From Candidatus Nanoarchaeia archaeon (GTDB taxonomy: Archaea; Nanobdellota; Nanobdellia; SCGC-AAA011-G17; JAGVZF01), in assembly GCA_035288965.1 (NCBI GenBank), contig DATDYQ010000048.1:1-47666 (forward strand): DNA of 47,666 nucleotides. Reading direction: 5' to 3'. The stretch's first letter is position 1, and every line of letters begins with the position of its first letter. Under the pieces are notes generated by a model. The model made no database searches. It had not been told where the DNA came from and saw nothing but the letters and a program-made list of their open reading frames with translations. Shown one piece after another: positions 1 to 47,666 of this stretch. Both the position numbers and the translations under genes were made by a program.

Positions 1-301
1 TTCCTGATAAACTATTTTGTGAATGGGTTAAATAATATCTATATAAAACATCCCGTTCAGGTTTGCTTAATTTATATTCTATGCTTTTCTTAGTACCACA
101 TTTAGAACATTTAGCCATATCTATTGTTCGTTCTTTGCCACCTCTTTTACTTAATTCTCGGAATTTTATTAATTTAATCTTTATTAATTTCTTTTCATTA
201 ACCGGTTCAGAAATCGTTGGATTGTTGCATTTCCAACAATAATCCGGGTAAAGTATGTTCTTTAAGTTTCTATTAAATGTTATTTCTTCTCTTTCTATCA
301 T
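1..301 (-). CDS. partial hypothetical protein with two CxxC pairs (zinc-ribbon-like); C-terminus runs off the window
   Basis: Not in the ORF track because it is edge-truncated. My reverse-complement translation from ATG (301-299) reads MIEREEITFNRNLKNILYPDYCWKCNN...DMAKCSKCGTKK... with no stop down to position 1. Confidence 0.35.
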   Translation of the reverse strand, partial: MIEREEITFNRNLKNILYPDYCWKCNNPTISEPVNEKKLIKIKLIKFRELSKRGGKERTIDMAKCSKCGTKKSIEYKLSKPERDVLYRYYLTHSQNSLSG

Positions 302-434
302 TTTAATTCCTTATTATTTAATAATGAGAACTTATATTTAAACCTTTTTATATTATTGCAATATAATATATTTAAAGTTTTATATTCATGAATAGTTAAA
401 AAGGTTTAAATAATTAACAAGTAAATAAAGCAAG

Positions 435-758
435 ATGAAAGTGTTTTGTAAAAAGAGGTTTATAGCTAATGCTAAGTTCTCTAATGGTTTTGGGTTAATG
501 TTCAAGAAGAAATTAAAAGATAAAGAGGGAATTATATTAGAAACATTAGAAGGAAGATTAAGTTCAAGCATTCATATGTTATTTGTTTTTCAAACAATAG
601 ATATTATTTGGCTAGATAAGGAATGGAATATAGTTGATATTAAGAAAAATATTAAACCATTTACATTGTTTGTCATGCCAAGAAAAAAAGCAAATTATAT
701 ATTGGAGCTAAGTAAAGCAAATAATCTAAAAATAGGTGATAAGTTATTAATAAAATAA
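435..758 (+). CDS. DUF192-like small protein
   Basis: 107 aa. The core IHMLFVFQTIDIIWLD...NIVDI...ANYILEL...KIGDKL looks like the DUF192 (COG1430) pattern. Recognised by eye only. Confidence 0.5.
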   Translation: MKVFCKKRFIANAKFSNGFGLMFKKKLKDKEGIILETLEGRLSSSIHMLFVFQTIDIIWLDKEWNIVDIKKNIKPFTLFVMPRKKANYILELSKANNLKIGDKLLIK

Positions 759-778
759 GCAAAAAATCACAGGCTGCC

Positions 779-2041
779 ATGGAGTTCTTGATGACCTATG
801 GCTGGGCTATAATTGTAGTGATAACTGCTATCGCCACATTAATATTTTTATTAGGAAATCCAAATGAATTTTCAGGTGATTTTTGCAGATTGCCTCCTGG
901 GTTTAAGTGTGAAGGCTTTGCGATACAAGGAAGTAATGTTATATTTAGAATAACAAATGGTTTAGGAGTAAATTTAGTTTCTAGTAAGTTAAGTGTAATT
1001 AATAGTAATGTTGGACCTTGCATTGAATCTAGCGATATTGCTTTAGGAAGTTTACAAACAGCCACATATAGTGTACAATGTGATAATACTCAAGGAACTG
1101 TTGGTCCTTTTAGGGGAGATATAATTTTTACTTATCAAAGAGCTGATTCTGGATTGTTGTTAAGTGTTAATGGAAATATTAAAGGAGGCGGAGCTGGTGA
1201 AGGTGGAAATTTACCCCCTGGAGGAGTATGCGATGCTGATCAAGATGGTTATAGAGCAAATAGTGGAAGTTGTGGTGGATTAGATTGTAATGATAATGAT
1301 GATGCAGTAAATCCTGGAGCAGCTGAAGTTTGTGGAAATGGAATCGATGAAAATTGTAATGGGAATGGGGATGATACATGTTCTGTTTGCACTAATGGAC
1401 AGACACAAAACTGTCCTCTAACTCAAGGAGTATGTTTTGAATATCAACAAATATGTTTAACTGGGCAATGGAGTCCAAGTACTTGTAGTTATGGAGCTAA
1501 TTATCAAGTTACAGAAACAAGCTGTGATAATCTAGATAATGATTGTGATGGAACAACTGATGAAGGGTGTGCTGTTTGTACACCGGGACAACAACAAAAT
1601 TGTCCATTACAGCTAGGAGTTTGTGCAAATGTCAAGCAAACTTGTAATGCTCAAGGACAGTGGGATGCTTGTGATTATGGAAGTAATTATCAAACTATAG
1701 AAACAAAATGTGATAATCTAGACAATGATTGCGATGGAACATTTACTCCTGATGAAGGTTGTGATGATGATAATGATAATTATTGCGATAATACATTTAC
1801 TGTTCAAAGTAATCCTTTACCAAGTACATGCTCATTTGGAGGAAATGACTGCAGAGATGATAATACAAATGTAAATCCAGGAATTGATGAAAGTTTATCT
1901 GCTGGAAACTGTCAAGATGGATTAGATAATGATTGCGATGGAGCAAGAGATAATTTAGATGCAGATTGTTTTGTTGTTTGTGGTGATGGAGTGTGCACTT
2001 TCCCACAAGAGAATTCAGCTAGTTGTCCATTAGATTGTTAA
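779..2041 (+). CDS. secreted/surface protein: archaeal type IV pilin-like N-terminus plus Cys/Asp-rich MopE-like repeats
   Basis: The N-terminus MEFLMTYGWAIIVVITAIATLIFLL is typical of the mature end of a class III (prepilin-like) signal peptide. The C-terminal 270 aa are full of CDxxDNDCDG / NPGxxExC motifs. Confidence 0.7.
   Translation: MEFLMTYGWAIIVVITAIATLIFLLGNPNEFSGDFCRLPPGFKCEGFAIQGSNVIFRITNGLGVNLVSSKLSVINSNVGPCIESSDIALGSLQTATYSVQCDNTQGTVGPFRGDIIFTYQRADSGLLLSVNGNIKGGGAGEGGNLPPGGVCDADQDGYRANSGSCGGLDCNDNDDAVNPGAAEVCGNGIDENCNGNGDDTCSVCTNGQTQNCPLTQGVCFEYQQICLTGQWSPSTCSYGANYQVTETSCDNLDNDCDGTTDEGCAVCTPGQQQNCPLQLGVCANVKQTCNAQGQWDACDYGSNYQTIETKCDNLDNDCDGTFTPDEGCDDDNDNYCDNTFTVQSNPLPSTCSFGGNDCRDDNTNVNPGIDESLSAGNCQDGLDNDCDGARDNLDADCFVVCGDGVCTFPQENSASCPLDC
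1379..1762 (+). repeat. tandem in-frame duplication (~63-65 aa units) inside the Cys-rich surface protein
   Basis: Unit 1 is CSVCTNGQTQNCPLTQGVCFEYQQICLTGQWSPSTCSYGANYQVTETSCDNLDNDCDGTTDEG. Unit 2 is CAVCTPGQQQNCPLQLGVCANVKQTCNAQGQWDACDYGSNYQTIETKCDNLDNDCDGTFTPDEG. Confidence 0.8.
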
Positions 2042-2262
2042 GCTCTTAATCCTTTTCTAAATTCATATCTTATTACTACAGTTTGAGCCCATTTTGGATT
2101 TAAATCATAATTTTCCAGAAGATGTTTTGTAGCTTTTGTATAACCTTTCTTTTTTACATTAAATTGATCTAATATTTTTATCCATTCATTTGTTGATTTT
2201 AATGTTTTTGATACAATAATCTCGTCTTTCAATCTTTGCATATCTTTCTTTCTTAAAATCAT
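2038..2262 (-). CDS. small hypothetical protein (possibly DUF4287-like)
   Basis: 74 aa. The C-terminal NPKWAQTVVIRYEFRKG resembles the W-x-Q-x-V-x-x-YE motif of DUF4287-type proteins, but the match is weak. Its stop codon overlaps that of the convergent upstream gene. Confidence 0.4.
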   Translation of the reverse strand: MILRKKDMQRLKDEIIVSKTLKSTNEWIKILDQFNVKKKGYTKATKHLLENYDLNPKWAQTVVIRYEFRKGLRA

Positions 2263-2354
2263 GCTATATAGTATAACAATAAGGTTTATAAATATATATG
2301 GTAGGATATAAATTAAGTAGAAAGTTATATAAAAGTCAATTATTCTTTCTTTTT

Positions 2355-3695
2355 ATGGAAGTTAAGTTATGTGCAGTTGGTGGTTATAGTGAATGTGGAA
2401 AAAATATGACTGCAATTAAGGTTGGAGACGAAGCTATAATTCTTGATATGGGTGTTTATCTGCCTAAAGTTATTGATTTTGAAGAAGAAGGGGGGGATAG
2501 AAATTTATTGAATAGAGATTCTTTAATAAAAATGGGGGCTGTTCCTGATGATAATGTTATTAATTCTTGGAGAGATAAAGTAAAAGCTATTATTCCAAGT
2601 CATTGTCATCTTGATCATACAGCTGCTATTCCTTATTTAGCTGGAAGATATAATGCTCCTGTTATTGGAACGCCGTTTACATTAGAAGTAATAAAAGATA
2701 TAATAAAAGATGGAAATTTGAATGTAAGAAATAAATTTAAAAGTTTAAATCCTGGAAGTACAATAAAAATTAGTAAGAATTTTGAGATTGAATTTATTAA
2801 TAGTACTCATTCAACTTTACAGACTGCAATGGTGGCTGTTCATACTCCTGCTGGAATAATATTATATACAAATGATTTTAAATTTGATAATCATCCCATA
2901 ATTGGAAAAGGTCCTGATTATAATAGATTAAGAAAACTAGGAAAAACTGGAAATGTGTTAGCTGTAATAATGGATTCTTTGTATTCAAATTATAACAGAA
3001 AAACTCCAAGTGAAAGTGTGGCTAAGGAAATGCTGAAAGATGTTTTACTTGGAACTGATAATGAAGGACATGCAATAATTGCAACAACATTTGCTTCTCA
3101 TCTAGCTAGATTAAAAAGCATAATTGAATTTGGGAAAAAATTAGATAGAAAAATAGTATTTATGGGAAGAAGCATGTATAGATATACAATGGCTGCTGAA
3201 AAATTAAAATTAGTTAGCTTTACTAAGGAAGCTGAGATTTGTAAATATGCTAACAATATAAAAAGAAAACTAAAACAGATTGAGAAAGAAGGAAGAGATA
3301 AATATCTTATAGTATGTACGGGAAATCAGGGAGAACCAAGATCAACTTTAGTAAGAATGGCCAATGGAGAACTGCCTTTTAACTTTAAAGATGAAGATCA
3401 TATAATATTTTCATGCAAGACAATTCCAGCAAAGGAAAATATTGAGAATAGAGCTGCTTTGGAAAGAAAATTGAAATCTATGAAAACTAGAATATTTACA
3501 GATATCCATCAAAGTGGACATGCTTCTAGGGAAGATATGAGAGATTTAATTGATTTAGTAAAACCTAGAAAGGTAATACCAAGTCATGGTGATAGTGGAA
3601 TGTATATTGGATTATTAGATTTAGCTAAAGAGATGGGATATAATGAGAAAGATGCAAGAATGGTAAATACTGGAGAGACTGTAAATTTGAATTAG
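2355..3695 (+). CDS. rnj: archaeal RNase J-like metallo-beta-lactamase/beta-CASP ribonuclease
   Basis: It has the HxHxDH motif (SHCHLDHTAAIPYL) and a later H motif (HQSGHASREDM). The N-terminus VKLCAVGGYSECGKNMTAIKV is typical of this family. The ORF track starts at 2298, but that ATG lies only 3 nt past the TATA-like ggtttataaatat (2283-2295). I therefore prefer ATG 2355. Confidence 0.8.
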   Translation: MEVKLCAVGGYSECGKNMTAIKVGDEAIILDMGVYLPKVIDFEEEGGDRNLLNRDSLIKMGAVPDDNVINSWRDKVKAIIPSHCHLDHTAAIPYLAGRYNAPVIGTPFTLEVIKDIIKDGNLNVRNKFKSLNPGSTIKISKNFEIEFINSTHSTLQTAMVAVHTPAGIILYTNDFKFDNHPIIGKGPDYNRLRKLGKTGNVLAVIMDSLYSNYNRKTPSESVAKEMLKDVLLGTDNEGHAIIATTFASHLARLKSIIEFGKKLDRKIVFMGRSMYRYTMAAEKLKLVSFTKEAEICKYANNIKRKLKQIEKEGRDKYLIVCTGNQGEPRSTLVRMANGELPFNFKDEDHIIFSCKTIPAKENIENRAALERKLKSMKTRIFTDIHQSGHASREDMRDLIDLVKPRKVIPSHGDSGMYIGLLDLAKEMGYNEKDARMVNTGETVNLN

Positions 3696-3748
3696 AAAGC
3701 TTTAAATATAAGATAATCTTACCAATAAGATAAACTTATTAAACTAAA

Positions 3749-4000
3749 ATGGCAAGCATGGAAGTAACAAGTATAAGCTCTAGGGGGCAAGTTGTAATTC
3801 CTCAAAAACTTAGAGATAAGCTTAAAATAAGTGAAGGAGAAAAATTTATTATAGTTGGAGAAGATGATACCATTATATTAAAGAAAATTAAATCTCCATC
3901 ATTTGATGATTTATTAAAAAAAACAAGAGAGTTTGCTAAAAATAAAAAATTAAAAGAAGGTGATATCAGTGATGCAATTAAAAGAGTACGCAAAGTATGA
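3749..4000 (+). CDS. AbrB/SpoVT-family antitoxin
   Basis: It carries the swapped-hairpin motif SSRGQVVIPQKLRDKLKISEGEKFII. It overlaps the downstream PIN gene by 4 nt. Confidence 0.75.
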   Translation: MASMEVTSISSRGQVVIPQKLRDKLKISEGEKFIIVGEDDTIILKKIKSPSFDDLLKKTREFAKNKKLKEGDISDAIKRVRKV

Positions 4001-4401
4001 AAGTTGTAATCGATACAAATGTATTTATCTCGGGAATATTCTGGGAAGGCAATTTTTGTTCTAAGATAATTGACGCTTTAAAAGATAAAAAAATTCAATC
4101 TATTTGTTCATTAGAAATAATAGAAGAAATTGTAAAAACTCTGAGCACTTTTAGGATCCAAATGGATAAGCAACTAATTAATAATTGGAGAGATATTATT
4201 ATAGAAAATTCTATTATGGTTAGGCCATCTAAAAAAGTAAATATGGTAAAAGATGATCCAGATGATAATAAATTCATTGAAGCAGCAATTGAAGGGAAAG
4301 CTGGATATATAATAAGTCAAGATAAACATCTATTAAAAATTAAAGAATATGAAGGAATTATAATTATAAATCCAAAAGATTTTATAAAGATATTAAAATA
4401 A
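3997..4401 (+). CDS. PIN-domain toxin (VapC-like)
   Basis: The N-terminal VVIDTNVFISG and the later DPDDNKFIEAA supply the acidic residues of a PIN fold. It is paired with the AbrB gene upstream. Confidence 0.75.
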   Translation: MKVVIDTNVFISGIFWEGNFCSKIIDALKDKKIQSICSLEIIEEIVKTLSTFRIQMDKQLINNWRDIIIENSIMVRPSKKVNMVKDDPDDNKFIEAAIEGKAGYIISQDKHLLKIKEYEGIIIINPKDFIKILK

Positions 4402-4444
4402 AACCTTTATATTATATTTTAGATTCTTTTAAATTTGAATTAGA

Positions 4445-4459
4445 AAAGTTTATAAATAC
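4445..4459 (+). promoter_or_regulatory. BRE/TATA promoter (aaagtttataaatac) for the 4480 gene
   Basis: The TATA 5' edge is 31 nt upstream of the ATG. The motif and spacing recur across the window. Confidence 0.5.
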
Positions 4460-4479
4460 TACTTTTAAATAGTTAAATT

Positions 4480-4962
4480 ATGACAACAGGATTGGAACAA
4501 TTTTATGGAACTTATCTTGGATTTTCTCCTACTGATTCATCTGCTGCAGGTCTTGGAGAATTAGAGATTATTATTACAGAATCATTGATTAAGGGTAGAT
4601 TTGCAACTGGTTATGAAATTATATCTGAAGAAATTCCAATATCAATGTTAAAACCTATGACAAAGGAAGATATAAAAAATACTCAGAAAGAAGGAAGTTC
4701 TTATGTAGATCGTTGTGTTGGTTTTGATCTTAAGGGAGTTAAATATATATTTCTTGTAGATCCAAAAGAGGATGAATTTGGATTATTGATTTATGACAAT
4801 GAGTTAGCAGATATACTTGGTCCTCCAGCTTTATTCAACCCTAAGCAAATTGAGATGGGTGCTTATAAAGAATTTATTGAAGCATTAGAAAAAGAAAATG
4901 GTAAGGGTTGTTATCCAACATTAGAAAATGGAGGAAAAGTTTCCAAGGATTTAGGGGAATAA
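4480..4962 (+). CDS. hypothetical protein
   Basis: 160-aa ORF with a promoter motif at the canonical distance. I recognise no family. Confidence 0.5.
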   Translation: MTTGLEQFYGTYLGFSPTDSSAAGLGELEIIITESLIKGRFATGYEIISEEIPISMLKPMTKEDIKNTQKEGSSYVDRCVGFDLKGVKYIFLVDPKEDEFGLLIYDNELADILGPPALFNPKQIEMGAYKEFIEALEKENGKGCYPTLENGGKVSKDLGE

Positions 4963-4964
4963 AA

Positions 4965-5744
4965 ATGTTTGAAACAAGAAAAACAATATTTAATGGTGTA
5001 GAATTACCTGATGAATTTTCAGGGTCAAATGTAATAAATAATGTTGCAATTTCTAGAGATGGAACAAAGTATGCCTATGTTTCGCGTAATGGTGGATTAG
5101 TCATTGGACAAATGCCTGAAAATGGAAGATTAGAGATTGATGGAAATGTTATAAATTATCAAAAAGGAATAAATGGAAATAGAATTAATGTTAAAGGACG
5201 AGGTGTTCATATAAGTTCTTTTGGTGGTGGTTCTGTTATAATTTCGGGAAGTGGAAATTACGTATCTGGCAATGATTTAGAATTTAAAATTGATCAAGCA
5301 TATGTTAATGTTAATAAAGTCTCTTTAAAAGAAAGTGCAAGAGATATTAATTTAGGATTATGTTATGATGTAAATGTTTATGTTAAAGGTTTTACAAACA
5401 ATGAACCAGAATATAAAGAAAATAGATTATTTATAGATGGATTGGAAGGAACCTTATTGTTACCTAAACCAAACTTGGGATTAGATATTGATATAAAAAC
5501 ATCGGCCGGAGAAGTTAAAGGAGATGTAGCGCATAAGGGGATAATAAGAACTTCAGCTGGAGATATATCTATTGACTTATATGCACCCTTAACCATTGAA
5601 GCCAATACTTCTGCTGGGGATGTTAATGTGAGAAAGATGATTTCAGAAGGAAGAGGTGTTTACAGTCCACCAAATCAAAGTTCATTAGGAACTTTAATTT
5701 TAGAAACTTCTGCTGGGGATGTAACTGTAAATTATATGCTTTGA
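4965..5744 (+). CDS. DUF4097-like repetitive beta-rich protein (putative adhesin fold)
   Basis: TSAGEV / TSAGDI / TSAGDV / TSAGDV repeats occur in the C-terminal half. The ORF-track start at 4908 is a TTG. ATG 4965 follows the upstream stop directly. Confidence 0.5.
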   Translation: MFETRKTIFNGVELPDEFSGSNVINNVAISRDGTKYAYVSRNGGLVIGQMPENGRLEIDGNVINYQKGINGNRINVKGRGVHISSFGGGSVIISGSGNYVSGNDLEFKIDQAYVNVNKVSLKESARDINLGLCYDVNVYVKGFTNNEPEYKENRLFIDGLEGTLLLPKPNLGLDIDIKTSAGEVKGDVAHKGIIRTSAGDISIDLYAPLTIEANTSAGDVNVRKMISEGRGVYSPPNQSSLGTLILETSAGDVTVNYML

Positions 5745-5807
5745 TATTATTTCTTGCTAGATTAAATTTATATACTATTCTATCTTATTCTTTGTAGGGG
5801 GAACAAT

Positions 5808-7004
5808 ATGAAATTTGCTCATATGAGTGATGTACATATAGGAGGCTGGAAAGAGCCAAAGCTAAGAGAACTTAATTTAATGAGTTTTAAGAAAGCTATA
5901 GATATTTGTATAAATGAAAATGTTGCTTTTCTATTAATATCTGGAGATTTGTTTAATACTGCTTTACCCCAAATTGAATATATAAAAGAAGTTTCTCATG
6001 ATTTAAGTAGATTAAAAGAGCATGATATCAATGTTTATGTTATTCCGGGAAGCCATGATTTCTCTCCAAGTGGAAAGACTATGATTGATGTTTTAGATAA
6101 AGCAGGATTGATGGAAAATGTGTTTAAGCTTGAAAATGGGAAGTTAAGTTTTACTATAGATAAGACAAATGCTAAGATAACTGGAATTATTGGACAAAGA
6201 ACGGGATTGGAAAGAGAACATTATAAAAAATTAGATAAAGAGAGCTTAGAAAATGAGAAAGGATTCAAAATATTCATGTTTCATACATTGATAAGTGAAT
6301 TAAAGCCTGATTTTTTAGAAAAAGTTGATGGAGAAGGTCTAGATTCTTTACCTAAAGGTTTTGATTATTATGCAGGAGGACATCCGCATTTTGTTTTCAA
6401 TGAAAAAATTGAAGATTATGGAATAATAACTTATCCGGGAGCTTTATTTCCAAATAATTTTATGGAATTAGAAAGGTTTCATCATGGAGGTTTTTTCATT
6501 GTTGATGTTAATAATGAAGTTAATGTAAAACATGTTCCTGTTAAATTTTATGATGTTATTAATCTTAATATTAATGTTGATAATAAAACAAGCAATGAAG
6601 CTAATGATATAATATTAGATGAATTAAATATTAATGTTAATAATAAAATTGTAACTTTAAGAATTCATGGAGTTTTAAGCAATGGAAAATTAAGTGATAT
6701 TGATTGGAAAGGAATTAATAACAAATTAATTGAAGCTTATATTGTTTTAAAAAATACAAGCAAATTAACAACTAAAGATTATGAAGAGTTAAAGATAGAA
6801 GGTGGGGATATAGAAGATATTGAAAATAAAGTAATAAAAGAGAATTTAGGAAAAATTAAAATTATTAATGAAGAGGTAATAATACATAATGTTCTAAATT
6901 CTTTGAATATTGAGAAAGGAGAAGGGGAAAGAAATAGTGATTTTGAAGAAAGAATAGTAAATAATTTTGTTAAAGTTTTTAATTTAGGGGAGATTTGGAA
7001 ATGA
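5808..7004 (+). CDS. mre11: Mre11 (SbcD-type) nuclease
   Basis: Calcineurin-like phosphoesterase motifs are present: MSDVHIGG, SGDLFN, PGSHD, GGHPH. Position is upstream of rad50. Confidence 0.85.
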   Translation: MKFAHMSDVHIGGWKEPKLRELNLMSFKKAIDICINENVAFLLISGDLFNTALPQIEYIKEVSHDLSRLKEHDINVYVIPGSHDFSPSGKTMIDVLDKAGLMENVFKLENGKLSFTIDKTNAKITGIIGQRTGLEREHYKKLDKESLENEKGFKIFMFHTLISELKPDFLEKVDGEGLDSLPKGFDYYAGGHPHFVFNEKIEDYGIITYPGALFPNNFMELERFHHGGFFIVDVNNEVNVKHVPVKFYDVINLNINVDNKTSNEANDIILDELNINVNNKIVTLRIHGVLSNGKLSDIDWKGINNKLIEAYIVLKNTSKLTTKDYEELKIEGGDIEDIENKVIKENLGKIKIINEEVIIHNVLNSLNIEKGEGERNSDFEERIVNNFVKVFNLGEIWK

Positions 7005-8059
7005 ACTTTGATCAATTTATAAGAAGCTTAGAAAAGGATTCAAGAGTTGCAATACTTCATGATACTGATCCAGATGGGGTTTGTAGTGCTGTGATTGTTG
7101 CTAAAGCTGTAGAAAAGATAACTGGGAATAAGATTAAATTAAGAGTTCATCAAGATGATAGAACTGGAGATATATTTGATGAAACAATAAAAAAATTAAA
7201 AGAGAATAAGATTAATAGATTGATTATAACTGATAAACCTATTGATTATAGACCGGAAGGTGTTTTAATTGTCGAGAAGTTTGCCAAGGTTTTAATTATA
7301 GATCATCATAAAAAATATACTGATATTAACAATGAAAATATCTGCTTGTTAAAGGAAGGAAGTTATTATCCAAGCAGTAAAATTGCTTTTGATTATTTTT
7401 CAAGATATGTTAATTTAGAAGCTTTAGACTGGTTAGCTGCTGCAGGATTAATAACAGATTATGCTTTTAAATATTGGGGAGAATTTCTTGATAAAGTATT
7501 CAAAAGATATAATATAAAAAAAACTAAAGATATATTTACGAATGAGCTTGGTGAAATTGGAAGCATAATAAAATATGCTGAAGTATATAATTTAGACAAT
7601 GTTCAAGAGATTTTTGATATAATCTATAATGCAAAGAATCCTAGAGATGTCCATAAATCTAATCTAAAAAAATATTATGATAAAGTTAAAATAGAAGTTG
7701 ATAAGGCTGTAAAAGAATTCAATAAAAAGAAGGAGATTCATGGGGATTTAGATTGGTATGAAGTGAAGAGCAAATATCCTTTAACTTCTGTGATTTCTTC
7801 AATAATATCGGCAAAAAATCAAAGCAGAACATTGGTTGTGACACAAAATTTTAATGGAAGATATAATGTAAGTGCAAGAAGACAAGATCAAAAAATAGCT
7901 GTAAATGACATTCTAAGTGAAGCCGTTGTTGGATTTGAAAATGCCTCTGGTGGAGGTCATAAAACTTCTGCGGGTAGTGTTTTTAACACAAATGATTATG
8001 TGGAATTTAAAAAGCGAGTTTTAAATGATTATAAAAAAATTAAAGCTGGAAAATATTAG
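7001..8059 (+). CDS. DHH/DHHA1 family phosphoesterase (RecJ/GAN/NrnA-like)
   Basis: Motifs seen: HDTDPDGVCSA, IIDHHK (the DHH motif) and GGGHKTSAG (DHHA1). ATG 7001 overlaps the mre11 stop (ATGA). The ORF-track start at 6995 is a TTG. Confidence 0.8.
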   Translation: MNFDQFIRSLEKDSRVAILHDTDPDGVCSAVIVAKAVEKITGNKIKLRVHQDDRTGDIFDETIKKLKENKINRLIITDKPIDYRPEGVLIVEKFAKVLIIDHHKKYTDINNENICLLKEGSYYPSSKIAFDYFSRYVNLEALDWLAAAGLITDYAFKYWGEFLDKVFKRYNIKKTKDIFTNELGEIGSIIKYAEVYNLDNVQEIFDIIYNAKNPRDVHKSNLKKYYDKVKIEVDKAVKEFNKKKEIHGDLDWYEVKSKYPLTSVISSIISAKNQSRTLVVTQNFNGRYNVSARRQDQKIAVNDILSEAVVGFENASGGGHKTSAGSVFNTNDYVEFKKRVLNDYKKIKAGKY

Positions 8060-10082
8060 GAGTTATGTGAATCAAGAAATAGAGTTTCCTATAGGGAGTA
8101 TTTTATTAAGTGGGGATATAGGGAGCGGGAAGAGTACAATATTGTTGGCAATTGATTTTGCTTTATTTGGATTACAAAGAGGAAGTTTAGATGGAAATTC
8201 TTTGTTAAGGAATGGGACTAATAAGGGAAGTGTTGAATTAACATTTGATATTGATGGAAAGGAAGTTATAATAAAAAGAAGTTTGAAAAGAGTTAAAGAT
8301 TCAAGCGGGCAAGATCAAGGATATTTAATATACAATGGTAAAAAAGAAGATCTAAGTCCAGTGGAATTAAAACAAAGAGTTTTGGAATTATTCAATTATC
8401 CTCAAGAATTAGTTACAAAAAGTAAATCATTGATTTTTAGATTTACAGTTTATACGCCTCAAGAAGAGATGAAACATATATTGTTAGAAGATAAAGACTC
8501 GCGGTTAGATACTTTAAGAAAGGTTTTTGGTGTTGATAAATATAAAAGGTTAATAGAAAATTCCAATTTATTTGTAAATGCAATTAAAGTAAAGAAAAAA
8601 GAATTTAGCATGTTATTAAGCAGTTATGCTGAATTTAATGAGGAAAAAGAGAAGTTAGGAGAAGATAATAAAAGTATTGAAAGAATTACTGAAAAGTTAA
8701 AATTAGATTTAAAACATTTTGTTGATTTTAGAGAAAGATTAATTATGGAATTAAATAGTGTTGAGGATAATAACAAGAAATTAAATGAATTAAAAACCAA
8801 ATTAAGAGTAAATGAAAGTGGTTTAAATTTGAATATGAATAATTTAAATAATGCAAAAAATGATATGGTTGATTTAAAGAAGAAAATTGATAATTTAGAA
8901 AAAGACGTTTATGATTATTATATAGAAAAGGATACTGATGAAAAAATAAATTTAAAAGAAAATGAGATAAAGAACTTTGAAAGTGAATTAAATGAACTTA
9001 ATTTTAAATTAAATGAAGCTGTAATAAAGAAGAAAAGTTTTGATGAAATTAATAAAAGTATTAATAGTTTAGATATATGTCCATTATGTAAGCAAAAAGT
9101 AAGCGAAGATCACAAACATACTATAATTGATGAGGAAAAGAAAAAAATAAACCAATTTTTAGACAATATTCCCATAATAGATATTAGAATTAATCTAATA
9201 AACAAAGAAAGAGAGAAGTTAAGAAAAGAGATTGATGAGTTAAAGGAAATTAAAAGTAAATATGAATATCATTTATTAAAAAAGAGAGATTTAGAAGATA
9301 AAAGAGAGAGATTTGATAAGCTAAGGAATGATGATATTAAAATAAATAATGAGATAAATAACTTAAAGAAAGATATTGAATTATTAAATATGGAGATTAG
9401 TCAATTTAAAGATATAGAAATAGAATATTCTAGGTTAAAAAGAGAGATAGAAGATATAAGAGAAAAAGAGAAAATTATCGAAATTGATATTAAAAGCAGA
9501 GAGAATAAGATTAAGGATAACAATGAAAGATTAAGTATATTAAAAAAGAACATAGAAAGATTAGAAATAATAAAGAATAATTTAACAAAGTTAAATGAAA
9601 TACAATACTGGATTGATGAAAATTTGATTAATTTGTTTAATACAATGGAGAGACATATAATGTTAAGAGTTCATAACGACTTTTCCAATTTATTTGATAG
9701 GTGGTTTAACATATTAATTGATGATGAGAATTTAAATGTGAAACTTGATGATGAATTTACTCCATTAATTGAACAGAATGGATATAATATTGATTATAAC
9801 TTTCTATCTGGAGGAGAAAAAACAGCCGCTGCTTTAGCTTACAGATTAAGCTTGAATCAAGTTATTAATAATTTAATAAGTGCCATCAAAACAAAAGATT
9901 TATTGATATTGGATGAACCGACAGATGGATTTAGTGAAGATCAATTAGACAGAATAAGAATTTTGTTAGAAGAGATTAATGTAAAACAAATAATAATAGT
10001 AAGTCATGAAAGCAAGATTGAAAGTTTTGTGGAAAATGTGATAAGATTTAATAAAAGAGATCATGTAAGTGAAATCATATAA
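8025..10082 (+). CDS. rad50: Rad50 ATPase (short, 685 aa)
   Basis: Walker A is GDIGSGKST. A long K/E/N-rich coiled coil carries a CPLC zinc hook. The signature motif is LSGGEKTAAALA and Walker B is LLILDEPTDG. Confidence 0.88.
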   Translation: MIIKKLKLENIRSYVNQEIEFPIGSILLSGDIGSGKSTILLAIDFALFGLQRGSLDGNSLLRNGTNKGSVELTFDIDGKEVIIKRSLKRVKDSSGQDQGYLIYNGKKEDLSPVELKQRVLELFNYPQELVTKSKSLIFRFTVYTPQEEMKHILLEDKDSRLDTLRKVFGVDKYKRLIENSNLFVNAIKVKKKEFSMLLSSYAEFNEEKEKLGEDNKSIERITEKLKLDLKHFVDFRERLIMELNSVEDNNKKLNELKTKLRVNESGLNLNMNNLNNAKNDMVDLKKKIDNLEKDVYDYYIEKDTDEKINLKENEIKNFESELNELNFKLNEAVIKKKSFDEINKSINSLDICPLCKQKVSEDHKHTIIDEEKKKINQFLDNIPIIDIRINLINKEREKLRKEIDELKEIKSKYEYHLLKKRDLEDKRERFDKLRNDDIKINNEINNLKKDIELLNMEISQFKDIEIEYSRLKREIEDIREKEKIIEIDIKSRENKIKDNNERLSILKKNIERLEIIKNNLTKLNEIQYWIDENLINLFNTMERHIMLRVHNDFSNLFDRWFNILIDDENLNVKLDDEFTPLIEQNGYNIDYNFLSGGEKTAAALAYRLSLNQVINNLISAIKTKDLLILDEPTDGFSEDQLDRIRILLEEINVKQIIIVSHESKIESFVENVIRFNKRDHVSEII

Positions 10083-10085
10083 AAC

Positions 10086-10319
10086 TTACTGATCTTCTTC
10101 TATAGAATATTGAACGTTATAATCTTCTGCCTCTTGATTATATAATGATCTTCCTGCCATATTTAAAACTGTTTTTGGTATATGACGAACACTTACTGGT
10201 AATCCTGTCTTTGTTAATGCTTCTAAATCTTCCTGATCAAAGATTTCTTTAACAATCCTTTTTTGCAACTTAATTCGTTCTTCATTTAATCTTATATGTC
10301 CTTTTTTACCTTGATACAT
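10086..10319 (-). CDS. hypothetical protein
   Basis: The ORF starts MYQGKKGHIRLNE, with GGAGGG a few nt upstream of that ATG on the minus strand. The ORF-track start at 10340 is a TTG. Confidence 0.4.
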   Translation of the reverse strand: MYQGKKGHIRLNEERIKLQKRIVKEIFDQEDLEALTKTGLPVSVRHIPKTVLNMAGRSLYNQEAEDYNVQYSIEEDQ

Positions 10320-10376
10320 TTTTAACCCTCCTAAAAACAAGATTTTAAAAAATAATTAGTATTTAAAAGTTACTAT

Positions 10377-10450
10377 GGGATTGTAGTCCAACTTGGTCAA
10401 GACGCCAGCTTGGGGTGTTGGTAATCCCGGTTCAAATCCGGGCAATCCCA
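10377..10450 (+). tRNA. tRNA-Pro (anticodon GGG)
   Basis: Hand-folded cloverleaf. Acceptor GGGATTG/CAATCCC, D arm GTCC..GAC, anticodon stem CCAGC/GTTGG with loop TTGGGGT, T arm CCCGG-TTCAAAT-CCGGG. CCA is not encoded. Confidence 0.85.
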
Positions 10451-10741
10451 TTATTTATTTAATCCTAAAAATGCAGAAATTTCTTTTATAGCTCGAGGAT
10501 TTATAGAAATATGAAGATCAGAACCTTTTCCTGTTCTTTTTTTAAGAATTAAAAGCCAACCTTGATTATTCAATTCTTTTACTGCATTTTCTATTAGTTT
10601 TTTTCCTTTTTTATTATATAAAAATTCGTCTGGTAAATGATTAATAATATTATCAAATGGTGTATGAGAACCTCCGAATTTAGATTTTTTGATTAATTCT
10701 TCAAGAATGAACTTCTTTACTTTATCTGTTTCTAAGTCCAT
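10451..10741 (-). CDS. hypothetical protein
   Basis: 96-aa ORF. I recognise no family. Confidence 0.45.
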   Translation of the reverse strand: MDLETDKVKKFILEELIKKSKFGGSHTPFDNIINHLPDEFLYNKKGKKLIENAVKELNNQGWLLILKKRTGKGSDLHISINPRAIKEISAFLGLNK

Positions 10742-10845
10742 AATTACTAATATACAGAAAAATATAAAAACCAGTTGTTCTCTAAAATGGTATAATCTTG
10801 TACCAAAAAGAAAGATTTAAATAGTTTATTATTACTTAGTTTATT

Positions 10846-11169
10846 ATGAAAGAAAAAAATGTATTTTTAGATTATGTGGGGAATAGTCCATTTATGAGAA
10901 TATTGGATTTTTTAATAACTGGGAGAGAATTTGATTATACAATGACTGATATTTCCAAAAAATCTGGAGTTGGTTGGACTACATTTAACAGAATTTTCCC
11001 AAAAATGATTGAAAATGATATTGTAGTTCAAGTAAGACAAGTTGGGATGGCTAAATTGTATAAAATTAATTTAAATAATCCAGTTGTTCAGAAAATGGTA
11101 AAGCTTTATCAAACTATTTTAGCTGAAAACTTAAAATCTATAGAAAAGAAAAGACTGATAAAAGCATAA
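10846..11169 (+). CDS. winged-helix DNA-binding protein (putative transcriptional regulator)
   Basis: 107 aa. The segment DYTMTDISKKSGVGWTTFNRIFPKMIENDIVVQVRQVGMAKLYKIN reads as an HTH plus wing. Confidence 0.5.
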   Translation: MKEKNVFLDYVGNSPFMRILDFLITGREFDYTMTDISKKSGVGWTTFNRIFPKMIENDIVVQVRQVGMAKLYKINLNNPVVQKMVKLYQTILAENLKSIEKKRLIKA

Positions 11170-11266
11170 AATCAATATTTTTATTATTGAGGAATGACAT
11201 TAAAATAATTAGGAAAGCTTTATATATTTGTTTACTCTATATACGACGATAAAAAGAGGAAAAAAT

Positions 11267-12649
11267 ATGAAAAAGAGGCTAATATTACTATTGTTTGTAC
11301 TTTTTTTATTACCTCTAACTGTTAAAGCTTTAGATGTTAATGTTCAGGCTACGCCTATAAGAAGTACTGTAGCGCCGTTTCAAGATGCTTTATATAATCT
11401 AAAGATAACAAACAATGAAAATAAGGCCATTACCTTTACAATTACTTATTTAGATATATATTGGACAGTAAATCCAAGTGAAATTAAGGTAGAGAGCAAG
11501 AGCAGTAAAGATATTGAATTAAGATTAATTCCGTATAATGCTGATGAAAACAAGCCAAGTGCTGTAAAAATAGTTATAAGTTCGATTGATAAAACTTTTA
11601 GAACTGAAAATGTGTTGGAAATTAAATCCTTAAAATACAATGAGTTGTTAAAATATGAATTATTGTTACCTGAACCAATAGATCCAAGAAAAGATGCTAC
11701 AATTAGATTGAAATTAATCAATGAAAACAGTTATGAGCTTAATGACATGGAACTAAGCTTGGAAAGTGAGTTATTTAATGAGAAAAGAAAGATAAGCATA
11801 GCTCCTTTTGAAACAAAAACTGAAACTTTTATTATAAAATTTAGTGAATTATATCAGGACGGGAATTATGATGTAAGAACTTTTTTAAGATGGAATGATA
11901 AAACAATAATAGATGAAACAAGCCAGGTAGCTGTTGGACAATACCCCAATATAAAAGAAGTTAAAAGCCCAGAATCAAGTTTCTTAAATACAAAGATAGA
12001 GGTAATAAAAACAAATGAAGGAAATACAATAAGCCAGGAAATTTATGAGAAGAGTTTTGGAACTATACAGAAGCAGTTTACTAAATTTAATCCTGAACCC
12101 AATTCTATTGTTAAACAAGATGGGGGATATTTGGCTAGGTGGGAATTTGATTTGAAGCCAGGAGAGACTAAGAGCATATTTATAGAAAGTGATTACAGAA
12201 CAGCTTTCTGGATTATAATTTTAGCATTAATAGTTATAATCTTAGTTGGATTGTGGATGTGGAGCCATGTTGTATTAAAAAAGAGATTAGTTAGCATATT
12301 AACTGAGAAAGATGGAAGCAGTATGATGAAGATTGAAATTGTGTTAAAAAATAGAAGCAGAAAAACTTTGATAAACTTGAAATTAATGGATAGAGTAGGT
12401 CATCTAAGTGAAGTTCCTGATAGTTTTGGAAGCATGCATCCTGCTAAGATAACTAAAAGTACTTCTGGAATATTAATGATCTGGAATATTGATATGTTAA
12501 AACCAGGTGAAGAAAGAATATTTTCTTACAGAGCAAAGAGTAAATTACATGTTGTTGGGAAGTTTAACATTCCAAGAGCGATGTTAAGATATACTGATGG
12601 AAGAAGATTTAGAGTTATTTATTCTAATATTGCAAATGTGTTTAACTAA
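11267..12649 (+). CDS. secreted/membrane-anchored hypothetical protein
   Basis: It has a signal peptide, MKKRLILLLFVLFLLPLTVKA, and an internal TM segment, FWIIILALIVIILVGLWMW. ATG 11267 is preceded by agagga. The ORF-track start at 11228 is a TTG. Confidence 0.6.
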   Translation: MKKRLILLLFVLFLLPLTVKALDVNVQATPIRSTVAPFQDALYNLKITNNENKAITFTITYLDIYWTVNPSEIKVESKSSKDIELRLIPYNADENKPSAVKIVISSIDKTFRTENVLEIKSLKYNELLKYELLLPEPIDPRKDATIRLKLINENSYELNDMELSLESELFNEKRKISIAPFETKTETFIIKFSELYQDGNYDVRTFLRWNDKTIIDETSQVAVGQYPNIKEVKSPESSFLNTKIEVIKTNEGNTISQEIYEKSFGTIQKQFTKFNPEPNSIVKQDGGYLARWEFDLKPGETKSIFIESDYRTAFWIIILALIVIILVGLWMWSHVVLKKRLVSILTEKDGSSMMKIEIVLKNRSRKTLINLKLMDRVGHLSEVPDSFGSMHPAKITKSTSGILMIWNIDMLKPGEERIFSYRAKSKLHVVGKFNIPRAMLRYTDGRRFRVIYSNIANVFN

Positions 12650-12660
12650 AGAATAATAAT

Positions 12661-12675
12661 AAAGCTTTATATAAT
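12661..12675 (+). promoter_or_regulatory. BRE/TATA promoter (aaagctttatataat)
   Basis: The TATA 5' edge is 30 nt upstream of ATG 12696. Confidence 0.5.
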
Positions 12676-12695
12676 GAAAATATAAAATTAATTTT

Positions 12696-13226
12696 ATGAG
12701 TGTTTATACAACTTATATTTTATTGGTAGTTTTAATTATAGTTGTAACATTAATAATATTAAAATATGTTATCATGAAGATATTTGACTTTTATGATTAT
12801 GTTAATATTGCAATTTGGATAATAATAGTATTATTATTAAGTTTCTTTTTCTTTCCAAAAAATATAGATAGTTATGCTGGAATAAGAAGCAATGAATGTG
12901 GTTGTTTTGGATTAAAATTATTAGATAAAGAGAGTAGTAAAGATGTTATTAGCTGTTATGGGATAAAGACAAGTTGTGTTTCTAGAGAAATGTTTAATGA
13001 AAATGCTGTTAAGGATATAAGTTATTGTGAAAGAGAAAATATATATTATGAGAAAATAGATAGTTGTTATAGTTTTGTAGCTAAAGATGTGGCGCAGAAA
13101 GCTGTTAATGGAGATAGAAATTTTGGTAAAGCTTTAGGTTATTGTGATAAAATAAGTGATGCTTATGTTAAGAGTGATTGTGTTGCTTTTGTTAAAACAT
13201 TGGAAGCGGGTGGGGTTGGATTTTAA
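12696..13226 (+). CDS. membrane protein with Cys-rich extracytoplasmic domain
   Basis: Two N-terminal TM segments are followed by a Cys-rich domain. No family assignment. Confidence 0.5.
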   Translation: MSVYTTYILLVVLIIVVTLIILKYVIMKIFDFYDYVNIAIWIIIVLLLSFFFFPKNIDSYAGIRSNECGCFGLKLLDKESSKDVISCYGIKTSCVSREMFNENAVKDISYCERENIYYEKIDSCYSFVAKDVAQKAVNGDRNFGKALGYCDKISDAYVKSDCVAFVKTLEAGGVGF

Positions 13227-13234
13227 AGATAGAT

Positions 13235-13483
13235 TTATTGTTCATCTTTATGATATAAATCAAGAATTATGACCATATTTTGTTCTTTATTATAAGCATA
13301 AGATAAACGAAATGGAGGAATGTAAACCTCTCTTGTTCCTTTTCTTGCATTCATCATAGACTTTCCTATTTCTGGATTTTCTCTAATCTTAGTTAATTGT
13401 TTTATTATTCTCTCTTTTAATGATCTTTCTTTAATTTTAGAAAAAATATTATGAAAATGTGGATAAAAAATAACTTCTACCAT
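13235..13483 (-). CDS. RelE/ParE-family toxin
   Basis: 82 aa. The layout ...IKQLTKIRENPEIGKSM...REVYIPPFRLSYAYNKEQNMVIILDLYHKDEQ is typical of RelE/StbE. It overlaps its AbrB partner. Confidence 0.7.
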   Translation of the reverse strand: MVEVIFYPHFHNIFSKIKERSLKERIIKQLTKIRENPEIGKSMMNARKGTREVYIPPFRLSYAYNKEQNMVIILDLYHKDEQ

Positions 13484-13752
13484 TTTTTGATTTCTTTTAA
13501 GAATTCATCAAAATCCATCTTTATAAATTCGCCTTTGTCATATCTCTTCCAAGCTTCCTCTGTTCTTTTAGCAAATATGATATCTTCTTTTAAATTTTTA
13601 TCTAAATCTTTTACGCTTTTTAGAATAAGACGTTTTCCATCTTTTATAATTATAAACTGTTCACCTTCATTAAAATCTTTCCTCATTTCACTAGGAATTA
13701 CTATTTGGCCTTTTGAACTCATCTTAGTTATGTTTATATTCACTTTTCTCAT
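13477..13752 (-). CDS. AbrB/SpoVT-family antitoxin
   Basis: It carries the motif SSKGQIVIPSEMRKDFNEGEQFII. It lies upstream of the RelE-like gene and overlaps it. Confidence 0.7.
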   Translation of the reverse strand: MRKVNINITKMSSKGQIVIPSEMRKDFNEGEQFIIIKDGKRLILKSVKDLDKNLKEDIIFAKRTEEAWKRYDKGEFIKMDFDEFLKEIKKW

Positions 13753-13771
13753 TGTAAGACGAATCTTACTA

Positions 13772-13786
13772 TATATTTAAAGCTTT
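13772..13786 (-). promoter_or_regulatory. BRE/TATA promoter (minus-strand aaagctttaaatata) for the AbrB-RelE pair
   Basis: The TATA 5' edge is about 29 nt upstream of the minus-strand ATG at 13752. Confidence 0.5.
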
Positions 13787-13886
13787 CTATTTTGTAATAT
13801 AGAAAATTAAAACAATATCTTTAAAAATAGTTAATTCTCGTTAATATTAACCCACCTTAGCTCAACGGTAGAGCATTCGGCTGTAG

Positions 13887-13942
13887 ATAAATTCGCTATT
13901 CGACTTTGCTATCAGCAACAGGATGAAAAATAGCCAGCTGAT
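13887..13942 (+). other. tRNA-Tyr intron 1, canonical 37/38 position, ~56 nt (boundary could shift by 1 nt)
   Basis: It separates the anticodon-loop half CTGTAG from the 3' anticodon stem CCGAA (13944-13948). By hand I found only a relaxed BHB. Confidence 0.6.
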
Positions 13943-13958
13943 CCCGAAAGGTTCCCAG

Positions 13959-13989
13959 AAAGCAATTTTTTGCTAAATTGTTTGGGGTA
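13959..13989 (+). other. tRNA-Tyr intron 2, non-canonical position in the T-arm (53/54), 31 nt
   Basis: The central helix is UCCC (13953-56) paired with GGGG (13984-87). The 3-nt bulges are AG|A and UA|U. A 9-bp inner helix pairs 13960-68 with 13975-83. The predicted cuts fall exactly at the exon ends. Confidence 0.7.
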
Positions 13990-14009
13990 TTCAAATCTGG
14001 GAGGTGGGA

Positions 14010-14017
14010 TTTTTTTT
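14010..14017 (+). terminator. oligo-T terminator after tRNA-Tyr
   Basis: A T8 run lies directly after the discriminator base. Confidence 0.45.
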
Positions 14018-14027
14018 ATTTAGAAAA

Positions 14028-14372
14028 TTAGGTGGAGTTTGCATTTTCTCTTGATTTTTCTTTCATATTAAAATCTAAACTAAAAACTTTGCCTTCTAAA
14101 TCTTTTTTTATTTCTTCTACACGTTGTGGTGTACAATCCCAATCTATCCCAGTTAGATGTTCAAATGTTAATCGATTAAGACATAATGATATATAATTAT
14201 CTCTATCACCTAGATGGCTTAAACCTGTTGAGATATAAGATCCGTTGCTTGGAGAAAAATTAAGTCCTTGTAATTTTAGGGCAATCATTGGTATACTTGA
14301 TGCTGTTCCAAGATGATATTCAACATCTGATACTTTATATCTTATCTCGTATTCCTCTTGGTATTTTCCCAT
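14028..14372 (-). CDS. hypothetical protein
   Basis: 114-aa ORF. I recognise no family. Confidence 0.45.
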   Translation of the reverse strand: MGKYQEEYEIRYKVSDVEYHLGTASSIPMIALKLQGLNFSPSNGSYISTGLSHLGDRDNYISLCLNRLTFEHLTGIDWDCTPQRVEEIKKDLEGKVFSLDFNMKEKSRENANST

Positions 14373-14469
14373 CTGGATAGGTATATCAGAAAAATATTTA
14401 AAACCTTTGATTAATGTTCAATTTTTAAACCAAAAGTAATATAAATAGTTTAAAAGTTTTAATTCTTAT

Positions 14470-14541
14470 GCCTCAGTAGTCTAATGGTTATGACGCGGCC
14501 CTGTCGAGGCCGCAGTCCGGGTCCGATTCCCGGCTGGGGCG
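14470..14541 (+). tRNA. tRNA-Asp (anticodon GTC)
   Basis: Acceptor GCCTCAG/CTGGGGC, anticodon stem CGGCC/GGCCG with loop CTGTCGA, T arm CCGGG-TCCGATT-CCCGG. Confidence 0.9.
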
Positions 14542-14565
14542 CTTATTTTATCTTGGAGGTTTAAA

Positions 14566-15195
14566 ATGAAAATTGGAATTTTAGGTTCTGGAACTGTAGG
14601 TCAACAATTAGGAATTGGATTTATTAGATTAGGATATGATGTTAAAATGGGAACTAGAGATAAAAGCAAGTTAGATGAATGGATTAAAAATAACAATGGA
14701 AGTATTGGAAGTTTTGAGGAAGCAGCTAAATTTGGAGAAGTAATTGTTTTAGCAACAGCTGGAAGTGGAACTGAAAATGCAATTAATCTAGCAAAGAAAG
14801 AGAATTTTGAAAATAAAATTGTAGTTGATGTAACTAATCCTTTGGATCATAGTACAATGCCGCCTGGATTAACATCTAGTTTTGGAAATTCAGAAGGAGA
14901 AAGAATACAAAGGTTATTGCCTAAATCAAAAGTTGTAAAAGCATTCAATACAATAAGTGCTTATATTATGTGTAACCCAAAAAGAGAAGAAGGAGATCCT
15001 GATTTATTTATTTGTGGGAATGATGAAGGAAAAGAGTTTGTAACAAAGATAGCTAAAGAATGGGGTTGGAAAAATGTTTATGATTTGGGAGATTTATCAA
15101 ATGCTTATTGGCTAGAAACTTTTGCAATGTTATGGATTGTTTACGGATTTAAGAACAATCATTGGACACATGCATTTAAATTGCTAAAGAAATAA
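14566..15195 (+). CDS. NADP-dependent oxidoreductase, F420-dependent NADP reductase/ProC-like Rossmann family
   Basis: The N-terminus MKIGILGSGTVGQQLG holds a GxGxxG motif. At 209 aa, the overall layout resembles COG2085-type proteins. Confidence 0.65.
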   Translation: MKIGILGSGTVGQQLGIGFIRLGYDVKMGTRDKSKLDEWIKNNNGSIGSFEEAAKFGEVIVLATAGSGTENAINLAKKENFENKIVVDVTNPLDHSTMPPGLTSSFGNSEGERIQRLLPKSKVVKAFNTISAYIMCNPKREEGDPDLFICGNDEGKEFVTKIAKEWGWKNVYDLGDLSNAYWLETFAMLWIVYGFKNNHWTHAFKLLKK

Positions 15196-15227
15196 ATATT
15201 GTTACAACTTATTAGAAGTTTCAATAG

Positions 15228-15242
15228 AAAGTTTTATAAAGC
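15228..15242 (+). promoter_or_regulatory. BRE/TATA promoter (aaagttttataaagc)
   Basis: The TATA 5' edge is 30 nt upstream of ATG 15263. Confidence 0.5.
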
Positions 15243-15262
15243 TTTTCTTATCTTGATTTTTT

Positions 15263-16765
15263 ATGATGAAGGATAGATTACCAACTAAGTTAAAAACTGG
15301 AACTTTTGTAAATTGGGAAGGTGTAGTTGAAGATATTGATACTCCTTTGCTTAGGGGATTAGATCCAAATCAAGATAATGAAAATTATAAAAAAGAAGTA
15401 AAAAAGACCTTTAAGAATCTAGAATTGGGTCATTTGGGTAATAATATTGTTAGATTATGGACCCGAAATATGGTAGATGTTAATCAGGAGAGATTTATTG
15501 ATAATTTAGTAGAAAGATTGTCTAATCCTTTTATTGATAGAAGTGTAATTGAACAAATTCATATGGGTGTTGAAGAATTAATTGGAAATCCGTCATTTTT
15601 TGGAAGCGTTCAAAAAGGTTTGCATAATCACCATATTGAAATAATAGATATTAAGCAAAGTTTTCTAGCTGGTAACATTGATTTTATTACATTTGAGAGA
15701 GGATCTTTGGAAAGTTATGATATATTAAGAAAAGTTTTATTAAAATCTGACAATAAACTCTTCAGAGATTTAGCAGATATATTTGGTTCATTCCATATTG
15801 TGGGAAATCCCGTTGCTGATTATTATAATATTGTTAATTCTCGTCATCTAAAAATTGTAGGTGATATAAATGGATTTAGATTATATCAAAAAAAAGATTC
15901 TCTTTATGTTGATTCATTAGATAAAAAAAATTTCACAAATGAAGAAAAATTTATTAAAATATGTATGGAGATGAGTGTTCAAAGACAGAAAGCATATAAA
16001 ATATTAGAAGGAAGTTCTGATTTCTTAGAATATATTGCTGCAATGGCTTTATGGGGGAATATAAATAAGTTTACTAAACCTACATTTAATAATGATGAAG
16101 TACTAGATATAAAAGAAGGTTATCATCCGCTTTTGATTTCAAGAAATGGAATTAATTTTAATCCGATTGTTACTCACGATACTCTTTTAACTCCTGATGT
16201 TAAGGTAGTTGCAGTTACGGGACCAAATGCAGCAGGTAAAACTACATATATCAAAGAGCTTGGATTAATATCAAGTTTAGCTCAAAGTGGAAGTTATGTC
16301 TCTGCAAAGATGGCAAATCTTCCTGTACAAAGGAAATTTTTAACTCATTTTGGATCAAAAGATGATATAATGGAAAATTTGTCTTTGTATCAAGCTGAAA
16401 TTCATGAACTAAATGTCTGCCTTTCTAAATTGGAAAAGGGTGTTTTATTTATTTGTGATGAACTCTTTAGAGGAACTGAATCTGGTGAGAATGGAGGAAC
16501 AAGATTACATAAGGCACTTGTGGAATCATTGGTATATGATTATCAGGGAAGAACTTATCTTTCTTCACATTACCATGAATCACTTGCTCAACAAAGAGAT
16601 TTACAGGGAATTAAATTTGCAAGGTTTGGTTTTAATGGAGACGGAAGGCCTTCATATAAGTTACAAAGTGGAATTGATAAGGGGGGATATGCTGTTCAAT
16701 CTGCAATTGATGCTGGATTAGATAAGAAAGTTGTGAAAAGATTGAATGGTAATGGAAAGTTATAG
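15263..16765 (+). CDS. MutS-related ATPase (MutS domain V only)
   Basis: Walker A is VTGPNAAGKTTYIKELG and Walker B is LFICDELFRGTE. The later SSHYHE matches the MutS ABC ATPase core. I see no recognisable mismatch-binding domain. Confidence 0.7.
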   Translation: MMKDRLPTKLKTGTFVNWEGVVEDIDTPLLRGLDPNQDNENYKKEVKKTFKNLELGHLGNNIVRLWTRNMVDVNQERFIDNLVERLSNPFIDRSVIEQIHMGVEELIGNPSFFGSVQKGLHNHHIEIIDIKQSFLAGNIDFITFERGSLESYDILRKVLLKSDNKLFRDLADIFGSFHIVGNPVADYYNIVNSRHLKIVGDINGFRLYQKKDSLYVDSLDKKNFTNEEKFIKICMEMSVQRQKAYKILEGSSDFLEYIAAMALWGNINKFTKPTFNNDEVLDIKEGYHPLLISRNGINFNPIVTHDTLLTPDVKVVAVTGPNAAGKTTYIKELGLISSLAQSGSYVSAKMANLPVQRKFLTHFGSKDDIMENLSLYQAEIHELNVCLSKLEKGVLFICDELFRGTESGENGGTRLHKALVESLVYDYQGRTYLSSHYHESLAQQRDLQGIKFARFGFNGDGRPSYKLQSGIDKGGYAVQSAIDAGLDKKVVKRLNGNGKL

Positions 16766-17569
16766 TTAAGGAATATTACTAGGATCCCAACATGTTCTAA
16801 AGTTTTCATTAAAATTATCTAGCTTATTCATATCTTCTTTTTCTATATTGAAGTTAAAAACGTCAAAGTTTTCTTTTATTCTAAATTCTTTAGTTGATTT
16901 TGGTATTGCTACAATTTTATGCTGTAATTCCCATTTAATTAAAATTTGAGCAGATGTTTTATTATATTTTTTAGCTAGATCAATTAATTTTTTATCATTA
17001 AGTTTATGTCCCCTAGTTAATGGAGAGTAAGCTTCTAGCTGTATTTTATTTTCATTACAAAAATTTAATAATTCTTTTTGATAAAGATAAGGAGAGAATT
17101 CAACTTGATTAATAACTGGAATAATTTTTGCTACTTTTAATAATTCTTTTAAATGTTTTATTGTGAAATTACTAACACCAATTGATTTTGCTTTTCCGCT
17201 TTTATATATTTCTTCTAGAATTTTCCAAGAATTAAGTCTTTGTTCAACAGGCCAATGAATTAAATAAAGATCAACATAATCTAAATCTAATTTTCTTAGA
17301 CTTTCATTAAATGCTTTTAATGGATCAGAATGACCTGCATTCCAAAGTTTTGTTGTTACAAATATTTCTTCTCTTGAAATTTTAGATTCTTTTATTGCAA
17401 TTCCTACAGCTTCTTCATTATTATAAACTGCTGCTGTATCAATATGTCTATAACCTGTTTGTAAAGCATTAAGAACTGCATTTTCTGTTTCTTTTCCAGG
17501 ATTTGCTTGATAAACTCCTAAACCTAATATTGGAATCTTTGTTTTATTGTTTAATGTTAATGTTTCCAT
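16766..17569 (-). CDS. aldo/keto reductase (2,5-diketo-D-gluconate reductase-like)
   Basis: AKR hallmarks are present: GYRHIDTAAVYNNEEAVG, TTKLWN, LYLIHWP, IGVSNF, AYSPL. Confidence 0.85.
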   Translation of the reverse strand: METLTLNNKTKIPILGLGVYQANPGKETENAVLNALQTGYRHIDTAAVYNNEEAVGIAIKESKISREEIFVTTKLWNAGHSDPLKAFNESLRKLDLDYVDLYLIHWPVEQRLNSWKILEEIYKSGKAKSIGVSNFTIKHLKELLKVAKIIPVINQVEFSPYLYQKELLNFCNENKIQLEAYSPLTRGHKLNDKKLIDLAKKYNKTSAQILIKWELQHKIVAIPKSTKEFRIKENFDVFNFNIEKEDMNKLDNFNENFRTCWDPSNIP

Positions 17570-17635
17570 AAGAATAATAAGAAGTTAAAGTTTAAATTGT
17601 TTGTTATTTTATTTCTTTAAAGTGGTTACATATCA

Positions 17636-17650
17636 AAAGCTTTATAAAAC
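17636..17650 (+). promoter_or_regulatory. BRE/TATA promoter (aaagctttataaaac)
   Basis: The TATA 5' edge is 31 nt upstream of ATG 17672. Confidence 0.5.
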
Positions 17651-17671
17651 GTATTATTTCTTTATTTTATC

Positions 17672-17857
17672 ATGGAAGATTATTATCAGGTGCTGTTAGA
17701 TTATGTTAAGCCAGATGATGATAATGTTAGAAAACATTCTCTCCTTTTAGATAATCCAATAACTAAAGAAACTAGAATTCCTGATTTAGAGCAGTTAGTA
17801 ATAGATAAAGAAACTAAATCTTTGTTTCCAAAAAAAAATGAAAAGAAGATTTCTTAA
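17672..17857 (+). CDS. small ORF (61 aa); possibly the frameshifted N-terminus of the downstream transglutaminase-like protein
   Basis: It sits at the canonical distance from a promoter motif. It runs through an A9 homopolymer (17830-17838) that also contains the ATG of the 805-aa ORF in another frame. Confidence 0.3.
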   Translation: MEDYYQVLLDYVKPDDDNVRKHSLLLDNPITKETRIPDLEQLVIDKETKSLFPKKNEKKIS

Positions 17858-20255
17858 TGCTTTTGAGATGTATTTAACACGTTTTCCATTTTACAGTCAA
17901 GAGTTAATACATACTGAAATGGAATTGTCTAAAAAAGAATTTATAAACTTTACAAATAAAATCGATAGGGAAGATAGTACAAGAGCGTTGCTTAACTTTT
18001 GTGGTTATGATGTGGAAGGATTGGATTCAGCTAGAGATATATTTGAATTTGAACTTAAAAAATGGCAAGATAATAAAGATTATTATGTTCCTGTAAGAGA
18101 TTTCTTTGGGCCTTTTATTCCAGAGAATATTATTAATCTAGATGATCCTTATTCAGAAGAATTAATGAATCCGTTAAGACATAGCAGAGATTTTAGTCGT
18201 TATTTAATTTCAATTGCTGCTCTGCCATTTTCTTTAATGGCTCTTTTGCCTGGAGCCTTGTTATCTAAATTTTTTAATAATAATGATACGTCAGAACCTT
18301 TAGATAAAAGAGAAACTGACTTTAATACTAGGGATAAAAGTGATAGTTCTAGCTTTTTTGATAATCTTAAATATAAACTAGCTGATTGGTTAGAATGGTT
18401 TAAAGATATGAATTTAGTTGCTACATATAATAATGATTCAGATTTATTTTTTGTAGAACATTTGATATCAGATTTTCATTCTTCTAATGATAGAATAAAA
18501 GATTTATATAGAAATGGAGTGGCACACAAGGCTTCTAGTGTTTTAACTTCGTCAACAGATATTGAAGATGATGGTTTAGAGCTGGAATTTATTAATGGAA
18601 GTGCTCCCATAGACAAATCAAATATACCACTTCCGATGTTTTACTCTTTATTTGAAACTAGAGATAATGTTGCTAAGATGTACAGATGTAATTGGAATTT
18701 AGATGATACAATAAATAGTCAACTTAGTGCAAATCTTAGACTACCTGAAAAATTCATAAATAGAATTGATGAACTAGTTAAAGGAGAAAAATCAATTGAT
18801 AAAATAAAAGATGAAGTTAAAGAGATGTTTATTTATAAAAAGCCTAAAAAATATAAGGGATTAAGCAGATTTGAATCGGCTGCAGTTTCTATGAATGGTG
18901 TTTGTCAGGATGTTAATTTTTTTCTTTGGCATATTTTAAGGAAAAAAGGAATTCCTAGCTATCTTGCTGTGGGCTTGCAGGGAAAAAATGGAGGAATTAC
19001 CAGAGATTCTGGACATGCAAAAGTTATAGCTTATGACAAAGATAAAAAAGAATGGGGGGAATATGATTCAACTCCAAGAAAAGAAGATGTTGAAATATAT
19101 GAAATGAAAAGAGGATCAAAACAACCAAGCATAGATATTGCTTTCTTGAGAAAAGGTTTGGGTTATTTAAGTTATCCTATCTATATGGGATTAAGTTTTG
19201 GAATTGGAGCTATGGTAACTGGAATAAGATTTACCAAACAAAAAACATTAGAAGGTATGATTATGGCTGAAAAGAGGATTTGTAAAAATGTCTTAGATGA
19301 TTTAGAAGAACATCTTAATAGATTTGATGATAATCTAAATAATGTTGATAAAAATCAAATGTTGTTATTTGAAGAGAAAGAAAAAATCAAAGATGAAACT
19401 ATAGAAAATTCCAGAGATATCATGAATATGTCCAATATTCCGATAATTACTAATGATTCTGAAACAAATCATGAAATTGGAAAGATAGAAAAACTGTTTA
19501 ATCCTTTTAAAATTCTTTATCAGATTGATGAACTAAAATATGTTGTTGATACTCTCCCAGAATATGTTAAAAGGTATCATTATTTTGTTATGGCTGAAAA
19601 TGTTTTTAATGATGTTTTAATAACTAAAGGAGAATTATTTCCATTTACACCAAAAAGACCTGATGAATGGAAAAATGTTATGTTAAATTTATTTAATACC
19701 TTTGCCGAAATTAAAGAGCCTCCACATCCTTTAGAAACAAGACAGCCACGAAGATATTATTATAAAGCTAAAAGGGGAATGTCTGTTAAAATAGATGATG
19801 AAATAACAACTTGGGTAAAAAAACCAAGATTCATTAAAGATTTACATTCTGATGAAAAAAATGTTTTTATAGATGATAGCCATAACAATAATCTGGAAAC
19901 TGTGAAGAACATCTATGAAGGAATGACTGATTATAATGAATGGTATATGGTGACTCATGAAAACGTGGATATGAAACCAGATGTCAAACATTACACATAT
20001 TCTCCTCAAATATTATCTTTTGATAAAATGTGGGCTGTTTCTTCTGAAGAATATTGGACATTATTTGGAAATATAATAAAAAAACATATAAAAAATAGTG
20101 AATCTGTTTTTAGATATATGTGGGAAGATTTAGTTAAAATGCATAATGAGTATAGGAAAGGTAATGGTATGTATTCTTTGACAATCAATTATAACAATGG
20201 CAATATGTTTACAGAAACAGATGAAAAATATGTTGAATTAGAAGATCCATGGTAA
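17838..20255 (+). CDS. membrane protein with transglutaminase-like Cys-His-Asp core
   Basis: The core GVCQDVNFFLWHILRKKGIPSYLAVG...SGHAKVIAY...WGEYDSTP matches the transglutaminase-like cysteine protease pattern. TM segments flank it: YLISIAALPFSLMALLPGALL and YPIYMGLSFGIGAMVTGI. Confidence 0.65.
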   Translation: MKRRFLNAFEMYLTRFPFYSQELIHTEMELSKKEFINFTNKIDREDSTRALLNFCGYDVEGLDSARDIFEFELKKWQDNKDYYVPVRDFFGPFIPENIINLDDPYSEELMNPLRHSRDFSRYLISIAALPFSLMALLPGALLSKFFNNNDTSEPLDKRETDFNTRDKSDSSSFFDNLKYKLADWLEWFKDMNLVATYNNDSDLFFVEHLISDFHSSNDRIKDLYRNGVAHKASSVLTSSTDIEDDGLELEFINGSAPIDKSNIPLPMFYSLFETRDNVAKMYRCNWNLDDTINSQLSANLRLPEKFINRIDELVKGEKSIDKIKDEVKEMFIYKKPKKYKGLSRFESAAVSMNGVCQDVNFFLWHILRKKGIPSYLAVGLQGKNGGITRDSGHAKVIAYDKDKKEWGEYDSTPRKEDVEIYEMKRGSKQPSIDIAFLRKGLGYLSYPIYMGLSFGIGAMVTGIRFTKQKTLEGMIMAEKRICKNVLDDLEEHLNRFDDNLNNVDKNQMLLFEEKEKIKDETIENSRDIMNMSNIPIITNDSETNHEIGKIEKLFNPFKILYQIDELKYVVDTLPEYVKRYHYFVMAENVFNDVLITKGELFPFTPKRPDEWKNVMLNLFNTFAEIKEPPHPLETRQPRRYYYKAKRGMSVKIDDEITTWVKKPRFIKDLHSDEKNVFIDDSHNNNLETVKNIYEGMTDYNEWYMVTHENVDMKPDVKHYTYSPQILSFDKMWAVSSEEYWTLFGNIIKKHIKNSESVFRYMWEDLVKMHNEYRKGNGMYSLTINYNNGNMFTETDEKYVELEDPW

Positions 20256-20317
20256 TTCTAACTACACAATTTTATACTTTATGTTTTAATCTTTTAAAAG
20301 TGGTAACAAAGCGATAG

Positions 20318-20326
20318 ATTTAAATA
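20318..20326 (+). promoter_or_regulatory. TATA-like box (atttaaata) upstream of the AAA-Ubl-JAB-E1 operon; SD-like aaggtggg at 20361-20368
   Basis: This is the only TATA-like element in the 20256-20377 spacer. Unlike the leaderless genes, this one would have a ~30-nt leader, with GGTGG 10 nt before the ATG. Confidence 0.4.
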
Positions 20327-20377
20327 CTGCCATTTTTCTTAAAAATTAAGATGTTAATCTAAGGTGGGTATGATGCA

Positions 20378-21895
20378 ATGAGAAACAAAGAATACGAAGA
20401 AATGCAAACAACTATTCTTTTATTAGAAGAGGAAGTAAATCGACTACGAGAGCCTCCTTACAAAGCAGGAACTGTTTTACAACTTGGAAAAAAAACAGTA
20501 CGACTTATTGTAGATGGAGGTAGTTTTATCGAAGTTGCTATGCCAAGTGATAAAGGTTTAAGTGCAGAAATTAGGAAGAAATTAAGATCAGGAGCAAGAG
20601 TTATTTTGAATGGAGCTGGAGCTATTGTTGATTATTCTGAATTTGATAAGACCATATGTGGAGAAATTACCACTGTTGATGAAATTAACTGTGATAGATT
20701 GAGAGTTAATGTAAGAGGAGAACCAAGAATGGTTTTAAACACTCTAAAAGATGTTAAGGTAGGAGATGAGGTTCAATTGGATTTATCTGGATTACTTGTT
20801 ACTGAAAGATTTGATAGAAAAAAAACACGTTATGTTTTGGAAAAAATTCCGCAAGCACCTTGGAATAATATTGGCGGATTGGAAAAAGCAATTTGTGATA
20901 TTAGGGGAGAAATTGAAGAACCTTTTTTACACAGAGATATCTTTAATAGATATGGACAAGGTCCTGCTAAGGGAATTTTGCTTTACGGACCACCCGGATG
21001 TGGAAAAACAATGATTGCAAAATCTATTGCATATAATCTTGCAAAATTAACAGGCAATGGAGCAGGACATTTTATAAGTGTGAAAGGTCCTGAGATCCTG
21101 GATAAATTTGTAGGAAATTCTGAAGCAAATATCAGAAGAATTTATGGTGCTGCACGTGATGAAGCTAAAGAAAGTAATGTACCAACAGTTGTTTTCATTG
21201 ATGAGGCAGAATCAATCATGAAAGCAAGAGGTAGTGGAATCTCGACTGATGTTTATGACTCTATTGTTCCGCAATTTCTTGCAGAAATGAGTGGTTTAAA
21301 TGGGGGGGATTACGAAGTAGTCACTGTATTGGCCACTAACAGAGAGGACATAATTGATCCTGCAATTTTAAGAGATGGTAGGGTGGATATAAAAATTCGA
21401 ATTCCTAGACCAGACAGAAAGGGAGCTGAACAAATTTTTAAAATATATTTAAAAGATAGACCTATGCGTGGGTTAATGGCTTCTACCAAAGGTCTTGTTG
21501 AAGAAATTGTTGAAAGAATCTACGATGACGAAACAGCAGCATATAATATAATTTCTCCGACTGGAATTATTGGGAGTTTTGGTTATCAAAATTTAATAAG
21601 TGGTGCAATGATAAAAGGAATTATTGATAGGGGATGTAAATCTGCAATTCGAAGAGAAATTGAAGGCGGAAAGAAAGGGTTAGAAAAAGAAGATTTGTAT
21701 CGTGCTGTTAAAGAAAAATTTGATGAGAATTCCGAATTCACGCAAGCACTTGTAAGGGACGATTGGGAAGTTGTTTTTGGTGGAGAAGGAAAGCAATTAT
21801 ACGAAATGTATCGTCATGGACATTTACATTTACAAAAGGCTGATGAACAAAGTGGGAATGATGTTAAACAAAATGAAGGGAGGCAAAGTAAATGA
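20378..21895 (+). CDS. AAA+ unfoldase with N-terminal coiled coil and two OB-like domains; resembles Mpa/ARC more than PAN; no HbYX C-terminus
   Basis: The coiled coil EEMQTTILLLEEEVNRLREPP is followed by OB-like segments. Walker A is GPPGCGKT and Walker B is VVFIDEAES, with NREDIIDPAILRDGRVD downstream. The post-AAA segment is SGAMIKGIIDRGCKSAI...DDWEVV. The protein ends ...NEGRQSK. Confidence 0.85.
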   Translation: MRNKEYEEMQTTILLLEEEVNRLREPPYKAGTVLQLGKKTVRLIVDGGSFIEVAMPSDKGLSAEIRKKLRSGARVILNGAGAIVDYSEFDKTICGEITTVDEINCDRLRVNVRGEPRMVLNTLKDVKVGDEVQLDLSGLLVTERFDRKKTRYVLEKIPQAPWNNIGGLEKAICDIRGEIEEPFLHRDIFNRYGQGPAKGILLYGPPGCGKTMIAKSIAYNLAKLTGNGAGHFISVKGPEILDKFVGNSEANIRRIYGAARDEAKESNVPTVVFIDEAESIMKARGSGISTDVYDSIVPQFLAEMSGLNGGDYEVVTVLATNREDIIDPAILRDGRVDIKIRIPRPDRKGAEQIFKIYLKDRPMRGLMASTKGLVEEIVERIYDDETAAYNIISPTGIIGSFGYQNLISGAMIKGIIDRGCKSAIRREIEGGKKGLEKEDLYRAVKEKFDENSEFTQALVRDDWEVVFGGEGKQLYEMYRHGHLHLQKADEQSGNDVKQNEGRQSK

Positions 21896-22353
21896 GAATG
21901 TTTGGAAGAAAAGAAACTGCTGCTGTTAAACCATTTGCGAAGCAAGAAGTTTTAGAGAATGAGGTTGTAAAACCGATTATTGCAACTGCAAGACCTGGCT
22001 TAACTGATGAGTCTTCTGCTTTAATGAGAAGACTTCCTTCAAATTATGCAGGAAGAACTGTAAGAGATGTACTAAGCTATATGGTTGATTTCAATGAAAG
22101 CAGATCTGCAGAAGCAACAAGTCGATATGGTAAAAAAGTTAAAGATAGTGAAGCTGCTATAATAACAAGCTTGAAGAATGAACTTGGAGCTGCAGGAAGT
22201 GTTGTTGTTATTAATGGTAAAAATGCAAAATTAACTGACAGAATAGACCAATATTTAGTTGATAGAACTAAAAATGTCAGCGGAAGAAATATTCAATATC
22301 AAGAACTTGAGATAGAAGTTTCTGCAGTTCAGCAAGGCGGTTACAGGTTTTAA
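21892..22353 (+). CDS. ubiquitin-like beta-grasp (ThiS/MoaD/SAMP-like) protein with a ~50-aa N-terminal extension, ending GG-YRF
   Basis: The C-terminal part ...GSVVVINGKNAKLTDRIDQYLVD...ELEIEVSAVQQGG|YRF follows the ThiS/MoaD-type layout. The GG is at aa 149-150 (nt 22336-22341), followed by three residues. ATGA overlap with the ATPase gene, and GGGAGG upstream. Confidence 0.6.
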   Translation: MRMFGRKETAAVKPFAKQEVLENEVVKPIIATARPGLTDESSALMRRLPSNYAGRTVRDVLSYMVDFNESRSAEATSRYGKKVKDSEAAIITSLKNELGAAGSVVVINGKNAKLTDRIDQYLVDRTKNVSGRNIQYQELEIEVSAVQQGGYRF

Positions 22354-22396
22354 TTTCTTGCAGATGTAGAAGAATCTTAATCGGTTTGAGAAAGAA

Positions 22397-23398
22397 ATGG
22401 CAGACTTAGATATACTTTTAACTGGGGAAGAGCCAGAAGAAAAATTAGAAGGAGAAAAAAATTTTGGATTAAATGAATTATATATTTCTAAATATGCTTA
22501 TGAAAAAGCCTTTAGATATGCAGAACTTGTTATGCGAGAGAGGAGCGATAGTGTTGAAATCGGGGGATTTTTAACTACACAAAAAGGTGCCAATGACAGG
22601 GTTGCAAGAGATGCATTCCTTGCTCGTGATCAAGAAGTTAGTCGGGGATTTTATAAATTAAGTGCAGAAGATGTTTTGAAGGCTAAGAAAGAGATTGAAG
22701 ATAAAGAACAAAAAATTATTGGGTGGTGGCATAGTCATGGAAGATTTGATGCTTATCATTCTGAAACTGATAGCAAAAATCAGATGGTTTTGCTTAATCA
22801 AATTTCCACTTCTAATTATATTCCCTTTCCTAAAGAAAGAGATTATGATAGTTTGCAAAGCAGAATAGAAGGTAATAAAATAATCTTTTGGGATCCTGAA
22901 GATCCTATCAAGAAATTTGAACTTGAGTTAAAAGAAGAAAATCCTGAATTGGTAGCAAAGAGATTGAAGATTTTAGAGGATAAAAAAATTGGATTTGCTT
23001 ATAGTTTTGTTGTTAATAATCATAGATGGTTGAGAAAAAGAGTTCCTTATTTCGAAATTGCAACAAGAGATTTATGTGTAGACTGTATTAATGCAAATGA
23101 TGTGAGTGTGCCTGTTGGATACAAGATTTTTGATGAAGGGGAATATAAAATTGATGATGAACAATTGATTGCAGAAATTAATGAGCGGGTTCATGTTTTT
23201 GGTGAAGGTCATAAAAATAAAAAATATCTATTGCCTTCAACTTTTGAAGAGCAACGGATGGCTGGAACGCTTTCTAAACCAGATTTCGGATCGATATCTA
23301 AGGTAAGAAAACGTAAATACTACAGAACTGATGAAGGAAGTTTTAAAGGTAAAAAGAAAGAAGAGCAAAAAGACGATTCTAAAGAGGTAGGAAGATGA
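22397..23398 (+). CDS. JAB/MPN+ (JAMM) metalloprotease with ~200-aa C-terminal extension
   Basis: An exact JAMM motif, HSHGRFDAYHSETD (H-x-H-x7-S-x2-D), lies at nt 22730-22771. The upstream Glu is in SVEIGGFL. Confidence 0.85.
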   Translation: MADLDILLTGEEPEEKLEGEKNFGLNELYISKYAYEKAFRYAELVMRERSDSVEIGGFLTTQKGANDRVARDAFLARDQEVSRGFYKLSAEDVLKAKKEIEDKEQKIIGWWHSHGRFDAYHSETDSKNQMVLLNQISTSNYIPFPKERDYDSLQSRIEGNKIIFWDPEDPIKKFELELKEENPELVAKRLKILEDKKIGFAYSFVVNNHRWLRKRVPYFEIATRDLCVDCINANDVSVPVGYKIFDEGEYKIDDEQLIAEINERVHVFGEGHKNKKYLLPSTFEEQRMAGTLSKPDFGSISKVRKRKYYRTDEGSFKGKKKEEQKDDSKEVGR

Positions 23399-24078
23399 AA
23401 TATAAAATAGGACAGAAAGTTTTTATAAAAAGAGCAAATGGGGAGTTGGACCATAAACCAAAAGGAAGTTATTATTATGGGGGTAGTTTCAGGGATCTTC
23501 CGTTAGGATCAAAGGGAACTATTAATGAAATTGTCAATGAAAATATGATTGGTCTAAGAGTGGAAAAACAAAATTATGGTTATAGGTGGTATGTGCATCC
23601 CAGTGAGTTACCTACACCTGAAGAAATAAATTTACATGAAAGAAAGGAACAGGAAAAGATTAATTCTCAGTTAAAAAGTATTCTGTTAGCTGATGAACCA
23701 ATTGTTAAAATGTCGATAACAAGACAAAAATCCTTTGATCCGAAGTTTAATGCAAGAGAAGAGTTTGTTGTTTGGATAAGGGAAGAATTTCCGGAATTAA
23801 AAAAATATTCAAAGAACAAAAGAAAATATTCTGATTTAATAAATAGAAAAAAGGAAGTTATGGAAGGAGCAAAGAAAGCTTATGAACACGCACTTAAAAC
23901 TACTGACAGTTGTGTTAGGGTTGATTTTATTGAAAGCTTTAAGGAGCTTAATAAGCGTATGGGAAATTTTGCTAATGGGCTAGATGAGTTCGTTACCTTT
24001 ATCGAGTATGTTTCTGCTAATCTGATAAACAAAAAAGATAGACATTATGGAACAACTTTAGCAAGAAGAATAAAATGA
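23395..24078 (+). CDS. unrecognised family, paralogue 1 (SH3/KOW-like N-domain plus helical module with H-x7-C)
   Basis: 227 aa. It shares LLADEP..K....SFDPKFNAREEFVVWIREEFPEL...EHALKTTDSC...IEYVSANL...RHYGT with ORFs 25490 and 26121. ATGA overlaps at both ends. Confidence 0.6.
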   Translation: MKYKIGQKVFIKRANGELDHKPKGSYYYGGSFRDLPLGSKGTINEIVNENMIGLRVEKQNYGYRWYVHPSELPTPEEINLHERKEQEKINSQLKSILLADEPIVKMSITRQKSFDPKFNAREEFVVWIREEFPELKKYSKNKRKYSDLINRKKEVMEGAKKAYEHALKTTDSCVRVDFIESFKELNKRMGNFANGLDEFVTFIEYVSANLINKKDRHYGTTLARRIK

Positions 24079-25493
24079 CGAATGACAAAAATATACGATA
24101 TGACAGACAGCAAAGAATTCAAAACTGGCAGCAAGAAAGATTAGCAAATGCAAAGATAGCAATTATTGGATCTGGACAATTAGCCCAATTTACAGCAGCT
24201 TCACTTGTCGCTCTTGGTGTAGGAAATGTAGAAATATATTGTAATGAAAAAGTTAATGGAAAGGAATTCTTAACTTTTGATAGTAATGGAGATGATAAGT
24301 CTAGCTTACTCGAAAAGAAGTTGCATGAAATGAATCCTGATGCTAATGTTAGAAGTTTTAAAATGGAAAGTGATGATAATATACTTTCTTTAGTTGATAA
24401 TCCTGATATAATTTTAGAGTTGACAAATTCATCTGAATTAAAAGAAAAAATTATGGAATATGCAAATGCACATAATGTAAAAATAATTTCTGCATCAACC
24501 GGAAAAACAGGAGGAGAATTATATTTTGTTAAACCGGGAGATGATTATTCGAGTGCAAAACTTACAAAATACGATGGAGAAAAACAGAGAACATTCACTA
24601 GCGAAATTTTTGGTGGTATGATTACAGAAGAAGTTAGAAAGATTTTGATGCCTCTTAAAGAAGGAGAAGATGCTGTTAAGAATTTGGCTTATGATGCGAC
24701 TGCTGAAAAGAGATTCAGTAAAGAAGGAGATTTTGATGCACAGCCTTTTGAAGATTTATCACAAAAAAGAATTTTAATTATCGGAGCAGGAGCTCTTGGG
24801 AATTTTGTTGCTTTGGGAGCTACGCTTGAGGGAATCGGAAAAATTGATATTTTAGATTTTGATGAAGTTGAACCTCATAATCTAAACAGACAAATTATGT
24901 TTTACGATGCTGTTGGAAAGAAAAAATCTTTAGCACTAGCAGAAAAGATCAAACAAATTAACCCTGACATCGAAGTTAAAGGATTGGTTGAAAAATTAGA
25001 TGAGAATACAACTTATTTTTTAAACAATAACCCAGACTTAATTTTGGATTGTGTTGATAACTTTGCAACTAGAGCTATAACAAATTACTTTGCTGTTCAT
25101 TATGGAATTCCGTTAGTAAGTGGTGGAACAAATTCAAATTCTGGGCAAGTTGTTGTTTATGAGCCTGGACAGAGTGCCTGTTTAGAATGTAAACTTGGTG
25201 TTGAACAAGCATTAGGGGTAGCTTTACAAGGAAGCAAGTGCACAGACGCACCTAATCCAAGTGTAATCATGACAAATGAAATTATTGGAGGAATGATGGT
25301 TGGAGAAGCTTTGAAAGTTTTAGATAAAGGATATGGAACTTCAGTTTCAAGAATTTTGAAATATGATTCAACAGCTCCTGTTAGGGGTGGTTTAATCGGA
25401 GCTAGTAATGCATGTGAATGTTCAAGGGGAGAAATTAAGGAATGGCTGCAAGGGGTTAAAGAGATGTTTTCTTTAGCTAAGGATGAAAAATGA
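24075..25493 (+). CDS. E1-like activating enzyme with tandem ThiF/MoeB-type domains (degenerate N-terminal, active C-terminal)
   Basis: Domain 1 is RYDRQ...KIAIIGSGQLAQ...GVGNVEIYCNEKV and lacks the DxD...NLNRQ motif. Domain 2 is RILIIGAGALGN...IDILDFDEVEPHNLNRQ...LDCVDNFATR...CLEC...GSKCTDAP...CEC. Confidence 0.85.
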   Translation: MTNDKNIRYDRQQRIQNWQQERLANAKIAIIGSGQLAQFTAASLVALGVGNVEIYCNEKVNGKEFLTFDSNGDDKSSLLEKKLHEMNPDANVRSFKMESDDNILSLVDNPDIILELTNSSELKEKIMEYANAHNVKIISASTGKTGGELYFVKPGDDYSSAKLTKYDGEKQRTFTSEIFGGMITEEVRKILMPLKEGEDAVKNLAYDATAEKRFSKEGDFDAQPFEDLSQKRILIIGAGALGNFVALGATLEGIGKIDILDFDEVEPHNLNRQIMFYDAVGKKKSLALAEKIKQINPDIEVKGLVEKLDENTTYFLNNNPDLILDCVDNFATRAITNYFAVHYGIPLVSGGTNSNSGQVVVYEPGQSACLECKLGVEQALGVALQGSKCTDAPNPSVIMTNEIIGGMMVGEALKVLDKGYGTSVSRILKYDSTAPVRGGLIGASNACECSRGEIKEWLQGVKEMFSLAKDEK

Positions 25494-26116
25494 CTTTTGA
25501 TATTGGAGAAAAAGTGAAGATTGTAAAAACAGAGGGATTTAATAGAGGATGTTATAGAAATGGACTTTCTTTATTCCAAATTCATCTAGGAACTAAAGGA
25601 GTGATTACAAATATACAAAATAATAAAGATGCTTTTATTTATGTTAGAATAGGGGGAGAGGATTATTCTTTTCTACCAACTGAATTAGCTTATTGTGAAG
25701 AAGGAAAAAGTAAGCATGAAAAGAAAAAATTGGAGAGTTTGCTTATTGCAGAAGAGCCTGTTGATAAAATTAAAAAAGAAAAATCCTTTGATCCGAAGTT
25801 TAATGCAAGAGAAGAGTTTGTTGTTTGGGTAAGGGAAGAATTTCCGGAATTAATGTATCAAAAGGGACATTATGAAATACCTTCTAAAAGAAGAAGAGAA
25901 GTTTATGAAGCTGCAATAGCTGCATGTCGGCATGGTATTGAAACAACTGGAGCTTGTGTGCAAAGGACATTTCAAAATAATTTTAGTAATTTAATGACGG
26001 ATGGTTGCTCAGATCTTGAAGTAAGAATATATAGCATAGTATCTTTAATAGAATGTGTTTCTGCTAATCTGGGAAACGAAAATAGACATTATGGAACAAT
26101 TTTAGCAAGAAAATAA
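25490..26116 (+). CDS. unrecognised family, paralogue 2 (SH3/KOW-like N-domain plus helical module with H-x7-C)
   Basis: 208 aa. Motifs: LLIAEEPVDKIKKEKSFDPKFNAREEFVVWVREEFPEL...RHGIETTGAC...IECVSANLGNENRHYGT. ATGA overlap with the E1 gene. Confidence 0.6.
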   Translation: MTFDIGEKVKIVKTEGFNRGCYRNGLSLFQIHLGTKGVITNIQNNKDAFIYVRIGGEDYSFLPTELAYCEEGKSKHEKKKLESLLIAEEPVDKIKKEKSFDPKFNAREEFVVWVREEFPELMYQKGHYEIPSKRRREVYEAAIAACRHGIETTGACVQRTFQNNFSNLMTDGCSDLEVRIYSIVSLIECVSANLGNENRHYGTILARK

Positions 26117-26120
26117 TAAA

Positions 26121-26858
26121 ATGACTAATGATAAACTAGATGAATTATTAAACGGGAAAGAGCCAGAAGAAAGATTAGAAGTGAATGTTAATCGGGAATT
26201 CAAGCCTAAAATTAATGTGAGAGAAGAATTTGTATTGTGGATCCGTGAACAGTTTCCGGAACTTGGAGAATATATAAAAAAAGGAGGCATATATAAAAGT
26301 TTAGAAACTCGTGAGGAGGAGATTTATCAAGCTGCTCTGGGAGCAGTAAATCATGGTTTAACCTCTACTGAAGATTGTGCAAGCACACGTTTACATTCTG
26401 GATGGGTTGAATTTGAAAAAGGATTTGGGGTAAAGGGAAATCCTAGAAGAAGAGCAAAGAGTTTAGGAAGTTTTGTTAAGGCATTAGAAGACCTCTCAAT
26501 TAGCTTAGGTGGAGACAAACATTATACGAGGGCCGGAAAATTTTTAAATGGTAAACCTTATAGTGATTATTTGTATAGAAATCTGCGAGCTTTTGTTTAT
26601 ATGGTGGGAGAGGAAAATGGCAAGGATACAAAATACCTAGTTTTTGATGTAAAACAAAAATTTGAAGGCAATAATATCCCTGTTTTGATAGGTGAACTTC
26701 GTGGATTATCAAAATGGGATTTTGAAAGTTTAGGGAGAATTGCCTCTAAATTTCAGGGAACTGAGATAGATTTTATTGAAAAGGTTGATAAACTTGTTCC
26801 ACAAAAAGGATCATATGACTATTCACATGGATATTATGGCAGTGTTAAGTATAAGTGA
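26121..26858 (+). CDS. unrecognised family, paralogue 3 (helical module first, then a distinct ~110-aa C-terminal domain)
   Basis: 245 aa. Motifs: LLNGKEPEERLEVNVNREFKPKINVREEFVLWIREQFPEL...NHGLTSTEDC...LEDLSISLGGDKHYT. It starts MTNDK, as the E1 does. Confidence 0.6.
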   Translation: MTNDKLDELLNGKEPEERLEVNVNREFKPKINVREEFVLWIREQFPELGEYIKKGGIYKSLETREEEIYQAALGAVNHGLTSTEDCASTRLHSGWVEFEKGFGVKGNPRRRAKSLGSFVKALEDLSISLGGDKHYTRAGKFLNGKPYSDYLYRNLRAFVYMVGEENGKDTKYLVFDVKQKFEGNNIPVLIGELRGLSKWDFESLGRIASKFQGTEIDFIEKVDKLVPQKGSYDYSHGYYGSVKYK

Positions 26859-26985
26859 AACAACCATTCTTGGTAAAATAAATTTTTATGATAAAAAATA
26901 TTGTGGTAGATGATTTTTGGTAGGTGAATTTTAATATCTTTTATAATTCATAAAATTAATAAATAAGTTGTGTTAACTATTGTTA

Positions 26986-27168
26986 ATGGAGGTGAAAAAC
27001 TTGAGAAAAGGATTAATAAAAATTACTTGTGATCCAAAAAACTGTGGGTTTATGGTGAGAAGTCATAATAAAAATGAATTAATAAGTTTGGCTCAAAATC
27101 ATGTTAAAAAGATACATCATAAAAGTGTTCCTACAGCAGAAATGAAAAAAATGATAAAAAAAGCTTAA
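26986..27168 (+). CDS. DUF1059-like small protein
   Basis: The layout ...ITCDPKNCGFMVRSHNKNELISLAQNHVKKIHH... resembles DUF1059. The ORF-track start at 26980 is a TTG, and ATG 26986 follows taatggaggtg. Confidence 0.55.
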   Translation: MEVKNLRKGLIKITCDPKNCGFMVRSHNKNELISLAQNHVKKIHHKSVPTAEMKKMIKKA

Positions 27169-27190
27169 TTTTTTTTTTCTTTTATTTTAT
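27169..27190 (+). terminator. oligo-T terminator
   Basis: A T10 run begins immediately after the stop codon, followed by further T tracts. Confidence 0.5.
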
Positions 27191-27381
27191 CTATAAATGT
27201 GTTGATTTCATATTTATTGCAATACTTAAATAACCGAAAACTATATATATTACTAATTTGCCCAATTTTCTTACTAATGTTTCTCTATCCAACGAATAAT
27301 CACAAGAGCACTGGTCTATGCGATGTTTCTGCTATTTTATCGATAATAAAAGAAGATAATATAAGCAGTAAATTTAAACGC

Positions 27382-27455
27382 GGGCCGGTAGCTCAGCTTG
27401 GTAGAGCACCTGACTTTTAATCAGGTGGTCGTGGGTTCAAATCCCATCCGGCTCA
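27382..27455 (+). tRNA. tRNA-Lys (anticodon TTT)
   Basis: Acceptor GGGCCGG/CCGGCTC, D arm GCTC-AGCTTGGTA-GAGC, anticodon stem CCTGA/TCAGG with loop CTTTTAA, T arm GTGGG-TTCAAAT-CCCAT. Confidence 0.9.
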
Positions 27456-27463
27456 TACACAAA

Positions 27464-27709
27464 ATGAAGAAAGAACTAAACATAGTAGGTCATGGCTTGG
27501 TCCCGAAGCATTTTAAATTAAGTGAAGAAGAGAAAAAAGAACTTCTGGAAAAATATAATATTGGATTAACACAATTGCCAAAAATCTATGATAATGATCC
27601 TATGATCAAAATAATGGGAGATGTTAAAATAGGTGATATTGTTAAAATAGAGAGAGATAGTCCAACAGCTGGAAAAGGTATTTTTTATAGAGTGGTGGTG
27701 CATGGTTAA
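27464..27709 (+). CDS. rpoH: RNA polymerase subunit H (Rpb5 homologue)
   Basis: Motifs: HGLVPKHFKLSEEEKKELLEKYNI...QLPKI...DP...GDIVKIERDSPTAG...YRVVV. The ORF-track start at 27398 lies inside tRNA-Lys. I use ATG 27464. Confidence 0.85.
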   Translation: MKKELNIVGHGLVPKHFKLSEEEKKELLEKYNIGLTQLPKIYDNDPMIKIMGDVKIGDIVKIERDSPTAGKGIFYRVVVHG

Positions 27710-29192
27710 AGATTATCAATTAATATTGGGAAAATATTTCGATAAACATTCTTTTGTAGATAGCAATATAAGAAGCTATAATAATTTTGTGGAAAAAGGA
27801 ATGCAAAAGATAGTTAATGAGACTTCTGAGATTATTCCAACAATTATTCCACAGGAAGTTGAAAACTTCAAGATAAAGTTAAATAAAATATGGGCGGAAA
27901 AACCACAAATAACTGAAGCTGATGGAAGTAAAAGAAATGTTTATCCTATGGAAGCTAGGTTAAGAAAATTAACATATTCTGCTCCCTTGTTTTTGGAAGT
28001 AGCTGCACATATAGATAATGTTCAGCGTGAATCATTTACAACTGAAGTTGGAAAATTACCTGTAATGTTAAAAAGCAAATACTGCCATTTATACGGACTA
28101 AAAAGAGAAGAGTTAATTGAACATGGAGAAGATCCTGATGATAAAGGAGGATATTTCATATTAAATGGAAATGAAAGGGTGTTAATTACAGTTGAAGATT
28201 TAGCTGCAAATAAAATGTTTATCAATGAGGGCAGTTCGGGACCAAGCAAATATACTGCTAAGATATTTTCTGAAAGGGGAAGTTATAGAATTCCACATAC
28301 AATTGAACAGATGAAAGATGGAATAATTTATTTATCATTCACAAGATTCAGAAGAGTTCCAATAATTGCTGTGATAAAAGCCTTGGGATTGATTAGGGAT
28401 GAGGAAATTGTAAGATTTATTTCAGAAGAAAAACAATATGATGATGTTTTTGTAAATCTAGTTAATTCAGTTGAAATAAAAAATCAAAATGATGCACTAG
28501 AATTCTTATCAAAAAGAATTGGATTAACACAACCAAAAGAACAGAGAGATGAAAAAACATATGAACAATTAGATAAATATCTATTGCCTCATCTAGGAAT
28601 TACTTCAAAAGAAAGAATATGGAAAGCTTATAATTTATGTAAATGTATTAAGAAATATTTGATGGTGGTAAGAGATGGAGTTGAACTGCCTGACAAAGAT
28701 CATTATATGAATAAAAGATTAAAATTAAGTGGAGATTTATTAGGAGATTTATTTAGGGTTAATTTAAGAGCTTTAGTACAAGATATGTTATATAACTTCC
28801 AGAGATTAGTCAAAAGAGGAAAATTCCATTCTATTAAGATTATTATAAGAGATAAATTATTAACATCTAGAATTAAAAGCGCGATGGCAACTGGATCATG
28901 GGTTGGTGGAAGAAAAGGAATTAGTCAGAATATAGATAGAACAAATGATTTAGCAACATTATCACACTTACAAAGAGTTGTTTCATTATTAACAAGTACA
29001 CAAGAGAATTTTGAGGCAAGAGCATTACATTCTACTCATTGGGGAAGATTATGCCCTATAGAAACTCCTGAGGGAACACCAATTGGATTAAGAAAGAATT
29101 TAGCTTTTATGGCAAGCATAGCTCAAGAAGAATATAGTGAAGATAAGTTGAAAAAAACATTGGAGGCTGCTGGTTTAAAATTAATATCATAA
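27702..29192 (+). CDS. rpoB2: RNA polymerase subunit B'' (N-terminal part of split RpoB)
   Basis: The Rpb2 N-terminal region is present, e.g. GGYFILNGNERVLI and LSHLQRV...HWGRLCPIETPEG. It sits in the operon position after rpoH. Confidence 0.9.
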   Translation: MVKDYQLILGKYFDKHSFVDSNIRSYNNFVEKGMQKIVNETSEIIPTIIPQEVENFKIKLNKIWAEKPQITEADGSKRNVYPMEARLRKLTYSAPLFLEVAAHIDNVQRESFTTEVGKLPVMLKSKYCHLYGLKREELIEHGEDPDDKGGYFILNGNERVLITVEDLAANKMFINEGSSGPSKYTAKIFSERGSYRIPHTIEQMKDGIIYLSFTRFRRVPIIAVIKALGLIRDEEIVRFISEEKQYDDVFVNLVNSVEIKNQNDALEFLSKRIGLTQPKEQRDEKTYEQLDKYLLPHLGITSKERIWKAYNLCKCIKKYLMVVRDGVELPDKDHYMNKRLKLSGDLLGDLFRVNLRALVQDMLYNFQRLVKRGKFHSIKIIIRDKLLTSRIKSAMATGSWVGGRKGISQNIDRTNDLATLSHLQRVVSLLTSTQENFEARALHSTHWGRLCPIETPEGTPIGLRKNLAFMASIAQEEYSEDKLKKTLEAAGLKLIS

Positions 29193-29193
29193 A

Positions 29194-30996
29194 ATGACGG
29201 ACGTATACCTAGATGATGTTTATATTGGAACTGTAGAAAAGGCTAAGGAATTTGTAGACAAAGTAAGAGAGGATAGAAGAACTGCAAAAATTCCAGGAAT
29301 TATTAATATAGGATATAATGAAGATTTTGATGAAATATTGATAGAAACATCAAGGGGTAGAGCAAGAAGACCTTTAATTGTTGTTGAGAATGGAAAATCA
29401 AAATTAACAGATGAAATCTTACAGAAATTACAAAAAAATGAGATGGACTGGAAAGATTTAGTTGAACAAGGAATGATTGAATATTTGGATGCTACTGAAG
29501 AGGAAAATTCTTATGTATCTTTAAAAGAAGAGGACTTAACAAAAGAACATACCCATCTTGAGATTAGTCCGATAACAATTTTAGGAGTTTGTACATCGAT
29601 AGTTCCGTATGCAAATCACGGTGGAAGTTCTAGATTAATTAGAGGAAGTAAGATTCAAAGACAGGCTTTAGGATTATATGCTGCTAATTTCTTGCTAAGA
29701 ATGGATACAGATGCTAGTGTGTTACATTATCCTCAAAGACCAATTGTAAATACATTTATGCACGGTGTTTACGGATATGACAAACATCCTGCTGGGCAAA
29801 ATATTATAATAGCTATAATGAGTTATCAAGGATATAACATGCAGGACGCTACTATATTTAATAAAGGTAGTATTGACAGAGGATTAGGAAGAAGTTCATA
29901 TTTCAGACCATATTTAATAGAAGAATTAAGATATTCTGGTGGATTAACAGATGATGTATGCATTCCAGACAAGGAAGTTAAAGGATATAAAGCAGAGAAA
30001 GATTATAGATTATTAGAAAAAGATGGAATAATATATACTGGAGCTGAAGTTAAAGAAGATGATGTTTTGGTCGGAAAAACAAGTCCACCAAGATTTTTAG
30101 GAGAATTAGAAGAATTTAGTGTTGCTGCAAATGTTAGAAGAGAGAGCAGTGCTTCTGTTAAACATGGAGAAGCTGGAAAAGTTGATATGATAATAATGAC
30201 TGAAAATGAAGAGGGTAATAGAATTGTGCAAGTAAGATTAAGAGATCAAAGAATACCTGAAGTAGGAGATAAATTTGCTTCAAGATATGGACAAAAGGGA
30301 GTTATTGGTATGTTAGTAAGCCAAGAAGATATGCCATTTACAGCTGCGGGAGTTGTGCCTGATATTTTGTTTTCACCTCATGGAATTCCAAGCAGAATGA
30401 CAATTAATCACATGATAGAAATTGTAGCTGGAAAAGTTGGAGCTTTGAGAGGTGAATATATTAGGGGAACAACATTTGACTCTGAACCTGAAGCTGAATT
30501 AAGAAAACAATTACTTGAGCTTGGTTTTAGGGATAATGGAACTGAAACAATGTATAATGGAATAACTGGAGAAATGTTTGAAGCAAGAATTTATGTGGGG
30601 AATATATTTTACTTGAAATTAAAACATATGGTAGCTAATAAATTACACTCAAGAGCATCTGGAAGAATACAATTATTAACAAGACAGCCAATAGAAGGAA
30701 GAAGCAAAGGCGGTGGATTAAGAATTGGAGAGATGGAGAAAGATTGTTTTGTTGCTCATGGAGCTTCATTATTATTAAAAGAAAGATTTGATTCTGATAA
30801 AACATTATTATATGTTTGCGAGAATTGCGGAATGATAGCAATATATGATAGTTATAAAAATAAAAAATATTGTCCGAAGTGCGGAAGTAATGTTAATATT
30901 AGTGCGGTTGAAATAAGCTATGCATTCAAACTATTATTAGATGAATTAAAATCAATGGTTGTTTATCCAAAATTGGAGTTAAAAAGCAAATACTAA
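29194..30996 (+). CDS. rpoB1: RNA polymerase subunit B' (C-terminal part of split RpoB)
   Basis: Motifs: GDKFASRYGQKG, PDILFSPHGIPSRMTI, GEMEKDC, and a C-terminal Zn ribbon CENCG...CPKCG. Confidence 0.9.
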   Translation: MTDVYLDDVYIGTVEKAKEFVDKVREDRRTAKIPGIINIGYNEDFDEILIETSRGRARRPLIVVENGKSKLTDEILQKLQKNEMDWKDLVEQGMIEYLDATEEENSYVSLKEEDLTKEHTHLEISPITILGVCTSIVPYANHGGSSRLIRGSKIQRQALGLYAANFLLRMDTDASVLHYPQRPIVNTFMHGVYGYDKHPAGQNIIIAIMSYQGYNMQDATIFNKGSIDRGLGRSSYFRPYLIEELRYSGGLTDDVCIPDKEVKGYKAEKDYRLLEKDGIIYTGAEVKEDDVLVGKTSPPRFLGELEEFSVAANVRRESSASVKHGEAGKVDMIIMTENEEGNRIVQVRLRDQRIPEVGDKFASRYGQKGVIGMLVSQEDMPFTAAGVVPDILFSPHGIPSRMTINHMIEIVAGKVGALRGEYIRGTTFDSEPEAELRKQLLELGFRDNGTETMYNGITGEMFEARIYVGNIFYLKLKHMVANKLHSRASGRIQLLTRQPIEGRSKGGGLRIGEMEKDCFVAHGASLLLKERFDSDKTLLYVCENCGMIAIYDSYKNKKYCPKCGSNVNISAVEISYAFKLLLDELKSMVVYPKLELKSKY

Positions 30997-30997
30997 A

Positions 30998-33586
30998 ATG
31001 GTAGAATATGTTTATAAGAAAATAGGAAGTATAACTTTTGGATTATTTAGTGCAAAACAGATTAAAAAAATAGCTGCTGTAAAAGTTGTAACTCCTGAAC
31101 TATATGATAAGGAAGGTTATCCTGTTGATGGAGGATTGATGGATGTTAGACTGGGAGTTATAGATCCCGGATTAAGATGTAAAACTTGTGGTGGAAAATT
31201 AAAAGAATGTATTGGTCATTTTGGTTATATTGAATTGGCAAGACCTGTAATACACATAAAATATATTAATCATATTCTAAGTTTTTTAAGAAGTTGCTGC
31301 AGAGAATGTGGAAGAGCTTTGGCTGAAGAGGGAAAAATAGAAGCCATGGTTGAACAACTTGGCATTATAGAAAAAGAAAAGGGAGTTGAGGCAAGAAGAG
31401 CTTTAGTAAAAGAATTTTTATCAGAAACAAGAGCTGTTAAGAAATGTCCTTATTGCCAATCAAAACAATTTGATGTTAAACTGGAAAAACCAAGCACAAT
31501 AATGGAAGATGATAAAAGAGTAAGCCCAATAGAGATAAGAGCAAGATTAGAAAAAATCCCAGATAAAGATGTTGTTGCTTTGGGGGTTAACCCAGCATAC
31601 GCAAGGCCTGAGTGGATGGTGTTAACTGTAATGCCGATTCCTCCTGTAACTACAAGACCAAGTATTACATTAGAAACAGGAGAGAGAAGCGAAGATGATT
31701 TAACACATAAACTTGGAGATATAGTAAGAATAAATCAAAGATTGTTTGAAAATATAAATGCAGGAGCTCCTGAAATTATTATAGAAGATTTATGGGATTT
31801 ATTACAATACCATGTAACAACTTATTTTGATAATTCAATAACTCAAGTTCCTCCAGCAAGACATAGAAGCGGACAACCATTAAAAACTTTAACAGAAAGA
31901 ATAAAAAGTAAAGAGGGAAGAATAAGACATAACTTAGCAGGAAAGAGAGTTAACTATGCTGCTAGAACTGTTATTAGTCCTGATCCTAAGATTAAATTTA
32001 ATGAAGTTGGGGTTCCTTTGATTGTTGCGATGGAATTAACTGTTCCTGAAATGGTAACAGAATGGAACATGAAAAGATTGAAGGAATTTATCAAAAGAGG
32101 ACCAACACAATATCCAGGAAGCAATTATGTTGTAAGACCGGATGGAAAGAAAAAGAAAATTACAGATGAAACAAGAGAACAATTGTTAGAGGAATTACAA
32201 CCCGGATATATTGTTGAAAGACATTTAATGGATGGAGATATTGCAATATTTAACAGACAGCCAAGTTTGCATAGAATGTCAATTATGTGTCATAAAGTTA
32301 AGATATTGCCTGGAAGAAGTTTCAGATTAAACCCAGCTGTATGTACTCCTTATAATGCAGATTTCGATGGAGATGAAATGAATTTACATATTCCACAAAA
32401 TGAAGAATCTAGGGCAGAAGCGGAAATATTAATGCAAGTTCAGTATCACATTATAACTCCAAAAAATGGATTAAATATTGTTGGATGTATAGATGATAGC
32501 GTTGTTGGAAATTATTTATTAACAAGAGAATTAGAATTTGATAGGGAAGATGCTGTTGAATTATTATTGGCTATTGGTGTTGATAAAAGTGAGAGATTTA
32601 AGAAATTTGGAAAGAAAGTTGGTGGAAAAGAAGTGTTTAGTTGTTTACTGCCTGATGATTTTGAATTTATCGGAAAAAGCAAAAATGCTGATCTAACAGG
32701 AAATAAGGATGTAGTAATAAAGAGTGGAAGTTTGATTAAAGGAGTTATTGACAAAGCTACGATAGGAGAGGATAATGGAAGCTTGATTAGAAGCTTATAT
32801 GCTAAATATGATGAAGATACAGGAATTGTAATATTAAGCAACATTTTCAAATTGGGAATTCAGGTATTGTTTAAGGTTGGATTTACAACTGCAATATCTG
32901 ACACTGATTTACCTGAAAAAGTAAAGGCAAAATGTGATGAACTAATACAAGATGCTTATAATCAGGTTAATCAATTTATTGAAGATTATTTAAAGGAAAG
33001 ATTAGAAGCTATTCCTGGATTAAATGAAAAAGAAACTTTAGAAGTAAAAATAATTGAAGTATTAAATAAGGTAAGAAATTTGGTTGGAGAGCAGGTTCAA
33101 AGCATAGCTGATGATAAGAATCCAACTATAATAATGGCAAGATCTGGAGCTACAGGAAATATATTGAATCTAGCTCAGATGTCAAGTTGCGTTGGACAAC
33201 ATGCATTAAGGGGTGGAAGAATAAGCAAAGGATTTAGAGGAAGAACCTTGCCAATTTTTAAACCAGGGGATTTATCTCCAGCGGCTAGAGGTTTTGTTAA
33301 GGATGGATTTAAAAAAGGACTTAATCCTTATGAATTTTTCTTTGGAGCTATGACTGGAAGAGATAGTTTAATGGATACTGCATTGAGAACTCCAAAATCA
33401 GGATATTTGTATAGAAGATTGGCTAATGCATTGCAGGATTTAAGAGTGGAATATGATAATACTGTAAGAGATGCTAATAAAACAATAATGCAATTTGTTT
33501 ATGGTGATGATGGAATCGATGTAAGCAAAAGTGAAGGCGGAAAGATTAATGTTAAAAAAATAATTAAAGAGGTTATGGGCAAATAA
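30998..33586 (+). CDS. rpoA1: RNA polymerase subunit A'
   Basis: It has the Rpb1 N-terminal Zn motifs, the active-site [10 protein letters not shown], and RQPSLHRMS. Confidence 0.92.
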
Positions 33587-33587
33587 A

Positions 33588-34733
33588 ATGGCAAAAAGTG
33601 TTTATGATGAGTATGAAGAAATGTTACCTGGGAAATTATTAGAAGATGTAAAAAATGAATGCCAAGAAGAAAGATTGAGTGCAGCAGATGCTAAAAAAGT
33701 TTTGGAAAGTGTAAAAGATGCTTATGAAAAAGCAAAAATAAGTCCAGGGGAGGCTATAGGAATTATAACGGCTGAAAGTTTTGGAGAACCTGGAACACAG
33801 ATGATATTAAGAACATTCCACTTTGCAGGTGTTTCTGAATTAAATGTCACTCTTGGATTACCAAGATTAATTGAAATTTTTGATGCTAGGAAGGAACCTA
33901 GTACACCTAGAATGGATATTTATTTGAAAGCAAAATACAACAAAGATCCTAAACTTGCCAGGAAAATAGCTGCAAGAATAAAAGAAACCAAATTAAAAGA
34001 AATTGTAACTGAATTTAGTATTAACTTGGGAAATGCTGCAGTTGAAGCTAAAATTGATCAGAAAAAGATAAAAGATCTAGGTTTAGAATTAAGCGAAGTT
34101 GTAAAAATATTAAATATAAACACAAAATTGTTTAATGCTAAAGAAGAAAGGGGTAATTTAATATTAAGTCCAAAGGGAAGTCAGAATAATTTGAGCGAAG
34201 TCTTTAGAATAAAAGAGAAAGCTAAGGACATAGTAATTGGTGGGATAAAAGGAATAGGTCAAGTTCTGCCTGTAAAAAAAGATAATGAATTTATGATAAT
34301 ATGTTCAGGAAGTAATTTAAAAGAAGTTTTACAATTAGAAGAAATTGATGAAAAAAATACAACAAGTAATAATATAATAGAAATTTTAAATGTTTTAGGC
34401 ATTGAAGCTGCAAGACAAGCTATAATAAATGAATCTTTAAGAGTTATTGAAGATCAAGGATTGGATATTGATATAAGACATATAATGTTTTTAGCTGATG
34501 TCATGACAATTACTGGAGAGGTTAATGGAGTTAGCAGGGGAGGAATAACAGGAGAAAAAGAGAGTGTATTGGCAAGAGCAAGTTTTGAAACTCCTATAAA
34601 ACATATCATTAATGCTTCTTTAATAGGTGAAAGAGATAATTTAAATAGTGTAATAGAAAATGTTTTATTAAATCAGCCTGTGCCATTGGGAACCGGATTA
34701 CCTGGGTTAATAGCAAAGATGAAGAAAAAATGA
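33588..34733 (+). CDS. rpoA2: RNA polymerase subunit A''
   Basis: Rpb1 C-terminal region (trigger loop): [28 protein letters not shown]. It follows rpoA' in the operon. Confidence 0.9.
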
Positions 34734-34984
34734 GCATTGAAAATTTAAAAAAGGCATTGAAAGAAGAAAAGTTAATTTATGGTAAAGATGAAACCTTAAA
34801 AAAAATAAAAAGTGGAAAGGTAAGTGAAGTTTTTTTATCATCTAACTGTCCTAAAGAGTTAAAGGAAGATATTCTTCATTATTCTAAAATAGCCAATATA
34901 AAAGTAGATCAATTAGATGTTCCAAATGATGAGCTTGGAATTATATGTAAAAAACCATTTTCAATTTCGGTAGCTTGTTATTAA
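34730..34984 (+). CDS. rpl30e: ribosomal protein L30e
   Basis: 84-aa L7Ae/L30e-fold protein ([28 protein letters not shown]...). It occupies the conserved slot between rpoA'' and nusA. Confidence 0.75.
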
Positions 34985-34985
34985 T

Positions 34986-35393
34986 ATGAAAATAGACAAC
35001 GATACAATAAACTTGATCAATTTGTTTGAGAAAATGACTAATTCTCATGTTAAAGATTGTTTTACTAGCAATGGAAGAATTGTTTTCGTTGTTAAAAATG
35101 GGGAAGCTAGGAATGCAATTGGTATAAAAGGAAGAAATGTAAATAAAATTGAATATATGATCAAGAAAAAAATAAAGATTGTTGAATATAATGATGATGT
35201 TGTTAAGTTTGTGAGAAGTTTTTTGTTTCCAATAAAACCAAGCGAGATTAAGTTTGAAAATGATATTATTGAGATAAAAGCTGATGATATGAAAGATAGA
35301 GGAATTTTAATTGGAAGAGATAGAAAGAATTTAATAAACTTAAAAGAAGTTGTGAATAAATATTTTAAAGTAAGTGATATTAAGATTGTTTAG
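34986..35393 (+). CDS. nusA: archaeal NusA-like KH-domain protein
   Basis: 135 aa with two KH-like GxxG segments (AIGIKGRNV, LIGRDRKNL). It is in the conserved operon position. Confidence 0.75.
   Translation: MKIDNDTINLINLFEKMTNSHVKDCFTSNGRIVFVVKNGEARNAIGIKGRNVNKIEYMIKKKIKIVEYNDDVVKFVRSFLFPIKPSEIKFENDIIEIKADDMKDRGILIGRDRKNLINLKEVVNKYFKVSDIKIV
35311..35393. repeat. 83-bp direct repeat, copy 1 (the authentic 3' end of nusA)
   Basis: Compared base by base, it is identical to 36594-36676. Confidence 0.95.
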
Positions 35394-35435
35394 ATAATTT
35401 CTTTATCATTTCTTCTAAATAATATTTTTGGGTGG

Positions 35436-35966
35436 TTATTTGAAAATAACTTCTTTAGTGATATCAATGAGTTCTTTACAAATCTTTTTCAAGTTGTTAA
35501 TTTTTGCTTCTTCTTTTACTGAAATCTGTACTCCATAAGTGTAACCCTCTCTTAGATCAATGATACTACTCTCTTTGATATCATCCATCTCTTCATATTC
35601 TAATAGTTCGATAAATTTTTCATCAAGCTGGATTTCATTATTCTCTTTGAGAAATCTTATTAGTGCGATAGTGCATGTCTGATTTGAAGATTCATAACCA
35701 AATTTAGTAGCGATTGCTAGGAAACAATGATAAATGCAATAGAATCCAGCTGATATAGACCAATCGGAAAATCCAATCTCTCTGAATTTTGTTATGCCAT
35801 CTAGGTTATGCTCTGCTTTGACTAGGTGTTTCTTCGCTTCTTTAATACTTGGGTCTATTTTCAACAAACCTCTATGTTTCTCTCTCTTGCCTAATTTTCT
35901 ACAATCTTTAATTTCTTTCTTTGCTTTGCTCAAACACCACTTCACCTGTTTAGAGGCTTGTGACAT
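35436..35966 (-). CDS. HEPN-domain protein (toxin partner of the MNT)
   Basis: 176-aa helical protein, ...AKKHLVKAEHNL...SAGFYCIYHCFLAIATKFG.... It overlaps the upstream nucleotidyltransferase gene by 17 nt. Confidence 0.65.
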   Translation of the reverse strand: MSQASKQVKWCLSKAKKEIKDCRKLGKREKHRGLLKIDPSIKEAKKHLVKAEHNLDGITKFREIGFSDWSISAGFYCIYHCFLAIATKFGYESSNQTCTIALIRFLKENNEIQLDEKFIELLEYEEMDDIKESSIIDLREGYTYGVQISVKEEAKINNLKKICKELIDITKEVIFK

Positions 35967-36540
35967 TTTTCAGTATCTCCACATATATATCCTGACCATA
36001 AATGATAATTGCATTTTTTATTATATCCAAGAAGGCTTTATCTTTCTTTTTAAGATTTTCTAATAAGTCTAAGTGAGTTAATTTGATAGCGTGAAGTTTT
36101 TTAGGAAGTATTTCTTCTTTTTTCTTCAAAACAGTATTTACTTCTTTGACCTCTTTATTTTCTAGTACTATCATTATATCAATATCTTGGGCATGAGCAT
36201 AATCTTTAATTGTAGAGCCAAAAAGCATGACTATTCTGTCTTTCTTAAAGAGTTCTTTAAATTCTTCTTTCCAGCGTTTGAATTTATTTGCTTCGTCTGC
36301 GAGTATGAAAGCAACGAGGTGAGTAACATAATCATTACTAAAATTAAGTTTGTAGATTATGGATTTTCCTATGGTTTTGCTTATTACCAAATTTTCCTGA
36401 AGAAGTCTTTTAAATATCTTCTGAGCACCAACATGGCTGATGTTAAGGATTTTGCTAATGGAATTGGCATTATAAAAATTAGTGTAATCTTTGAATAAGA
36501 TAATTACAGTTTCTCGTTCTTTTTGGGTCAAAGTTATCAT
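35950..36540 (-). CDS. nucleotidyltransferase (MNT-type) with N-terminal winged HTH
   Basis: The wHTH is ISKILNISHVGAQKIFKRLLQENLV. The minimal NTase motif is MLFGSTIKDYAHAQDIDIMIV (GS...DxD). Confidence 0.75.
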   Translation of the reverse strand: MITLTQKERETVIILFKDYTNFYNANSISKILNISHVGAQKIFKRLLQENLVISKTIGKSIIYKLNFSNDYVTHLVAFILADEANKFKRWKEEFKELFKKDRIVMLFGSTIKDYAHAQDIDIMIVLENKEVKEVNTVLKKKEEILPKKLHAIKLTHLDLLENLKKKDKAFLDIIKNAIIIYGQDIYVEILKNVTSL

Positions 36541-36593
36541 GGTAACATAAAGTTACTATATAGAAACTATGAGTTACTATATAAACTTTTCTG

Positions 36594-36676
36594 TTGGAAG
36601 AGATAGAAAGAATTTAATAAACTTAAAAGAAGTTGTGAATAAATATTTTAAAGTAAGTGATATTAAGATTGTTTAG
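36594..36676. repeat. 83-bp direct repeat, copy 2 (orphan duplicate of the nusA 3' end)
   Basis: Identical to 35311-35393. The flanks differ on both sides. The last 14 nt also encode the 3' end of minus-strand gene 36663-37739. Confidence 0.95.
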
Positions 36677-37739
36677 CGTATTTTTCCAACTTATTAATAT
36701 TAATACTTGTACTTGTTTTCTTTGATATATTGCTGCCCCATTCTGCGAATGTTATTGAATTTTTTTCATCAAAACAGAAGATATGTTTTAAATTATAATA
36801 AGAGAATACATAACAATTATCATTATCTTTATATTCTTCTGAGATTGATCGGATGTCTATTGTTTTAAGATAATTGATTATTTCATTCTTTGTCTTAGAA
36901 TCTAAATTTTCAGGAACTTGTTTTTGGCATCCTTTGTCAATTTTTACTGGATCAAATGTACAGTAACCGCGATCATATTCTCCAGATATACAAAATGCAT
37001 TTTTTAATTTTTCATTAGTTTCTATTTTTGGTGTTAATCTTACGTTTTTATTGACACATTCAAAGGCGGATTGAAATTCGGTAGATTCTTCAGAATATGC
37101 AAGGAAATAACATAAGCTTTCATTAATTTCCGGATATGATATAATATTTGGATGATCCCATAATATTAATCCATTAGTTTGTATTTGCTTTTTGCATGGA
37201 AATTTTGGTTCAACTTTATCATAATAACTTACAGAAACTTCATTACCATCACAAATGCAAGAATATTTTCCTCCATCTGCTTTTATATTACATCCTTCAA
37301 CAATATTCCCAAATGCTGGAGCAATTGGTCTTTCTGAATACATAGATTCAGCATAACCAATTAAATCTTGATGACAAAGTTCTCCATTAATTGGATTATA
37401 ATATTTATAATAATCTCCCTTATTTGATATAGAATATCCACTAGTAGTTGTATGATTTATAGTATAGTTCTCTACTTGATAATTATCATAAACTATAAAA
37501 ATTTCCTCTTCATATGCAAAATCTGTAGATCCTGCACTTCCTGCCCATCCATGAATTTCATTTTCTTTTTTGTAAGATCCTTCATAACTTACCGTATTTG
37601 AATTTAATTTACCAAGTAAATCAGAAAGTTTTATTTGATCAGCACTTGTTAGTTGATAATTTTGTTTTGTTGATTGAATACATCCACTAATAAAAATAAC
37701 TGAAAAAAATAGAACAAAATAAATAACCCTCTTTTTCAT
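36663..37739 (-). CDS. putative lipoprotein, hypothetical
   Basis: The signal peptide has a lipobox-like Cys (MKKRVIYFVLFFSVIFISGC). The mature part is Cys-rich. Confidence 0.55.
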   Translation of the reverse strand: MKKRVIYFVLFFSVIFISGCIQSTKQNYQLTSADQIKLSDLLGKLNSNTVSYEGSYKKENEIHGWAGSAGSTDFAYEEEIFIVYDNYQVENYTINHTTTSGYSISNKGDYYKYYNPINGELCHQDLIGYAESMYSERPIAPAFGNIVEGCNIKADGGKYSCICDGNEVSVSYYDKVEPKFPCKKQIQTNGLILWDHPNIISYPEINESLCYFLAYSEESTEFQSAFECVNKNVRLTPKIETNEKLKNAFCISGEYDRGYCTFDPVKIDKGCQKQVPENLDSKTKNEIINYLKTIDIRSISEEYKDNDNCYVFSYYNLKHIFCFDEKNSITFAEWGSNISKKTSTSININKLEKYAKQS

Positions 37740-37771
37740 ATAAATAACATAATTAATGGTTATATTTAAAT

Positions 37772-39310
37772 TTATTCATATTCTATTGTTGAAGGCGGTT
37801 TTTGGGTTATGTCATAAACAACTCGATTAACTCCTTGGACTTCATTTATTATTCTATTAGATATTTTTTCTAGCAGTTCATTTGGAATTTTTGCCCAATC
37901 TGCAGTCATTGCATCAACACTGGTTACAGCTCTTAAAGAGATAATATATTCATAAGTTCTTGAATCTCCCATTACACCGACTGATTTTACTGGAAATAAT
38001 GCTGCTAATGCTTGCCATGTTTTGTCATATTGTTTTGATTTTTTTAGTTCATCAATAAAAATATAATCTGATTCTCTTAAGATATTTAATTTTTCATTTG
38101 TTATTTCACCTAAAATTCTTATTGCTAAACCAGGTCCTGGAAATGGGTGTCTGTTTAATAATTCATTAGGAATTTTTAGCTCTTTCCCTAATTTTCTAAC
38201 TTCATCTTTGTAAAGTTCCTTTAATGGTTCAATAATTTTTAATTTCATTTTTTCAGGCAATGTTAAATTATGATGGCTTTTGATTTTAGAAGCAATTTTT
38301 GATGGCTGGGCACTTTCTATCCTATCTGGGTAAATTGTTCCTTGTCCTAAAAATTTAATATTTTTATATTTTTTATTTAGTTCGAAAACCTTATCTTCAA
38401 AAACTTGTATAAATGTGTGGCCGATTATTTTTCTTTTTTCTTCTGGATCCGAGATTTTGTTTAACTTTTCTAAAAATAATTTTGATGCATCTACATGGTG
38501 GAAATGTTTGAATTTTAGTTTATTTTCGAATAAATTTATTACTTCTTTTTCTTCATTTTTTCTTAATAAACCGTGATTAATAAAAACACAATGTAATCTT
38601 TCATTAATAGCTTTATTTAATAATGTAGCAGCTACTGCGCTATCTACACCCCCAGAAACCCCCATAATAACAGAATTGTTTCCTATTTCTTTTTTAATTT
38701 CTTTTATCAACTTATTCGGCAAATCTTTTATTCCCCAATTTTTCTTTGCATTGCAAATATCAAAAACAAAATTTTCAAAAATCTTAATTCCATTTAAAGT
38801 GTGAATAACTTCAGGATGAAATTGGACTCCGTATAGCTTTTTATTATTGTTTTCAAAAGCGGCAATCTTACAACTATCTGTTGAAGCTAGAATATTAAAA
38901 TCACTAGACATTGAGTTTATTAAATCTCCGTGACTCATCCATATTTGTTCTTTTTTAGACAAATTTTTTAGTAATGTTGATTGTTTTTTGATATATAATA
39001 TTTTTTTACCAAATTCTTTTAGTTTTCCATTAAGAACTTTTGAATTTGTGAGTTTTCCTATTAATTGTAAACCATAACAAATTCCTAGAATTGGAATATT
39101 AAGATTGAGAATTCTTTTATCTATTAATGGAGCTTTTTTATCATAGACACTTGATGGACCACCTGAAAAAATAATTCCGGATGGGTTTATTTTTTTTATT
39201 TTTTCTAATGAAGTATTGTAAGGTAATATTTCAGAATAAACTCCAAGATCTCTAACTCTTCTTGCTATTAAATGGCAATATTGGCCACCAAAATTTATGA
39301 TTAATATCAT
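37772..39310 (-). CDS. guaA: GMP synthase (glutamine-hydrolysing)
   Basis: An N-terminal GATase domain (ILGICYGLQL, FHPE) is followed by the PP-loop SGGVDS. The C-terminal dimerisation domain ends PPSTIEYE. Confidence 0.9.
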   Translation of the reverse strand: MILIINFGGQYCHLIARRVRDLGVYSEILPYNTSLEKIKKINPSGIIFSGGPSSVYDKKAPLIDKRILNLNIPILGICYGLQLIGKLTNSKVLNGKLKEFGKKILYIKKQSTLLKNLSKKEQIWMSHGDLINSMSSDFNILASTDSCKIAAFENNNKKLYGVQFHPEVIHTLNGIKIFENFVFDICNAKKNWGIKDLPNKLIKEIKKEIGNNSVIMGVSGGVDSAVAATLLNKAINERLHCVFINHGLLRKNEEKEVINLFENKLKFKHFHHVDASKLFLEKLNKISDPEEKRKIIGHTFIQVFEDKVFELNKKYKNIKFLGQGTIYPDRIESAQPSKIASKIKSHHNLTLPEKMKLKIIEPLKELYKDEVRKLGKELKIPNELLNRHPFPGPGLAIRILGEITNEKLNILRESDYIFIDELKKSKQYDKTWQALAALFPVKSVGVMGDSRTYEYIISLRAVTSVDAMTADWAKIPNELLEKISNRIINEVQGVNRVVYDITQKPPSTIEYE

Positions 39311-39354
39311 CTTAATATGTGTTAGTTATATTATATAAATTTTTAGTATGTTAG

Positions 39355-39369
39355 AAAGCTTTATAAATC
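39355..39369 (+). promoter_or_regulatory. BRE/TATA promoter (aaagctttataaatc) of rps12
   Basis: The TATA 5' edge is 30 nt upstream of ATG 39390. Confidence 0.6.
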
Positions 39370-39389
39370 AATAGAAAGCTAAAAAATAC

Positions 39390-39827
39390 ATGGGAAATAA
39401 ATCTAGGGGATTAATGGCCGGAAAGAGACTAAAGATGAGAAGAAAAACCGGAAGATGGCACAATAAATGGTATATTAAAAGAGTTCTTAGATTGAAAGAA
39501 AAGTCAGATCCTTTGGGTGGAGCAAGCCAAGCTAAAGGAATTGTTTTAGAAAAAAAACAAGTTGAAGCAAAACAGCCAAATTCAGGAATGAGGAAATGTG
39601 TAGTCGTTCAGTTAATGAAAAATGGAAGAAAGGTAACTGCATTTACACCCGGAAATAATGCTATTAAAATGATAGATGAGCATGATGAAGTTGTAATTGA
39701 AAATATGGGTGGAACAAAAGGAAGAGCTAAAGGTGATATTCCTGCTGTTAGGTGGCAAGTTATTAAGGTAAATGATCAGAGTTTGAAAGCTTTATTATCT
39801 GGAAAGATAGAGAAAGGTAGAAGATAA
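39390..39827 (+). CDS. rps12: ribosomal protein S12 (uS12)
   Basis: Motifs: ...[37 protein letters not shown].... Confidence 0.92.
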
Positions 39828-39882
39828 ATATAATTTTTATAGAATATGAATTTATATAAACTAATTCTATTATTTTTATTTT

Positions 39883-41787
39883 ATGTGGGAATTTAATAGA
39901 GATAATCACGAAAGACTTGTTGAAAGTGTGTCTAAAATGAGGAATTCTGATATTGTTGAAAATCTGGAATATGAAGAGCCAAAATACACTTCTGCAAAAA
40001 CTGGGGAAATGTTAAATCCAGAGGTTATTGATCTAACTAAAAAGATATATACAAATTTAGACTTGCCTGTCGCTGGATTTAATCAAGGTGGTTTAATATC
40101 TGGAATGGCAATTTGTAAGCAAAGCAGAGCGGAAGATGATGCAAGAGTGATTACGGCTAGAATGATTCAGGGCAATAAAAAATTGAGGAATGCCTTGGAT
40201 AAATTACAGATTCCGGATTATATGTCTGAAATAGGCGGTCCATTTTTTGAAGCTGTTTGGGATGAGTATGGTGATGATTCTGTTGCAAGAAATGTAGATT
40301 TTTCAGCAGTATTTCATGGAGTTTCTATGTTAGAAGCTATGACTTTGTTGCATAATCGGGTTTTGTTTGGAATAGAAAAATCTACAAGGTATGTTGATTA
40401 TAGTGAGAGAAGAAGAGATGGGAATTTTAACTATATTGTTGATCCTTTGATTAAAATGGTAGGATTAGAAAATGATTTTAGAAGAACAACTGATAGATTT
40501 TTTAAGATATATTCTAGAGTTATCAATGATAAAGGGGATAAATATAAAGAATTATTGGGATGGATTGGCAATAATCTACCTTTTGAAAATTTCAAAGAAA
40601 AAGCCCAGGAATCTTTAAAAAGATTGGGCCAAGAATATGCAACAGATGAAGAATTAAAAGAAGGATATAGCAGAACAATAAGCGCTGCTCTTAAAGATCA
40701 AGTAAGACATTTGCTCCCTCTTTCTGCGAGAACAAGTCTTGGCATTATCTTTAATGCTGAAGCTATGCGTCATTTAGTATATCAACAGCAATCTAGATTT
40801 TTTGCTGAAGGAATTATGATAAATGAATTATTTAAAAGAGAGATGAAAAAATTAGTCGGACCTTTATTAGACCATACAGAATATGATGATAAAAGATCTA
40901 TTGAAAGTCGTGATTTCCTTTTTGAAACGAGAAAACCATTAATAGGATATAAAATAAGAGATATTGATTTTAAAGAAGCTGATAGCATAATAAAAAATGA
41001 AAAACTTAAATTAGATGTTTATAGATATGGTGATTTTGTAAAAGTAAATGATTCTAATTTAAATCTAGAAATTATGTTTAATTTAGATGGAAGTTTAGAT
41101 GACCTTATTTCTGCAATATTACGAGAAAAAGTTTCTAATATAACGATTACTCAATCTAATAATGAAGTTAAACATATGTCTAGAGAACAAAAAATAAAAT
41201 TGTTGAATAATTATGCGGGAATTGGACATGATGATTTAAGAAAAAATAGAAGATATAAACCCGGGAGGGCTTTTGAAGTTGTAAGTTTGGATTTAACTAT
41301 GTTAATGCCAATAGCTGAAATAAGGGATATTCGAAGACATACTGTTCCATCTTATCTTGATCCTTTAAATTTTAATCCAGAACTTGGATCTTATATATCT
41401 CCTGGATTAAGAGCAATAGGATTAGAGGGGGATATTCAAAAAGCTAATAAAGAATCAAGCAGTATGTGGTATAGGATTAATGAAAAATGTGGTCCTTATG
41501 CTGCCAGCACTTCATTACCAATGTCGACATTTGGTTCGATGAATACTAAGATTAATTTAAGAGAGGATTTTCATATAAATGAATTAAGAACTCAGACAGG
41601 GGCTGCCCCTGTTTATTTGAGATTATGTCAGATGAAATATGCTGGTTTAAGTGTTTTAATGCCTGAAGTGGCAAGATTGATGAAGTTTGTAAATCAAGAA
41701 ACTGAAATTGACTTTGGAAGATCCATACAGGAAATGCGTTCTATCAAAAAAAGAAAGGAATCTCAAGAGAAAGTAAATATTGCTTAG
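39883..41787 (+). CDS. large ThyX-like (FAD-dependent thymidylate synthase-like) protein, probable fused pseudo-dimer
   Basis: LLHNRVLFGIEKSTRYVDY resembles a degenerate RHRxxSxxxxSxRY ThyX signature. INLREDFHINELRTQTGAAPVYLRLCQM resembles the ThyX C-terminal NLRE..H...LR...AQ.EIR motif. At 634 aa it is over twice the length I recall for a ThyX monomer. Confidence 0.5.
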   Translation: MWEFNRDNHERLVESVSKMRNSDIVENLEYEEPKYTSAKTGEMLNPEVIDLTKKIYTNLDLPVAGFNQGGLISGMAICKQSRAEDDARVITARMIQGNKKLRNALDKLQIPDYMSEIGGPFFEAVWDEYGDDSVARNVDFSAVFHGVSMLEAMTLLHNRVLFGIEKSTRYVDYSERRRDGNFNYIVDPLIKMVGLENDFRRTTDRFFKIYSRVINDKGDKYKELLGWIGNNLPFENFKEKAQESLKRLGQEYATDEELKEGYSRTISAALKDQVRHLLPLSARTSLGIIFNAEAMRHLVYQQQSRFFAEGIMINELFKREMKKLVGPLLDHTEYDDKRSIESRDFLFETRKPLIGYKIRDIDFKEADSIIKNEKLKLDVYRYGDFVKVNDSNLNLEIMFNLDGSLDDLISAILREKVSNITITQSNNEVKHMSREQKIKLLNNYAGIGHDDLRKNRRYKPGRAFEVVSLDLTMLMPIAEIRDIRRHTVPSYLDPLNFNPELGSYISPGLRAIGLEGDIQKANKESSSMWYRINEKCGPYAASTSLPMSTFGSMNTKINLREDFHINELRTQTGAAPVYLRLCQMKYAGLSVLMPEVARLMKFVNQETEIDFGRSIQEMRSIKKRKESQEKVNIA

Positions 41788-41897
41788 TATTTATATAATT
41801 TTTTTATATTAACTCAGAAATTTCGGTATTGTGTATAATAATCGGGGTTGTAATAAGATTAGCTTTGATGACAATATGTGGTAAACTAGATAGAAAG

Positions 41898-41912
41898 AAA
41901 GCTTTATAAATA
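41898..41912 (+). promoter_or_regulatory. BRE/TATA promoter (aaagctttataaata) of rps7
   Basis: The TATA 5' edge is 30 nt upstream of ATG 41933, the same spacing as rps12. Confidence 0.6.
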
Positions 41913-41932
41913 GAATAAAAACTCAAAAAGTT

Positions 41933-42529
41933 ATGGACTTTAAATTATTTAATAGATGGGATGTAAGTACATTAAAAGTAAATGATGTAGCGCTTCAAAG
42001 TTATATAAACATTAAACCAATTCTAGTTCCAAGAACAGCTGGAAGAGCTGCTAAAAATAGATTATGGAATGATAAAGCTCCAATTGTTGAAAGATTGATG
42101 AACAAGATATTAATTCCGGGACATAAGGGAAAAAAACATAAGATATCAAGCGGAAGATCTTCTGGGAAAGCTGTAATGGCTTATCAAATTGTTATAAAGA
42201 CGTTTCAAATAATAGAACAAACAACAAAGAAAAATCCTATTGAAGTTTTTGTTAAGGCTTTGGAAAATGCTGCACCTAGAGAAGAAATTACAACAATAGA
42301 ATATGGTGGAGCAAGATATCCGCAAGCTGTTGATATCGCACCTCAGAGAAGAATAGATTTAGCTTTGAGGTTAATGACACAAGGAGCTTATCAGAAATCT
42401 TTTAATAATAAAGTAAGATATGAAAAAGTTTTGGCTGATGAGATTATAGCTGCTAGTTTAGTTGATCAGAAAAGTGCGGCTATAGCTAAGAAATTAGAAT
42501 TAGAAAGACAGGCTGATGCAAGTAGATAA
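41933..42529 (+). CDS. rps7: ribosomal protein S7 (uS7)
   Basis: 198 aa. The pattern ...IVERLMNKI...GKK......A...VE.GGARY.QAVD..P.RR.DLALR is typical of archaeal S7. Confidence 0.92.
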   Translation: MDFKLFNRWDVSTLKVNDVALQSYINIKPILVPRTAGRAAKNRLWNDKAPIVERLMNKILIPGHKGKKHKISSGRSSGKAVMAYQIVIKTFQIIEQTTKKNPIEVFVKALENAAPREEITTIEYGGARYPQAVDIAPQRRIDLALRLMTQGAYQKSFNNKVRYEKVLADEIIAASLVDQKSAAIAKKLELERQADASR

Positions 42530-42559
42530 AGTTATAAAGAAGTAAAGCATTTTTTTTAT

Positions 42560-43048
42560 ATGTTAAAAAAAGAGCAGTATGTTTGGGTGATATTAAGACT
42601 TTTAATGGGATGGACTTTTTTATGGGCTTTTTTTGACAAATTATTTGGATTGGGTTTTGCTACTAAAGCTGATAAAGCATGGATTTTGGGAAATTCTCCC
42701 ACTTATGGATTTTTAAAACTTGGAACTCATGGTCCTTTTGCTTCTTTTTTCCAAAGTTTAGCAGGAAATGTATTTGTTGATTGGCTTTTTATGATGGGAT
42801 TATTATTTTTAGGGATAGCATTCCTTTTTGGAATTGGAGTTAGATTGGCTAGTTATTTGGGAAGCTTATTATTTTTATTAATGTGGCTTGCTTTAATACC
42901 TCCAGCAAACAATCCATTTTTAGATGAGCATATTATTTATATAACAATTTTAATAGGATTATCAACTGTGAAAGCTGGACATTGGTTTGGATTTGGGAAA
43001 TGGTGGGATAAGGGAAAATTAGCAAGGAAATATAGATTTTTACAATAA
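42560..43048 (+). CDS. DoxX-family membrane protein
   Basis: It has four hydrophobic segments, and the N-terminus VILRLLMGWTFLWAFFDKLFG is typical of DoxX/DoxD-like proteins. Confidence 0.6.
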   Translation: MLKKEQYVWVILRLLMGWTFLWAFFDKLFGLGFATKADKAWILGNSPTYGFLKLGTHGPFASFFQSLAGNVFVDWLFMMGLLFLGIAFLFGIGVRLASYLGSLLFLLMWLALIPPANNPFLDEHIIYITILIGLSTVKAGHWFGFGKWWDKGKLARKYRFLQ

Positions 43049-43103
43049 AATTATTTAGCAATTTTCCATTAAGTTTATATATAATAAATGATTTAATTAT
43101 AAT

Positions 43104-44273
43104 ATGAAATATTTCATTATTCTATTAATATTTTCATTACTAATTGTTGTTGGTGGTTGTGTTGAAGAAGGAAATTTCATATCTACTTCTACATACACTC
43201 AAAAAGATTCTGGAATAATAGAGGTAGTACATATTACTAGGGCAGGATATGTAGTGGTGCATGAAAACAATGATGGTGTTCCGGGAGAAGTTTTGGGAGT
43301 TAGTGAATTAATTTATGGCACTAACTATGATATTAAAATTTCAAATAATAAAGAGCCAACTACACCGAGTGTTGTTATTAAGCTTTATTATGATAATGGA
43401 GATTCTGTGTTTGATATTAAGGATGATATTCCAGTAGAATCAAATGGTGCTACAATTATAGTTCCTATAGGTAGTGTTATTCCTAGAGTATTTAATGGGA
43501 GTTTACAACGATTTGAACCATTTAAAGTTGATGCTACAATATTAGATATTTATACCGTATATAAAGGTGGTCTTAAAGAAATGGGTAAAATCAAAATTAA
43601 TAAAATATTAGAACCATGTGGATCATCTGCTTGGAAGTGCAAGACAAAGATGATAGAAGGAGATGTATTGGAAGTTTTTTTTGAGGGAGGTACTAAAGTG
43701 GAAGGTTATTGTCCTCCTGATACAAGTTTAGCACCATGCTCAATGGGTTATGATATTAAAAAAGGAGACGATATGGAAGCAATGATTCAGATTGATATTG
43801 AAGATTCATCATATAAAAGAAATCTTGTTTTTGTGATAAGAGAAATAGAAAAAACAGCTGGAGATGATCAATGCGAGGTGCGAATCACAGGATGCGACCT
43901 ATATTGCGTTGATAAAAAATCTACTTCACCAGCAAATACGCCCAGGGATGCATGTCATTATACTTCTGAATCCTGGTGTAGTTCAACATGTGGAATGAAA
44001 AATAATGTTTGTGATTTTGATCAGAAGTGTGTAAGTTGCGCTAAATCATGTGAAGCAGAAATTGGAGGATTAAATTATTTATCAAACTCAGTAGATATAG
44101 CCAGAATGCAAGGGTGTGTAAAAAACTGCCAAGCTCCATTAACTACATGTGGTAATGGAATATGTGAAAACAATGAGGGTGCAATTGGGTGCGATCCACC
44201 AAATGAAGGTCAAAATCCTTGCGTGGGATATATATTCTGTCCTGAAGATTGTGCAGAAGGAGACTTTCCTTAA
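43104..44273 (+). CDS. putative lipoprotein with Cys-rich C-terminal domain
   Basis: The signal/lipobox is MKYFIILLIFSLLIVVGGC. More than 20 Cys lie in the last ~170 aa. Confidence 0.55.
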   Translation: MKYFIILLIFSLLIVVGGCVEEGNFISTSTYTQKDSGIIEVVHITRAGYVVVHENNDGVPGEVLGVSELIYGTNYDIKISNNKEPTTPSVVIKLYYDNGDSVFDIKDDIPVESNGATIIVPIGSVIPRVFNGSLQRFEPFKVDATILDIYTVYKGGLKEMGKIKINKILEPCGSSAWKCKTKMIEGDVLEVFFEGGTKVEGYCPPDTSLAPCSMGYDIKKGDDMEAMIQIDIEDSSYKRNLVFVIREIEKTAGDDQCEVRITGCDLYCVDKKSTSPANTPRDACHYTSESWCSSTCGMKNNVCDFDQKCVSCAKSCEAEIGGLNYLSNSVDIARMQGCVKNCQAPLTTCGNGICENNEGAIGCDPPNEGQNPCVGYIFCPEDCAEGDFP

Positions 44274-44299
44274 ATTTTTTAAATTACTGATTTTTAAAT

Positions 44300-45019
44300 T
44301 TATTTAGCAATTTTCCATAATAAATTAAATTGTTTTTTATATGTTTCTGCAACTTCTTTATTCTCTATAATTATCAAATAATAAGGCATTGATAAGATAA
44401 ATATTGCAACTTTATTTTTATATATTATTTGAGCTGTTTTTCCTATATAATCTTCTGATAATTGTCTATATTTTAGATTATGATACTTTAACTTTTTACT
44501 TCCTTGTTTAATGATTATTTTTTCTTTTATATGTTTAGTTTGTATAAGGTTAAGATATTGTTTTAGATAGATTGGCTCTACTTCATTTAATAAAGTATTT
44601 TCATCTATTCCGATAAGGTATGCTTCATCGTTTTCTTTTAAAGAAGATATTATATCTTTTATTAAGGTTCTATATACTTTTTGGCCTTTATGAAGTTCTA
44701 CTTTTGTTTCTTCTTTTGTTATTTCCATAATTTTTTTTAAATCCGGGATAATTTTTTGTAAATTTTCTAGCTTTAGTTTAAGAAGTTCTATTAAATTTTC
44801 TGGAGATGTTGCTTGAAAATATTTTTTGTTGTTTTTTAAAATTGAATTGATAAGTTCTTTTTCTTGCATTCTCTCTAAAGCATCATAAATATAACCTCGA
44901 TGTAAGCCTAGTTTTTGTGAAATTTCAGAAGGATTTTGCATTCCCTGTTTTAGTAAAATAAGATAGATTCTAACTTCATTGTCTGTTAGTCCGAGTTCTT
45001 TTAATTGAGATTCGTACAT
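44300..45019 (-). CDS. TrmB-family transcriptional regulator
   Basis: The N-terminus LKELGLTDNEVRIYLILLKQGMQNPSEISQKLGLHRGYIYDALERMQEKELI is a TrmB-type wHTH. Confidence 0.75.
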   Translation of the reverse strand: MYESQLKELGLTDNEVRIYLILLKQGMQNPSEISQKLGLHRGYIYDALERMQEKELINSILKNNKKYFQATSPENLIELLKLKLENLQKIIPDLKKIMEITKEETKVELHKGQKVYRTLIKDIISSLKENDEAYLIGIDENTLLNEVEPIYLKQYLNLIQTKHIKEKIIIKQGSKKLKYHNLKYRQLSEDYIGKTAQIIYKNKVAIFILSMPYYLIIIENKEVAETYKKQFNLLWKIAK

Positions 45020-45133
45020 GCTATTTTATTATGTTTTCTAGTTAATAAATGTTTCGTATTTTAAAGTGCGACAAAAATTTAAATATTCATCTAATATATT
45101 ATAAAGTAATAAATAATAAGGAGAAAAACGAAA

Positions 45134-45487
45134 ATGAACAAAATACAAAAAATAGAAACATTGTGTGCATTGGTTGCATCTCTTAATGGATGTGGTATAA
45201 AACAACCTGAACAAAAAGTAAACTGGAGCAACTTTATGGCAGAAATAGCGAGTAATCAACCTGTAAGAGTTTATGCTCAAAGAGATGGTTCAAGACAATA
45301 TGTTACAGAAATACCTGAAATTGATGGAACATTGGTTGTAATAGATAGAGATAATGATGGTAATCCTGAAATGGAGTACTGTACAAAGAGAGATGGTACT
45401 GGATGGATTAGTCATTATTCGCCTCAAAAATCTAAGAACGATCATCCAAAAAGAGTATCAACTAAATTTTATAACAACAATAAATAA
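45134..45487 (+). CDS. putative small lipoprotein
   Basis: It has a lipobox-like LVASLNGC. No family assignment. Confidence 0.45.
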   Translation: MNKIQKIETLCALVASLNGCGIKQPEQKVNWSNFMAEIASNQPVRVYAQRDGSRQYVTEIPEIDGTLVVIDRDNDGNPEMEYCTKRDGTGWISHYSPQKSKNDHPKRVSTKFYNNNK

Positions 45488-45491
45488 TTTT

Positions 45492-45917
45492 TTATTTTTC
45501 AGCTTCTTTTTTTAAAGATTCAAGAAATGTTTTATTTGTTTTTTTAATAGATGATTCAGGCAATAATATTTTTGCAATAAATGTTCCCATGCCTAAAATC
45601 TCTTCTATTATTGTAACTGTTGTTTGCTTGTTATTATCAAGAATAAATGTTAATCTCCTATGAAATCCAGAACAATCTCCTGTCCATGCCACAATATAAG
45701 GAGAATTTGATTCAATGATCAATGGATTATATTTGAAAGTTTTAATTCCTGATTTGATTTTTATTTCTAGTTTATTATTAATTAATAAATCATCTCCAAC
45801 AGTATATTTAGAATTCTTTATTACAGGATTCCAGGATTTCCAGTTATTAACATCTTTAATAATATTCCAAACTTTTTCTATTGGTGCATTTATTACTATT
45901 GATTGTTCTACTGCCAT
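45492..45917 (-). CDS. SRPBCC (START/polyketide cyclase-like) domain protein
   Basis: The N-terminus SIVINAPIEKVWNIIKDVNNWKSWNP is characteristic of SRPBCC proteins. Confidence 0.65.
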   Translation of the reverse strand: MAVEQSIVINAPIEKVWNIIKDVNNWKSWNPVIKNSKYTVGDDLLINNKLEIKIKSGIKTFKYNPLIIESNSPYIVAWTGDCSGFHRRLTFILDNNKQTTVTIIEEILGMGTFIAKILLPESSIKKTNKTFLESLKKEAEK

Positions 45918-46011
45918 TTGATATAAAATTTACTTAATAAAATAATATAAAAATGTTTTGATTTATAGTGATTTGTTAGTATTTATAAAGTTTTATATCT
46001 TAATAATCTCC

Positions 46012-47184
46012 ATGAAATTGGTGACAAATATATATGATTTATGTGATAATAAAACAGTAAAAGTTGTATTAAATAATAAGTTAAGAAATTTAATATTAAA
46101 TAAAATAGACAATAAAAAACTAAATCAAATTGCTAAAGAATTAAATATAACATATTCTACATTATGGAAATATATTAATAAAAGGTATTCTGTACCTCTT
46201 GAATTATTTAAGATTTTAAATATAAATTTGCCCAAGAGTATTATTCTTGAAAGTGGTTCAAAAAGAAATAAAGTTAAATTACCCCCTTTATTAACAGAAG
46301 ATTTAGCTAAAATTATAGGTGCTTATGTAGCTGATGGTCATTTAAGAAGAAGAATTACAGTATGGAACGAAAATAAAAATGCTACCCATTATGAATTTGT
46401 TTTAAGAGAAGAATATAAAACAAATGTTGATTCTTTCTGTAGATGGTTTAATAATAGCTTTGGAACAAAAATAGTTCCTATAAAAAGGAAAAATCATTAT
46501 GAAGTTTATGTAAGTAATAAGATCATTTTCTTATATTTAACCAGAATATTAAGATTATTAACTGGAAAAAAGGTAAATATTATAGATATTCCAGAATATA
46601 TCAAAGATTCTAGTAAAAATATTCAAATTTCTTTTTTGAAAGGCCTTTTTATGTTTGATGGTGGTGTTGATTATAGAAATGGTTATGTAACGTTGATATC
46701 AAAAAGTGAAAGGTTGATAAATAGTGTTCATCAAATTCTAAATAATCTTGGTATGAGTTCACATTATTGTTCTAGAAAACAAGATAAATTTGGGAGATAT
46801 AGAATATTGATTAGAGATCGGGAAAGTTTGAAAAAATCTTTAATTTTATTTGAAAAAAATACTGAGAAATGGCATAGACTTCATGAAAATTTATATGGAT
46901 TTAAATATAATAAAATTCAAAAACTAGACACCTTTTTATATAAATTAAATAAATATTATCCAAAAAAGAGAAAATCTTCTATAAACTTCAACGACGTAAT
47001 TTTGGTAGTAAATGGATTAGATGAGGCAAATTTTAAAGATATTTCTTTAAAATTATCAAGAAAAAAGACAGTTGTATATGAATTTCTTAATAAATTAAAA
47101 AGATGGAAAATTTTAAAAAATAAACAGAAAGGTTTAAATAAGGTTTGGATGATTCAAAATAATCTACCAATTATAAGGAGGTAA
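46012..47184 (+). CDS. free-standing double-motif LAGLIDADG endonuclease-like protein with N-terminal HTH
   Basis: Two LAGLIDADG motifs: LAKIIGAYVADGHL and ISFLKGLFMFDGGV. The HTH is LNQIAKELNITYSTLWKYI. The ORF-track start at 45958 is a TTG, and ATG 46012 lies ~25 nt after a TATA-like tttataaag. Confidence 0.75.
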   Translation: MKLVTNIYDLCDNKTVKVVLNNKLRNLILNKIDNKKLNQIAKELNITYSTLWKYINKRYSVPLELFKILNINLPKSIILESGSKRNKVKLPPLLTEDLAKIIGAYVADGHLRRRITVWNENKNATHYEFVLREEYKTNVDSFCRWFNNSFGTKIVPIKRKNHYEVYVSNKIIFLYLTRILRLLTGKKVNIIDIPEYIKDSSKNIQISFLKGLFMFDGGVDYRNGYVTLISKSERLINSVHQILNNLGMSSHYCSRKQDKFGRYRILIRDRESLKKSLILFEKNTEKWHRLHENLYGFKYNKIQKLDTFLYKLNKYYPKKRKSSINFNDVILVVNGLDEANFKDISLKLSRKKTVVYEFLNKLKRWKILKNKQKGLNKVWMIQNNLPIIRR

Positions 47185-47189
47185 CCTAT

Positions 47190-47666
47190 TTGGCGGACAT
47201 ATTAACAGACAAAGTTAGGATATTACAAAAACAACCAGAACATATAAGGAACATCGCTATTTGTGCCCATATCGATATCCTTTAAGATACAACTTCTTAA
47301 GGACGAATGCATGGAAAAACAACATTTAGCGATAGTCTTTTAGCAGGAGCAGGGATGATAAGCGAAGAGTTAGCTGGAAAACAACTAGCTTTAGATTTTC
47401 ATGAAGATGAGATTGCAAGAGGAATAACAATAGATGCTGCTAATGTTTCTATGGTGCATAATGTAGAAGGACAAGATTTTTTAATAAACTTAATTGATAC
47501 TCCAGGACATGTTGATTTTGGAGGTGATGTAACAAGAGCAATGAGAGCTGTTGATGGAGCTATTGTTTTAGTTGATGCTGTTGAAGGAATGATGCCACAA
47601 ACAGAAACTGTTTTACGTCAAGCTTTAAGAGAAAGAGTTAAGCCGGTTTTATTTATTAATAAAGTT
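47190..47666 (+). CDS. fusA: elongation factor 2 (aEF-2), 5' part, interrupted by a 33-nt stop-containing insertion in the P-loop codons; runs off the window
   Basis: A TTG start follows AGGAGGT by 7 nt. The translation is [28 protein letters not shown], then a 33-nt insert with two TAA stops, then [41 protein letters not shown]...DTPGHVDF... Confidence 0.85.
47277..47309 (+). other. candidate BHB-type mRNA intron inside fusA
   Basis: Removing exactly these 33 nt restores AHIDHGKTT. Flanking and internal pairings give an outer helix, a 3-nt bulge, a central helix, a 3-nt bulge and an inner helix (details in findings). Confidence 0.65.

Follow-up and report, generated by a model that had tools for sequence, protein, structure and literature searches.

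The 33 nucleotides at positions 47277-47309 (+ strand) of the DNA analysed here, a stretch of 47,666 nucleotides from a Candidatus Nanoarchaeia archaeon that is referred to throughout as the window, are highly likely to represent a bulge-helix-bulge (BHB) mini-intron in the EF-2 pre-mRNA of a DPANN archaeon of the Woesearchaeota/Pacearchaeota type. The insert, of sequence ATCCTTTAAGATACAACTTCTTAAGGACGAATG, interrupts the P-loop of EF-2 (AHID/HGKTT, in which the slash marks the point of insertion) in a reading frame that starts with the TTG at 47190. It is one member of a family of inserts in DPANN EF-2 genes which, as far as can be read from the DNA, are very probably real and previously undescribed introns in a protein-coding gene. 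The features of the locus were as follows, with slashes in the bulges marking predicted cuts.

46012-47184, + strand: free-standing double-motif LAGLIDADG endonuclease gene, 390 aa from the ATG at 46012, with the ORF open from 45958
47177-47181, + strand: Shine-Dalgarno-like GGAGG, 8 nt 5' of the EF-2 TTG, by direct reading
47190-47276, + strand: EF-2 exon 1, 29 codons, with 80-88% identity to the N-termini of intronless EF-2 proteins
47267-47270 with 47311-47314, + strand: outer helix h, CCAU with AUGG, 4 bp, exon-exon
47271-47274 with 47304-47307, + strand: central helix H, AUCG (exon) with CGAA (intron), 3/4 paired
47275-47277, + strand: bulge 1, AU/A, with the 5' cut predicted after 47276; left unpaired by the minimum-energy fold
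47277-47309, + strand: putative 33-nt BHB mini-intron of the site-33 class, between the Asp and His codons of AHID/HGKTT
47278-47303, + strand: inner hairpin h', 5 bp, bulged U, 3 bp, 9-nt loop
47283-47285, + strand: in-frame TAA, intron codon 3; a second in-frame TAA lies at 47298-47300
47308-47310, + strand: bulge 2, UG/C, predicted 3' cut after 47309
47310-47666, + strand: EF-2 exon 2, which ends at the window edge, the gene running on beyond

The GGAGG at 47177-47181, which falls within the final codons of the upstream LAGLIDADG gene, supports the TTG at 47190 as the EF-2 start codon. Translation of the edited DNA demonstrated that AHIDHGKTT is regained on exact removal of 47277-47309, and reading of the sequence established that a shift of the deletion by one base in either direction does not restore the motif. 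An initial annotation of the window had claimed that this deletion remakes the G1 motif, which proved to be so at the exact boundaries only. The spliced protein, with the full-length gene taken from L081, was 724 aa in length, aligned without gaps over residues 1-723 to the EF-2 of an intronless locus (L001; 71% identity) and kept the diphthamide motif HEDAIHRG. The gene was found in the S12-S7-EF2-EF1α-S10 cluster, an order corresponding to that of the str cluster. In the nearest relative (L215; 95% amino acid identity) an intron was present at the same site, diverged in sequence and with compensatory changes.

Around these boundaries the RNA can form a 4-bp helix with a 3-nt bulge at either end, one on each strand, the arrangement that characterises the BHB motif, albeit in a relaxed form in which three central pairs are of the Watson-Crick type (U47272-A47306, C47273-G47305 and G47274-C47304) and A47271 is mismatched with A47307. 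Flanking helices were present on both sides, h with 4 bp and h' with 5+3 bp and one bulged U. The pairings given in the initial annotation were all confirmed on the sequence; however, folding without constraints gave a minimum-energy structure (-12.0 kcal/mol, z = -2.4) in which the central helix, the inner hairpin and bulge 1 were retained but the outer CCAU-AUGG helix gave way to a pairing of UUUGUGC with GCAUGGA. The exact structure as originally drawn had an energy of -8.2 kcal/mol. BHB-like shapes are by themselves common, given that 322 motifs of equal quality were found among approximately 5.2 million (i,j) position pairs on the + strand of the window; the chance of such a motif on one pre-specified boundary pair is approximately 6e-5. 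Both cuts predicted by the BHB rule, in which the second base of each bulge is the last before the cut, coincided, as had been claimed, with the boundaries demanded by the protein, since 47276/77 and 47309/10 were the only pair to restore it. A scan of the window for BHB motifs fusing two long ORFs returned 744 matches that mostly joined neighbouring genes, and was rejected as too unspecific.

The same rule resolved a tRNA gene within the window, the features of which were as follows.

13851-14009, + strand: tRNA-Tyr(GUA) gene with two BHB introns
13887-13942, + strand: tRNA-Tyr intron 1, 56 nt, position 37/38
13959-13989, + strand: tRNA-Tyr intron 2, 31 nt, position 53/54, non-canonical

When both introns were removed by the BHB rule, ARAGORN recognised the spliced product and called it as tRNA-Tyr(GTA); the fit of the rule to intron 2, which had been pointed out beforehand, was thereby upheld and extended to intron 1. 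The unspliced gene was missed by ARAGORN and by Rfam (at the gathering threshold and at E up to 0.5), and was located by eye in the output of the BHB motif scan and then resolved by hand. Within the same genome it provides a positive control for the splicing machinery.

Comparison with orthologous genes of related MAGs, an approach put forward with the initial annotation, revealed at least 80 homologous or analogous inserts in related uncultured archaea, with covariation in their helices. DNA pattern scans of DPANN genomes and metagenomes retrieved 80 distinct inserts of 21-37 nt in EF-2 P-loop DNA, located at positions 27, 29, 33 and 39-41 of the P-loop coding sequence, a stretch of 15 bases. 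The insert length was not a multiple of three in 44 of these, and read-through met an in-frame stop in 80/80, so that the family inserts are untranslatable. In an intron-blind sample of loci the intron frequency was approximately 10%, and the P-loop of EF-1α was without insert and intact in 101/101 loci. Two assignments, the 'site 4' solution for L170 and that for L116 (H = 2), were considered probably spurious or atypical, and three loci, L103 and L161 (SHVHHG..., with 33 extra nt) and L166, were not settled.

The BHB rule was in register (offset 0) in all 28 loci with a unique protein-dictated boundary, as opposed to at most one of the 28 at each shifted register from -6 to +6, and over the family as a whole geometry and cut register matched the EndA rule in 78/80 loci. 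At site 33 (35 sequences), 85% of cells were paired compared with 30-46% in slid controls, the covariation score was 0.43 compared with 0.05-0.13, and 8/8 inner-helix pairs had changes on both sides. The columns corresponding to the outer helix (47267-47270/47311-47314), which the minimum-energy fold replaces in the window, were likewise 85% paired over the 35 relatives. One exon-intron pair (columns 8/30) was C-G in 29 sequences and U-A in six, the latter type reflecting a synonymous exon change from ATC to ATT with a compensating change in the intron. Of the central helix, the first pair was missing in 20/35 sequences and all four pairs were formed in the other 15, hence the three pairs plus mismatch of the window are typical of the site-33 class. 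At site 29 (25 sequences), the central helix was 98% paired, with CG, UG and UA pair types, the outer helix was weak (45% paired) and the covariation score was 0.42; slid controls for sites 33 and 29 did not exceed 0.135, and 0/500 shuffles matched the observed covariation. Synonymous codon choice in the pairing exon bases was specific to each insertion site, with GCC and CAT enriched at the outer helix of site 33. For instance, the site-33 class used GAT in 38/38, CAT in 37/38, ATC in 32/38 and GCC in 30/38 sequences, compared with 73, 81, 34 and 19, respectively, of 138 intronless alleles.

Other readings of the insert were weighed against an EndA-processed intron. An RNA-level intron removed by some other structure-specific RNase and a ligase, rather than by the tRNA-splicing endonuclease, is favoured by the relaxed form of the BHB, with its 3/4 central pairs here and the weak outer helix at site 29. 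It is nonetheless improbable, given the EndA-type geometry and cut register across the family, the resolution of both tRNA-Tyr introns of the same genome by the same rule, and the finding that no Rfam family, self-splicing introns included, matched the insert, whether the gathering threshold or E up to 0.5 was applied. At 21-37 nt, such introns also fall far below ribozyme size. A group I or group II intron was rejected on the same grounds, as the insert has 33 nt and no Rfam match and a ribozyme core takes up hundreds of nucleotides; an intein at 47277-47309, which would call for a stop-free in-frame insert bearing splicing blocks (Cys1 ... HN, then a +1 nucleophile), was rejected because of the two in-frame TAA codons.

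Translational bypassing (ribosome hopping), in which the insert is kept in the mRNA and skipped by the ribosome, is known from phage T4 gene 60 and the mitochondrial 'byp' elements. The inserts bear a superficial resemblance to these, being short (21-37 nt), with a hairpin inside and a stop soon after the last sense codon. However, bypassing requires the codons of take-off and landing to match. Take-off at site 33 would be from GAU, whereas the final insert triplet is UUA, AUA, GUG, CAG, GUU, UUU or AUG (AUG here) and in none of the 38 site-33 relatives is it GAY. Inserts at sites 29 and 40 fall within a codon, a break beyond repair by a simple hop. Furthermore, the exon and the conserved 3' element (CGAU, CGAG or CAAU) are related by complementarity and not by identity, and covariation of the element with synonymous exon changes is a signature of base-pairing, not of landing. 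Bypassing is rated as still more improbable than removal by another RNase.

It is very unlikely, and the least probable of these three alternatives, that the interrupted gene is a pseudogene, that is, a dead EF-2 copy with an intact second fusA elsewhere. A divergent second copy might exist elsewhere in the genome, and gene callers see just truncated products of 696 and 680 aa, without the first half of the P-loop. Against this reading, the insert is the sole lesion in 724 codons that otherwise align gap-free to an orthologue, the gene occupies its conserved cluster position, and decay would not yield BHB-compatible boundaries and covariation in at least 80 lineages. Among 5.8 billion proteins searched, no near-identical intact EF-2 N-terminus was found, the best match being 88% identical, and a comparison of accession lists showed no MAG shared between the intron-bearing loci and the best 80 intact EF-2 loci. 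An assembly or sequencing artefact, for which the general prior that metagenome assemblies contain errors is the one argument, is excluded by six independent assemblies (contigs that stem from separate samples at ENA and JGI and from different assemblers) that are identical over the insert region and by analogous inserts in dozens of other species. The original proposal of a protein-coding intron is therefore supported by the register, the six assemblies, the intact gene, the at least 80 relatives and the tRNA-Tyr gene, and the insert is treated below as a probable BHB intron.

From the sequence, structure, exact register, covariation, codon bias, family distribution and gene integrity observed above, we infer the following enzymes and reaction in vivo. 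Exon AUCG would pair with intron CGA(A) and exon CCAU with exon AUGG, the intron core forming a hairpin, in a fold that would expose one 3-nt bulge on each strand, with 4 bp between them. EndA, the tRNA-splicing endonuclease, would cut after the second base of each bulge, and an RtcB-type ligase would join the exons to give GAU/CAU and thus AHIDHGKTT, with a predicted spliced junction of GCCCATATCGAT/CATGGAAAAACAACATT. The 33-nt intron would be freed, probably as a circle with the predicted junction ...AAGGACGAATG/ATCCTTTAAG... Ribosomes on unspliced RNA would stop at the TAA in intron codon 3, and the product would be a 31-residue peptide, not a P-loop-defective EF-2. The 3/4 central pairs, the competing outer pairing and the weak outer helix at site 29 indicate a relaxed BHB for which an enzyme of broad specificity would be needed. 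Counting against the proposal, a look-up of the exact spliced 724-aa EF-2 in a collection of 15 billion proteins, as a proxy for assembled spliced transcripts or an intronless allele, gave no match, and so produced neither. An EndA with an extra loop has been described in DPANN archaea and linked to disrupted tRNA genes (PMC5829648), and it is from this literature and from the intron-bearing tRNA-Tyr that a host EndA and RtcB are deduced. Neither protein was encoded in the window, nor was either found in 2 Mb of related DNA, where the EndA query was an approximate M. jannaschii sequence that made the search uninformative for EndA.

The LAGLIDADG gene immediately upstream, with its stop 5 nt before the EF-2 start, encodes a protein matching Pfam PF14528 (E = 6e-12), and the best solved relative was the intein endonuclease PI-PkoII (E = 6e-11). 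The putative catalytic Asp was kept in the LAGLIDADG motifs LAKIIGAYVADGHL and FLKGLFMFDGGV in 13/13 distinct homologues, which share 34-67% identity. Such a gene was found upstream of EF-2 in 16/57 intron-bearing loci versus 1/72 intronless loci (Fisher p = 6e-6), the loci being related lineages and not independent events. In a search seeded with the endonuclease, 12/12 homologues adjoined EF-2 and 11 of these 12 EF-2 genes carried an intron, compared with the frequency of approximately 10% in the intron-blind sample; one endonuclease-bearing locus (L214) was intronless. Most intron-bearing loci lacked the endonuclease gene, including that of the nearest relative, L215, and at site-40 introns the gene was never present. 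The idea that endonuclease clades track the intron site was rejected, as 67% identity is shared by the endonucleases of L202 and L183, whose introns lie at sites 33 and 29, respectively. Derivation of the free-standing enzyme from an EF-2 intein was likewise unsupported (26% identity over 205 aa, no closer than to PI-PkoII).

Inteins with LAGLIDADG domains were identified at position 42 of the EF-2 P-loop DNA in seven relatives. Those of L220, L221, L277 and L292 are genuine inteins at this position, and L223, L241 and L285 have an intein C-terminal HN/T junction there; the intein measures 476-522 aa and lies between the K and T of GKT. At least five kinds of insertion are clustered within nt 27-42 of the P-loop DNA, which looks like a homing hot spot. 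Together with the lack of such insertions in the EF-1α P-loop, this gives circumstantial support to an enzyme that would cut the intronless allele at or near the insertion site. The multi-site family, the link between the upstream LAGLIDADG gene and the intron, and the intein at the same spot in relatives had all escaped the initial annotation.

An endonuclease gene that adjoins the interrupted gene and is commoner when the intron is present is what collaborative homing entails, and both were found here. The intron may be part of a homing-endonuclease arms race at the EF-2 P-loop DNA site, although we hold this reading tentatively. The upstream LAGLIDADG enzyme would cut intronless EF-2 P-loop DNA, and the intron, approximately 90 nt from the endonuclease gene, would break the target and so shield its own genome. 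With somewhat greater reserve, the DPANN EF-2 P-loop DNA as a whole could be regarded as a homing-endonuclease battleground in which BHB mini-introns would be RNA-removable 'target-site breakers'. The attackers would be the free-standing LAGLIDADG enzymes at sites 27-33 and possibly intein-encoded enzymes at sites 39-41, which lie next to intein site 42.

Among the closest known systems is the BHB intron of the cbf5 pre-mRNA in Crenarchaeota (Watanabe 2002; Yoshinari 2006; Yokobori 2009, PMC2738675). Both are short introns in a protein-coding gene with borders that form a (relaxed) BHB, both have a patchy distribution among relatives that implies gain and loss, and the removal of both is ascribed to the tRNA-splicing endonuclease. 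They differ in that the host gene here is EF-2, with the insertion in the catalytic P-loop; that the hosts are DPANN archaea, in which EndA is reported to be of the α4 type with an L3 loop (PMC5829648) and not the crenarchaeal heterotetramer; that at least four insertion sites within 15 nt replace the single site of cbf5; and that the EF-2 family has a linked LAGLIDADG gene and, in relatives, an intein at the same site. Splicing of cbf5 has been demonstrated experimentally, whereas that of EF-2 is predicted from the sequence. In size, geometry and cut register the EF-2 introns resemble the non-canonical mini-introns (hBHBh' and HBh') of archaeal tRNAs, of which tRNA-Tyr intron 2 is an example. 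The host RNA is however an mRNA, and the exon bases of the helices are additionally under coding constraint, which shows in the class-specific choice of synonymous codons.

The arrangement also recalls the collaborative homing of the phage psbA intron, in that the endonuclease gene lies outside the intron and beside the interrupted gene, and the intron has no ORF of its own. The proposed logic is shared, the intron blocking self-cleavage and travelling along during homing of the endonuclease. In the psbA system, though, a self-splicing group I ribozyme is accompanied by an Endo VII-type enzyme, and cleavage of the intronless allele has been demonstrated, whereas the EF-2 case pairs a presumed protein-spliced BHB intron of approximately 30 nt with a LAGLIDADG protein, and most intron-bearing EF-2 loci are without the endonuclease gene. 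A BHB intron and a LAGLIDADG enzyme also come together in those archaeal rRNA introns that code for homing endonucleases of this type, such as I-DmoI (PMC2602781, PMC4496867), again with a strongly conserved position in an essential gene as the target. In these the ORF is housed within a long intron of an rRNA gene, whereas here it lies upstream of the gene and a minimal intron occupies the coding sequence. Inteins in the P-loops of ATPases and GTPases (PMC4760082) are mobile elements that use the same kind of ultra-conserved site, but they are removed from the protein, whereas the EF-2 insert contains stops and would need to be removed at the RNA level.

The rarity of BHB introns in archaeal mRNAs, on which the initial annotation had remarked, is reflected in the openly available literature searched, in which papers to 2025 cite crenarchaeal cbf5 alone for BHB introns in archaeal pre-mRNAs (PMC5829648, PMC12397907) and no earlier report of an EF-2 intron or of a protein-coding BHB intron in DPANN was found. 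EF-2, an essential translocase cut in its GTP-binding motif, would be the second gene with a BHB mRNA intron, in a new superphylum, in at least 80 lineages and at several sites. Splicing of mRNA via the tRNA machinery would be recurrent in DPANN and not a crenarchaeal curiosity, and the production of EF-2, hence all translation, would depend on the activity of EndA and RtcB in these organisms. Because genome completeness and phylogeny are routinely assessed with EF-2 as a marker, its truncation by gene callers affects the annotation of DPANN MAGs. The LAGLIDADG link and the same-site intein lead to a testable model for the origin and spread of BHB introns. If the homing reading is true, Archaea would gain their first known collaborative-homing system, and this would be the first homing immunity conferred by a protein-spliced tRNA-type intron instead of a ribozyme, and it would offer a concrete path for BHB introns into protein-coding genes.

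Read from its TTG start, the EF-2 gene of the window translated to 29 residues, followed by the segment IL(stop)DTTS(stop)GRM and then by the remainder of the P-loop to the window end. The features concerned are:

47190, forward strand: TTG start of EF-2, with GGAGG upstream at 47177-47181
47277-47309, forward strand: 33-nt insert splitting the P-loop

In-silico deletion of exactly 47277-47309 regained AHIDHGKTT, as the initial annotation had claimed for the G1 motif, and a shift of the deletion by one base in either direction produced ...EH... or ...DNG..., with loss of the motif. The bulge-helix-bulge (BHB) structure proposed around these boundaries was likewise present: an outer helix of CCAU (47267-70) with AUGG (47311-14), a central helix of U-A, C-G and G-C pairs plus an A47271.A47307 mismatch, the bulges AU/A and UG/C (slashes mark predicted cuts), and an inner hairpin (5+3 bp) that contains one bulged U and is capped by a 9-nt loop. 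Unconstrained folding of the insert region yielded -12.0 kcal/mol (z = -2.4) and retained the central helix, bulge 1 and the hairpin, with a competing outer pairing; the exact proposed structure had an energy of -8.2 kcal/mol. BHB-like shapes of equal quality were common when considered alone, with 322 found on one strand of the window, whilst the probability of such a shape at a pre-specified boundary pair was approximately 6e-5.

A neighbouring protein of the window was located on 13 public contigs. Six of these were retrieved, one from a JGI metagenome and five from ENA assemblies, and all matched the window exactly over the 200 nt surrounding the insert. Contigs reaching beyond the window displayed the archaeal gene order S12 - (ThyX) - S7 - ... 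- EF-2 - (787-aa ORF) - EF-1α - ... - S10. The spliced EF-2 comprised 724 aa, of which residues 1-723 aligned without gaps to the EF-2 of an intronless relative (L001; 71% identity), and retained the diphthamide motif HEDAIHRG. Public gene-caller products for this gene (P0121, P0122) were truncated, at 696 aa from an ATG at 47307, within the putative intron, and 680 aa from an ATG at 47355, and both lacked the first half of the P-loop. No intact, near-identical EF-2 N-terminus was found among 5.8 billion proteins (best match 88% identical), nor did the protein collection searched hold a record of the exact spliced 724-aa sequence.

Of the genomic relatives that best matched the spliced N-terminus, 79 of 80 had an intact P-loop. 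In the remaining one (L005) the GKT Lys codon was interrupted, 7 nt downstream of the window's site, by a 30-nt insert with a perfect AUGG/CCAU central helix and cuts conforming to the rule of cleavage after the second bulge nucleotide. A scan of species-representative genomes for IRNI ... LL.GAGM[MI] with 12-42 extra nt between these anchors retrieved 42 matches, 37 of them DPANN EF-2 genes, and the same pattern gave 74 matches in metagenomes. Together these scans supplied 80 distinct inserts of 21-37 nt. With numbering from the start of the IRNI codons, the insertion sites were:

site 27: between the His and Ile codons (H/I)
site 29: inside the Ile codon (AT/A)
site 33: between the Asp and His codons (D/H); the site of the window and the largest class
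sites 39-41: in the Lys codon

Since 44 of the 80 insert lengths were not multiples of three, and read-through from the upstream exon met an in-frame stop at every one of the 80 loci (set L087-L202), the inserts cannot be translated. The universal stop may have been selected so that unspliced mRNA gives a short peptide only, or may be a by-product of a recurrent UUAAG or UUAG in the hairpin. Three other EF-2-like loci (L103, L161 and L166) had 29-33 extra nt in the P-loop region for which the boundary solver gave no solution; L103 and L161 read SHVHHG...KKTT, and the three may mark an additional site of insertion or belong to a diverged paralogue.

The register of the structure was assessed at the 28 loci where the protein permits a single deletion, scoring three or more of the four central pairs together with an inner helix no shorter than 3 bp. 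BHB geometry occurred at the protein-dictated position in 28/28 loci, and in at most one of the 28 at each of twelve offsets from -6 to +6. With the best protein-compatible boundary taken for every locus, 78/80 fitted, and the central helix was present in the unconstrained fold of 62/80. Gap-free covariation alignments were anchored on protein-derived boundaries only, with loops removed, subject to the caveat that where several boundaries were protein-compatible (always at site 29) the best-fitting one was chosen. At site 33 (35 sequences), 85% of cells were paired, versus 30-46% when the 3' partner was slid by 1-3 columns, and the covariation score was 0.43 versus 0.05-0.13 in these controls; the observed values were reached by 0/500 shuffles. 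All eight inner-helix pairs exhibited two-sided changes (for one pair, AU 10, GC 9, UA 9, CG 3, GU 2 and UG 2). The central-helix pair that joins the last base of the Ile codon to the intron was C-G in 29 of the sequences and U-A in six; where the exon had changed synonymously from ATC to ATT, an intron G had been replaced by A. At site 29 (25 sequences) the central helix was 98% paired, with types CG, UG, UA and GC, GU, CG, UA, and the outer helix was weak (45% paired).

Synonymous bias in the helix-forming exon bases was class-specific, each class favouring the bases that its geometry needs. Site-33 exons used GCC (30/38), CAT (37/38), ATC (32/38), GAT (38/38) and, for the second His, CAT (36/38), compared with 19, 81, 34, 73 and 61, respectively, of 138 distinct intronless alleles; GCG, ATA and CAC were preferred at site 29, and GGA and AAG at site 40.

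These data bear on the alternatives to splicing. Translational bypassing, whereby the insert stays in the mRNA and is skipped by the ribosome, is very improbable, as a landing codon to match GAU is lacking, the insert interrupts a codon in two of the classes, and the conserved 3' element complements the exon and does not repeat it. That the EF-2 copy is a dead pseudogene is also very improbable, for decay would not yield covarying inserts in perfect register in 80 lineages whose genes are intact in all other respects. The independent assemblies rule out an assembly artefact, and a self-splicing intron is excluded by the small insert size and the absence of an Rfam match.

BHB splicing was also indicated for a tRNA gene of the same window:

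13851-14009, forward strand: tRNA-Tyr(GUA) gene with two BHB introns
13887-13942, forward strand: intron 1, 56 nt, position 37/38, central helix 3, outer helix 5
13959-13989, forward strand: intron 2, 31 nt, T-arm position 53/54, central helix 4, inner helix 9, without an outer helix

ARAGORN and Rfam missed the gene until it was spliced in silico; removal of both introns by the BHB rule left 72 nt that ARAGORN called tRNA-Tyr, in agreement with the earlier statement that the rule fits intron 2. Judging from this gene, the organism must process a relaxed BHB intron of approximately 30 nt at a non-canonical place, because tRNA-Tyr needs its 31-nt intron 2 removed. EndA enzymes of Pacearchaeota and Woesearchaeota are reported to bear an additional loop, L3, whose presence is linked to disrupted tRNA genes (PMC5829648); neither endA nor rtcB was found in the window or the related DNA examined.

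In some relatives the EF-2 P-loop harbours a predicted intein. In seven relatives from an intron-blind sample (query, EF-2 residues 150-724), ...VYDFT...HNF[IV]AEG..IHN/TTFSD lay just upstream of the EF-2 remainder, which by its sequence is an intein C-terminal junction with Thr at +1. Whole inteins of 476-522 aa (Cys1 ... HN/Thr), each with its own LAGLIDADG domain, were recovered in four (L220, L221, L277 and L292), between K and T of GKT (position 42), and the C-terminal junction alone in L223, L241 and L285. The intein-bearing genes belonged to related Woesearchaeota and Nanoarchaeota; the literature searched made no mention of an EF-2 intein, nor was EF-2 named in a survey of intein sites. 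BHB introns at no fewer than four positions and the intein hence all fall within 16 nt of DNA, whilst the EF-1α P-loop (GHVDHGKST) was intact, without an insert, in 101/101 loci examined. Such clustering looks like the target of a homing endonuclease, and a free-standing candidate directly precedes EF-2:

46012-47184, forward strand: double-motif LAGLIDADG ORF, 390 aa, stopping 5 nt before the EF-2 start

This ORF matched Pfam PF14528 (E = 6e-12), has the intein endonuclease PI-PkoII as its closest solved relative, and carries extra N- and C-terminal regions. Its 13 distinct homologues (34-67% identity) all kept ...ADGH... and ...MFDG.... The comparison of distinct loci was confined to those with 1.4 kb or more of sequence upstream; here a homologue immediately preceded EF-2 in 16/57 of the intron-bearing and 1/72 of the intronless loci (Fisher p = 6e-6), the single intronless case being an 81-aa remnant. 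Searching from the endonuclease, all 12 homologues in species-representative genomes abutted EF-2, located only directly upstream, and 11/12 of the adjoining EF-2 genes had a P-loop mini-intron, against a base rate of ~10%. The converse fails: most intron-bearing loci lacked the endonuclease gene, including the nearest relative of the window (L215), site-40 loci never had it, and endonuclease clades were not sorted by intron site. One locus (L214, the same as L279; JASFEO010000001.1) was alone in combining a sizeable homologue (residues 6-290) with an intronless P-loop (GCG CAT ATT GAC CAC GGG AAA), and may be a resistant synonymous variant or encode an inactive enzyme. The closest precedent is collaborative homing at cyanophage psbA, in which an intron without an ORF shields the genome that carries it from a free-standing endonuclease that cleaves the intronless allele (PMC6083498). 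From this association and anatomy, in loci that are not phylogenetically independent, a homing layer at the EF-2 P-loop is tentatively suggested, at somewhat less than an even chance.

Intron turnover was rapid. L215 shared 95% identity over the C-terminal 576 residues of EF-2 (DNA ~90% identical), and its intron occupied the same site but had another sequence, of 30 nt; the differences in the hairpin were compensatory (C-G to U-G or U-A; A-U to G-C). Among the nearest neighbours of the window EF-2 N-terminus, at 92-93% identity, were site-33, site-40 and intronless genes alike, indicating a patchy distribution; 7/77 usable relatives in the intron-blind sample had a mini-intron.

Relative to L215, the str cluster of the window has extra blocks. 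One (42535-45491) comprises DoxX-like, DUF7282 and TrmB-like genes with a small ORF; the other (4075-6438 of L081, a contig extending beyond the window) is the 787-aa ORF between EF-2 and EF-1α, which had no Pfam match. L215 encodes a BtpA-like ORF on the opposite strand in place of the endonuclease gene. Between the S12 and S7 genes, a 634-aa ORF (39883-41787, forward strand) matched the ThyX family (Thy1) by residues 115-299 alone and is roughly triple the usual length. A HEPN-domain ORF sits beside one with a nucleotidyltransferase domain (35436-36540, reverse strand), as is usual for a HEPN/MNT toxin-antitoxin pair; NusA-like KH and GMP synthase genes flank the two.

In the literature searched, papers to 2025 name the work on cbf5 as the sole source on BHB introns of archaeal pre-mRNAs (PMC5829648, PMC12397907, PMC2738675), and no report of an EF-2 intron or of protein-coding BHB introns in DPANN was found there, the search covering papers available without subscription. 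The proposed mechanism is of a known class; new are its occurrence in this gene and lineage, the architecture with several sites, and the association with homing elements. The truncated EF-2 calls could skew marker-gene completeness estimates and phylogenies of DPANN genomes.
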